Assembly (NCBI RefSeq): GCF_001194135.2
Contig: NC_068983.1
Location: forward strand, 100,095,998 to 100,159,997
Source: Octopus bimaculoides
Lineage: Eukaryota
Length of the DNA: 64,000 nucleotides
Direction: 5' to 3'
Part shown: one piece after another, positions 1 to 64,000 of the stretch
Numbering within the stretch: the first letter of the stretch is position 1
Layout of the letters: every line of letters begins with the position of its first letter
Position numbers and translations under genes: made by a program
Notes under the pieces: model-generated
Seen by the model: the letters and a program-made list of their open reading frames with translations, nothing else
Told to the model about the DNA's origin: nothing
Databases searched by the model: none

Positions 1-64
1 GAAGATGTGAATGGACTAACATTCGTGATGACACCAAGAAGTAGAGTAATATAAATAATGAATT

Positions 65-282
65 AAGGCGGCGAGCTGGCAGAAACGTTAGCACGCCGGG
101 CGACACGCTTAGCGGTATTTCGTCTGTCTTTACGTTCTGAGTTCAAATCCTGCCGAGGTCGACTTTGCCTTTCATCCTTTCAGGGTCGATAAATTAAGTA
201 CCAGTTGCGTACTGGGGTCGATCTAATCGACTTAACCCCTCTCCCAAAATTTCGGCCCTTGTGCCTAAAGTAGAAAAGAATA
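65..282 (+). mobile_element. tRNA-derived SINE, family A (GGCGGCGAGCTGGCAGAA head)
   Basis: A-box-like head, GTTCAAATCC B box and central GCCTTTCATCCTTTC(A/G)GGGTCGATAAATTAAGTACCAG block; more than 10 copies in the window. Confidence 0.9.
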
Positions 283-298
283 TAGATAAAGAATTCAG

Positions 299-396
299 AA
301 GAGAGAGAGAGAGGGAGAGAGAGGGGTGAGAGAGAGAGAGAGACAGAGAGAGAGACAGAGAGAGAAAGAGAGAGAGAGAGAGACAGAGAGAGAGAC

Positions 397-429
<33 letters not shown>

Positions 430-458
430 ATGAGAGAGAGAGAATGAGAGAGAGAGGT
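299..458. repeat. (GA)n microsatellite
   Basis: Direct reading. Confidence 0.95.
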
Positions 459-1289
459 GAAAGAGACGTTGAGAAAATCGTTTCGCAACTAGATGGATCC
501 GTGTTCGATTCCACTACTCTGCATCTTGGCTCGTATCAACTACTATAGTTTATGAATGGGATTCGAAAGACAGATACTGTGATACTGTGCAGACACCTGT
601 CGTGCATATATGTGTGCGATATATGTGTGTATGTATGTATATATATGCTTGTGTATGTGCGTGTGTGAGTGTTTATGTTTAAAATTCGGTGTTGTTTATG
701 TTATGCCCCTTTATACACCCACAAAACTGTTTGCCTCGGTATGTCTTCGGTAGACTTAACAATGAAACTAACATTAATAGAAACGCGTGGCCATCACGTC
801 ACATCCCATTTTGAAGGTCATGTTTCTGCAATTCGAGAGCAGGAGATATCTACAAAGTACCTGATTCACAAAAGCCCTTGGATCTCTAAGATGCAACTGC
901 AAAGGCCGAGTTTGCTACATTTCTGTAGAAGATATAAAACGTGTGATCAGCAGTGCTCAACAATTTCATTAAGGTTCTACCCTCTAAAGCATTGTTACAA
1001 AACAGTATAGAATGCTATCCGTAAGAAAGATTGTCATTTGATAAATAAAGAAAACATTCCTAATTTTTAGTATATATATATATATATATATATGTTTCAA
1101 TAAGAAATATTGATTGGTGAAACAGTCCTATCTGCCATGCAAACATTGTAGAAAAGAAAAGTGATATACAATTATAGAAGTTAGACACTTTACCGATGTG
1201 AATACTTCTTTAAAAATCAGTGAGAAATAAACAACTGCTTTGAAACTTATCGTTTCTGTACCAATATTATAAATACCCGTTTGAATCTA

Positions 1290-1560
1290 TATTTATTGGT
1301 GTCCTTCATTGTACATCTCTCCTCGTTTATCACGAGGGTTTGGTTAAAAAAAACAACAGCGATAACTGAATCAGTGATAGATGAATCATTACTACGCACT
1401 TTATAAATAGAAAGAATGGTAGATTCGCTGACATCAAACCCGCGACCTACAGCAGCAGCGAAACTTCTACCGTCACGTATTTTCTTGATAATCTCAAGCT
1501 TTTCTTGATGAGAGTACATTCATCTGCTTTGTTTGATAGGATCAGACGCCTTCGTGTTTT
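1290..1560 (-). mobile_element. pogo/Tigger-like transposase relic (N-terminal HTH_psq/CENP-B-type domain)
   Basis: Translation EKLEIIKKIRDGRSFAAAVGRGFDVSESTILSIYK resembles the Tigger N-terminus; the frame decays afterwards. Confidence 0.6.
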
Positions 1561-1813
1561 TTTTTTGNNNNNNNNNNNNNNNNNNNNNNNNNNNNNNNNN
1601 NNNNNNNNNNNNNNNNNNNNNNNNNNNNNNNNNNNNNNNNNNNNNNNNNNNNNNNNNNNNNNNNNNNNNNNNNNNNNNNNNNNNNNNNGGGGGGGGGGTT
1701 TGCTGTCATGTTGACCATTTACAAGTACGTAAATCCGTATAAAAGAGAAGTTAAATAAATTTCAAAGAGAAACACACACACACACACACACACACATACA
1801 TACATACATACAT

Positions 1814-2203
1814 TTGTTGTTGTTGTTGGCACTCCGTCGCTTACGACGTCGAGGGTTCCAGTTGATCCGATCAACGGAACAGCCTGCTCGTGAAATTAAC
1901 GTACAAGTGGCTGAGCACTCCACAGACACGTGTACCCTTAACGTAGTTCTCGGGGATATTCAGCATGACACAGTGTGACAGGGATGACCCTTTGAATTAC
2001 AGGTACAACAGAAACAGGAAGAAAGAGTGAGAGAAAGTTGTGGTGAAAGAGTACAGCAGGGTTCGCCACCATCCCCTGCCGGAGCCTTGTGGAGTTTTAG
2101 GTGTTTTCGCTCAATAAACACTCACAACGCCCGGTCTGGGAATCGAAACCGCAATCCTATGACCGCGAATCCGCTGCCCTAACCACTGGGCCATTGCGTC
2201 TCC
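1814..2203 (-). mobile_element. tRNA-derived SINE, family C, (CAA)n tail
   Basis: Reverse complement of the copy at 10058-10434; GGAGACGCAATGGCCCAGTGGTTAGG head. Confidence 0.9.
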
Positions 2204-3043
2204 ACATACATACATACATACATACATACATACAGTTTAAAATTTAAATATAAATGTGCATGTCTAGACATGCAGCTATATGCATGAGAATACATACATA
2301 AAACAAAGCATACGAATCTTCACATGCAGTGACTCCAGATACTGCACATATACACACATACATGCAAAAAATACCCTGTTGATGTTCAAATCCCAATGAA
2401 CGAGCCTTGGGTCAAGATTAAAAACCGGCTCTTTCTCTATTGGCAAGAAATCTTGAAATAAAACTGAATAATGACATACATACATACTTACATACATATA
2501 TACATACATACATACATACATACATACATACATACATACATACATACATACATACATACATACATACATGTGTGTGAATAACCTAAAAGTTACATTATAT
2601 GTAATTGTTATGCTTCATGCAATATTAATTTAAGAAAACTCGCCACAACACTTTAGGTACTAGATCTAATTTGAGCTTGTCCATTGAGGTTGTCGAAGAA
2701 ATATAGATTTCCAAACAACTGTGAGAACAATTCAGAGTTAACTTCTCGGGTATTACGTTACATACATCAACACGCAATCAGCAGCTGAATATTATGATGT
2801 CAGGCAAGAAACTGCTCTCGAAAGACTGCTTGCTTTATTATTAGATGAATGTAGTTGAGAGAAATTTTGTTTGTCTCCAATTCCACAGACTGTGGTAGCG
2901 ACCTCCTTAGAAAATTAGAATATGAAGGGAAATAGAAAAAATAAAAATAAAAATAAAAATAAAGAAATGATAAATTAAAGAAATGGAGAAAGGGACAGAG
3001 AAAGAAAGAGCGTGAGTGAGAGAGAGTGGGAAGATAGAAAGAG

Positions 3044-3093
<50 letters not shown>

Positions 3094-3302
3094 AACGCCT
3101 TTACGTAATTGGTNNNNNNNNNNAACATGTGTTGGCAGATGATCACTTTTTTTTTTACAATAAGACTTTCGGCTTTTCTTCACCGAGAGAAAATGGTGCC
3201 GTAACTAATTTAACTAATTTTCAAGTATTTTCAGATTATTTCACTCTTATTAGTTTATTAATTTTACATTAAATGTAAAAATAAAAATGTATAGTTGCAA
3301 TC

Positions 3303-3348
<46 letters not shown>

Positions 3349-3679
3349 CAACAACAAATAAATTTTAAAAAATAACATCAGGAGTCTATTACTTTTGCTA
3401 ACGCTATTTCCTCTTATACGAGTATTTGTACACATTTATGAGCTAAAAAAGAAATAATGATAAATTAAAAGATTAAAAAAGCAGAAAAATAAGGTTCCTA
3501 TCAACAGACTGAAGAATGTGAAGAAAAACAGCAAATCAAAGCAAATACACGTAAAAGTTTAAAAAATATAACAGTTATAAGTGCACAGTTTTGAAATGTG
3601 AAACTAATGGGGAAAGTAAATAGTCCGCATATACTTCATACATGCGCAGAAGTAAATAATCTAACGAGGAACCTTATAT

Positions 3680-3840
3680 GTGATGGTAGCTTGATCTGCT
3701 AGACATTGCAATCAAATTTCCCTCAAACACTTTAAGGTTTGAAGGACACTTTGGATAAGATGGTCCTAGATAGGCAATGTTTGAATAAAAAACAGAACGG
3801 TCTTTTGGTGAGACTGACTTGGGGCTAAACAACGACAAGA
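3680..3840 (+). mobile_element. Old abundant SINE-like repeat, family E (ends GGGGCTAAACAACAACAA)
   Basis: The same tail recurs near 10860-10930, 13190-13270, 13560-13735, 15960-16120, 22230-22275 and 31200-31275, and on the minus strand near 19400-19540, 20215-20280, 25540-25740 and 57410-57500. Confidence 0.65.
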
Positions 3841-3891
3841 ACACGAAAGTAAAACTGTAATTACTTTCTCAAATAAATATAATCAATTATA

Positions 3892-4299
3892 GGCGTAGGA
3901 GTGGCTGTGTGGTAAGTAGCTACCTTACCAACCACATGGTCCCGGGTTCAGTCCCACTGCGTGGCACCTTGGGCAAGTGTCTTCTACTATATAGCCTCGG
4001 GCCGACCAAAGCCTTGTGAGTGGATTTGGTGGACGGAAACTGAAAGAAGCCCATCGTATATATGTATATATCTATATATGTATGTGTGTATGTGTTTGTG
4101 TGTGTCTGTGTTTGTTCCCCCAACATCGCTTGACAACCGATGCTGGTATGTTTATGTCCCCGTAACTTAGCGGTTCGGGAAAAGAGACCGATAGAATAAG
4201 TACTAGGCTTACAAAGAATAAGTCCTAGGGTCGATTTGCTCGACTAAAGGCGGTACTCCAGCATGGCCACAGTCAAATGACTGAAACAAGTAAAGAGAG
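3892..4299 (+). mobile_element. tRNA-derived SINE, family B (GGCGTAGGAGTGGCTGTGTGG head, internal TA/TG microsatellite, AAGTAAAAGAG tail)
   Basis: Near-identical copies at 22327, 27097 and 58977. Confidence 0.9.
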
Positions 4300-5707
4300 N
4301 NNNNNNNNNNNNNNNNNNNNNNNNNNNNNNNNNNNNNNNNNNNNNNNNNNNNNNNNNNNNNNNNNNNNNNNNNNNNNNNNNNNNNNNNNNNNNNNNNNNN
4401 NNNNNNNNNNNNNNNNNNNNNNNNNNNNNNNNNNNNNNNNNNNNNNNNNNNNNNNNNNNNNNNNNNNNNNNNNNNNNNNNNNNNNNNNNNNNNNNNNNNN
4501 NNNNNNNNNNNNNNNNNNNNNNNNNNNNNNNNNNNNNNNNNNNNNNNNNNNNNNNNNNNNNNNNNNNNNNNNNNNNNNNNNNNNNNNNNNNNNNNNNNNN
4601 NNNNNNNNNNNNNNNNNNNNNNNNNNNNNNNNNNNNNNNNNNNNNNNNNNNNNNNNNNNNNNNNNNNNNNNNNNNNNNNNNNNNNNNNNNNNNNNNNNNN
4701 NNNNNNNNNNNNNNNNNNNNNNNNNNNNNNNNNNNNNNNNNNNNNNNNNNNNNNNNNNNNNNNNNNNNNNNNNNNNNNNNNNNNNNNNNNNNNNNNNNNN
4801 NNNNNNNNNNNNNNNNNNNNNNNNNNNNNNNNNNNNNNNNNNNNNNNNNNNNNNNNNNNNNNNNNNNNNNNNNNNNNNNNNNNNNNNNNNNNNNNNNNNN
4901 NNNNNNNNNNNNNNNNNNNNNNNNNNNNNNNNNNNNNNNNNNNNNNNNNNNNNNNNNNNNNNNNNNNNNNNNNNNNNNNNNNNNNNNNNNNNNNNNNNNN
5001 NNNNNNNNNNNNNNNNNNNNNNNNNNNNNNNNNNNNNNNNNNNNNNNNNNNNNNNNNNNNNNNNNNNNNNNNNNNNNNNNNNNNNNNNNNNNNNNNNNNN
5101 NNNNNNNNNNNNNNNNNNNNNNNNNNNNNNNNNNNNNNNNNNNNNNNNNNNNNNNNNNNNNNNNNNNNNNNNNNNNNNNNNNNNNNNNNNNNNNNNNNNN
5201 NNNNNNNNNNNNNNNNNNNNNNNNNNNNNNNNNNNNNNNNNNNATATATATGTAAATATGTAATTCAAGATATAAACAATAATGAACCATAAAATAAATG
5301 TTTATCAATCAAAATGAAACAAAACTAACAGTAAGATGGAAAATAATGTTTCCGTTGTATACTTCCACTTTATTTATATTTGAAAAGTTTTCTCCTACTT
5401 AGATCAGATTCTCACTATGACACACTTCAAAATTATATTTCAGATCATATAAACCACTTTGAATATTATTTTAGGAAGTTTAAAGTGATTTCTTTTGTGC
5501 CGTAAACTATTTACTATTCCTGTGATGCACCCTACTCCCTTGGTTCTCTAAGCACATGCTTACTTTGCTTAATGGTTAATTATGCGCTTGTCACGCACGC
5601 TTGAGAACTGGTGTTTGTTTATGTCATTGTAGCTTAGCGGTTCGGTAAACGAGGCCAACAGAATAAATACCAGTCTATCAAGCTTAAAAAAATTAGAAAC
5701 TGAGATC

Positions 5708-6173
5708 TAGCGCCACCTTAAAACATGGGCAAACTAAGCAGTTTCCCAGTGGCCCAATTCTAATCTATATATAAGCCTAGGAGCCCAATTCTAATCTATG
5801 TATGCTGTGTCTTGTCAGTAAATAAATACTATAGGGCCCAGTGCATTGATTTGCTCAGGGACCTATAATGCTGCTAAGAGGCGCACTGAGCAGTTGTCCA
5901 GGGTGCCCAAAAGTCTAGGGGACCTATTCCAGTCTATCTATGCTGTGACTGGTTGTCAGTAAATAAATACTATAGGGCCCAGTGCATTGATTTGCTCAGG
6001 GACCTATAATGCTGCTAAGAGGCGCACTGAGCAGTTGTCCAGGGTGCCCAAAAGTCTAGGGGACCTATTCCAGTCTATCTATGCTGTGACTGGTTGTCAG
6101 TAAATAAATACTACAGGGCCCAGTGCATTGATTTGCTTGGGGGGGGAGCTATAATGTTGCTAAGAAGATCCTG
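5708..6173. mobile_element. hAT-type MITE with internal 141-bp tandem repeat, inserted in a family B SINE tail
   Basis: 8-bp flanks CTGAGATC (5700-5707) and CTGGGATC (6174-6181); unit AATAAATAC recurs at 5821, 5962 and 6103; the SINE tail (from ~5605) resumes after 6174. Confidence 0.7.
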
Positions 6174-6254
6174 CTGGGATCAATCTCTTCGACTAACACC
6201 ACAAGGCAGTGCTTCAGTATGGACGCACTTTCCAAGTTAAAAGCTAAAGATTCT

Positions 6255-6495
6255 TCCTGAGTCGTATAGACTCATAGGGCCGGTTTCCCAGGTTCCGTAA
6301 CGGATCTATTCTCCACCTGGATGGGATGCCGGTCTGTCACAGGATTACTCGTTTTTTTACCAGCTGAATGAACTGGAGCAACATGAAATGAAGTGTTCTG
6401 CTCAGGAACATAAGGCGTCACCTGCTCCAGGAAACGAAACCACAATCTTACAGTCATGAGTCTCACACCCTAACTACCAAGCCACGCACCTCCAC
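6255..6495 (-). mobile_element. tRNA-derived SINE, family D
   Basis: Reverse complement has GCGTGGCTTGGTAGTTAGGG head and GTTTCGTTTCC B-box region; related to 55482-55786. Confidence 0.8.
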
Positions 6496-6871
6496 ATGGT
6501 TGCTGTCCAATGGTTAAAGTAAGTAAAAGAGTAAAAAGGCAATAGCTAATTAACGTTAATTCAAAAGTAAATCTGCTTCAGTTTAAGCGCATGGCTTTAT
6601 GAATATATCATTGGACGTCACCACAAACAGTTATGAGTTGAAGTAGGAATTGTATACATCAGATATGCACAAAAATATCCTTTACACTGGAGATAAATAC
6701 CGCCTCCATCAACCAAAATAAATAAATATGGGTAAACATTATCAATATCACATATTTAATGTATGCGTGTTGTTAAACGCTTGTAGCTGTAGTATTTCGT
6801 CTGAGAAGGTATCCTTAAAGACGTATAGTGTTAAAAAACACTTAAAGAAATCGCCCTGGAAATGGAAAAGA

Positions 6872-6918
6872 ACGACAGATATCGATATTTCATACTTTTT
6901 TCTGTTCATCAGTGTCAT
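6872..6918 (-). ncRNA. Minimal type I hammerhead ribozyme-like motif
   Basis: Minus strand AUGACA-CUGAUGA-ACAGAAAAAAGUAU-GAAA-UAUCGAUA-UC-UGUCGU: intact core, 6-bp stem I, palindromic stem III, weak stem II. Confidence 0.45.
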
Positions 6919-7566
6919 ATACTTGACCCACCTCCAAAACGAATCCGCAACAGCTAGCTAGAATATACGAATAGCGTAAAATCTATTTGCTGATGTGAAA
7001 AAGCGCTGCACAAGCGCAACAAAATCCAAATTTTGTGTTAGAAGCAGCTCATTTTTTATTTATTTTTTTTGCCGTCTTATATATTTAAAATAAATCATAA
7101 CCGTCACTCGCAAGCAAGTATGACTTTGTAATATGTAATTGTAATTGTTATAGTTGCCTCTCTTGTCGCGGACAGATATAGGCACTCACCCGGCCCTCCC
7201 ACTCATGAACCAACAGGACATCGACGATCTGACAGCTAGAGCGAGAGAAAGGGCTTCACCAGCATTCAGTTGGTACCCATCTCTGGCTGAGTAGAGTGGA
7301 GCAACGAGAAATGGAATCATTTACTCAAGGACACAATGCACGCCGGTTTGGTATGTCGAGATTTTTACGGCAGGAATACCTTTGAACATGGATCTTCCCG
7401 ATGAAGGCTGATGTGGGGTTAAACAAAATAAAAAAATGCCAATGGAGCACAATTACCAGTGTGGTACCTTTGATATCATCACAAACGTAATCAAACAAAA
7501 CGATAAAAGCGTTTGACCACTTTGATGGCGAAACAATAACCTAATCTTCATATTATAAGAAATTCT

Positions 7567-7888
7567 AAGAGACGAATTGGAAGAATCGTTAGCACACCGG
7601 ACAAAATGCTTAGCAGCATTTCGTCCATCTTTACTTCTGAGTTCAACTTTGCCTTTTATCCTTTCGTGGTCGATGAAATAGGTACCAGTTGAGTACAGAG
7701 GTTAATTTTATCGACTATCTCCCTCCCCAAAAGTTCAGGCTTTGAGTTTCTACTAGAAAGGATTATGAGAAGTTCTAAGCGGCGGGCTGGCAGAATCGTC
7801 ACCGCACCGGACAAAATGCTTAGCGGTATTTCTTTTGGCTTTATATTCTGAGTTCATGTCGCCGAGGTCGACTTTGTCTTTCATCCTT
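7567..7888 (+). mobile_element. Two tandem family A SINEs (7567-7766; 7777-7888, running into a gap)
   Basis: Two successive heads and B boxes. Confidence 0.8.
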
Positions 7889-8399
7889 NNNNNNNNNNNN
7901 NNNNNNNNNNNNNNNNNNNNNNNNNNNNNNNNNNNNNNNNNNNNNNNNNNNNNNNNNNNNNNNNNNNNNNNNNNNNNNNNNNNNNNNNNNNNNNNNNNNN
8001 NNNNNNNNNNNNNNNNNNNNNNNNNNNNNNNNNNNNNNNNNNNNNNNNNNNNNNNNNNNNNNNNNNNNNNNNNNNNNNNNNNNNNNNNNNNNNNNNNNNN
8101 NNNNNNNNNNNNNNNNNNNNNNNNNNNNNNNNNNNNNNNNNNNNNNNNNNNNNNNNNNNNNNNNNNNNNNNNNNNNNNNNNNNNNNNNNNNNNNNNNNNN
8201 NNNNNNNNNNNNNNNNNNNNNNNNNNNNNNNNNNNNNNNNNNNNNNNNNNNNNNNNNNNNNNNNNNNNNNNNNNNNNNNNNNNNNNNNNNNNNNNNNNNN
8301 NNNNNNNNNNNNNNNNNNNNNNNNNNNNNNNNNNNNNNNNNNNNNNNNNNNNNNNNNNNNNNNNNNNNNNNNNNNNNNNNNNNNNNNNNNNNNNNNNNN

Positions 8400-8469
<70 letters not shown>

Positions 8470-8742
8470 CTTTTATATCAAACATATGACCTCTTTCGGT
8501 TCTTTTATCTAAAGAGAGCAATAAATGTCTTCTCGAATAAAACTCGTATAAAATTCCATAGTAGTCCTCTTTACCAAAATATAAATGCCTTCGTGAAACG
8601 TATCTGAGAAAACAATTATAGAACCATAAACCATCTTTCCTAGTTTTCAGTCGTATCGGTCACCAGAGAATATTTCTTGGGAAACGGCGTGCCATATTTC
8701 CTGATTTTTAAACTGCTCCAAATGAAATGCTATTCCCAAATT

Positions 8743-8743
<1 letters not shown>

Positions 8744-8799
<56 letters not shown>

Positions 8800-9021
8800 T
8801 TGTCTATCTGTCTGTCTATTTGTCTATCTGTCCGTCCGTCCGTCCATCCACCCACCTATCCATCCATCCATCCATCCATCCATCCATCCATCCATCCATC
8901 CATCTATGTGTGTGTGTGTGTGGGTATGTATATATGTTCGTATACATGTATGTATGTATGTATGTATGTATGTATGTATGTATGTATGTAGGTAGGTATA
9001 TATATATATATATATATATAT
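8744..9021. repeat. Compound microsatellite (TATC)(TGTC)(CATC)(TG)(TATG)(TA)
   Basis: Direct reading. Confidence 0.95.
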
Positions 9022-9509
9022 CAAATCGATGTGTTATAAAACTATTCCGCGCATACAATAACAGTCATACCAAAGATCCAACATACTCCCATCATCAACT
9101 GCCCCACGGATGTTACTGTGGTTTCGACACCTGGGAAGTACCATTCAATCCAGCGGTGTCAACAACACATATAGCTATTAATAATAACATGTACATATTG
9201 GCTTGGGAAACCTTTTTGGATAGAAAAGCCCTGTCACGTCTACAGGAGTTGTGGGTTCCAGTCCCACAAGCAGCCTTCGACTTTTTCTACAGTTCTATAT
9301 GCCTCCGAGATCCACTGTTCCAATACATATATAAAGCAGGTCAGCCGGTTCGTCAAACACTTGAAAAGAATAAAATTAGAGCGATATATATATACACACA
9401 CACACACACACATCTATGTATGTATGTAAAGCAGGTCAGCCGGCTCGTCAAAAATTTAAAAGAATAATAGAATTAAATAAATTTAGATACACACGCACGC
9501 ACACACACG

Positions 9510-9549
<40 letters not shown>

Positions 9550-10057
9550 AGTTAAGTTAGATAAGATTCACATCCAGCACAGCAACCTCAGTTGTATGTA
9601 TTGAAGCTGTTTAACTTCAGATCGTTGGATTTCTCAATTACTTTCAATTCCATCTATTTTCTAAGTAACTCATGTCATGACACCGTCGTGCAGAAATAAA
9701 GGAATTTTTAATAGTTTCAGTAAACAGCTGTCTTAGTCAAAGTGAAAGTAACCTATTTGTCTAGTTAAATACAAGTACTTGAGATCCGGGGTAAAGTTTA
9801 CTGATAAACAGTCTTCAAAACTAAATATACACATCTGAACTATACAGATACACAAAGAGCTCGCGTGCGAAGGAGTACGAACGCAAATACATTTACACTT
9901 ATGGATAGTATACATAAATGTATGAGTAAACATGTATCACATACACACATAAACACGTTTATTTGCATACACGTAAGAACATGCATGCGAGAGTGTGCGC
10001 GCGCATGTGGGTGTGTAAATATAAACGCATATATACTAATACATATATTACGAATCG

Positions 10058-10434
10058 GGGGTGCAATGGCCCAGTGGTTAGGACAGCGGACTCGCGGTCA
10101 TAGGATCGCGGTATCGATTCCCAGACCGGACGTTGTGAGTGTTTATTGAGCGAAAACATCTAAAGCTCCACGAGGCTTCGGCAGGGGATGGTGGCGAACC
10201 CTGCTGTACTCTTTCACCACAACTTTCTCTCACTCTTACTTCCTGTTTCTGTTGTACCTGTAATTCAAAGGGTCAGCCTTGTCACACTGTGTCACGCTGA
10301 ATATCCCCGAGAACTACGTTAATGGTACACGTGTCTGTGGAGTGCTCAGCCACTTGCACGTTAATTTCACGAGCAGGCTGTTCCGTGAAACTGGAACCCT
10401 CGACGTCGTAAGCGACGGAGTGCCAACAACACAC
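10058..10434 (+). mobile_element. Family C SINE with 13-bp TSD
   Basis: ATATTACGAATCG at 10045-10057 and 10435-10447; tRNA-like head; CAACAAC tail. Confidence 0.92.
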
Positions 10435-11018
10435 ATATTACGAATCGTTTGTCTGAACGGACATAATCATAATCAAATCCCGCCTCTACACTAATATCTA
10501 TGAACTTCAGTGAAAACTTCATCTCACCCACTATCATCTATTAACAGAAACAAACCACAAATCTTATTCTTCCAGAAATACTTCACCCTGTCTCTCTAAA
10601 CCGTTTCTATTGACCAGGCTATCTGCCACATTCAAACTTTCTGAAAGATGTTATATGCGCTTACAGAAATACTATTTTTCATCCATCCATCTAAGCTTAT
10701 ACCAGCAACAAAGACTTCTAGTTGTTTGGGCTCAATGTTTCTTTTCCTCGTCTCTCTTAAGAGTATCTGTTGTCTCTGTCACTCTCTGAACTCCAAATCA
10801 TACTTCACTGTTTTAGAACGAAATGAAGCACTAGATAACGTAGTCCGAGAGGAATAAAATCAGACGGTAACAGCTCGAACATCTTTTGTTCATAAGTCTA
10901 CTCGATTTGGGCTGATCTGGAGCTAAACAGCTTCAATACATACAATTCCTTACAAGCATCTTACTCTTCACTCACCGACGTCACTAGCATAGAGGCTGAT
11001 GCATTCACTGTTCTTAAC

Positions 11019-11170
11019 TACGAAGAATGCTGAAAAGTTCCTGGCTTCAAGGGAATCGCGAAAGGCCCTGCTGGAGGCTCAACATTCCGAGTTCTTTAAC
11101 AGGGCTTAGAAAACTGAAGGACCGCTGCGATAAATGTGTGAACCTGAGGGGGGAATACGTTGAATAAAAC
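11019..11170 (+). mobile_element. Non-autonomous mariner derivative
   Basis: TA followed by mariner-type TIR (CGAAGAATGCTGAAAAGTTCCTGGC) and transposase-end-like KCVNLRGEYVE*. Confidence 0.6.
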
Positions 11171-11779
11171 CATAATTAACTGATGCTCCTGTATTTTCTC
11201 AGTATCCCTTCGTACTTCAATCAGTAAATACCTCAACTGCTTGTTTTCACGACAAACCAACTTTCTTTGTTATCACTAAATCTAATTTTATTCTTAACGA
11301 CCACCTGTCTGATTTCCGTAGCCAGATCTACTGGTTACATACTCTCCCCTTATAAACTATCAATGGAACCTTGCCTTGGTGAAATTTGGTGAAAGCAATG
11401 TTGTCGTACTCGACATAAATAAAACTTTCGGCTATGACTGATATGCGAATCTCCTATCAAAACCTCGTGCCTGTGAACTCCACTCGCCTCGTTTTTGGAT
11501 CGATAGTTTCCTTACATTATCGCTGTGTATCGACGGACCTCTTTCTGTTTTATATTCCATCAAATCTGACGTGCATCAGAGTCCAATTTTGTCCCAAACT
11601 CTCTCCTTTTTTTTATATATCAGTGACTTGCTGCCACGTCCAACGGGTGAGTAGAGAAGGCAGTGTAGAAGCTGTTAGCAGCAGACGAACATTTTGACCA
11701 GCAGAAAATGCCCCTTCCACAATAAACGAAAGAGCAAGCGTTCTGCTTAGATGCAGCCTGAAGCAAGGCTATATTATAG

Positions 11780-12160
11780 ATTCTGTAAGCGTGGCCACTG
11801 CTGCCCGATCTTTTCTGGAGCGCTTCTTCTCGGCACGTTCTTAGACAAAGCTGACCACTCTACTCATTCTAGTGCCTACCCACTTGCGGTTCTGGACAGA
11901 ATTAGGTCCAAGCATCTATATGGGTTCCTCAGCCCAGCGATAGGCCATAATCGGCATGGACTTCTCTCTCTGGATGTCGAGTTACAATAAAAGACTACAA
12001 GTTTGTCCAAGTTGGTGAGTACTCCTGTTACTTCATATTCTTTCAGTATAGTGCCGAACAGTCCGACAGCATAACAGTAACACCGTCCGTGTGTACAGAC
12101 TCAGCTTTCTTGTGTGTCAGTTCGGACGGAATGCCTCTCCACAATTCTAACATACGTAGT
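11780..12160 (-). mobile_element. L1/Tx1-like reverse transcriptase relic
   Basis: Degenerate translation TDGVTVMLSD...GVLTNLDKLV...PIAG resembles the YADD motif and downstream RT motifs; many stops. Confidence 0.4.
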
Positions 12161-12169
12161 CAGAAGTAG

Positions 12170-12940
12170 CTCAAATGCCAAAACGTGCATGAACAGTGGG
12201 AGGTTCGTCTTCGACACGGAGCACTGCCACAAAGACAATATAAATACATAAACATGGAGATAAATAATAAAATCAAACATTCTTCTTATGTCGTTTTTAC
12301 TTCAGTCTTGTATGTGTGTATTTATTAACTGCGAGCGTGAGAGATGGTTGCCATTTACCTTTCAACGGAAAGTTGCTAGCAAGCATTGACAACGGCACGC
12401 GATGGTAGTTGTATGGACATGTAAATAGATGGTCGATATGCGTCTGAATTAACAATGTAATACGGCAGGAAGAGAAAGATATCAAGTGTTTGACAGATAC
12501 TAGTAGCAGCTGTGTGTCATTTCTAAACTGACTTATCACTTACTTTGTAATATCACTTGTACAACTGAGAAGAGTGACGTCCGGAGATAAGCTAATGGAG
12601 CAGGCAGAATGGTAGTGATGGTATAGGCCGCGGCGGTAAGCCTGACAATTGGTATTAGCATTGCAGTAGTGGCGATGAGATAGGTGATAGGGTGACGGAA
12701 GCTTAATAGTAAAGGTAGCAGTGACTTTAAAGCAATAGAGGAGGTGGAGTTTCAGAAGTGATGGGTGTAAGGGTGATTGTGGTAATAAAGCGTTACTTGT
12801 GGGGGTTGAGGTGGTGGTATGAGAACATACTATTAAAAAAAGAAAAAAACAAACAAACAAACAAAAAAAACAGATAAAGAGCAGAGAAAGACAATGAAGC
12901 ATGTGTATAAAGCAATTATTCAAACACTGCACTCATATAC
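12170..12940 (-). mobile_element. Old LTR-like repeat, possibly related to the 42-53 kb solo LTR family
   Basis: Similar CACCAC-rich tract, GTTAATAAA and CCGTGTC..GACG 3' motif; no TSD found. Confidence 0.25.
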
Positions 12941-15900
12941 ACTCTCTCACCAGTAAACATGAAATACAAGTTAAAAAGAAACTATTGGGGAAAAGGAGAG
13001 AGTAAAATCAGATTAATAACAGTGAAAAGCTTTAGATTGCTGCAAGAATAAATATCTATGAGAAATTATAAAGTTGACTTAACATTGAGAAAATAATAGC
13101 TTATAATGTATACATAGCCAATGCGCTTGGCTTACTAATAATAGGAGCCAGATTCATACTTTAACAGGAAGACTAAATTAGACTATATTGAGAAAAAGAC
13201 GGGTTGGTCGAAGCTGGAATGCTTTTGATCATAAGTGTCTGCTGAAAGCTGAGCTAGAACTAAACAACAGCTATGGTTTTGTGTAAATACGGCTTGCATA
13301 TACAGTGTAAGGGAAGGGACGAGGTACCGAGTAAGAGGAGGTACTACACGATCTGTTGGCTACACATTATCATCTGTAGTGTGCAGCCACAAGAAGAAAA
13401 AAAACATATACATGCACATTATAAATATATGCGGACTAACTTCATAGCAAGCATAAAAGAAAGAAAAGAAGCGAAAAGAAAAAAATTGAAAGGGGGGAAA
13501 AGAAGTAGAAGAAAAATATTCAATAGTATTACGTCACTCAGAAGTATATTCAACATACACACGAGCCAACGGGTGGCGTAATCTGTCTCAAATCAAATCC
13601 GACAGTCTTTTAAAAAAACGGACTCATTGTATAATGTAGTCAAGGATAGTCTATGCTTAGTAAAAAAAATAACCGTATGGTTACGGATGGAACGTCTTTT
13701 ATAATCACAGCTGACGTGGAGCTAAACAACAACATATGCGAGGAGAAAACATTTCTGTCTATTTATATTAACTAAACAAAGGTGAATTTTATTTCAATTT
13801 AGAAGGAAGGAAAGACAGTGCATATGTTCTCTGCTGGCTCTAGACTGGTGAGAATGAGATGGCCGATGCCCTGTCTGATCAATCCACCACAGGAAAATAC
13901 CCGCAGGAAAAACGTGTACGAAGACAGAATCAGGAGTAAGATTCGAGTGTTTGCAACAAAGTGCATTCTACTAAAGGCACCCAAGGACAGGGTAATATTG
14001 TTAAACTGGCTGGTGTGTTAGATCTGTCGCATTCTCCAGGGAGATTAGTTTACTTCATTAAACCATTTAAAGTTAAATGTCCTTCTTTACTATTTCGAGC
14101 TTACTGAACACACTACAAAATCTGGATGCAGTGGACTTGTAGAAATTGTGTTGTGCGGTTTCTAATTTAGATGGTACAGGTCGTTATTGAGCCACCTAAT
14201 ATGACTCTCAGAAGGCTGTAATCACGCTGGTAGTAAACCCAGATGAAGATCATACATAAGCAAGGTTGTAACTTAAACACGTTTACTGTGGCCACACGTA
14301 TATACACAATGGAATGATAAATAGAATGGTAGGTGTGTAAAGGCCATGGTCTTCTGTGCTATGCTCCTCTCTGCAAGCTGGCCTGTGGCATAAGAAAGAG
14401 CCAGTCAAGTTGCGTCCTCATAGCTTGCGTGTCCATGCGGAAAAGAGGAAGAGATGAAGTCACGTGTCTGTCTGAAACTTAATGTTGTATGGTCAGCTTG
14501 TTTACCCGCTAAGAGGGTCTAGAGGGTAATGCGCCTACAGAGGCTCCCTCTTAGACCGGAAGTGATCGATTAATAGTAGGGTAGGCAGAGTGTACTAGGA
14601 GAGCACAGAAGAATGAACCATGGCAAAACAGTTGTATGAACAATTGAAAAAATACAATACAAGGAAAAACGTTCAGCAAAGAAAGGTGTGCAGTCAAATA
14701 GAACAAAGCATATATGTACAATGATACAGAAAAGAGAAAATGTGAATGCAGTGTCTCTAGCGGCATAAATCTATTCTCCAGAACAGTCACTGGCGAGGCA
14801 AAGTTAAGAAATGTAAATAGTCCGAGACAATTTCTTCGGTCAATGAACCGATTTGCCAGAACGTGTTCTGTAAGGTGAAGAATGTGTTTGTGTAGTTGGT
14901 GTTTTGGTGAGTGGATGTGGTGCTTGTGGTGGTGGGGGTGGGAGTGTTTGTGGAATGATGGGTGTGTCAGCAAGTGGCATAAATGTTTCGGGAAAAGCTT
15001 CTTTTATTCTGTCGATAGAGACTGTCTCTCTTTTTTTTTTCTTCCGTGAATGTCCACAGTGAACAGTTTCGGTGTGCTTCTAAGAACGCGATAGGGTTGT
15101 GTTCTTGAGCAAAACATTTCATTTCACGTGGCTCTGTAATCATTTCGTCATCTGACAGGTGGCACGTAATGTCAATTTGATGGGGGGAGTGAACTTATGT
15201 GAACACAAACATTTGATCACTATCAAAATTGCAGAACCCCCAAGTCATCTAACCACAGGAGAGTCCATGATTATTTAGTGATAGTGAAAAATATCTTAAA
15301 CTATGGAGGCAAATACAATATATTTCTTAGAACGGATATTCCTTCCAAAATGAGATTATATTAGTAAATTAATATGCTTTCATTCAAAGCCAAGGGATGA
15401 TTGCAACTTTAATTCAATATTTATGAAAAATAACCACTAGATTAAGGTTTGTTTTAAAAAACTATTACTGTACTTTGAACGTTTGTGTGTGCAAAGATGT
15501 TTATGAGCTCGCGTAAATACGAGTGCGCTCGCGAGCGTTCTTGCTTGTATATTTATTTAGCATGTGTCCGCATGTGTATTTTTATTTATAATGGAAACTA
15601 CGTAAGTACATCTCTATATGTTACTGAAATACTGTCGATACATCCGCTCATCACCTATATATCACACCATACCAAAATAACTCAAACCTCACACACTCAC
15701 GCACTCCTCTTAAAAAAAAAACACTTCTTTGGGAGATTATTACGATGTAATAAAGAAAGAGCGAAAGAAAGAAAGAGCGAAAGAAAGAAAGAGCGAAAGA
15801 AAGAAAGAAAGAGAATAAGATTATCGTCTGATTTGCATGTTATATCGCAAGCCAACAATATTTCTCCCAACATTAATGTATGTCGGCTGGCCCCGGTGTT

Positions 15901-16839
15901 CAACGAGGGAGCTTCTTGAAAGACGTCGCACGACAGACAGAGAATAGCCACCAAATCGCTCACAAATTACACCATACCGTAAATAGCAACAAAATCTCCC
16001 TCAAATCACACCAACCATAAGAAGATATATTGGACAATGATATCGAAAAGAAGGGATTGTTATAACTAGAATGCCTTTCATCAGATCTGCTCGATCAATG
16101 GCTGATCTGGAGCTAAACAAGTACCAAGTTTACTTTGAATCAACGCCTACGGACGCGCACACTGAAATAGCAACCAGGTTCTCCATAATTCACACTCTGA
16201 CAACTTCAATTAGGAAAGGAAACATTAGTAAATGTAATCTAAAAAATACACACCAAAAATGACGAGATAATGTACGTTTTTGTAATATTTACATAAAGTA
16301 TGATAAAAGCGCCTGGAAAGCAGTTTTAATCCTGGTCTGTACAAATAGGACGGCTGTGTGCGTGTGCGTTCGCATGTGTCTGTGTGTGTCGTGTGTGTGT
16401 ATGTGTGTGTGTTTTGTGTAATAATTTTCATCTGACTACACGTATAACAATACCCTCACATAGTTATAAAAGCAACATTTGTTCAGTTTTATTAACGTTT
16501 CATGCTTAGATAAGCTTAAATCTATCAACGTGTCTAATATAATGAAGGCTATTTATCGATAAATTGACACTATGCATTTGGTTTAACTTGTTACTTGTTT
16601 CACAGGTAAAGTAAACACATACAATACATGTATGTATGTATGTATGTATGTATGTATGTATGTATGTATATTCTATAATGGGAAAGGCCAGTTTATGAGG
16701 TTAGCCTGGGTTTCTCGCTCACAACGGGTTTGGCCTTACAGCGTATCTTCAGACCCCAAACACAGCTGGGATACACCGTAAGGTCAAATCCCTTATGAGC
16801 AAGGAACATGTCATAAGGCCAAATCCCTTATGAGCGAGG

Positions 16840-17245
16840 ACTCGATAACATGGAAAGTACTCGAGAATCCAGTCCCCTACATCAACGGGACAAAACGTTG
16901 CAAGTTAGGCAATAGCCGAACGCACGAGAATCCTGAAAGACTCGCTCGTGCCAGAGAGCATCCTGAACTCCAGGACGGAGATTTTTGGGCCATGTTTGCA
17001 TTTTAGAATATTCCTGCTGGTGTTTTGGGGGTCTGCGAGGCGACGCCACAGCTGGAAGCCAATAGCCAAGGCCGAAGGAAGACAATCGTTTACCTTCGTG
17101 GTTCTTTGGTGACCGCAAGAATACGGCGCAACCGAAGCTCGATGGCCGATGTCAAAGGGAGATAATCACCTAGTGTTTACTTTTACAGCGAGACATTTCC
17201 CCCTCCATCATATTTACCCCAGCAGTGTTTAGGGCCTGAAGAGTA
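16840..17245 (+). mobile_element. Penelope-like element 3' end (GIY-YIG endonuclease C-terminus plus 3' region)
   Basis: ITWKVLENPVPYINGTKRCKL...ILNSRTEIFGPCLHFR, with one frameshift. Confidence 0.7.
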
Positions 17246-17276
<31 letters not shown>

Positions 17277-17289
17277 GTAATAAACTGGA

Positions 17290-17420
17290 TGCAAGACGAA
17301 TCAGATGTAATATGCACAGAAGAGGACTGGGCTGGTAAGGCCATGTGACGCATATGGAAAATAACAACCATACAGAAAAGCACCGAGCACTTCAAGCTGA
17401 CAAAAGAGAGATGAAGCGGT
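17290..17420 (+). mobile_element. RTE-clade LINE C-terminal relic
   Basis: RRGLGW*GHVTHME resembles the RRLRWYGHVxRM motif. Confidence 0.45.
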
Positions 17421-18422
17421 GAAGACTAAGCTAGGATGCGGCTCTTCAGAAAAGAGATGATCCTATCACTCATACAAACAAAGCTAAACGTACGCTAAAA
17501 CGGGGGACGTTATGAAGACTGCGATATTTAACATATATCCACGTCTGGTCTTTTCACGCATTCTAGACCTGCTATGTCTCCTTCTCCTGCCTCTCTTATC
17601 TATGCGATACCCTCTTATCTTTCGATCAGTTTTTCCCCCTTCCCTCTCTTTACCGTACAATGCCGTTCATTAAATGAGGAATGATTCTAGTTCTCTCTGT
17701 ACTCAATTCCTCACCATCACCACCACTACCCCCATTTATCCAACCCTCTCTTTCTCCCGTCACGATGCCCGAGTAACGAGCAATTGCATCAATTCTATTG
17801 ACATACGATACACCTTCCATGCCGCCTCCTGTACTATAAGTCCCTCTCTCCCTCCCCTCTCCTCCCTCTCTCTCTCTCTCTCTCTTTGTCTTACACACAC
17901 ACTCACACACGCTTAGTTTTTACCCTTTATTAGCATTCATCTCGCTCTTCCCATGACTGTCATCACTCACACTCTGTCCTACCCATTAACATTACCCTCC
18001 AGTGCTGCTAGCTACTCTTCACCAGATCACTTGCCGTTGACAACAATTACACACTCTTACCACCAAGCATTTAGTTGTCAATTTATTTATTTATTTATTT
18101 ATGCGTTTCAGCCAAGTGGCTGCGGTCATGCTGGAGCATCACATCGATTTTCTTTTTCATTCATTCTTTCTTTCTTTCTTTCTCCCTCTTATTACTCTCA
18201 CCATTTGTAGTCTTTCCTCCATTACATCCTTCCACTAATATTTCTATTCCATTATTCCAAGTAGTAAGTCGCCCAATTCTCCTTCCTTTTCTACACCGTA
18301 ACCACACGAACTCTGTTTCCCCATCATATCTTACTCTTCCTTACCTTAGTTTTTCGTTTGCAATCACCTTTTCACCGACTCACTTTATCAGTCACTGTAC
18401 CCTGAACAGGGACAACGTAGAG

Positions 18423-18701
18423 CAGGGGTTTTCAAACTCTATGACTTGCGGACCCCTTTATATTTCAGGCTTTACCTTAGGGACCCCCTTATAAATGCTT
18501 ATGAAATTTATACATAAATATTTGCTTAAAATAACATATATTTTTACATTTATTTATTTAACAGTATTTAACAAATAGGTTTATTGTCAATTAAAAGATT
18601 TCGATTAAAAAACATATATAAAATCAAATTGCCCATAAAAAGTATTTGCTGTCTACGGACCCCCTGTCTTGTCCTTGCGGACCACAGTTTGAAAACCCCT
18701 G
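18423..18701. mobile_element. hAT (Charlie-like) MITE
   Basis: TIR CAGGGGTTTTCAAAC / GTTTGAAAACCCCTG; perfect 8-bp TSD ACGTAGAG. Confidence 0.93.
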
Positions 18702-19087
18702 ACGTAGAGTAGTAAGGAGTTTTGCTGGTTTNNNNNNNNNNNNNNNNNNNNNNNNNNNNNNNNNNNNNNNNNNNNNACCTCACTAGAGCTGGTGCTACAA
18801 TAAAATGCATTTAGTACAATGTGTGAAGCGGTTAGCGTCCGAGCGAAGAGAACGTAGGATAGAGAGAACACTTAGTCTAGTTTCGTTGGGGCTTAACCTC
18901 TCTAGTGAGGTTTCAATGATAAAATGCGTCCAATACAATCGGTAATGTAGTTGGTGATAGTAAGGGCATCGAGAAGTATAAATCGAGCCAAATGTAGAGC
19001 GGGGATTAACCACTGACTCATCTCGCAAAGCGGAAATTCCGAATAAGAATTGATATGGACTGTGACCGTGACGACACGTGCAAACCC

Positions 19088-19254
19088 CAAGGCTGGCCCT
19101 AGGGTTTCTGGCGTCCCGGGCAAGCTGAATTTCGGCGTGTACAAGCTGTCGGTCGTGGAAATTTCCTTGTCTTTGTCACCACCTTCTAGCCGCCCTCTAG
19201 TACATGGCGCCCCGGGCGATTGCCCCGAGTTGCCGGTACCTTGAGTCGACCCTG
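19088..19254. mobile_element. hAT (Tip100-like) MITE
   Basis: CAAGGCTGGCCC...GAGTCGACCCTG termini; perfect 8-bp TSD GCAAACCC; sister copy at 50773. Confidence 0.88.
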
Positions 19255-19338
19255 GCAAACCCATGACACAACTGTCTCTCAAGACTCATTGTTAAATCAC
19301 ACACACACACACACAGATAAATAGATAAATATCATATA

Positions 19339-19381
<43 letters not shown>

Positions 19382-20772
19382 CTAACATGCAAGCTGACCT
19401 AGTATCAAAGGTCATCTAGCTATGACTATCCTTTCTTTTTAGGATACTTCCTTGTTCGGTAACCAGTGAGTTAAAGTAGATCTGACTGTTATTTCTGCAG
19501 GTTGAGCGACCAAGCAGAGGACTCCCATATGGCATTATGCGATCTTAAGTACCCATATAAATATATACACGCACACAAAAGAATGACTTGAATTTATCGA
19601 AAAATAGTGAATTACTTGACTCACATATAATGCGATCATATCTGGAGTTATTGCAGGACAACGTAACAAAGACTCCTCCACCCATTTCCCCCCTATATCA
19701 TTGCTCCTGAGCAGGCAGTCAGTCAAAATAATAAATTCTAACGAAGGGAATAGTTACATGTGTGCATATGTGCATTCATATAACTATACCTGCATACATA
19801 CAAAACATACACACACACGCACGCATGCACGTACACAGTTGTTCTTTAGCTACAGAGCACTTTTCACTAATCAGATCTACGATCAAATGCATTTCAGTCG
19901 TGCTCCTCTTTGATATTGTTGCTTTCTTTAAAATAGTATATCTAGAAAGGTATTATTTATTGTATTGTATTGTGTGTGTGTGTGCGTGTGCGTGTGTGTG
20001 TGTGTGTGTTTTAAGATAATAGCATGTGATTTTATGGGAAATTTGGTTGCTATTTCTAGCAGGCCAAACGGTCGTGTAAAGGCTTTCCCGTAGGATCGCC
20101 GAGTATACGTATCAGGTGTTGGGATCGAAGACTGAATGCTATTGAGCTTAATAATAAACGAAGACAAACACGACACAAAAATTATCGGCACAATTCAGAA
20201 ATAATACACACATGCTTTTGTTGTTGTTTAGCCTCAAGTCAGCTCTGTTCAAGCAGACCTATAACCAAAAGCCTTTTCTTACACATTTGTTTAGTGCATA
20301 AGTGTGCGAGGACGCGTGTAAGTAGTATACGTGAGTGAAAGTGTATATAAACCTCGAAGCGGTTGTTAGTTAACAACGTGTTATAAACAATAACATTGCT
20401 ACGTTTTCTTTGTGCGAAAGACATATGTCGCCTACTTTCTCTGAAAAATATGCGTGTAATGATCATACACATATACGACGTTTTCAAATACACTTATAAA
20501 CTCAGCATGCAGGGATGCACTCAAGCACATAAATAATATGTGGTCAGTCTAAATGAAAAGCACACCATTCATAAAGAGAATGTAGAATAGAACGAGAATG
20601 GTGGAAATACAAATAAGATAAACAAAAGTCAACGAGGTAATTACATAATAAAGAAAAGTGTAAGTTAATAATGGAGATCTATTTGATCGGTGAGAGGCAA
20701 GGATTCAAGTCCGGGAAGGTGGACAAGACAGGGTTTTAAAAATTTACTAATATAACATGAAGTGCTGATAAT

Positions 20773-20839
<67 letters not shown>

Positions 20840-21383
20840 GACAGAACGTGTGTTGTGCTGAGAAAGTGAGTTTAAAGTTTTAAGTTGCGGTGGTATGAAG
20901 GTTACAATTTTAGTTTCCTTCTTACACAATCTACACAACAGCCGGTTTAAGTTCTCTCTTTCCCTCCCTCTCTCTTTCTCTTCTGGACATATTACGAAAC
21001 AGCTGAATATCTCACCGAGCTGTAGGAAATAAGGCGAAAAACTAATATAAAATAATATACACAGAAAATAGTGTGGCGTGAAGGTTAAGAATAAGGCATT
21101 GACTTACCACCAAGCTTTCGATGTGATATTCTGTTTTCTTTCTCTATTCACTTCTAATCCTGTTACATCACCGATGTGTACAGAAAAAGCTCGTGTTACT
21201 ACAACACTTTTATAGCCGGTGCATTTGTTCTAAACGATGTAAATACTGTTTACCATGTATAGTTTTTCTTTTCCTATTTACCACTTTCTCCAATATCTAG
21301 ATATTCATTTGATTAAGTTTTATCTGTATATGCTTATTAGCATGTTCTACCGTATTTATTTCTTTTTCAGTTACTTCACAAAT

Positions 21384-21414
<31 letters not shown>

Positions 21415-21540
21415 CAAGCAGCTCTGAGAAAGAGTGAGACTACTATTCCATACGAAGCTCCGCCTTCCACGTTTTCTCACACTCCGCCCAGCAAAGGGAA
21501 ACAACTCCTACTTCTAACGCCAACAGAGGAGCCTCTATAC

Positions 21541-21837
21541 CAGGGGTTTTCAAACTTTTTGACTTGCTGACCCCTTTATATTTCAGGCTTTACCTTAGGG
21601 ACCCTCTTATAAACGCTTATGAAATTTATACATAAATATTTGCTTAAAATAGCATATATTTCTACATTTATTTATTTAACAGTATTTAACAAATAAGTTT
21701 ATTGTCAATTAAAAGATTTCGATTAAAAAACATATATAAAATCAAATTGCCCATAAAAAGTATTTGCTGTCCACGGACCCCCCGTCTTGTCCTTGCGGAC
21801 CCCCTGTGGTCCACGGACCACAGTTTGAAAACCCCTG
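21541..21837. mobile_element. hAT (Charlie-like) MITE, sister of 18423-18701
   Basis: Same TIRs; TSD CTCTATAC/CTCTACAC (7 of 8). Confidence 0.92.
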
Positions 21838-21894
21838 CTCTACACAGTTTTCTTAGCTCTTACTAGAAATCACAACTATGTATCTTTCTTCAAG

Positions 21895-22110
21895 GTTAGC
21901 GAAGCTGGCAGAACTGTTAGACCTTCGAAAAATTTGCCTTCCAGTATTTGTTCCAGCTCTTTACTTTCTGAGTTCAAATCCTACCAACGTCAACTTAGCT
22001 TTTCATCCTTTTTAAGGTCGATGAAATAAAGTACTAGTCAAATATTGTGGTCTATAATCTCAGCTAACTGCTCCAAAATTGCTGTTCTCGTGCCTAAATC
22101 AGAAACAACA
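21895..22110 (+). mobile_element. Diverged family A SINE
   Basis: GCGAAGCTGGCAGAA head, GAGTTCAAATCC, TTTTCATCCTTT block. Confidence 0.75.
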
Positions 22111-22326
22111 TTTCTCTCAAATCACGTCCTATTCTTCTTAACAAACAAACAAACAAAGTGATGTGTGTGTGCGGAGTGGGGGAGGGGGTTATTGAATAAT
22201 ATACATCTTAACACATTTTGCTGAAACGCTTTTGGTCATGGGTTTGCTCGTTCAGAGCTACTTGGAGCGAAACAATAATTAGTAGTTGTGTCGACAAGTT
22301 AAAGTATGCAAATAACGAATTAACAT

Positions 22327-22500
22327 CAGGAGTAGCTGTGTGGTAAGTAGCTTGCTTACCAACCACATGGTTCCGGGTTCATTCCCACTGCGTGGCACCT
22401 TGGGCAAGTGTCTTCTACTATAGCCTCGGGCGACCAAAGCCTTGTGAGTGGATTTGGTAGACGGAAACTGAAAGAAGCCCGTCGTATATATGTATATATG

Positions 22501-22539
<39 letters not shown>

Positions 22540-22662
22540 TTGTGTGTATGTGTTTGTGCCCCCAACATCGCTTGACAACCGATGCTGGTGTGTTTATGTC
22601 CCCGTAACTTAGCGGTTCGGCAAAAGAGACTGATAGAATAAGTACCAGGCTTCTAAAGAATA
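22327..22662 (+). mobile_element. Family B SINE running into an assembly gap
   Basis: Matches 3892-4299. Confidence 0.9.
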
Positions 22663-23545
22663 NNNNNNNNNNNNNNNNNNNNNNNNNNNNNNNNNNNNNN
22701 NNNNNNNNNNNNNNNNNNNNNNNNNNNNNNNNNNNNNNNNNNNNNNNNNNNNNNNNNNNNNNNNNNNNNNNNNNNNNNNNNNNNNNNNNNNNNNNNNNNN
22801 NNNNNNNNNNNNNNNNNNNNNNNNNNNNNNNNNNNNNNNNNNNNNNNNNNNNNNNNNNNNNNNNNNNNNNNNNNNNNNNNNNNNNNNNNNNNNNNNNNNN
22901 NNNNNNNNNNNNNNNNNNNNNNNNNNNNNNNNNNNNNNNNNNNNNNNNNNNNNNNNNNNNNNNNNNNNNNNNNNNNNNNNNNNNNNNNNNNNNNNNNNNN
23001 NNNNNNNNNNNNNNNNNNNNNNNNNNNNNNNNNNNNNNNNNNNNNNNNNNNNNNNNNNNNNNNNNNNNNNNNNNNNNNNNNNNNNNNNNNNNNNNNNNNN
23101 NNNNNNNNNNNNNNNNNNNNNNNNNNNNNNNNNNNNNNNNNNNNNNNNNNNNNNNNNNNNNNNNNNNNNNNNNNNNNNNNNNNNNNNNNNNNNNNNNNNN
23201 NNNNNNNNNNNNNNNNNNNNNNNNNNNNNNNNNNNNNNNNNNNNNNNNNNNNNNNNNNNNNNNNNNNNNNNNNNNNNNNNNNNNNNNNNNNNNNNNNNNN
23301 NNNNNNNNNNNNNNNNNNNNNNNNNNNNNNNNNNNNNNNNNNNNNNNNNNNNNNNNNNNNNNNNNNNNNNNNNNNNNNNNNNNNNNNNNNNNNNNNNNNN
23401 NNNNNNNNNNNNNNNNNNNNNNNNNNNNNNNNNNNNNNNNNNNNNNNNNNNNNNNNNNNNNNNNNNNNNNNNNNNNNNNNNNNNNNNNNNNNNNNNNNNN
23501 NNNNNNNNNNNNNNNNNNNNNNNNNNNNNNNNNNNNNNNNNNNNN

Positions 23546-23955
23546 AAAGAGTAAAAGAGTAAGAGTAAAGAGTGAAAGAGTAAGAGTAAAAGAGTAAGAG
23601 TAAAGAGTAAAAGAGTAAGAGTAAAGAGTAAAAGAGTAAAGAGTAAAAGAGTAAGAGTAAAGAGTAAAAGAGTAAGAGAGTAAGAGTAAAGAGTAAAAGA
23701 GTAAGAGTAAAGAGTGAAAGAGTAAGAGTAAAAGAGTAAAAGAGTAAAGAGTAAAAGAGTAAGGGTAAAGAGTAAAAGAGTAAGAGTAAAAGAGTAAGAG
23801 TAAAGAGTGAAAGAGTAAGAGTAAAAGAGTAAGAGTAAAAGAGTAAGAGTAAAGAGTGAAAGAGTAAAGAGTAAAAGAGTAAGAGTAAAGAGTGAAGGAG
23901 TAAGAGTAAAGAGTGAAAGAGTAAGAGTAAAGAGTAAAAGAGTAAAAGAGTAAGT
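23546..23955. repeat. Degenerate (A1-4GAGT)n satellite
   Basis: AAAGAGT/AAGAGT/AAAAGAGT units; same motif as the family B SINE tail. Confidence 0.9.
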
Positions 23956-25184
23956 AACATATCCTGTCAAGATGTTTGTTTAAGTGATGACAAGGCATTA
24001 ATTGGTGGTTATTGAGTCCAATTCTAGAAGAACGTTTGTCTTTACCCTTAGGGCAAGAAAGAGTGTGCCACGTGGTTTTGTGGATCACAGTTAAGCTGTT
24101 TTCATTCTATGCATTTTATTTATCAGTGATCTTGAACTTGTTATTGTTGTTTACCCCCAGGTGAACAGACCTACGATCAAAGACATTTCTGCCATAATCA
24201 TAAAAGGTCTCCTCAATTAGGACTAACATGTGCTTAAACAACAACATAAAATATCTTTTTATATAAGGATTTTTGCGATACCCAAGGTTATTAATGACGC
24301 AAATGGAGGACTTGTGCGTCACTATCACAAATATTAGAATCGTACGGTATCCCTCCTGGCATGTGAAATAGTCCAATTCAAATAGTATATCCTGGATAAT
24401 GCAACACGATCGATATTTCCTTTTTAAAGACTGCACAGAGAGAGCTTTGGTTGTGATTTCTTGCATGTAGAGCGATCACATAGGTGTTGTCCTCGAAACA
24501 ATTAATAAAAGTGCTGGATGTGACATTGACAAGTAAATCACCAGATACATCGGTCAGAACCATAACAGTCCAATTGTTTTTGTCTATTTTACGCATTTTA
24601 ATTAAGTACAGGCTACCATACTGAATACGGTAGCCTAAAATAATTTTTTTATCAATGAGAAGAAATGTTTGTTTTCTTTGAGTGAGGTTGGAGTAATGAA
24701 AATTCTTAGCAAAAGGAACAAGGGAGAGAACTTAGAAGTTTCTGTTGAGATCTGCAAAGCATGAGTGAGTATGATCTTTGAGGGTTATGCTGACAACTCC
24801 AGATATGTTTCGATCGTATTAGATTTCCTCGGCGAAGTTATATTGCCAAGTGACATGTTATTATGGCACACAATCCTGATTTGCATCGTTAATTACTTTC
24901 GGAATCACAGATAAATCCTTATAGACAAGCATTGATATAGTTATTTTTTAACCCCCTTTTCAGTCCGGATTGAGTAGAATCAGAACTGAACTGGTATTAC
25001 TATTATGAGCAAGGGCGTTTTAAAATTCAAATAGTCCATCCAGACTTTATTCAATGTGTTCTCCATGGCAGTATAATGTAATTTACGAGAAATTTTGACT
25101 GCTGCTTTTAGTAAGCCGAGTGACCACATTCAGGCTGTTTCTGAAAAGAGATGTTTGTAGCGTTGATGCGCCATTGTCACTTAA

Positions 25185-25404
25185 CCCGTTAGCATTCAGA
25201 TTACTCTTTCAAATGTAACGCTTAATCATTCACATTGTTTTGAATTAATCGTGCGTTGACTTGTTGCTCTGCGATTTTGATGATGTGATTGCTTATTTTT
25301 AGAATAACACTGTAGCGTAGGTATGAGAGGCCAGATCTAGCTGATTTGAACGTAAAACAAGTAGAACATTTTGGCCAGATATAGCCGGTTTAAGTGCTAA
25401 AGGG
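25185..25404. mobile_element. piggyBac-like MITE
   Basis: TTAA then CCCGTTAGCA...TGCTAAAGGG; right TTAA missing. Confidence 0.5.
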
Positions 25405-27096
25405 CTCGTGATGTTCATGCTAAAATAATCTTGTTCTGGAGTCTGTTAATGTTTACTTCCATGCAAATTTAGCTAATAATGTGAATAAACTTTGTGCCGT
25501 AATTATTGCATAACGTATTTTTATTGTTGGTGTTGGTGCTTTGACTCAGATCGATCTTGATTAAACAGACTTATGAGCAAAGATTTTCCTGCCAAGACCT
25601 TCTTATCTCATTTTCTGGTATTGTCTATCAAGATATCTAAAACCGCAGTATCCTATGCATCTTTCCTTTTCTTAATATAGCAGAGTGGTCTGACAGATAT
25701 TTGATTGCTGTTTCTAACCAATCGAGCGACCATATAAAAAAGGATCATTCGTTAGCCCTTTGGATGACACGTGCGAACAGTTTAAAACAACAAACAGATT
25801 TTTTACACTGCATCTCTTCACAGTCTTTTAGGCGCTTTACGTTATAGCTAGAAAGCTGAATTTCTTTACCCTTTCCTGCAAGATCACTTAATTGAAGTCT
25901 TTAGTGGTTGTGTTGCATGTTTATCGGTAACATTGAGAAGAATGTCTGGATTCAAATTTGCAAGTATTACACGGTGTAACAAAATTTTTATTTAAAGAAT
26001 TTTTTGTCAGTGTTATTTCCTATTTTCTCCTCTCTAGAAATCAAAGGAAATTACTACGTTTCCCTTCAAACTTTGCTTTTGTCACCTGGACATCAATGTT
26101 TTTCCATTACGTTTCAGACAGATTCAGCGCTGTGTTGCTGAAACATAAATATCGTTATAGCAAATACTTTGCTGAATACCACATATTTGTTTGTCAGTTG
26201 TTTGACCTTAACCACTTGAGCATGTCCCTTAATGGCTAGCAATTTGTGCATCTCTGATTATGAGGAGTAGTGGGGAGCACCATAGCTATATGTTGAGGGA
26301 GATTCATTGGGGTTTGAATGAATGTAACAAAAGCAAAGTTTGAAGGAAATATTAGCCATTTTTCATACTTTCTAGGGTTACGTAAATAGGACATAACAGT
26401 TAATACCCAAGGACAAAAATTGTGTTACACTGTTATTAACAGGTTCCGCAAGAATAGGAGTACTGTCATGTCGGTTTTGGTATCATATGGAATTCATTAG
26501 CATACTTGCTAGCTGACAAATGATAAATTGACAACTACACCCGAAATGACAAATTGGCATTTCAGTTGTAGTGACGTGCTTATCTATATAGCTTGCTACG
26601 AGATGAATCGAAACTGTAGTTACCTATCTATCAGCCTTGCGAAATAAAACATATTTATCACTTGTCTTAATTCTACAGTCTCCGTTTATAGCTCATACTT
26701 TGAATCACGCATCTTCCCTTTCAGAAGTATTGTCTTTCCAGAATGTAGTAGCTACTGAGGCAAGGATGTCTTGGATAACATACTTCGAAGAAAATTAAGG
26801 AAATGTCTTTGTAGAGTGCAGCCAGGAGAGTACGAACCGAATGGGAAATATCTGGTACCACTTGTTCCCATGATATGATTGTTAGTCGTTTTTGAGCTGA
26901 GGGCAGCTGTGTCATTCTTCAAACATTACCGTTCATTCGTTCAATGCTCAATCTTTTGTGAACTATATAGTGATTTAGGATCTCTGGGTAACGTTGTACT
27001 AAGATAAAAACGGTTTTCCAAGACTCGTGAAGGCAGGCCCATGAGCAAAATGGATGAATGTTAGAACTGCCAAATAGAGCTGATCAATTTATCATA

Positions 27097-27600
27097 GGCG
27101 CAGGCATGTTTATGTACTTAAGAAGTTCATTTTGCAACCGAGTGGTTTCGAGTTCAGTCCCACTGTGTCGTGTCCTCTTCTCTATCTTTAGTCCGACATG
27201 CTTTATGAGCGAATTTAGTTGACAGAAACTGTGAAACTCGTCGTGTGTGTATGTGCATACGAATGAATATGTGTACGTGTATATACGTATGTGTATTATG
27301 TGCGCGCGCGCGAGCGTATGTATATGTTGTGTGTGTGTGTGTGTGTGTGTGTGCGTGCGTGTGGGGGGGTGCATGCGCGCACGCGTGTGTAAGTGCGTGT
27401 CTTTGCGTTTGTCTCCACGCCACTTCACAGCCAGTTTTGATTTGTTTACGTCTTCGTAACCTAGCGGTTCGGCAAAAGAACTTAATAGAATAAGCACCAA
27501 ACTTTAAAAAAATAAGTACTGGGATCGATTTGTTCGACTAAATCCTTCAAGGTAGTGCTCTAGTATGGCCGCAGTTCAATGACAAAAGCAAATAAAAGAA
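27097..27600 (+). mobile_element. Diverged family B SINE
   Basis: Head, GTTCAGTCCCACTG, internal TG repeats, TAACCTAGCGGTTCGGCAAAAG tail. Confidence 0.8.
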
Positions 27601-27880
27601 TAACAGAAAGAATAGAAGTTATTACAGATTCAGAAGTCTGATCCTTGCAAGGAAAGTCAAAAGAAAAGCATGAATATTCACAGATTAACTTATATTCATG
27701 CTTAGAGTTAGTAGGGAGAAGACCCTTGAAATGAACACTGAATATTCAAAGTTGCTTAGGTACTTAAACAAAATTGTTTTTATGCATTTCAGAAATATTG
27801 AAATTTAATTCGTGAACAGATTGAATAACTACTTCGATAGCACCTTTTTTACAGAATAAGCTAATGGATTTATTCACAGA

Positions 27881-28026
27881 TACGATGCGGTATCAAAAGG
27901 TTCCCGGACTAGTTATGTTTAGTAAAAAAAATAACTTATTTGCCTAAGTTTTAATATCATCTCCTTTGAAATAGTCATATTGTGCAGCAATACACTGGTC
28001 CCAGCGTTCCTGCCACTTTTGGAATT
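27881..28026 (-). mobile_element. mariner transposon end (TIR plus transposase C-terminus)
   Basis: TACGATGCGGTATCAAAAGGTTCCCGGAC TIR; minus strand FQKWQERWDQCIAAQYDYFKGD. Confidence 0.8.
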
Positions 28027-30501
28027 CAACCTGGATAAGTGTGTGTATCATATAAAAAGAATAGAGTTATCTTTTCTTGTATGTTGTTGCTGGTTATGTT
28101 TGGTCAACTGCTATCTGCCCAACAAGGAATTAGAGGAAGACAGAGTGAATGTCAAATATAGGGAGACGATAAAATAATACCTTCATGGTGCCTAACATTT
28201 AAACAGCAATGGTGCTGTGATAAGACACTGTGTCATAGTTGACATTCTCACTGGTAAGCCTTCTCTCAGTTGAATTATCTCGCTAACTGGATTTTGCCTG
28301 AGGTCGCCTCTCTGTCATCTCCTTTTTGCCAACTAGTTTCTCCATAACTAACTTTTGCTTGGGAATCTTCTCTATATATATATAGTTATCCCAAAATCGC
28401 AAGAAAGAGATCACCGTTATCCAGACAATGGGTATTTTGGAAAGTTTATTGTTCTGTCAATTTAACTCTCCACCGCATACAAAAGGTTAGAAGGGGTCAA
28501 GTGGCAAAGACATTATTCTGCTTAGCGAAGGCATCTGGCAAATGTAACTGCTGTCAACTTAATGTTTCTCTATGGAAAAAGTTCGTTGTGCTGTTAAGTG
28601 AAATTTGGCGATTGAGGATCGAATCCATGCTATGCCTGCATGATCCACTACATACAGCTTCCCCACCAGAGAGGTTCCAGGAAAAGGAAACGAACGATAG
28701 AGGAAGAGAAGGAAATGCATGGCTGAGGGAAAATTTTACATATCAGGAGAGATGATCATTGAAGTGGATATGGGAATTTTTCTATTCGGATAAGTCCGAA
28801 TAGCAGTGTCGCTTCGCGTGTCAAAATGTGCAGTCAGTGACTGGGTAGCGCAGAAAATGAGTTAGCGCGTGCGTGCGCGTGAGGGCGTATACATGAGTCC
28901 AGGTGCACGCATCAAAATTCACTGTAAAATAAGCTCAGGTGATTGAGTGAGTGTATTCTCAATCCATGATATCGTAGATCTTCCTGCAAGATTGTAATGT
29001 GAGAAATGCCTTGAAGTTTTTTCAGAAGTGAAATGTGTCTGGCGTGTTGTCGTGGGTAATTGCTGAGGTTAGTAAGAACGACAATGTAGCATGCTGGAGT
29101 GACGCGCAAGACAGGTAATTTTCTCTATTTATTACGTGACCAAACAGGGGTCTAACAGAAGGAAATTATGTCAAACATGAGCGCAGAGCATGTGAACATC
29201 CGACGTGCATTGAGTCGGGAAAAGAGTTGAGCTGGCATAGACGTGTTGAAAAACAAGGCAGTAGAGGCATAATAGAGTTGCGTGTGTGTGTGTGCAAGTA
29301 GGTGGCGCAAGGCTGAAGCAGTAATGCTAGTGCATTGATTACAAATACAGTGTACAGTGTTGAATATGTCAGTGATTAAGGCAGTGCTGAATATGCCAGC
29401 CAGTGCATGAGGTATTAAATGGTTTGAATGTGCAGGAGCAAAAGTGTGGCATGCTGGCGCGTTGTAAGGGATAAACAACTTTCTCTATGTATATGTGACC
29501 GACTTAGGGTCTTACAGGGGCGAGTTGTGTCTACAAGGGCGCAGGGAGCATGAAAAGCAAGCGAGAAAGGCATGTATGGTGCATGAATGTGACAGTGATA
29601 ACATGTATGTGTGTATGAACAATGTGTGCAGATGCGTGCGCAAGGCCAGGCGCCGAGGAAAGGTGCATGCGTGTGTGTATGTAACAATACAAACATTTTC
29701 AAGTGAACGAAAAAAAGTACATGCAAAATATGAATGATAATATAGAACATTCAAAAAGATATGCACATAAAATTTAGTTGCATCGCGAAATATGGGCATT
29801 GCGGAATGTGTGTATCGCGGTATATGTGCATCGCGATAAATGTGTAACTCGTAAACAAATGAAAGTGTGCAGAACAGAATAAAATAAGCAAAAATGACAA
29901 ACTTAGCTGAAAATAGTGTCCTTTGTTAAAAGTCTAGTGCATGCAAAGAAAATGATGTGCATGCAAAGAAAAGATGTACATGCAAAGAAAATGAATTGTT
30001 GAAAGTCTACGTGAGATTCTTAGATACATGCAAAAGTTTGTAGACAATGCAGAGTTTGTACGTTGGGACGAGACGAAAAGCGTGTGCGTACTGAAAAGAT
30101 TGCATGTGCGGGCTTCCGTATTTTCTTCCAGTTAGTTTCTGGGGTGGCAAACTTAGGTGTCAAGATGTTGTGCGTCGGCAGTGTTGCGTTGTTGTGAAGT
30201 GCATCGTAGATTACTTTTCAGTATAGTGCTTTCTGTTACGCGTACTGTAACAAGTGGAACGAGGAAACAAGTGGTAACGAAGGTTGTCATTCCTTAACTT
30301 GGGGATCAGCAAAATGCAGCGGCATGTAGCATCAGAAAATAGCAATTGTTTTTAGACGGGGTCACCGGGGTAATCGATGGATGCGAAGGTGAAGGCGAAG
30401 GCTGCAATTCTTTAACTCAGTGTCACCAATTGTAATGATAAAGATTTATTGCAATGGCATGTTGTAAGATATGAAAGATGAACAGTGATTGAAGCTGTAT
30501 A

Positions 30502-30939
30502 TTATATCCAAAACCACGACGGGTTGGTATATATAATTAGTAAATGGAAAAGCATGCGAGGTAAAAAAGTTAATTTCGGCCGGGACGTGTACACGATTTC
30601 ATAGTAGTATATATATAGAGAGAGATGGTAATGTTACAGAGAAAGAAAGTGAGTTAGTGAGAACCGAGTTTGGCTGACCGGCTGAACAAAACGCCGTCAC
30701 TAATGGAAAAGGCACAAAGGGACTTTTGTGGTAACTCACCAACGAAACAGTTGTTTCGTCCCACCACTTTCACTTTCACTAACTCACTTTCTTTTCTCTG
30801 TAACATTAACATATCTCTTTATGATATATACTACTATGAGATCATGTGCACACCCCAGTCGAAATTAACTCTTTTTACCTCGCATGCTTTTCCATTTACT
30901 AATTATACATACCAACCCGTCGTGGTTTTGGATATATAA
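30502..30939. mobile_element. Foldback MITE with ~160-bp inverted arms
   Basis: 30502-30660 is the reverse complement of 30776-30939 (e.g. TATCCAAAACCACGACGGGTTGGTAT / ATACCAACCCGTCGTGGTTTTGGATA); TA-rich termini. Confidence 0.85.
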
Positions 30940-32340
30940 CAAAAGAACGATAAATAAAGATATCTCGATATCTCTTTACAACTTCAATCACTGTTCATCT
31001 TTCACATCTTACAACATGCCGTTGCCCTAAATCTTTACCGTTACATATCTATCTATTTATCTATCTATATCTATCTATCTATCTATCTATATATATATAT
31101 ATATANNNNNNNNNNNNNNNNNNNNNNNNNNNNNNNNNNNNNNNNNNNNNNNNNNNNNNNNNNNNNNNNNNNNNNNNNNNNNTATATCCATAAAAAGGCA
31201 AGATATTCTCGGATGGAATGCCTTTTGACCATAGAGCTGTTTATTCAAGGTAGAACAGAAGCTAAACAAGAACAAAAATTGCCATTGTAATCATTTCCTT
31301 GTAAATAGTACTGGCCCTTTCAGAACATCTCTTATTTACTATTGCAATCGGTGGCGGTGGTCGAAATGGTTAACGATTCAAACCTCGGTGCTTAGCTTGC
31401 TTCTTAGTTATTTCTGACTTGATATTTCATTAAGGACGCTTTTCCTTTCTATAAAGCAAGACAGTTCACCGCCCATACCACATGCCTATGCCACGGGAAG
31501 TTATCTAGTTCACAAACGTTACTTAATAACAATTCCATCGGGAGGCGCAGAAGGAGGACGGTTTATTCAATTAGAGCAAATCTCCTGCTGTTAGAGAAAT
31601 TGTTCTGTTAGCGTGTGATATGCGTACGTTTCATTATCCACCAGATTAGGTATTTATCCAACTGATAGATTTATTTGGAAGCTTTCAGAAATTAAATAAA
31701 ATTATGTGTTGTTTAACTTAACCGTTTGCCAGTATAAAACGTTTTTACTGAGCTCTTGTTTTATTCGTTCTGAATAATATATAGCTTTCCTTCGAAAAGA
31801 ATTGGGAATGTTTATCATATACAATGCATGAACGCCTGTGAAATATGTCCTTTGTATCAAATGTGATACATAGGAGAGGCAAACAGTTAAGTCAAGTCGG
31901 TTTGTTGACATCCTTTCAGACAAGAATCCTGAGAACTTCGAAGGCTGAAATAGAGTAAATGTTAAGATTTAGTTTGAAGTAAGATTTGGTTTTTATTTTT
32001 TTAAGCTCCGCGAAATGTTCTGAATGCTTACAAGTTTTAAAAAATATAGAATCTACCATCTTATTTCCTTCCTAATATAGTTTTTAGGAGAATATTTATC
32101 TAACATAGCTTTCTCGTATTGATGTCATTGAAAAACTTCCGGCATACATAAAACGGAGTCTCTGCAGACGACAGCAACTTATGAGAAAATCTGTTTTGTT
32201 TATATCTTAAGCTGATTGCATACCAGGTTTTCATACTTCGTAACCCTATATAATTCAACAACCCCTTGAAAGGTTAATCAGTATTGTTTCAATACTCTGA
32301 AACTGAAACTAAAGCCGAGAAATGATACAAATGTCTGTGG

Positions 32341-32549
32341 CGTATGTATGTATGCATGTATGTATGTATGCATGTATGTATGTATGTATGTATGTATGCA
32401 TGTATGTATGTATGTATGTATGCATGTATGTATGTATGCATGTATGCATGTATGTATGTATGCATGAATGTACATGTCTATGCGTATAGGTATGAATATA
32501 TGTATTTGTATATGCTTGCATGTGTATGTATATAGGTGTGTGTGTGTGT

Positions 32550-32600
<51 letters not shown>
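32341..32600. repeat. (TATG/CATG)n and (TG)n microsatellites
   Basis: Direct reading. Confidence 0.95.
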
Positions 32601-32603
<3 letters not shown>

Positions 32604-35308
32604 GTCAGTGGTGGGTCGTATACAAGCACTACGGAACTGCAGCAACCCCCTATTTCCACTCGATATTATCGATAACATTCAATATAATGAGTCCTTTTCC
32701 CTTTAATTCATTCTTTATACTTGTACATTATATAATCCTTAAGCTTAATGTCAGTAGCCATCCTCTAGTTTATGAAAAAAATACAAAAATCCTTGTATAG
32801 AACTGTGCGCTTCACAGTTCCAGCAACGCGGTGTTTGGCTGTTGTGCACATGCTAACATGTCCGAGATATGAAGCTTCACGCTTGGGAGAGACAGCACTG
32901 TCATTCATGCAGTACCGGTGAAAGGTAGTGTTTCTATTTGACTCCGTGTGTGTTGTGCTTAAAAACGTGTTTATATTCTTGAATGTGAATTCAGCGTAGA
33001 ATTAGATTATTATCCTGCTTACAGCTTCAGTGTTGCTGTCAGAATTTGAGAAATAGGGCAGATTTCCTCTCACCCATTATTTTGTNNNNNNNNNNNNNNN
33101 NNNNNNNNNNNNNNNNNNNNNNNNNNNNNNNNNNNNNNNNNNNNNNNNNNNNNNNNNNNNNNNNNNNNNNNNNNNNNNNNNNNNNNNNNNNNNNNNNNNN
33201 NNNNNNNNNNNNNNNNNNNNNNNNNNNNNNNNNNNNNNNNNNNNNNNNNNNNNNNNNNNNNNNNNNNNNNNNNNNNNNNNNNNNNNNNNNNNNNNNNNNN
33301 NNNNNNNNNNNNNNNNNNNNNNNNNNNNNNNNNNNNNNNNNNNNNNNNNNNNNNNNNNNNNNNNNNNNNNNNNNNNNNNNNNNNNNNNNNNNNNNNNNNN
33401 NNNNNNNNNNNNNNNNNNCGTGTGATGATCGCACGTCTATGTATCAGAAAGTAAATAGAAATCTAGAACATATCTAGATAATTCAGCTGATTGTAATATA
33501 TTCACCTTTTTCCTGTAATGTAAAATTACTAGACAATCTATAGAATAGATTATTTTTACCCCAACAAAATTTCTCTTTTGTAATGAATAAGGCTTTATTT
33601 ATTTATTTATTTATTGTCATATTATCTCAAAGAAATTTAAAGGGTCCACTATAATAGAAGTAGTGTTTACAATACTTTTATTTTTATACACAGCATTTAC
33701 AAATTTATATTTTTGCTCTTGCTTTTTATATTTTGCTTTTTTAGATAGTAGATCTATATTTACTAACAGTACTCGTGGAAATTCCATAGGCCAGTTTCGT
33801 GGCACAATCTCAGCCATAAACATCCCTCTGCTTCTGTCATTTCTTGCATAATGCTTTAATTTATTTCTCGAAAATCTTGTCTATTTTCTTCGGCCATGTT
33901 TTCTTTTCAAGCCTATTTTGTCATTCTGGCTTGTTTGAAATATTCTTACCTATCATCATCGTTCTTCATTCTTTGCCTTCTTTCTTGATTAACAATTCTC
34001 GTGGAGTATATATTTTTTCCTTATAAACTTCAACTCCGTCATCCATCATACAACTGCTAGGTCCATTTCTGGCATTAATTTAATTCCTTTTCTCCTGGGT
34101 TAATATATAAGAATTGGATGAGATATAACGGCTCGAGCATCTCTCCCCAGTTCTTATATTAATTATTAATATCCAGAAATACAACACGAGGGAATACGGT
34201 AACAACAGATCAATAATTTATTCTAGGTTGGTGTAGAGCCGTTTCGTTCCTGGGTGAACAGGTATGCCGCTAGAATACCAAGGAAGCTTCGACCACATGT
34301 CGGTATCGAGTTGAGGGAGCACTGGAAGATACGTGTTGTCACGACCGCTGCTAGATAGAGAAGAGGACGAACGCTATAGCTTTCTCTCCACCTGTTGCAT
34401 TGCGCATGCGTGCCCGGGTATTTCCGCTGACGACAAGTCCTTTGCACATGCGCAATGGCACTTCCCAAGATGGCGGCCAATGGCGGCCACACGCGCAACT
34501 ACAAATACTTCCAGTTGTTTTCGATTCTCCTCTCTTCATTCCTAATACTTATTTCTCTGTTTCAGTTATAAAATAATCGAAGAAGTACCTGACGTTATAA
34601 AGTTTATAACAGTTGTATCCAGGATTTATCGTTATACATCTTTTATGAAGGAAGTTAGGAATACAGTTATTAATACATCGAAAGTTGGAAACTCCAAATA
34701 TATAAGATATACCATACCGTTACACCTCTTTTACAAAGATATTGAAGAACACAGTTATTAATTAATAAACAGATAGTTGGGAAAACCCCGTATCTAAGAC
34801 ATACGATTAGATTCATTTTACGAAGGAAGTTAAAAACAGGGTTACTAATATATAGATAATGACTTGATCTAAAAGGCATGTGTTAAATCGTCAGATAGTG
34901 AGAAAAATGTCAAACAAAAGCTACAGACACGTGCACATATACACATACATACACTCACACGCATACGAATGCTATGGTGTGCGCCAATACCCCACCTCTC
35001 TCTCACACATACACACACAGTTGATTGTCGTCTGCGTAATTAGCATGTGTGCACGCCAATAGCGTTCGTATATGTGCACGTGCCAGAAGTGTTTGAAACT
35101 CTCTTTTTCATCTCCCTCTCTCACTCACTGTTCCTTTTATCCCTCTCTCTATCTCTCTCTCTCTCTCTATCTCTCTATCTCTCTCTCTATCTATCTATCT
35201 CTCTCTCTCTCTCTCTCGTGCACACAGTTAAAATTCTCTTTGCACAGCATGTCAAATCTTTTACTCCACAGGACTCGATCGTTTGTGGCTTTAAAATAAT
35301 AGAAGAAA

Positions 35309-35522
35309 AAGGCGGCGAGCTGGCAGAATCGTTAGCACGCCGGGCGAAATGCTTAGCGGTATTTCGTCTGTCATTACGTTCTGAGTTCAAATTCCGCCGA
35401 GGTCGACTTTGCCTTTCATCCTTTCGGGGTCTATAAATTAAGTACCAGTTGCGTACTGGAGTCGATCTAATCGACTGGCCCCCTCCCCCAAAATGTTGGG
35501 CCTTGTGCCTAGAGTAGAAAAG
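35309..35522 (+). mobile_element. Young family A SINE with 16-bp TSD
   Basis: AAAATAATAGAAGAAA at 35293-35308 and 35523-35538. Confidence 0.93.
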
Positions 35523-36199
35523 AAAATAATAGAAGAAAGAAGACAGGCAGAATTTTTTTAAAACACGGTGAAAAGTGAAGGCGCATGGCGTAATGGCTAG
35601 AGGTGTTGGACTTACAGTCATTTGATTGAGGGTTCGGTCCTTGGGCTGGGCGGTGCCTTGCATATTTGAGTATTTTACGTTGATTCTATGCCTGGAAATT
35701 ACTTCTACGACGGACTCGCGTCTCGATCACTGTGAATGTCTTGTGCTTTCAGTCTTTCAGCCTTAAAAATATAGATAGGCTTCGATCTCATAAGCATATA
35801 GACTCCAGACAAATATATATGATAAAGAAATTGCAAAAATCTTTATATTTTTATTGTTTAAGGTACCACGTCTATAAAAAAAAAACCTTTTCGTTTACTT
35901 TTATTTCAGGAAAACGTAATTGAATGTGACCAAAATGTTCTTTTAGTTTAAATAGCTGATGTAAATACCTACCATATTTTCTGTCATACAAGTCGATGTA
36001 GTATAAACATGTAACATGAGCATTCAAACATCGTTTCTATCTTTCCAAATCCTGTTGCATTTCACATGGAATTTTTAGTCCTCCAAAGCTGTCTTGATGT
36101 CGACTTCGAGTCTAAGTTTTTGTCAAAGTCGACTTTGGCTCTAAGTTTTTGTCTGGAAAATTCAACATGTATACCGAAAAATACGGTAACTTTCTTATT

Positions 36200-36324
36200 A
36201 TTGGTTTCAAATTTTGGTACAAGGCCAGCAAATTGTGGGGCGGTGGTAAGTCGATTACATCGACCCCAGTGCACAACTAGTACTTATTTTATCAACCCCC
36301 GAGAGGATGAAAGGCAAAATCGAC
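36200..36324 (-). mobile_element. 5'-truncated family A SINE
   Basis: Reverse complement of the GCCTTTCATCC...GATAA block and 3' part. Confidence 0.8.
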
Positions 36325-36639
36325 ACTACTTCTATTATAGTGGACCCTTTAAATTTCTTTGAGATAATATGACAATAAATATTATCCTGTAGATGCTGGA
36401 TGTGCTCGCCTGTTTAGTTTGCCCTTGACGGACTCCGAAACAGTTGAAGCGATGCTTCTACGTATTCAAAGATTCGTTACATACGCTAAGCGTGAACTCT
36501 ACCAGATTTAGCCGCACATTAAGAATTAGTTTAGTCAACATGCTGTTTAGTGTCCATAAAAAGTGAAAGTAAATTGCGATAGAAACCGGAAGTGACGACA
36601 GGGTAATTCCATAATTTCATTATAATTATGTGACATGGA

Positions 36640-36852
36640 AAGGCGGCGAGCGGGCAGAATCGTTAGCGCGCCGGACGAAATGCGGTATTTCACCTGTTGC
36701 TACGTTCTGAGTCCAAATTCCGCCGAGGTCGACTTTGCCTTTCATCCATTCGGGGTCGATAAATTAAGTACCAGTAAAACCCTGAGGTCGATGTAATCGA
36801 CTTATCCCCTCCTCCAAAATGGCTGCCCTTGTAGCAAAATTTGAAAACATAA
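36640..36852 (+). mobile_element. Family A SINE
   Basis: Full head and body. Confidence 0.9.
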
Positions 36853-37009
36853 TTATATAATATGAAAACGATTCATAAAGTGTACATGTAGCATTTTCCC
36901 ACAGTTTCTGAACCTATTTCACTACTTATGTTCATATAGATTCGAAGTAAATAAAGCATCACATGTTCCGTATTGTCACCTGAGTTTCTTCTTGGTGAGT
37001 ATTCCTGCC

Positions 37010-37400
37010 CTACGATGGCCTGTGCATATATGCTCTCATTGTTGGATCAACAAAATTTTTTAAATGGTTCACAACTTCACAGCTATATATGAAGGCCTAA
37101 ACTAACATAGGAAGCCTACCTATCGCATCCTTGTGGCTTTACATTCACGTTCATTGTTATGTATACTACGTTGCAGTGATGTGCCCCAACTGCTATTTCA
37201 GAAATGCTCGTGCAAAATGGGTGCTAGTAATTATGAAATTGTGTAATTCCACTAACGACACTTCCGGCGCATTTACTTTCACTTTTTTACGATTCTAAAC
37301 TGCATGTTAACCATTAGTTTGTCACCCCAATTCAAAAACATTTTTGATCGTTCTCGAGCGTTAGTTTATATCTTAAAGCTTTTACTGTTGCTGAAGCTAG
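37010..37400 (-). mobile_element. Merlin (IS1595/ISXO2-like) transposase relic
   Basis: Minus strand CDR*ASYVSL...EVVNHLKNFVDPT resembles the SDxWxAYxxL...VNHSxxFVDPxTG motifs; frameshifted. Confidence 0.5.
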
Positions 37401-38072
37401 AATGTTTCCCATATCGTCTGGAATATCTTTTGAAGTATTGAACATCTATTGAAACAAAGATATGAATGAGAAAAATGGAATTTTGAATAAGGCACAGGTT
37501 TGTGATTCACTATTCTACGCTTGGTTTGATTGATTTCTGTTGTTTGTAAACGGCATTAACGACAATAGTTACATTTAAGACTAAAGCTGGGAACCGCTAA
37601 GTTAACAGGTCTAGAATTTGATTATGTTATAAACTCAATGTTACAAACAATGTGGCAATCTTAACATATATTAAAAAAATTGTAATGAAAAATAGAAGTT
37701 TGAAACAAGCTTTTGGCTTATTCATCACCACTGTTTACAATACATTCCAGTTGTATATAAAATGTTGAGATTTTAGTATGTTATGACGTATTTATACTTA
37801 AAATAAACTTAAAAGAGTAATATGTATTAATTCTTTAAGAGAGTAAATTTGGAGACTCCCATTAAAATATTTTAAAACTTCCAGGCACCGGAAATTTACA
37901 CTAAGTAGCCGAACAGTTTGTTTCCGTTATTTTTTTTTTCTAAATTAAAAAAAAAAAAAAAAAAGTGTATGCATTTTGGGCGGGATAAAGCTGTTATGAA
38001 AAAAGTATGTCATCTGTGTTTTTGTTTTTTATTTCCTGATTTATTTAGTAATCACAACTATTATTATTGCCT

Positions 38073-38157
<85 letters not shown>
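38073..38157. repeat. (TAG)n microsatellite
   Basis: Direct reading. Confidence 0.97.
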
Positions 38158-38158
<1 letters not shown>

Positions 38159-38159
<1 letters not shown>

Positions 38160-38378
38160 AGGCGACGAGCTGGCAGAATCGTTAGCACTCTGGACGAAAT
38201 GTTTAGAGGTATTTCGCCCGTGGCTACGTTCTGAGTTCAAATTCCGCCGAGGTTGACTTTTCCTTTCATCCTTTTGAGGTCGATAAATTAAGTACCAGTG
38301 AAACATTGGGATCGATAAAATCGACTTATCCCCTCCACCAAAATTGTGGATCTTTTGGCAAAATTTGAAACCATTATT
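38159..38378 (+). mobile_element. Family A SINE
   Basis: Full head and body. Confidence 0.9.
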
Positions 38379-38783
38379 ATTAGTAGTAGTCCTAAGATGG
38401 AGAACACCCATAGCCTCAACTAGAGTGAAGGAATAATATTGTGGGTTTGTTACAGGTGGAATATTGCTGAACATCAGCAACTTAGTGTTTGAGAATTTCA
38501 GATTTAAAAGTCGAGTAGAATTCTTGTAACTTGTAAAAGAATGAATTTATTCTCGTTTCAGATCATCGTAAAACATCTTAAGGTGGCCTTCGTTAATGCA
38601 GCTGTCATATTTTGATAGTGAATAGCATTCAGTATTATGATACACAATTCACTATGCTTTCATGCGATGTTCTTCATGCTACCGTTTATCTGTTGTCGAA
38701 TTTTTGCGAAACAAATAGGTTTTCATTAATCTTTAACTTGCTCCTGATTAGAGTATGATAATTATTATTACTATTATTATTAC

Positions 38784-38843
<60 letters not shown>

Positions 38844-39469
38844 GTGGATTATTATTAAGAACATAGATTAATAGTCTTATTAGATTTCTTTTTCAGTTTA
38901 GAATAGTGAAATCGATAATTTTAAGTCCATTTGATTGGTAGCAGATAAAAAATTTAAATTGATAAGGTAGAACTATAATTTAAAATCATACAACAATTTC
39001 CAAAGGAATTTCTGGCTGACAAGTTGTATCACGAGCGAGTTTGTTTTTCGGGTAATCATAGCAGAGACGTGTACAAACTTTCAGAATGGCAAGGGCTCTG
39101 TTTCAAAAGGTACACCCCTAGAATATTTGAAAGTGAAATCCACATTACCATATATATTATGCACACGAGAAAAATATACTTAAATTCCAATAACCCCAAT
39201 GTATTATTTTTATATGCAAAACTGATTGATTAAAACAAAACAGGGCAAATATATTTTAAAAGAAATATTTTCAAAAAATATGAATGTATTGCAAAATTGG
39301 AGTCTCTAATACTTATTCAGTTTTATTTGTATTGCCTTTTATCTTGCGCATCATAAATCACAGTATTCCGACGTATATACAGGAACAATATGAAACCATA
39401 AATTAAAGTTTTATTGATGTATACTGTGGACTGTATGAAGTTAACAGATCTCTAGAAGCAATTAAAAAC

Positions 39470-39820
39470 AATAAAACGTCCTTTGTCGAAAGACACCTGT
39501 TGTTATGTCCTTTATTTGCATTTGTATTTGTGTACCATCACTCCGTTTTTTCCGTCTTTGTTTTCGTATACATTCGCTGCTTTCTTCCAAGGAATCTAGT
39601 GGTCTTAGCTTAGTTTTTCCTTGAAGCTGGACAGATTGGACCAATCTCGAGTATAACCAGCCGAAATTGCAACGATAATCTGGAACTCGACTGAAGAAAG
39701 AAAACTCCGAATGACCCGTCCTTGTTCGTTCGTATCGTCTGTCTGGATATTTTGTTGTCCACTTTTTCGTATCATCTAACTGTCTGGATGTTTTGCGTTC
39801 TTGTCCTATTTTTGGTATTC

Positions 39821-39863
<43 letters not shown>

Positions 39864-41290
39864 CAAATGAGTAATAACATACGATGGATAATTGTCAGCT
39901 CATTTCAGCTGTTTCTTACGTAACTTTTTAATAGAAGAATGAAAATATTACATCATTATGAAAGACCGTAATCATCATGAAAGCCCACCTACTCCCATTT
40001 ATGTTGCTGATATGCTAAACGCACATAACTTTAACACCTGTGCTAGTAATCTTTCCATTATACCACCCATCCTCGGCCGCCTAGTGTCACTATCTGAAAG
40101 CCAAATCTCTTACGTCAATGCCCAGTACCAACAGTCTCCGACCCAGGACTTAGCAACTAATTTTAATCATAATAGTATTGATCATAGTAATATAAACCAC
40201 AGTAACTATCATGCGAACACCAGTAACTCGCGCGAGCGTGAACTATTATGCAATAACAAGGTTGGACCACGTACCCATAACAATAAATTTCAAGTATTAG
40301 AAAATATTGGGTGCAATTGTTCGGACAAATCATCTTGTTTTTGCTTTCGGATCGATGTTTAGCGGAAAATGTGGTTCACAAATGTGATGCTGTAACGGAG
40401 ACCAACACTTATACTTATATCGGCTGCTCTATAAATCTCAACTACTATTCATCGTTTAAATTAAGACATAGGGATGGCATGACGTCTCTAACCACGAAGA
40501 TTTGGGAACTCAAGGACGACAATGTTAAATTTGATTTGAGATGGGACATGATTAGGGTCGCTAAACCGTACTTAAACAGTAGATACGGATACGAACTTTG
40601 CTGCACGGAGCTGTTTGAAATTTTAAGGAAATCTAATAGTGAAAATCTACTAAATAACAAACTTGACCTTCGTCTTTCCTATATAAATAAGGCTACCCGC
40701 ACGTTTAAATACATTAAGGACATTAAACAACCTCTATGATAGCCCCCAACCTAGGTCCAATCCAGTTTACTCTCTCTTTCGCTGGCCCTTTAGCTTATCA
40801 ATCGCCCCATTCGTTTCTGAGTCCTCCTAGTCGCGTTTTCCTCTTACCAATACCTTTTAACGCTCTTACTATACTTGCATGGTATGCTATATTGAAGGAA
40901 CTAACCTTTCTATCTGTAGTGTACCCGGTTTTATGCAATAGCTGTGACAGTGATACCTAACCTCTAGTAGCAGCCTGCACACCCTAGACAGTCTGTTTCC
41001 CTTTCTACTAGCTATGCACTCCTTACACCAACATACTGTTTTTTGAGCAGCGCTTGTTACATAGTAGATAGGACACACTATCCAAACCCTTTACCCGCGA
41101 TTATTGTCTTGAGTTGCTTTACCTGATTTCACACAAAGGTGATTATACCATCCAATTTTGATATTATTGCCACCCGCTTAACATTCTATACTTAATCGTT
41201 AGACCATGTCTTACTGCTGGCTTTCCTTGATATCCGATCGGCTATTTCCTCTAACTCTGTACCAGGTGTAGTTCATTATATAACTCCATC
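39470..41290 (+). mobile_element. Penelope-like element remnant (putative pseudo-LTR, GIY-YIG domain, 3' region)
   Basis: GCNCSDKSSC..CLAENVVHK..TYIGCS..KIWELKDDNVKFDLRWDMIRVAKPYLN..LCCTE..LLNNK (40300-40690); element boundaries approximate. Confidence 0.7.
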
Positions 41291-41339
41291 CTTCTCTAAA
41301 CTCCTTAGAAACCAAAGAACAAAAGGCCAAAAAAAGAAA

Positions 41340-42497
41340 AAAAACCCACTCAATACCAGAGCTGAAGACACTTCCGAAAGTGGGAGCCCCGCCACATCGG
41401 AAACGGTAGAGAAGTAGGGGCCGAAACCGGCGTGGTTCTTCCTGATGATGTCTTTAACCACTGGATGCTATAAAGGAGCTATTAAGGTAATTAACCACAA
41501 AACGTGGTTGGAATTCCTCAGATACTGACTGCAGGGAAAGACTTGCCGACAATCCAGAAAGCGGGATGACAAAGCGGAGAGACACTTGACAGTACGACAA
41601 CATAACGAAGGATCAAATGGGCTTGCAGCCCGATCCGGGGTAAAGTTGCAACAAGTAATCATGATGAACCATGCTCCCGTGATCCCGGAACACGTGGGGA
41701 GAATAAAGGATCAAACAAGAACAAAAAGTGGAATGGACTCGGACTGGAAATAGACAACGAGAGAGGAAGCGGTAAAGGAAAGGTAGATGAGAAATTCAGC
41801 TTCTGCGGAAAGGTGTTTTCTAGTTACATTGGGCTTAGAATTTACCAAGGGAAGGTGTGTTGGAAGAAATTGATTCAACAGCGTGGGTTGGAAAACCAGA
41901 AGACGTATGGCCAGGACATCCTGGAAAGAAACCATAGCGAGGGTCATTCCACAGTTGAATCGGAACAGCCAGGAAAAGAGATATGCCTGAAGAAGCCAAA
42001 GATTAAGTGGCCAAAGGCAAATGATGCAGCTAACTATAAGAAATTCGACGACAAGGTAGCAAGAATGACCACCAAATTCAAAAGGGACGACGAACAAAAG
42101 CTCGAGAACTTGACTAACATAATCTATCGGGAAGGAAAGAAAATATTTGGACTTGAAACAACAGGGAATGAAGAATCATCAGCAAAGGGCGTACCATCGA
42201 GGAGAGAAAGACGGATCGCAAAGATACGAGAAGAGAAGAAAAAACGAAGAAGGGATGCAAAAGAGGGAAAGGGAAGGGCTAAAACAACTATATGAAGAGA
42301 TAAAAAAGAGGCATCGCGACCAACTAAGGAAGGAAAGAAAGAGGAACAGAAGAAAGGAAAGAAAGAGGAACAGAAGAAAGGAGAGAGAAAAGAACTATCG
42401 TACTTTTGTAAACAACCCATAACAATATGCTAGACGTTTGTTTACTGAAAGTAAGAGCGGAAGATTAGTTTGCACTAAAGGAAAGCTCGAATACCAT
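41340..42497 (+). mobile_element. HERO/NeSL-like RLE non-LTR retrotransposon, N-terminal fragment
   Basis: CGKVFSSYIGLRIYQGKVC zinc-finger-like motif, IKWPKANDAANYKKFDDKV, SRRERRIAKIR, FVNNP*QYARRLF; ends where the solo LTR begins. Confidence 0.65.
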
Positions 42498-43499
42498 TGT
42501 AGCGCTGACTCGATTGTAATTCCTCTTTCCCTTTATTATATATACGTGCATTCGAACGTAGCAAGGAACAGTTAGCCTTTGGCCGCTATTTGGATCCCGT
42601 TGTGTCCACTACTCTGATTGGTTGGTATTGGCGCAATTTGTCTCTTACCCTGTTGCGCCAACTTACCGCGTATAACCAGTCAGAGGCCCTAAATGGAATC
42701 ACGTAGGGCAGCCTGTTTACCACCCTGTTTTGAGTCTATAGTTCCTTATAAAAACTCAGCTTTTCCTCGTTTCGGCATCTTTGGTTCCAGACTTTTTAAG
42801 GTCTAGCCACTGACTACAAAGACACAGTCAGATCCAGCGACTACGCCATCCAAACACCACCACACGTTGAGACTTACCAACTTTGTTCAACAGCATTACG
42901 GCAACATCCTTCTTCGTCGCCACCATCATCTCTCTACGTACACAGCTCAGCAAGCAATTCACCCCGGTTCCAACACTTCACTGTTCGTGAATTATTTCAC
43001 CACGGATCAACAGTGAATATTTAACCTGCATGAACTCCTGTATCAAGTGACCAGGCAGCAGAATCACAGCCACGACGTTCACGTACGACATGTACCTGTA
43101 ACCGTCTCAGCAGCATGATCGCGACTTCTTGATACAGTATTTCAACTACCGTGTACTATTGACGACGAACTGGTATTATCTTTCTTGTATCTATGAACTT
43201 AACTCTTCAATAGCTATAAACCCTATCGCCATCCTTAAATGTTCTTAACATGCGCATACATCTATGCTTACACACACATACAATTTGTTCTCATGACGGC
43301 CTGTCAATTATTCTGTATACATGACGCACATAGACACACATGTTAACATATCAATAAATATTCTCTTAATCTTTCTTATGCGGTTGTGTTTCTTTTTCCC
43401 TCTGGCATTTATGTGTTCTATTAATTTCTCTTAATTGTATCGGCCGTGTGATGTCGTACTAAAGACCCATTCTCGTCACCTCCCATCCTTGACCTTAAA
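42498..43499 (+). mobile_element. Solo LTR copy 1 (Ty3/Gypsy-like)
   Basis: Starts TGTAGCG; CCAAT boxes, TATAAAA, AATAAA; homologous to copies 2-5; right end degenerate, no clean TSD. Confidence 0.75.
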
Positions 43500-43539
43500 A
43501 TCCCCATCCCTTAAAATTGCTGGCTTTTGCCCAAAAAAA

Positions 43540-43992
43540 AAAAGAACTATTTATCAGAAGACGGTGAGCTGGTAGAATCGTTAACGTACCGGACAATATG
43601 TTTTGCAATATTTCTTCCGGCTTTAAGGCAGCGAGCTGGTAGAATAGTTACCGCGCCGGGTAAAATGCTTGGCGGCGTTTCATCCGTCTCTGAGTTTAAA
43701 GTCAGCCGAGGTTAATTTTGCTTTTCATCCTTTCGGTGTTGATAAAATAAGTACCAGTTGATCACAGGAATCGATGTAATCGACTTAACTCCACCCCCGA
43801 AATTGCTGGCCTTGTGCCAAAATTTGAAACCGATATTTCTTCTGGCTTTCTGTTCCGAGACCGAATCTCGCCGGGCTCAACATTGCCTTTTGAGGTCGAT
43901 AAAATAAATTCTTCATTGGACACTGGGGTTGATGTAATCGACTAACCCCCTCACCCAAAGTTTCAGGCCTTTTGTCCATATCAGAAAAGATT
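43540..43992 (+). mobile_element. Stack of three family A SINE pieces
   Basis: Heads or bodies at ~43540, 43625 and 43855. Confidence 0.75.
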
Positions 43993-44881
43993 AATCTCAG
44001 CTGCCGAAATTAAGAAGAATATGTAGTGAACTTCATGGAGGCATAGCGTGGATTCGTTCCTCGATTGCCAAATTACACTAACAGTACAACGGACTTTTTC
44101 CGTAGAGAAACATTAAGTTGACAGCAGTTGCATTTGCCAGATGCCTTCGCTAAGCTGAATAATGTCTTTGCCACTTAAACCCCTGCTAACCTTTTGTATG
44201 CGATGGAGAGTTAAATTGACAGAACAATAGACCTCCTAAAATACCCATTGTCTGGATAACGGTATGTCTCTCTCTTTCTCGCGATCTGGTGATAATTATA
44301 TATACAGAAGATTCCCAAGCAAAGGAGATGACAGAGAGGTAACCACAGGCAAAATCCAGTTAGTGAGATAATACAACTGAGCGAAGGTTTACCAGTGAGA
44401 ATGTCAACTATGTTACAGTGTCTTATCACAACACCACTACTGTTTAAATGTTAGGTATCATTTTATCGACTCCCTACATTTAACATTCACTCTATCTTCC
44501 TCTAATTCTTAGTTGGGCAGCTAGCAGTTGGCCAAACAAACCTGCATCAACATACAAGAAAAGATAACTCCATTGTTTTTATATGATACACGCAGTTGTC
44601 CGTCGAGGCAAAACATCATACAAAGTAACGGTGAATATTTTCTTAAAACTTCGATCGCTGTTCTTCTTTCATCTTGCATACTGGCAACCAACACCTTAAC
44701 AACTCAACCGTTACAATTGGTGATGACTCCGACGTTCCATCCTATTGTTTATCAATTATTATTTAACCGTTACAATTGGTGACCCTCGACGGCAACGAAG
44801 AGCCAACCGCTACAAATATATCTTATGAAAACTTATGAATGAACTATTACTACCATGAAGAAATTTACATAATGATACACT

Positions 44882-45886
44882 CGTAGTGAAACCTCTCTCT
44901 CCAGTATTTAATTACAAATGATAACGAAGCGGCTAACATCTAGCTTTCGGCCGCTTGGACCCTTGTGTCCACCACCCTGATTGGTTCTTATTTGCGCGGC
45001 ATTTGTCACCAGTTCTGTTTCGCGCCAGAGTGCATACCGTCCAATCGTGGCCTTCTAATGTCACGTGAGAGAGTGTTTTTTTGCTGTTCCGGTGAGCCTC
45101 TATTCATCTAAGCCTATTTGCTCTGCGCCAGTTTGTCGCGACCCCAGACCTTTTCAGGTCTAGTCGTAGACCAGACACAGAACACAGTTCCAGCCAGTTT
45201 CCAGCGACGACGCCAACACCACCAATGTACTGTCTACCACAATGTCGTCGCCACCAGCACCCCCACCAGAGTACACGCACCAACAACAACAACAGCGGTT
45301 TCATCTCGACACTATCTGAGTGGATTGTTTCCACCACGAAGTTTAACAACCAGAGCCAACCTGCGAGAATCTTCTGTGCCAGGTAACCGGTCGCAGCATC
45401 GACGCTCAACTTTACACACAACATGTGACACCACAGCTCTGCTCTCCGGCCACAACTTCTTGCGTACGAACATTCTATCTCTTGTGTAACTCTTATACGA
45501 ACTGGTATTTCTCTATCTTTGTTCAGGACGCTTATCTACTGTGTTACAGACTCTCATTCTATGCTCTGTATTTCTCAGTCACACATACACACATATTGTT
45601 GTATACATATTCTTTACACGACGGTCCGTCATACACATTGTATTGTTTATATTGCCGCATGCACGCGCACACAGACGCATAGTTTCACTATGTTAATAAA
45701 CCTACTCTTTTTATATATCCAACGGTTGTCACTCACTCTCTCTTTCCTTTACTGGCATTTGCTCGCATCTCACATTGCAAGCCATCTTATGTTATATAAC
45801 ATGTTTTTGTGTCGACCGTGCGACGCGTGAAAAGGAGCTTCTCTGTTCGTCGCCATCTCCTTTGGTTCGTATGGTCGTTCTTTACA
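44882..45886 (+). mobile_element. Solo LTR copy 2
   Basis: CGTAGTGAA...TTTACA; perfect 4-bp TSD CACT. Confidence 0.88.
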
Positions 45887-46221
45887 CACTCTTTTCTCTG
45901 AGCTGCCCAAACTCCTGTTGTTTGTCTTCGGGCCATATTTTCACAGTGAAATGTATTATGTAATCATACACACAAGGACACACAAAAAGTAAGGGTCTTT
46001 GCATATAAACATATATATATATAAACATGAACGTAAGCATGTATGTAGACATGTGTGTTAGTGTATGTGCGTAAGCAAGCATACATACACAGATTTTTTA
46101 CAGCTTTAGTTAAATTTTAATTTAATGATTTTATTAATTGGGTTTCTTTGTAAGTTTATTATATCAAAACTGTTGTATGAAATCTCTGTGAATATTTTAG
46201 TTTTAGGTAATTAGCATCATA

Positions 46222-46562
46222 TTACAATTGGCTGTTAGCTAACACAGCGATAACTTCTATTTCAACACGAGCTAGCTCTGGTATATTACCAACTTGATAA
46301 GCTGCTCTGGCAGAAAAGTCGATCCCAGCAAAATATTTTCAGTATATTTCATTAACTGCTTGGAAGTTGTTAATACCAGCCAAGAGGACTGTAACTGTCA
46401 CAACATTGTTTAGATGAGCAGCAGCCTCTGAGAATTGCAAACATTTTTGAGAGCCTAGTCCGCTTGTTCAGCAGCATTGTCGGGAGGTAACTCCGTGGTA
46501 CTAGGATTAAAACCAAGCTGCCCTGAGATGTATATATTTCGATCAACTATTACAGTTTGGCT
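46222..46562 (-). pseudogene. RIDA: RidA/UK114 (2-iminopropanoate deaminase) processed pseudogene, 5'-truncated
   Basis: SQTVIVDRNIYISGQLG...AD*ALKNV/NNVVTVTVLLAGINNFQAVNEIY*KYF...SARAAYQVGNIPELARVEIEVIAV; no introns, stops and frameshifts; AATAAA and A-rich tail near 46095-46160. Confidence 0.9.
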
Positions 46563-46731
46563 CAAGACGAAATCAGAACAGAGTATCCTGCTTCGCTTTA
46601 CAAAGATCAGTAGAACTCTTTGGTCGTACCTACATGTGTACACTACTCCAAACTCTGGCCAAAAACTACTCTCCATCTGAGATCCCTTCCACACGCCTGT
46701 TTCCCTTAACGTCCTGACGAAGAAAGAGGCT

Positions 46732-47748
46732 TGTAAGGACCGTGCGATCAGGAGAGGTGACGAGGAATGGCTCCTTTAATACATCGCACGGTCGATACAA
46801 ATAAAATATGAAAAGAGGATAAATGAGTATAAGTGCCAGAGGAAAAAGAGAGACACAACCGGTAGAAGGCTTAAGAGAAGGTTTTATTAATATGTCAACA
46901 TCTGTGTCTGTGTGTGTGAGTGCGACATATAACCATAATAATAGACAGGCCGTCATGTAAACAAAGTGTATGTGTACAAACAGTGATGTATGTGTGTGCA
47001 ATAAGTTCAGAGCATAGAAAAGAGTCTATAAGGACGTTAGAAGAAAGTCCAGACACAAGGATGGTAAATACCAGTTCGTATTCAAGGTACACAGTGGCTG
47101 AAGTGCTGTAACAAGAAGTTGAGGCCGCGTAGCAGAGCCGGAGGAAGGGGCACATGTTGTGTAAGAAGTTGTGGCTTCAATGCTGCTGCCGGTTATTTGG
47201 TACAGGAGTTCTCGCAGGTTGTAATCGCTGTTATCACAAACAGTGTTGAGATAGAACCTGTGCGAATGCTGTTGGTGGTGTGTACGTAGAGTAGTTGGTG
47301 TAGTTAAGAAGATGATGGTGGCGATGAAGATGGAGTTTGCCGTTAGCTGATGGTTGACTGTTGAGTCTCCATGAGGGTGTTGTCGTGCCGTCGCTGGAAC
47401 TGGCTGTGTGCTTTGTGGTCAGCGGCTAGACCTCAGAAGGTCTGGAGCCGAAAGGACTGACAAACTGTGACAGTGAAAGGCTAGCTATTTATAACATCCT
47501 GTCGGCTCAAACTGGGGTTCAGAAAAGACTGTCTCACGCGACCTTATCTGAAGGCTGCGATTGGTTGGGTTGCATGTTGGCGCGCAATAGAACAGGAGAC
47601 AAAATGCGCCAATACCAACCAATCAGAGTGATGGACACAACAGGGTCCAAAAGTGCGGCCGAAGGCTAGCTGTTATCCACTACGTTTGTATTCGTGTGTA
47701 TATAACAGACAGAGAGAGAGAGAAGTATCTCTAAAGTCGTTCGCTACA
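46732..47748 (-). mobile_element. Solo LTR copy 3
   Basis: Minus-strand TGTAGCGAA...CCTTACA; perfect 4-bp TSD GGCT. Confidence 0.9.
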
Positions 47749-47949
47749 GGCTATTCAAATGCCCCAATTTTTGACGTGACGTCACTTCCTCTAGCTTCCG
47801 GTCCTGATGCCTCCCTTCACTCCTCTATACGTCACCCTTAAAATAAAGATCACTATCCTTCTATTCCAATTCAAAGTCGTCCATCCACCTGGATGAGCGA
47901 CTCTCCCGTTGTGGTATTAGCAAGGTCACGGCGCTGGCCTCCCCACTCC

Positions 47950-48230
47950 TTCGTCGAGCGACCGATACCGGAACGAGCGGGCAACGGGTTGTGCGATCGC
48001 CAGCGAGGCGATTTTCCGATGCCCGGTCGAGTAGTAGGGCACCGCAGCGAGCATGGAAGCTGCGGGTGTGATCCTAGGGTGAAACCGACCGCGGGTGCGC
48101 ATCTCGGTGACAGTAGCAAATATTCGAACGAGACCTTCGAAGACCGAAACGGAGAAGGGTACCGTGCCAACGCTAGTCGAGCACGGGTCAGTCGGTCCTA
48201 AGAATCAGATGAAAACTTCCGGTCCCGACG
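47950..48230 (+). rRNA. Dispersed 28S rRNA fragment (pseudogene), core just 5' of and into expansion segment D7a
   Basis: GGTGCGCATCTCGGTGACAGTAGCAAATATTCGAACGAG...GGAGAAGGGT...GGGTCAGTCGGTCCTAAG matches the conserved LSU core; flanked by CCACTCC direct repeats. Confidence 0.88.
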
Positions 48231-48271
48231 CCACTCCACCTCCCTCGCCTCAGACAAGTTCTGCTGAACCT

Positions 48272-49826
48272 TGTAAAGCGACATACCCCTTCACTCCTCC
48301 ACAGAGACAAAACACGTATGCATATTTAATATATCGTATGTTATTTACATAAATGCATTCATTTTTAGATGGATAGGTTGCTGTTCCATCTAATGTGAAT
48401 CCGCTCAGAGGCTGTAATGTTATTGTGGTAGGAGGAACCCAGTAAAGAAATACATGGAACAAAGGTGATAACTTTAAATAGTTTATTGTCACACGTATAT
48501 ATACACAAGCTGAATGGAAGTGGTTGATGGATATTTATTCCTATATCTACATGCAACTGCGTGGGTTGTATGTTAGCTGTTAACCCTGGTGAGGAAAGCT
48601 CGCGGACAGCGATATGTTAGAACCAGTGCAGTGCGTTGGTGCTGAGTAGATGTTGTTGACGACGTTGGTGAGAGACATGCTGGGGGCGACGAAGATGGAG
48701 GTCGCTGCAATGTGGTTAGTGGTTAGACCTTAGAAGGTCGGGAACCAACAAACACTGAGACTAGAAGGAGGTGAGCTTTTATAGCTGATGGTAGACTCAA
48801 ATGTTGTTTGAAACAGACTGTCTCACGTGACTTATTTGAAGGCTTGGATCATTTATGTTTTATGTAGTGTTTTTGGTACCGAAACACTTTCAAACTTCGT
48901 ATACTTGTATATTTTGTGTTATAGAACAGATAAAAATTTTTGTATTCGAAGTTATTTCATGTAAAAAAAAAATTGTCGTATTTCGGTAATTTCAACCAAT
49001 CACTGATGTCTATTGAGGTGAAAACAATTACTGCCGTGGCATGTAAACAACATGTTCTAACGGTGTCATGGGATCTTTTCCCTTGAATAAAATTAGTGCC
49101 GTAGTTTGTCAACAACAACTATCCGTGGTACTGTTATTTATGACATCGTTCGTGCGTTTGTACTGGTTTTAGCTTTAGGCTTTTAGGGTTAGGGTTCGGG
49201 TTTTAGAGTTAGGGGTAGTTTTAGGGTTACGGTTAGAGTTATGATTATTTTTGCCATAACCTCACTCATAACCCTAACCCTAACCCGAGCCCGAACCCTA
49301 AAACTCTAACCCTAACTCTAAAACCCGAATCCTAACCCTAAAACCCTAAACCCTTACTAGAGAATAATGATATAATTAAACAAGGAATAACACTCTTGAC
49401 ACCGGCAAAAATTATTGTTTACAAAAACAGCAATAACTGTATTCAGCTGAATAGACGTCAGTGATTGGTTGAAATTACAGAAATACGACAACTTTAACAT
49501 GAAATAACTTGCGATGTACAATTTTTTGTTAAGAAGGCTAAGAGAAAAAGTTGTTTTATATGACACATTCTACCAGTATCCCAAGTTTGAAAGTGTTGCG
49601 TTAAGAAAACAAGTGGTGCCCGTCAAATCAGAAAGATCCGAAGGCTGTGATTGGTTGGGTTGCATACTGACGCGCGATAGAGTAAGAGAAAATTGCGCCA
49701 ATACCAACCAATTAAAGTGGTAGACACAACGGGGTCCAAATCAGCGCCCAAAGGTTAGCTGTTACCTGCTACGTTCGTAAGTACTTATATATAATAGAGA
49801 GAGGAAGTTCACTAGAGTTCGCTAGA
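48272..49826 (-). mobile_element. Solo LTR copy 4, interrupted by a foldback element
   Basis: Homologous CCAAT/CACGTG block split at ~48850/49640; termini TGTAAAG / TTCGCTAGA; no clean TSD. Confidence 0.7.
48850..49639. mobile_element. Foldback element with head-to-head telomere-like repeats
   Basis: Arms 48883-48897/49583-49597 perfect and 48973-49014/49450-49491 at 40 of 42; TTAGGG-like 49166-49243 facing CCCTAA-like 49268-49355. Confidence 0.8.
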
Positions 49827-50772
49827 CATTCATAACGACACTGTTTGCACTTTTGTAATTAAGTTCCGGTTGTCAATCTTATGCGGCCATATAAATTTCT
49901 TAACGCCAGTAACAGTTTATTTGCTCTTTCCACAAGGCTGATTTATATACACATTAAATACATATTTATAATCACGCTCTATTACAATGACGTTGCAAAG
50001 ATTGAAAGTACCTGAGGACAACTTCCTGTCTCCCCACCCTCTCTTTATGCCTCTGTTATGCTGGTACGTTTGCTAAGCTCGCGCACGCACACACACACCG
50101 CGTGCGCGCAAATATACGTATACATTAATCAAAGTATGTAGTATTATTACAACCAATCTTAGCAATTAGTTTCGCACTGGTTATTTAAACCCGGTAACAG
50201 TATGGTTGAGTAAAACCGCGTGTCCTTTTAATAATCAGTGCAAAACCGATTGGTAAAATCAGCTGTAGTAGATGATTATAATATTGAATACTTCGTCTAA
50301 TATACCCATTCTATTGACAAATATGTTAGTGCCTATTTTTGTGACTTACGCATTCTTAGATGACTGTGTGTAGTGTGTGAATGCATGCACGTACACACAC
50401 ACACACACACACACATACTTCCCATTCGTGCTGTTTGGTAATACATTTTGATAATACGTTTGTTCATTTCCACACGACAATGCAAACAACTTACAGGTAA
50501 TAGGACCCGAAACTTAGCTAAGCTAGTTCTGTGTATGTTACTACTTATGTAACAAGCATCGCTCTGCTGTGAAACTTTCGTAGTCGTGTTTTACCTGTTT
50601 CATTCTTTAATTTCTTGGATTTTTATTCGCATTTTTAGCAACTTTAGTTGCTAAAACGTGAGTTGTCATCGTCAGCTTATAGAAATTTCTTTTGATTTCA
50701 GTATGGGACGAGGTGAATAACTTGCGATGTTAGTAAACTCGTTTTATCATATAGTCCACCTTTTGTTGTCTA

Positions 50773-50937
50773 CAGGCCAGCCCTAGGGTTCCTAGCGCCC
50801 CAGGCAAGCTGAACTTCGGCGTGCACGAGTTGACGGTCGTGGAAATTTCCTTGTTTTTGTCACGCCCTCCTTGGCGCCTCCTAACACATGGCACACCGGA
50901 CGACTGCACGAGTTACCGGTACCTTGAGCCGGCACTG
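50773..50937. mobile_element. hAT (Tip100-like) MITE, sister of 19088-19254
   Basis: Colinear homology; TSD GTTGTCTA/GTAATCTA (6 of 8). Confidence 0.82.
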
Positions 50938-51180
50938 GTAATCTATAATAGCCGCATAAATCCTCGAAGTTTACTAACTTCTAACACTTGGATCCCTGGA
51001 TTGTACTCTGTGTGCGTGTGTGTGTGTGTGCGCGCGCGCGCGCGTCTTGTGACTGTGTGCGTGAGTGCGTATGTGTGTGCGTTTATGTATGCATGTATGT
51101 ATGTATAATAAAACATTTAACTTAGTAATCGAACCCGGATCACTACATCCGATGCAAAAAAAAACAAAAAAAAATCTCAA

Positions 51181-51736
51181 GAATATGATCGTGATTCGCA
51201 AAAATATTACCGTCAAAGAAAAATCTGACCGTTCAAGATTTCGTGTGAAACCGGATCTAACTACAATTTCATCTTTGACGCGCTTTTTCTGACCAAGACC
51301 ATCACTATATATTCAACGCACTTTAGACACTATGGGCAGACAGCAGACGGCAGACCAGACACAGAACACGGCAGTCAGCGGACAGTAGCAGAACCAGCAA
51401 CAGGCCAGAGCTCGGTCACAACACAAAATCAACGAAGAACAGCGATAGCAGCACACAGTGATCAGCTAACATCAAGAAACTCACAATACCTGCTATTATC
51501 ATGCCTACACCAAGAACAATAAGCTTCGAACTATCTCGGTGTTTGTCGTTCGTAGTAACGACAAGATTTTCTGTTTACGATAAAAATAAATATTTTTTAT
51601 CAAAAATCTCAAACAGATGTCTGTATTCTTCATCCTAACATATGTTTGTGTACTTCGTTTTTTTATTTGGTATGTAAGATTTTTTATGTGAATTCGTGTG
51701 TTGAAACAAATCTTGTGTCTTAGGAGGGTCATTACA
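51181..51736 (+). mobile_element. Possible solo LTR of a second family
   Basis: TATA-like CTATATATT, AATAAA, ends GGTCATTACA; TCAA on both sides, but the 5' TG is degenerate. Confidence 0.35.
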
Positions 51737-51899
51737 TCAATAATGATACGCACACGCACTGGTTAAGAAAACACCGTTCAATCATCATGAAAGGAAAGAT
51801 TACTCAAGCTTTGAGCAACTTAAAATTTAATTCTGAGAGAACTTAGTAGAAACTTTTTAAAGAAGATCATTGTCTATATTGAAAAATAAATACAATTAT

Positions 51900-54800
51900 C
51901 CGTAAATAAACAAAACCATCATCGCTAAATGTATAAGTTCCCTTCAACCAAATCGTAACTACAATCACAGTATATAAAGGACCTAAGATTTTAACAAAGA
52001 TTTATATGAAGCATGTATACAACCTAACCAAAAGCTAAAAATTTTGTAGAACTCCAAACACCCAGAATTAGATTTTTTCACCAAAACATTTAAATGAACA
52101 AGCAAAACCTACCATTAGATGTAAGCTGATACATCTAACGGAAATGTCTGATTCAAAGCAAGCTGGCACTATAAAACCAGCCATTGAAGATAATCATCTC
52201 ACTTCCATCGACAGACAGGTAGAACGGTCAGCTAAATCTAGCAGTAAACAAAACACCAACAATTCAGCTGAAATACATACCCATATTGTACAAACAGAAG
52301 AGCACCAAAAACTCGTGGACGCCTTGCAAGTGATCAAGGATGATATGTTTCAACAGGTTCACAATCTTAATTTGAATGACAAGCCATACAACACCAGTAA
52401 AGAACCCAGTAGAGGCAGTAAACGAAATAGCAAGAAAAAAAAAAAGATATCTGAAAACCAGACAGTCCAGAGGTATGAAAACAACTTACAAAAGCATTAA
52501 TCTTTTGATATTTATCTCAGCTATTACGTTACTAGTGTATCGCAAAGAGCTGTAGTGAAACTACCTATCGTCACTAGATACAAAACTACCTATCGCCATT
52601 AGATACAAAACTACTATCGCCATTACATACAATCTTCTCATTTAAATATAAATAAATGCGAGCGTAGTAGAGAACCCATTCCTTGTCATCACGTGACTGA
52701 TCATTATTCGAATCGGCAACTTCTTCGAACCGTTCCCGCCAGAACGCAAACTGACCAATCACAGCCCTTAATAAGGTCACGTGATAGTGTTTTCCTACTC
52801 CCATCTTGGAGCCCCCTTAACGTTATAAATAGATCAACTCATACCCCACAAATTGGTCTCGGTCCAGTTTCTCTTAGAGACTGTTCCGTGTACCACACGA
52901 CAGCNNNNNNNNNNNNNNNNNNNNNNNNNNNNNNNNNNNNNNNNNNNNNNNNNNNNNNNNNNNNNNNNNNNNNNNNNNNNNNNNNNNNNNNNNNNNNNNN
53001 NNNNNNNNNNNNNNNNNNNNNNNNNNNNNNNNNNNNNNNNNNNNNNNNNNNNNNNNNNNNNNNNNNNNNNNNNNNNNNNNNNNNNNNNNNNNNNNNNNNN
53101 NNNNNNNNNNNNNNNNNNNNNNNNNNNNNNNNNNNNNNNNNNNNNNNNNNNNNNNNNNNNNNNNNNNNNNNNNNNNNNNNNNNNNNNNNNNNNNNNNNNN
53201 NNNNNNNNNCGGCATCGATGCCACGACATCACAACTAGTGATCAGCTCTGCCACACTCAGCCAACTCACTTCACATACAGAACTTTTCCTATAGTGTACC
53301 AAAGAACTGGTATAATTGTTCACGTGTTATTGACTCTCTTTCTATCTGCTGTAATAACTCACATACATGTATCACTCACAAACACATTTTTCTTTGTATG
53401 ACGGCCTGTCTTTGATTATGTTCTTATATGTCGCATTCACACTCTCACACAGACATACATCTTTAACGCCATAATAAATATCTCTGTTATTCATCTAATA
53501 CGGTTGTGGTCTTTCATTACTGGTCATCTATGTTATCGTCGCATAACATATCAACTATATCATTACTGATATATTATTGTGTGTTCAACCGTGTGACCCG
53601 TTTAAATAAAAGGAGTCCTCTGTTTTTCCATTCGTCACCAGTTCTCCTTTTTGAGTTCGCACGGTCGTTTCCTTACAGAGCTGAAACCACGCTGTCAAGA
53701 TTCAAGCAGAAAGCACATAACTTACAAAATAAAATTTTATTTCTGCAAAAGGATATCTTACAAATTGTTGTAGTTAGGACATCTAACATACAGAACAAAT
53801 TCACACAACATCAGGAGGGTCTCAAAAAAAAAAAAAGCTAGAGAGCCGATTTGGTGATACAGGATTCAAAAACTGCACCAGCTGAAACAACTCACAACTA
53901 CAGCTGAAAAACTAAAATATAAATCTATAGCATATTAATAGCAAATGCTCAATGAGTCATTTGCCAAGTCAGTTTATCGCAGTTTCAATGTAAAAGGCTC
54001 AGTCTTAGTAAAAGATAGCTCTATAAAAGATGAAGTTGAAGGCTACAGAAGATCTGTATGGGAAACCAGCGATCAATTCAATAAACAAGCTGTATGGCTA
54101 AAAGAACTGGAGCAGGATTGCTAAAAAGGCATCTTTCAGGGTGATAGCCTGTCGGTGTTGCTCTTCGTCCTCTCATTAAGCCCATTATCATACTTGCTCA
54201 CAAAACATAATAACCATAGAAATGGATCCAGAAGTATCTTCCATTTTTTTTTCTTTATCGACCACATAAAAAATCAAGTGAACCTCATAACCTAATTTTC
54301 TGCAAACATCAGAATAGAATTTAGTGAGTTCAAATGTGCATTTGTAACAATAAAATGTGGAAAAGTTGTGCCCACCTTGAAAGTCTAATAACGAACGCCT
54401 TGACAATAGAACCTCTACAGTTAGATGACAATTATACACATCTCGGACAAAATGAAAATATCAGATATGATGGACTCATAAATAAGGAGAGGGCCAGAAA
54501 TGAATACCACAGGTGGGTAATGGAAATATGGTCATCAGAACGCTCAGCTCACAATAAACATATTGCACACAATAAGTTTACAGTGACTGTCCTCATGCCT
54601 ATGTTAGGTCTTCTGAATTTGTCACTACAAGAACTCAATGAGATAGATGTTCGAACCCGCAAGCTGCTCAGTGTTACAGGAAACTTTAACAGCTATAGAA
54701 ATGTAGACAGGTTATACTTTCCACGCAAGAAGGTGGCCGTGGTTTGAAATCTGTACTAATGTCATATGAAGCTCGTATTGTGACACTGAAACAACAACTG

Positions 54801-55440
54801 CAGCATAGGAAAGAGACCAGTAACTATCTCGCCCAAGTTTCTAACCATGAAATCAACAACATAATTAGGATAGCTAAGGAACTTGAGGAAAGGTATGAAA
54901 TAAGTGTTGGTACAAATCTCTCCTCAAGGAGCGTTGATATAATCTATTTATCTGAAGAACAGAATTTTAAAAAATGGTCCAGTTCATTGAGAAGATAGTA
55001 CATGGGTACTTGGCACATAAAACACAAACCATTGAATGGAGTGATAATGTCGAAATCTTAGCATGGAGTACCGATAAGTTTATGACATCCCACCTCATTG
55101 ACTACTTCCGGGCAATTCAAGAACAAGAGATCCCCACCTACAACACAAAAAGCAGAAGACGTTGACAGACAACAAATGAGGGCTATGCAAAACTAAGACT
55201 GAAGAATAGTCTAAAACAGGATTTTAAAAAACAGCTACAAACGAAGTTGACCATATTGAGATCGATGGGTCAAAAGAATATTGATGGAACTTATAGATTA
55301 AAACAGCTTTCAAGTCAAAACAAAACCAGTCAGATATTGTTGTGTCGGACCACAAGGAAAAAAAATTAGCTGCTCTCTGGACACCAATGTGGTTAGAAAA
55401 GTATAAGATAAAGAGGACATCTGTGGACAATTGATAATCA
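51900..55440 (+). mobile_element. Degenerate R4/Dong-like RLE non-LTR retrotransposon, interrupted by solo LTR 5
   Basis: KGIFQGDSLSVLLFVLSLSPL (RT), VDRLYFPRKK-GGRGL, AIQEQEI, SDIVVSDHKEKK (PD-type endonuclease); multiple stops and a large deletion. Confidence 0.75.
52551..53677 (+). mobile_element. Solo LTR copy 5 (contains an N gap)
   Basis: TGTAGTGAA...CCTTACA; perfect 4-bp TSD GAGC. Confidence 0.88.
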
Positions 55441-55481
55441 TTCATTCCTACATATATGCATACATAAATACCCACCCACCC

Positions 55482-55781
55482 CTTTCGGTCATGAATGACT
55501 ATAGGATTACTCCTAGAAAGTTCCCTTCCGATGCACAAGTCCGGGCAAGGTTGTTTATGGAAGACCAGCAGACGCCCATGCATACCAGCCTTCCCTCTCC
55601 ACGCCACCGATGTTATCCACAAAAAAGGGAAATGCCGATACAGCTTGGCACCAGTGAAGTCGCAACTCATTTCTACAGCTGAGTGAAATAAAGTGTTTTG
55701 CTCAAGAACTCAACACACAGCCCGGTCCGGGAATCGAACACACTACTCGTGGTTGTGAGCCTGACACTCTAACCACTGAGC

Positions 55782-55786
<5 letters not shown>
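55482..55786 (-). mobile_element. Family D-type SINE
   Basis: CACGTGGCTCAGTGGTTAGAG head and GTTCGATTCCC B box on the minus strand. Confidence 0.85.
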
Positions 55787-55829
<43 letters not shown>

Positions 55830-56089
55830 CTTTAAAAATATGGTCACAGAATTAATAATATAACAAATATGAAAGCGGTTATTGTATGGGCTAACTTGAA
55901 GATATTTCACCTTCTTGACACACTAAGACAATAACTATAATTTTATTCATTAATTATGGTCAGAATAAATTATTATAGAATTAATTGAAGTACTCTATTA
56001 TACGTCACATTAAATTTAAAAAAGGAAAAAGTTGGACTTGTACCGTTGTTCGTATAAAGAGCTATTATTAGCATAAAATGCTGTTCACA

Positions 56090-56160
56090 GAAAGCTCCTT
56101 CTCGCTAAAAGCTGCCGGCGCAAGATAATTACAATAAGGTTATATGTGTTAAAATGGCTG
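56090..56160 (+). promoter_or_regulatory. Putative MED27 proximal promoter/5'UTR; YY1-like AAAATGGC overlapping the ATG
   Basis: Short CpG-containing patch before the ATG; motif read directly, function inferred. Confidence 0.35.
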
Positions 56161-56335
56161 ACCTCGAGAATATGGAGAATATTGCGGAAGCAATAAGATT
56201 AACTCAAAAAATACGAGCCAGTGTTTCCCGAACGTTTTCAGATTTATCAAACGGCTTTCACAACTCGCAGGGAAATGAGAAAAAGTGTCTGAATGATCTT
56301 CAGAAGTCTTTATTAGCGATCAATAATGATTATAA
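56154..56335 (+). CDS. MED27: Mediator subunit 27, exon 1
   Basis: MADLENMENIAEAIRLTQKIRASVSRTFSDLSNG...LQKSLLAINNDY matches the MED27 N-terminus; donor GTATGT, phase 2. Confidence 0.9.
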
Positions 56336-57721
56336 GTATGTGGTTTGTTTTTGTTATTTTTTAACATGTGGTTTATATTGTTTTATTCGTCTAATATTCT
56401 TTTGTTTCAAAACATTTCTTGTTGCTGTATTAACTAAGACTTTCTAATCTGTTTCAAATACGATTTTTCTTTGGACTTTCATTATTTCATGAAAAATCTA
56501 AATGATTTTGAAATAGCGAATCCGTAAGGTTTTAAAAAATAGTATTACTTTGGTATAGACATTTTAATACTATAAGAAACTATGCAAAATTGTATTACAC
56601 AGAATAAAATAATTCTACTTTCGTTGTTGGCTATTCAGTCTAATGGGAACGAGAAAGCCTTTGCTGAAATTATTTCCAGACTGATATTTCTCTGAATAAT
56701 TCAATTTCATTCACTAAATTGATGGTGAACTTTTGATCAAAGGCATTCTGGATTCTATCACTCCTTCTGTCTTTAAAAGGTATGGATATGGACACACTCA
56801 AGAATTCATACGATTATGGAAAAACCAAAAAAAAATTTTTTGGTGCGTGATTTAAGGTCTATTTAGCTGTTATTTTTAGCATTCTCTCGACCACCTCATA
56901 CCCTCCTCGTTTGTCAGTATCTTTCTCCTTATAAACACATTGACCCTAACCCTAACACTAGTTTTGTGAGATTTGGCTGTTATTTCTAGCATGTAAATAG
57001 CCTGCTTGGTGGGAGGGGGGGAATTTTTCAATTTTTTTTCAGAATCGGAATCTCCATAGCATAAAACGTTAGATTCCGTAAAAAAAATTAATAAATAANN
57101 NNNNNNNNTTTTATTGCTGGGATATAAGCCAAAAATTTGGACTGTCCATAATTTTAAACTGATTTTAATAGAAAATTCTAAAAAAAATTTTTCATAGCCT
57201 TTTTAAATTCCCGTTTGTAGAATACAAATTTGCAAAACAAATTTCTGATAATTCCAAAAAATAAAATAAATTATTAGGAGTTATATGGGGTGCTTAAGCC
57301 AGAATTCCACCAAAGTATGTATGTAGCGCTTTTCTTTCTCAAGACAGTAGAGTAATTTTAAGATTTCGTTGCTTTTTCTAGTAGATTGAGCTACCACTTA
57401 GAGGCTCTTTTGTTGACATAACGTATTTTGCTTGTTGTTTAACCCAGGTCAGTAGACCCATACTCGAAATATTCCAACCATGATCACCCCAACTTCTCTT
57501 TAAAGCAGTAAAGACAGGATACATTATCAAATATATCATTTCCTTTGCTGAGACGGTAAGGTAAAGTTTGAGGGAGATCTGGCTGCTGTTTCTAGCATAT
57601 CAAGTGATCCCATATAGATGCCTTCACTTGGCTCGTCTCCAGGCAAGTAGCAAGCAATAGTCCAATTCCTTATGTACAATAGCAAAGATGGTTTTTGTTT
57701 TATTATTGTAGAATTACTCAA

Positions 57722-57905
57722 AATGGCAGGCTGGCAAAATCTTTAGAGCATTGGGGGGAAGAAAAAAAAAAACGCCCTGTGCAATTTGTTCTGGTACTTT
57801 ATGATCTGAGCTCAAATCCTGTTGAAGTCAACTTTGCTGTTCAGCTCTTGGAATTGATAAAGTACCAATTAAGTACTGGAGTCAATGTAATCAACTAACC
57901 CCTCT
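57722..57905 (+). mobile_element. CpG-depleted family A SINE in MED27 intron 1
   Basis: Body recognisable; GTCGAC to GTCAAC and ATCGAC to ATCAAC. Confidence 0.7.
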
Positions 57906-57919
57906 CCTCAGACTAGCTG

Positions 57920-58830
57920 GTCATCATCATCGTTTAAAGTTCACTTTCCATGTTGGCATGGGTTAGACAGTTTGACTGTGGACTGGCAAGCCGGGAGGCT
58001 GTACCAGGCTCCAATCTGATCTGGCAAGATTTCTACAGCTGGATGCCCTCCCTAATGCCAACCACTCCGAGAGTGTACATGCCACCAGCACAGGAGCCAG
58101 TCAGGCTGCACTGGCATTGACCACATTCGAATGGTGCTTGTTACATATCACCAGCATGGGTGCCAGTCAGGTGGCACTGACATCAACCATGTTCAAATGG
58201 TGCTTTTTATGTGCCACCAGCATGGGTGCCAATCAAGCAGCACTGGCATCGGTCATGACTACGATTTCACTTGGCTCAACAGGTCTTCTCAAGCACAGCA
58301 TATTGCCCAATGATTGAAGGGGTACTTTTAAATGAGCCAGTTATGCGACAGTGGCATCAGCCACGGCTACAATCTCACTTGGCTTGCTGGGTTTTCTCAA
58401 GCACAGCATATCTCCAAAGGTCTCAGTCACTTGTCACTGCCTCTGTGAGGCCCAATGTTCAAAGGTTATGCTTCACTACCTCACCTCTTCCACAGGTTCC
58501 CCTCCATTATTAGGGTGTGACACTTCTTCACACATCTGTCCTCATCCATACGCAACACATGACCATACCAGCGCAGTCGTCTCTCTTGCACATCACATCT
58601 GATGCTGCTTATGTCCAACTTTTCTCTCAGGGCACTTACACTCTGTCGTGTATACACACTGACATTACACATTCAGTGGAGCGTTAGTATGCTCAGCAAT
58701 CACAGCCCATGTTTTACTGCCATATAGCATGGCTGTTCGCACACCGGTATCATACAGTCTACTTTTCACTCTGAGCAAGAGGCCTTTTGTTACCAGCAGA
58801 GGTAGCTCTCTGAACTTTGCCCAGGCTATT
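57920..58830 (-). mobile_element. RTE-clade LINE 3' portion with internal tandem repeats and (GAT)n tail
   Basis: LREKLDISSIRCDVQERRLRWYGHVLRMDEDRCVKKC; CATCATCAT at the 3' end. Confidence 0.85.
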
Positions 58831-58976
58831 CTTATTCTCTTGTGTTTAAATTAAAAATCATTTTTGTAGAATTCAAAGTCACAAACCACTTTACAAAATA
58901 AAATTGAAGTGCTTTATTTAATTGTTTTTTTTATGAAAACATTGATTTGAATTTTATTATCTTTTTAGAAATCAAC

Positions 58977-59303
58977 TGCGTGGCACCTTGGGCAAGTGTC
59001 TTCTACTATAGCCTCGGGCTGACCAAAGCCTTGTGAGTGGATTTGGTAGACAGAAACTGAAAGAAGCCCATCGTATATATGTAATATATGTATTTGTGTG
59101 TCTGTGGTTGTCTCCCCCCCCCCCCAACATCACTTGACAACCAATGCTGGTGTGTTTGTGTCCCTGTAACTTAGCAGTTCAGCAAAAGAGACCGATAGAA
59201 TAAGTAATAGGCTTACAAAGAATAAGTCCTGGGGTCGATTTCCTCGGCTAAAGGCGGTGTTCCAGCATGGCCACAGTCAAATGACTGAGACAAGTAAAAG
59301 AGT
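58977..59303 (+). mobile_element. 5'-truncated family B SINE in MED27 intron 1, CpG-decayed
   Basis: Colinear with 3892-4299. Confidence 0.9.
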
Positions 59304-61097
59304 GTTATCTTTAATTCTACTCTGATCATGAAAATTATTGGACATAGTTTCATGCCTGCTATTTTTCCTTCTTTTAAAATATTTTTTGAAGTTGTTTGTG
59401 GAATTTAGGTTGTGTTCACTTTTTAATTTGGAAAATTGATGAAATCTGGAGAATTCAGTCAGAGAGTTATACAGGTTAAGAGTCCCTTATGTAAAATCTG
59501 TGTAACCGAAAGTGTTGCAACTTTCGGAGTATTTTTATGTTTGCATCTATAAAATGGGACAGCTTGTGGGTGGAATCCAAGTCTAAACAATATCCGTTTA
59601 CATTTCAAAATATACCTTAAATGTGATTTTATATAAATTTTTGATAATTTTTTTATGCATAATACCATCAAAATGTTAAGATATTAGTTTCTACCTATGT
59701 CATGTTTTGGTTTGTATTTTATTTGTATTGTATTTTGTACTATACAGGTATTAGGTTTTATGTAAGATATAAAAGCAAAGCATTGAACATGATTACAGGT
59801 AAATAAAATGAAACCTGAAAAAAGCATTTTTATTTTTGATGTAATGTGTAATGATGTTAGTCATGTCACACACATACATGTAGGTGAAATTCAAATCTTA
59901 CATAAAAATAACGTTTTGTGTTTACTGTACAAAAAAAGAAAAAAAACCATGATCACTGCTTATAAACTTGTAAATGCAACGACAGACATTACAATTATTT
60001 CATGTCCCAGCATTTTGTGAAATTTTCCATTTGTGACATATCATATCTACATTCAAAAAGACTTTTGGATTTGGGAATTTCAGATAAAAGATTTTCAACT
60101 GTAACATTTGTCAAGCCAACTGAATTATACCCTAATATTTTTTTTTTTTTTTTTAAAGAGGGAGAGCATCAAATATGTAGTCCTAGATACATTATGCCTG
60201 AAAAAAAAAGTAGATGGTCATCAATGAGATGCTTTTAACCATAGACTTGTTTGATGTGGACTGACCCACACGTAAATAACAATTAACAAGTTGTTACTCA
60301 TTTTGTAAATAGCCAGTCATGAGGAGTGGAAGCTACTGTGTCCTTAACTCTACCAACAGTATAGCTGTGTGAGCAATCTGGTCTTGTCAGCCTTGAAAGG
60401 CTGATTAGAAGGACAACTCTAAGCATAAAACACTAACTTACTATCTTTAAATACCTACAAAGAGGTGATGACTTAGGGAGTCAATGCCAAGAGCAAATCA
60501 AGTGAAAAAGAAATCTGGGCCTGCTGACCCTCTTCATCCCAAAGAAAGTACAAAGAAATGAAATGAGTTGTATCTGAGGGGATACAACATTTTGTGCTTA
60601 TTTCTGTTAATTAGTTCTATGTCATTCTTGATTGAGCAGACCTATTATCAAAGCTATTTCAACCATGACTAACCCATCTTTTTTATAAGTATCTTGGAAT
60701 ACATTATCATGTGTCCCTCTTTAAGATGGTGGCATGTAATTTGAAGCAGATTTGGCTATTTCTGACAGGCTCTCTGTTTCTTTGAAAAATTTTCACAATT
60801 TCAACATATTCATATTTTAACATTTCGATCACTGTTTAACAGTATCAGTTAGAGCTAACATTTGCTTGGATACTTTCTTCTAACAAAGCTCAAATAGGCA
60901 GAAGTATCTATCTAGCAATTCCACTGTTCCTACAATACAATTTTTATCTGTTACTGATATATATTTTTTGATACTATATGTCTATAAGAAATTCTTTGAG
61001 ACAAATACTGTAGTTTAGCAGACTTTCAACAATATATCTGCTTTAAATATGATACAGATTATGATTTTAAAATATTTGTTTTCCTTTCAAATTTCAG

Positions 61098-61233
61098 TGC
61101 TTTAGAAAAGGTTGGCAACAGTCTGAACCCCATTGATCGTGTGACCAACAGTTTTAACTTAAGCCTTGACCCTGGTATCGATAAGACTCCTCTATATTCA
61201 CAGCTGTTATATACTCATAAATGGATAACCAAG
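61098..61233 (+). CDS. MED27: Mediator subunit 27, exon 2
   Basis: TTTCAG acceptor, (N)ALEKVGNSL...NLSLDPGIDKTPLYSQLLYTHKWITK, GT donor; frame continuous with exon 1. Confidence 0.93.
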
Positions 61234-63051
61234 GTCAGATGATTCTCTTTTATTTTAAAATGTGTAAAAAACATGTAATCAACAATGCTCCAGCGTAGTT
61301 ATATCGCATTAAGCTCTAGTTATTTAAATATTAAAGAAAAAATTCTTTGCTTTTTAAGGTGAAAAAATATCTTTAACATGCAAAATTTTTCAAAGATCCA
61401 ATATCATACAAAACTTTTCAAAGACGCAATATCAAAACCTTTGTTTTACTTCTTGGAAAACATTAAAATAAGGTTGATCAACATTGACTGGCAATCACCA
61501 AAATAGTTTTTTTTGCTTACATCTTAATCTCAGGCAGTGAAGATGAATATAAAACAACAGAAATGATAGAGCTAAACAACATCAAAGAATATGGATACTG
61601 AGGGTGGAAAGAGCTAGAAGTTAAACTCTAAACATATATTTGTGCTGGAGACTGGCACAATTTCTTTGTCAATTTGATGCAGGCATGGCCTTGTAGTTGA
61701 GAATTTTGCTTCACAACCACTTGGCTTCAAGTTGTAATACAAAACCTTCACACTTTGGAAAAGTATTTTCTATGTCCTTGAGTTGATTCAAGTCTTGTAA
61801 GTGAAATTAAATAGATGAAGAAAAAAGTGCCCTTTCTTTTCTGACTAAGCAGTAAATAATAATAATCTATACTATAATGGAGAAAGCTGCTTATTAATTA
61901 GGTATGTAACAATTACTAAAAGTACTAAAATTACTCTCTGGAAAATTTTATGAATTCCTTTGTTATCGATAAAAAGGTACTTTCAAAGTGTCTGTTATTA
62001 TTTACTATCACAAATTTAAATATTTGTTGCCCAGTTTTATGTTCACTGCAGAGTAGGTTTTAACATTTGATAAACAATATCAATTTATTCTGGGAAAATT
62101 TTTCGTATTCATTTGCAACAAAATCTCTCACTTTCTCTCCTGCCTCTGACTGTTTTCATTAATAATAATCTACTTGATACATATTCATTGCAATTTTTTC
62201 ATTTCAAGTTTTATTTCAGATGAGGAAATCAGGTATTTTGTTCACTTAAATTTGCTGTGTAAATGCCCTCAGTTTATTGTTTATACATACTGAAAATAAA
62301 TTATATAGGACAACTTATTAAAACTTACTGAAGTTTCGAACTCATGTGACTTATTTCCTTTCCGTCTTTATCTAAGAATTAGCAAATGAATTTGTGGCTA
62401 TGGCTATTTAATACACTATAGGTATTAAAATATCTCTATGTGATCGCTGCTATTTTTTGGCACATTAAACGTAGTTGACCTGCTTTGATGTTTGTTTAAA
62501 AAAAGAGAGATTATGACTGATAAAATAATGAAAGCAATATTTACTAAGCAAGTGAGCACTATAATACAAGAAAATAATTAGACTTAAAATATCATAAAAT
62601 ATTTAGAATTGGGAATAAAATGTGGAAATATCGAGTGGCTAACAGAAAACCGCCTGGAGGGAAGTCTTTCTTTCAGTAATAATAATAATTAGAAAATCAG
62701 ATGATATTTCATATATTATCAACATTCACTTGTTGAACGCTTTGATAGTTTAGCAGTCTATGACAAGTAAATTTGCACAACATAATTTGGTTATAGAAAA
62801 TAAGTTTGGTATCTACTTATTCTCCATTAAGTAAATAAATTAACTGACATGCAAGTCTCATGTCAAGAAACAATTGACTCTAATTTTCTAAACACTAAAA
62901 TGAATAAAGAGTATTAAAGAACAATAATCATATTAATTTGAAGGAATAAAAGTAAAAGAAACATCTGCTATAAATGGCTAATATATGATGATATAAACCT
63001 CTGGCTATCCTCGGATGTTAAATGCTAAAAAGATTTGTTATTCATCTTCAG

Positions 63052-63179
63052 ACTCTTGAGCTCTCCAACCAAGCTTTCTCCATCTTGAATCAAAGCCCAC
63101 TTCACCGATCCGTGTATGCTAGTGCTAGCTCTAAACGATTGCGCCGTCAGTCTCCAATTAGTCATTCTGTTTCAACAAA
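63052..63179 (+). CDS. MED27: Mediator subunit 27, exon 3
   Basis: CTTCAG acceptor, TLELSNQAFSILNQSPLHRSVYASASSKRLRRQSPISHSVST, GTAAGT donor; phase 0 start matches exon 2. Confidence 0.85.
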
Positions 63180-63469
63180 GTAAGTGGATTTTTTTTGTAT
63201 CATGGAATATATGTATCAGTATATTATAACTGAATAGTTTTAGTAGTAGTAGTAATGTGATCATTTTCCAAAACTGAAGATGCTACACAAAAATTGATAT
63301 AATTCCAATTGCTAATGACCACAACTTGAAGATTGGCTATATATATATATATATATATATTTAGGTGTTCACATTGATATGTAATTATTGAAGACATTGT
63401 CATGAAACCTTTAATCAAATAGAGGATCCAGATCTATCATTTCCAATCTTCTGTGTAAATATGTTTGGT

Positions 63470-63602
63470 ATTGGGGAATCTTACCCTACTTGGAAACTGG
63501 TGAGGGTTGGCAACAAGAGCAGCCAGCTGTAGAATTTTCACTCATTAAATTTGGTCCAACCCGTTACAAGCATGGAAAAGTGGATGTTAAATAATGATGA
63601 TG
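63470..63602 (+). mobile_element. Short RTE-type 3' tail fragment
   Basis: GGTGAGGGTTGGCAAC...CAGCTGTAGAA...CATGGAAAAGTGGATGTTAAA(TGA)n; reverse complement of 57920-58070. Confidence 0.65.
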
Positions 63603-63751
63603 TGTATCATCCCATATATATTTATATATATATATATATATAGCTAATAGTAAGGGATTATCAATACCTATAACGGCACTGGAAATAGCTGTAAACCAAA
63701 TTTGCTCCAATAAATGAAAAATATGTAATGACCATTATTTTTAACTTGTTT

Positions 63752-63786
<35 letters not shown>

Positions 63787-64000
63787 TATTTTGCTTAAAA
63801 GAGTTCCAGCACTGTCTGTTTTTTATGTTTTATTTGTATTCCTGCAGAGCTAATGTGGGGTATAGAATATGGAATATATAATATGATATACAATATAAAA
63901 TAAAATAAAATAAAAATGGATGGCACCATGAAAGAAAGTATTGAATGTAGATGAAATATTGAGTGTTCAATATAAAGGATCATTGTATATTGTATATCAT

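What the first reader, a model, noticed from the sequence alone, without database searches (positions are those of the whole stretch)
47950..48230. 28S rRNA fragment whose 3' end falls at the protostome hidden-break region, with a possible TSD
Seen: ~280 bp of LSU core ending just after GTCGGTCCTAAG, flanked by CCACTCC (47943-47949, 48231-48237). Known: most protostomes cleave 28S into alpha and beta halves in expansion segment D7a, immediately downstream of that motif. Inference: a LINE RT primed on the free 3' end of processed 28S-alpha and made a 5'-truncated copy, so the genome records the break position. If many copies share this end, it would be a 28S-alpha-derived retroposon family. A 17-bp near-repeat of the 3' junction (CTTCCGGTCCYGAYGCC) also occurs at ~47794, which might mean a different junction mechanism.
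Basis: partly seen in the sequence, partly recalled or inferred. Interest (0 to 1): 0.7.

Follow-up and report, generated by a model that had tools for sequence, protein, structure and literature searches.

The report
Decayed 28S rRNA fragment in octopus DNA
A 266-base, mutated copy of part of the large ribosomal RNA sits in non-coding octopus DNA, stitched in among repeated copies of the local sequence; it is an ordinary ribosomal-RNA pseudogene fragment and does not show where the RNA is naturally cut.

Summary
The 28S fragment is real. It spans window 47955-48220 (+), 87% identical to the 28S of an incirrate octopus (28S nt ~1774-2038: expansion segment D6, the conserved core, and the first 17 nt of D7a). 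It is decayed, mostly by G>A/C>T changes, and has no poly(A).

Its 3' end lies inside the published protostome hidden-break interval. However, it stops before a 20-nt stretch conserved in all four cephalopod rDNAs recovered, and before the variable AU-rich loop where a break would be expected.

The junction sits on a 5-7-nt microhomology (AGCTTCC) with local sequence. The proposed 7-bp TSD (CCACTCC) is at chance level and does not abut the fragment. It belongs to a ~35-nt local motif present in 3.5 copies. These copies alternate with three inserts: 94 nt of unknown origin, the rRNA piece, and 24 nt plus an inverted 25-nt copy of a sequence 1.6 kb upstream.

Best reading: a one-off, tailless, doubly truncated rRNA-derived insertion made by template-switching synthesis at a break or nick. 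This could be LINE reverse transcriptase or repair polymerase. Its end was set by microhomology, not by the 28S-alpha terminus.

A 2026 preprint places the octopus-specific 28S break in helix 88, elsewhere in the molecule. The retroposon-family idea could not be tested. Low interest.

The parts
47955..48220 (+). 28S rRNA-derived fragment (D6 expansion segment, conserved core, first 17 nt of D7a). Equals 28S nt ~1774-2038 of the incirrate-octopus contig L006.
   Evidence: blastn 231/266 = 87%, 1 gap. 20 of 34 mismatches are G>A/C>T, 12 of them at CpG. It shares cephalopod-specific compensated variants such as TTCGAACGAGACCTTCGAA and CCGTGCC...GCACGG. There is no significant homology beyond either end.
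48031..48203 (+). Conserved LSU core within the fragment (Rfam model positions ~1385-1549), ending in GUCGGUCCUAAG.
   Evidence: cmscan alignment with posterior probabilities mostly '*'.
48148..48167 (+). Homologue of hidden-break marker 1 of Natsidis et al. (AGUGGAGAAGGGUUCCAUGU); here AACGGAGAAGGGTACCGTGC.
   Evidence: Marker sequence from PMC6925239. Positions in the rDNA loci. Marker 2 is absent from the window copy.
47795..47829 (+). DR1: first, contiguous copy of the local ~35-nt motif (CTTCCGGTCCTGATGCC-T-CCCTTCACTCCTCTATA). It is preceded by AG, so AGCTTCC matches the rRNA's AGCTTCC.
47830..47923 (+). 94 nt of unknown origin between DR1 and DR*.
   Evidence: No match elsewhere in the window, in the four rDNA loci or in L017.
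47924..47954 (+). DR*: degenerate third copy of the motif (GGTCACGGCGCTGGCCTCCCCACTCCTTCGT), directly abutting the rRNA 5' end.
   Evidence: Local alignment to DR1 scores 24; 17 of 2000 dinucleotide shuffles reach it. Its GGCGCTGG equals the rRNA 8-mer that lies 2 nt upstream of the fragment start in L006, but homology further upstream is not significant.
48216..48232 (+). DR2a: second copy of the 17-mer (CTTCCGGTCCCGACGCC). Its first 5 nt are also the last 5 nt of the rRNA homology, forming the microhomology junction.
48233..48256 (+). 24-nt filler of unknown origin.
   Evidence: Unique in the window.
48257..48281 (+). Inverted 25-nt copy (22/25) of window 46593-46617. It ends in CGA, which overlaps the motif's CGAC.
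   Evidence: (I10) and 28: 0 expected by chance.
46593..46617 (-). Partner of the 25-nt inverted match, 28 nt upstream of the detectable 5' end of a RidA processed pseudogene.
48287..48303 (+). DR2b: second copy of the motif's 3' half (CCCTTCACTCCTCCACA), separated from DR2a by 54 nt.

Best explanation
This is a single, non-functional, decayed copy of an internal 266-nt piece of the host lineage's own 28S rRNA. It was inserted into non-coding DNA about 230 bp downstream of a promoter-like repeat unit in an octopus genome.

It was made by templated synthesis that switched templates several times at a chromosomal nick or break. The growing strand alternated between the local target sequence (copied 3.5 times) and foreign templates. 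Those templates were an unidentified 94-nt source, 28S rRNA or rDNA, and a 25-nt stretch 1.6 kb away on the opposite strand.

The 3' limit of the rRNA piece was set by annealing of the target to a 5-7-nt match (AGCUUCC) near the base of expansion segment D7a. It was not set by the physical 3' end of a processed 28S-alpha half.

In kind, it is a 'tailless', 5'- and 3'-truncated rRNA retropseudogene or templated insertion. Whether the polymerase was a LINE reverse transcriptase (TPRT with internal priming and template jumps) or a repair polymerase cannot be decided from this one locus.

Shown: the identity, extent, decay and orientation of the fragment; the repeated local motif; the inverted 25-mer; and the sequence identities at the junctions. 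Inferred: an RNA rather than rDNA template, the order of events, and the enzyme.
For: The host lineage is incirrate octopus. The best-matching rDNA carries the Incirrata-specific H88 motif TATG/CGTC (PMC13321053). An Argonauta hians protein is among the hits. The window shares repeat families at 86-93% identity with O. sinensis.

Decay is dominated by GC>AT transitions. There is no A-tail and no further rDNA.

Junction evidence: all cephalopod rDNAs continue with (A/C)CGAAAGGCGCCGGATCCGT, where the window switches to GGTCCCGACGCC. The same CTTCCGGTCCYGAYGCC occurs 421 bp upstream, preceded by AG.

The motif copies DR1, DR*, DR2a and DR2b are supported. The inverted 25-mer has zero chance expectation.

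DR1 and DR2 differ at 4 of 34 positions, all C/T (12%). This is similar to the 13% divergence of the rRNA piece from L006, so the repeats and the insert are of comparable age.

Precedent exists. Tailless retropseudogenes include ten 5'-truncated 28S cases in human, have TSDs of 8-35 nt, and show target-template complementarity at the priming site (PMC5322556). 28S/LINE-1 chimeric insertions have a median 28S segment of 269 nt (PMC13174262).
Against: The host species' own rDNA was not available. L006 is the closest relative found, of unknown species, so the exact 3' limit rests on conservation among four cephalopod rDNAs.

After 6 mismatched bases, the window's GACGCC...TCC lines up in register with the rRNA's GGCGCC..ATCC. 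A scrambled continuation of rRNA homology to ~48237 therefore cannot be excluded.

The sources of the 94-nt and 24-nt pieces were not found, so the 'template switch' origin is inferred for them.

DR1's AGCTTCC could itself be a later copy of the rRNA/DR2 junction rather than pre-existing target sequence.

Three and a half copies of a target is unusual for simple TPRT. A DNA-level origin from rDNA cannot be excluded, because rRNA has no intron or poly(A) to mark an RNA intermediate.
Confidence: 0.55

Rival explanations
1. A LINE reverse transcriptase primed on the free 3' end of processed 28S-alpha and made a 5'-truncated copy flanked by a 7-bp TSD (CCACTCC). The 3' end would then record the hidden-break position and could mark a 28S-alpha-derived retroposon family.
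For: The 3' end lies inside the hidden-break interval defined by the two conserved markers. Molluscs in general have the break (PMC6925239; PMC9547907). Logan contigs of one cephalopod-type rDNA (L012-L016) start inside the variable D7a loop, as expected if coverage drops there. LINE remnants and a poly(A)-type processed pseudogene nearby show that retroposition occurred in this region.
Against: The copy lacks the 20 conserved nucleotides that precede the variable loop. The junction is a microhomology with a duplicated local sequence. CCACTCC is at chance level, not adjacent, and part of a larger repeated motif. There is only one copy in 64 kb, and none in 49 kb of O. sinensis. The break mapped in O. 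bimaculoides is at H88, about 2 kb further 3'.
Confidence: 0.08
2. DNA-level 'orphon'. A piece of rDNA (chromosomal or extrachromosomal) was captured at a double-strand break or copied by replication-based template switching (MMBIR/FoSTeS), without an RNA intermediate.
For: The patchwork of repeated local sequence and an inverted copy from 1.6 kb away is typical of DNA-templated switching. Nothing in the fragment demands an RNA template: there is no tail and no processing mark.
Against: rDNA arrays would have to act in trans. Both ends of the piece lie at the bases of surface-exposed expansion segments (D6 and D7a) of the mature rRNA, which fits an abundant RNA template at least as well. No spacer (ITS/IGS) sequence is attached.
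Confidence: 0.25
3. Chimeric retrocopy. Reverse transcription of a RidA mRNA jumped onto 28S rRNA at the mRNA's 5' end. A later 1.6-kb inversion with a staggered break (duplicating the 25-mer) separated the rRNA part from the RidA pseudogene at 46143-46565 (-).
For: The 25-nt inverted match links the two places. Undoing the inversion would put the rRNA piece, 36 nt, the 25-mer and the RidA pseudogene in one orientation. The two have similar divergence: 87% for the rRNA piece against 82-91% for the RidA exons.
Against: The sequence between the rRNA and RidA exon 2 shows no significant similarity to the O. sinensis RidA exon 1, 5'UTR, 10 kb upstream or intron 1. The inversion would make the collinear 17-mer plus 17-mer repeat (DR1 against DR2a and DR2b) a coincidence, which the chance estimates do not allow.
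Confidence: 0.04

Closest known systems
Tailless retropseudogenes (Schmitz et al. 2004; Noll et al. 2015, PMC5322556)
   Same: A copy of an abundant non-polyadenylated RNA with no oligo(A). It is 3'-truncated at an internal position and flanked by duplicated target. A short complementarity between target and template lies at the 3' junction. 5'-truncated 28S examples are described in human.
   Different: Here the target sequence is present 3.5 times with extra inserts between the copies. The host is a cephalopod, where the responsible LINE is unknown. No L1-type target motif is present.
28S rRNA retropseudogenes, LSU-rRNA fragments and 28S/LINE-1 chimeric insertions (Wang et al. 1997; PMC13174262)
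   Same: A few-hundred-nt internal piece of 28S in sense orientation (median 269 nt in the human chimeras, against 266 nt here). It is interpreted there as template switching or RNA ligation during TPRT.
   Different: No LINE sequence is attached here. The neighbouring pieces are local sequence copies and unidentified filler.
Templated-insertion break repair (polymerase theta end joining, RNA-templated repair, MMBIR); from general knowledge
   Same: Several short patches copied from nearby sequence in direct and inverted orientation, with microhomology at the junctions.
   Different: A 266-nt patch from a trans template is long for this mechanism. The enzyme cannot be inferred from sequence.
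Protostome 28S hidden break in D7a (Natsidis et al. 2019, PMC6925239) and the octopus H88 break (Mitra et al. 2026 preprint, PMC13321053)
   Same: The fragment's 3' end lies between the two markers that bracket the canonical break region.
   Different: It ends in the conserved proximal part, not in the variable AU-rich loop. The break documented for octopus is in helix 88, about 2 kb downstream.
SINEs derived from 28S rRNA (cited in PMC13174262 as a known SINE source)
   Same: 28S-derived sequence dispersed in a genome.
   Different: No sign of a family, a LINE-derived tail or a promoter. There is a single decayed copy in the data available.

Membership tests
Eukaryotic LSU (28S) rRNA-derived sequence | Sequence and structure match to the LSU model or to real rDNA | tested here: met
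   RF02543 E=3e-4, below the gathering score because the piece is short. 87% identity over 266 nt to octopus 28S.
Functional rRNA gene | Complete 28S within an rDNA unit, with core positions intact | tested here: not met
   Only 266 nt are present. Universally conserved core bases are changed (GGTAG>GACAG, AAGTGG>AAACGG) where four cephalopod rDNAs are identical. There is no other rDNA in the window.
LINE-mediated retropseudogene (TPRT), tailless type | Target-site duplication directly flanking the insert | tested here: inconclusive
   Copies of one local motif abut both ends (DR* at 5', DR2a at 3'), and a further copy lies 94 nt upstream. There are 3.5 copies rather than 2, and DR2 is interrupted by 54 nt.
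LINE-mediated retropseudogene (TPRT), tailless type | No oligo(A), with short target-template complementarity at the 3' junction | tested here: met
   There is no A-run at 48205-48240. AGCTTCC is shared by the rRNA and the duplicated target.
LINE-mediated retropseudogene (TPRT), tailless type | RNA intermediate (processed template) | not testable with these tools
   rRNA has no intron or poly(A) to mark an RNA intermediate. The absence of spacer sequence is compatible with an RNA or a DNA source.
   The end is inside the marker-defined interval but 20 nt or more short of the variable loop. The true alpha end in octopus is unmapped in the literature reached.
   One copy in 64 kb and none in 49 kb of O. 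sinensis. The host genome could not be reached.
   It is not adjacent to the fragment ends. Chance frequency is 4.9% for random intervals and 17% for composition-matched shuffles.
DNA transposon or MITE carrying the fragment | Terminal inverted repeats at the ends, flanked by a TSD, and multiple copies | tested here: not met
   The 25-nt inverted pair has no flanking duplication and no other copy in the window.

The most novel reading that the evidence does not exclude
The insertion is a roughly 10%-diverged fossil of a time when octopod 28S was still cut in D7a. The reverse transcriptase engaged the trimmed 3' end region of 28S-alpha. A genome-wide pile-up of such fragment ends would then map an ancestral canonical break in a lineage now known for a different break, at H88.
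Probability: 0.07. Interest if true: 0.55.

Novelty: new member of a known kind. Interest (0 to 1): 0.22.

Why it matters
By itself it matters little. Dispersed rRNA pseudogene fragments are known in animals, and this one is decayed and single.

Two things give it modest value. First, it is a clear worked example, in a cephalopod, of an rRNA-derived insertion whose junctions show microhomology and repeated re-copying of the target. This bears on how non-polyadenylated RNAs get into genomes where the active LINEs are not L1.

Second, a genome-wide tabulation of such fragment ends is still a sensible, cheap way to ask whether rRNA processing sites leave genomic footprints. That is timely given the 2026 report of an unusual 28S break in octopus. 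This single locus does not answer that question.

Tried and rejected
(1) Rfam at gathering thresholds over the whole window found nothing. The fragment appears only with the E-value threshold.

(2) Extending the rRNA homology upstream or downstream gave local-alignment scores no better than shuffles. GGCGCTGG at 47930 matches the rRNA 8-mer in the right neighbourhood, but it sits inside the degenerate motif copy DR*. I treat it as coincidence or junction microhomology.

(3) The 'chimeric 28S + RidA retrocopy split by an inversion' idea was rejected. I found no similarity to the O. sinensis RidA exon 1, UTR or intron 1, and it conflicts with the collinear repeat.

(4) A second, inverted RidA copy after the fragment was considered. 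Only an 11-mer supports it, at chance level.

(5) TIR transposon (46593...48281): there is no TSD and no other copies.

(6) LTR element, with units A and D as LTRs: these are only 70-79% identical and D is truncated. That is far more diverged than the rRNA insert.

(7) Sources for the 94-nt and 24-nt pieces were not found in the window, the rDNA loci or L017.

(8) Look-ups of window ORFs, to find the host assembly or other copies, found nothing on record.

(9) Secondary structure at the D7a base was unresolved. The single-sequence fold is no better than shuffles and the four-sequence consensus shows no covariation. I therefore make no claim that the junction lies in a loop.

(10) The supplements of Natsidis et al. 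list no cephalopods. The octopus preprint and its supplement do not state whether the canonical gap persists.

Full report
**What is there.** Window 47955-48220 (+) is a copy of an internal piece of eukaryotic large-subunit rRNA.

- Rfam finds nothing at gathering thresholds. A permissive scan of 47000-49000 gives LSU_rRNA_eukarya at E=3e-4, with a high-confidence core at about 48031-48203 ending in GUCGGUCCUAAG.
- The copy carries paired, structure-preserving differences from the general eukaryotic consensus (UUCGAACGAGACCUUCGAA; CCGUGCC...GCACGG). It therefore derives from a functional but lineage-specific rRNA.

**Finding the source lineage.**

- No nucleotide database of eukaryotes was available. 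I translated the spurious ORF running through the fragment and searched the protein collection.
- That led to Tara Oceans rDNA contigs with the same unusual variants.
- A second search, with a neighbouring spurious ORF from those contigs, hit a 'hypothetical protein' of Argonauta hians and several Logan assemblies. Their contigs were fetched.
- The best match is L006-L009: window 47955-48220 = L006 2618-2882, 231/266 identical with one gap.
- L006 holds a complete 28S (845-5751). It carries TATGCGTC, the break-site sequence that Mitra et al. (2026 preprint, PMC13321053) report as conserved in incirrate octopuses.
- The window shares interspersed repeats at 86-93% identity with an O. sinensis chromosome segment.
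- The window is therefore octopod, and the fragment comes from the host lineage's own 28S. It covers nt ~1774-2038: expansion segment D6, the conserved core, and the first 17 nt of D7a.

**State of the copy.**

- Of the 34 mismatches to L006, 20 are G>A or C>T and 12 sit in CpG.
- In the core, the four cephalopod rDNAs are identical to one another, yet the window differs at about 8% of positions, including universally conserved bases.
- It is a decaying pseudogene, not a variant gene.
- No other rDNA-derived sequence exists in the 64 kb or in 49 kb of O. sinensis.

**The ends.**

- Neither flank shows significant similarity to the rDNA that adjoins the fragment in L006.
- At the 3' end the window reads ...CCTAAGAATCAGATGAAAACTTCC|GGTCCCGACGCC. 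L006 reads ...CCTAAGAAGCGGGCGAAAGCTTCC|ACGAAAGGCGCCGGATCCGT, followed by a variable, A/U-rich stretch.
- The 20 nt after the junction are near-identical in all four cephalopod rDNAs, so the host almost certainly has them too.
- Natsidis et al. (PMC6925239) delimit the protostome hidden-break region by two conserved 20-mers. In L006 these lie 144 nt apart. The fragment ends 53 nt after the first and 91 nt before the second.
But the copy stops in the conserved proximal part, before the variable loop in which breaks are described.
- Indirect support that the loop is the break site in at least one cephalopod-type rDNA: five of six Logan contigs retrieved for one cluster begin inside that loop.

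**The flanks.**

- The proposed TSD, CCACTCC, is at the stated coordinates. It lies 5 and 10 nt away from the fragment ends. A shared 7-mer in 30-nt flanks is found for 4.9% of random intervals in this window, and in 17% of shuffles of the real, C-rich flanks.
- The informative repeat is larger.
  - CTTCCGGTCCYGAYGCC occurs at 47795 and 48216.
  - CCCTTCACTCCTCYAYA occurs at 47813 and 48287.
  - Both are unique in the window with zero chance expectation.
- In the first copy (DR1, 47795-47829) the two blocks are contiguous. In the second they are split by 54 nt.
- A third, degenerate copy (DR*, 47924-47954) abuts the 5' end of the rRNA piece; 17 of 2000 shuffles reach its score.
- The 54-nt interruption consists of 24 nt of unknown origin, a 25-nt inverted copy (22/25) of window 46593-46617, and 5 further nt.
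- The layout is: DR1 - 94 nt unknown - DR* - rRNA - DR2a - 24 nt + inverted 25-mer - DR2b.
- Sequence identities sit at the junctions. AGCTTCC is shared by the rRNA's last bases and the bases at the start of DR1. CGA lies between the 25-mer and DR2b. GAG lies between the flank-like end of DR* and the rRNA 5' end.
- DR1 and DR2 differ by four C/T transitions in 34 positions. That is about the same divergence as the rRNA piece from its source, so the repeats and the insert are of similar age.

**Interpretation.**

- The pattern shows a target sequence re-copied several times, alternating with foreign patches, joined at microhomologies, with no A-tail. This points to synthesis with repeated template switching at a nick or break.
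- The closest described class is the tailless retropseudogene. These are LINE-dependent, 3'-truncated at internal positions, have TSDs of 8-35 nt, and show target-template complementarity at the priming site. Ten 5'-truncated 28S cases are reported in human (PMC5322556).
- 28S/LINE-1 chimeras with a median 269-nt 28S segment are also ascribed to template switching (PMC13174262).
- Repair-polymerase templated insertion, or replication-based switching from rDNA, gives the same picture and cannot be excluded. I therefore commit to the mechanism class (microhomology-primed, template-switching copy of rRNA sequence) at about 0.55, and leave the enzyme open.
- Under any of these, the rRNA 3' limit is explained by the AGCUUCC match. 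It carries no information on the position of an RNA end.

**The hidden break in octopus.** The only mapped break I could find is at helix 88 (G4322/C4323 in O. bimaculoides), described as distinct from the protostome gap. Neither that text nor its supplement says whether the canonical gap persists. Natsidis et al. list no cephalopods in the supplements held. The premise that octopus has a 28S-alpha end in D7a is thus unverified.

**Context.**

- The fragment lies about 230 bp downstream of the end of a ~1-kb repeat unit (46754-47745). That unit ends in CCAAT boxes and TATATAA and occurs four times in the window in two orientations.
- A processed pseudogene of RidA lies at 46143-46565 (-). It consists of exons 2-6 of the O. 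sinensis gene joined without introns, with a frameshift, in-frame stops and an A-rich tail.
- The 25-nt inverted match starts 28 nt beyond its detectable 5' end. I tested whether rRNA and RidA once formed one chimeric retrocopy later split by an inversion. The intervening sequence has no similarity to the RidA first exon or locus, and the model would make the collinear repeat a coincidence. I rate it unlikely, and the 25-mer remains only partly explained.

**Verdict.** It is a truncated 28S-derived copy ending inside the break interval. It is not shown to be primed on a 28S-alpha end, the TSD is not real, and the family idea is untested. It is a new example of a known kind, of low interest on its own.

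Noticed in passing
window 46143-46565 (-), A-rich tail to ~46095: Processed pseudogene of RidA (2-iminobutanoate/2-iminopropanoate deaminase, L-PSP family). Exons 2-6 of the O. sinensis gene are contiguous at 82-91% identity, with in-frame stops and a frameshift. AATAAA and an A-rich tail follow. Exon 1 is not recognisable.
   Followed up: yes
window 46754-47745 (+), 48600-49803 (+), 45709-44923 (-), 43482-42523 (-): Four copies (65-80% identical) of a ~1-kb unit. Its conserved end has two CCAAT boxes (GCGCCAATACCAACCAATCAGAG) and TATATAA, followed by ~40 nt of shared sequence. It looks like a promoter, but no gene was identified downstream, and its nature (gene-family promoter or old repeat) is unknown.
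   Followed up: partly
window 48949-49510: A ~560-bp palindromic, MITE-like insertion inside repeat unit D, with 69-nt terminal inverted arms (48969-49037 / 49427-49495). Its centre consists of degenerate telomere-type TTAGGG repeats on one arm and CCCTAA on the other (49165-49350).
   Followed up: no
window 47772-47800: TGACGTGACGTCA (CRE-like) followed by two ETS-like CTTCC motifs (ACTTCCTC, CTTCCGG). These lie ~70-100 nt downstream of the TATA-like box, immediately at the start of DR1. The insertion site may be a promoter-proximal, possibly transcribed region.
   Followed up: no
window 35047-35436, 38064-38480, 7769-7860 and others: Copies of a SINE-like repeat (translations contain ...GGELAESLARRAKCLAVF.../...RPRRNLNSER...). 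From memory it resembles the abundant Octopus SINE. The window also has many N gaps and CA/GA/TA microsatellites, typical of a draft cephalopod assembly.
   Followed up: no
window 54334-54747 (+), 41813-42295 (+): ORFs that, by recollection of typical motifs, look like remnants of non-LTR retrotransposon proteins (...DRLYFPRKK...; ...KIKWPKANDAANYKKFDD...). Pfam gave no significant hit.
   Followed up: partly
L012-L016 (Logan contigs), against L011 348-567: Five short rDNA contigs from different sequencing runs all start 55-137 nt before hidden-break marker 2, inside the variable D7a loop of a cephalopod-type 28S. This is what a coverage drop at a canonical hidden break would give. The species is unknown.
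   Followed up: partly
L001 445-2792: The Tara Oceans cephalopod-type rDNA contig has an 18S of about 2.35 kb, much longer than the 1.83-kb model. This implies large expansion segments.
   Followed up: no
L006 4942-4949: The incirrate-specific H88 break motif TATG/CGTC reported in the 2026 preprint is present in L006-L009, at 28S nt ~4098-4105 of that contig's 28S. This supports the assignment of these Logan contigs to an incirrate octopus.
   Followed up: yes
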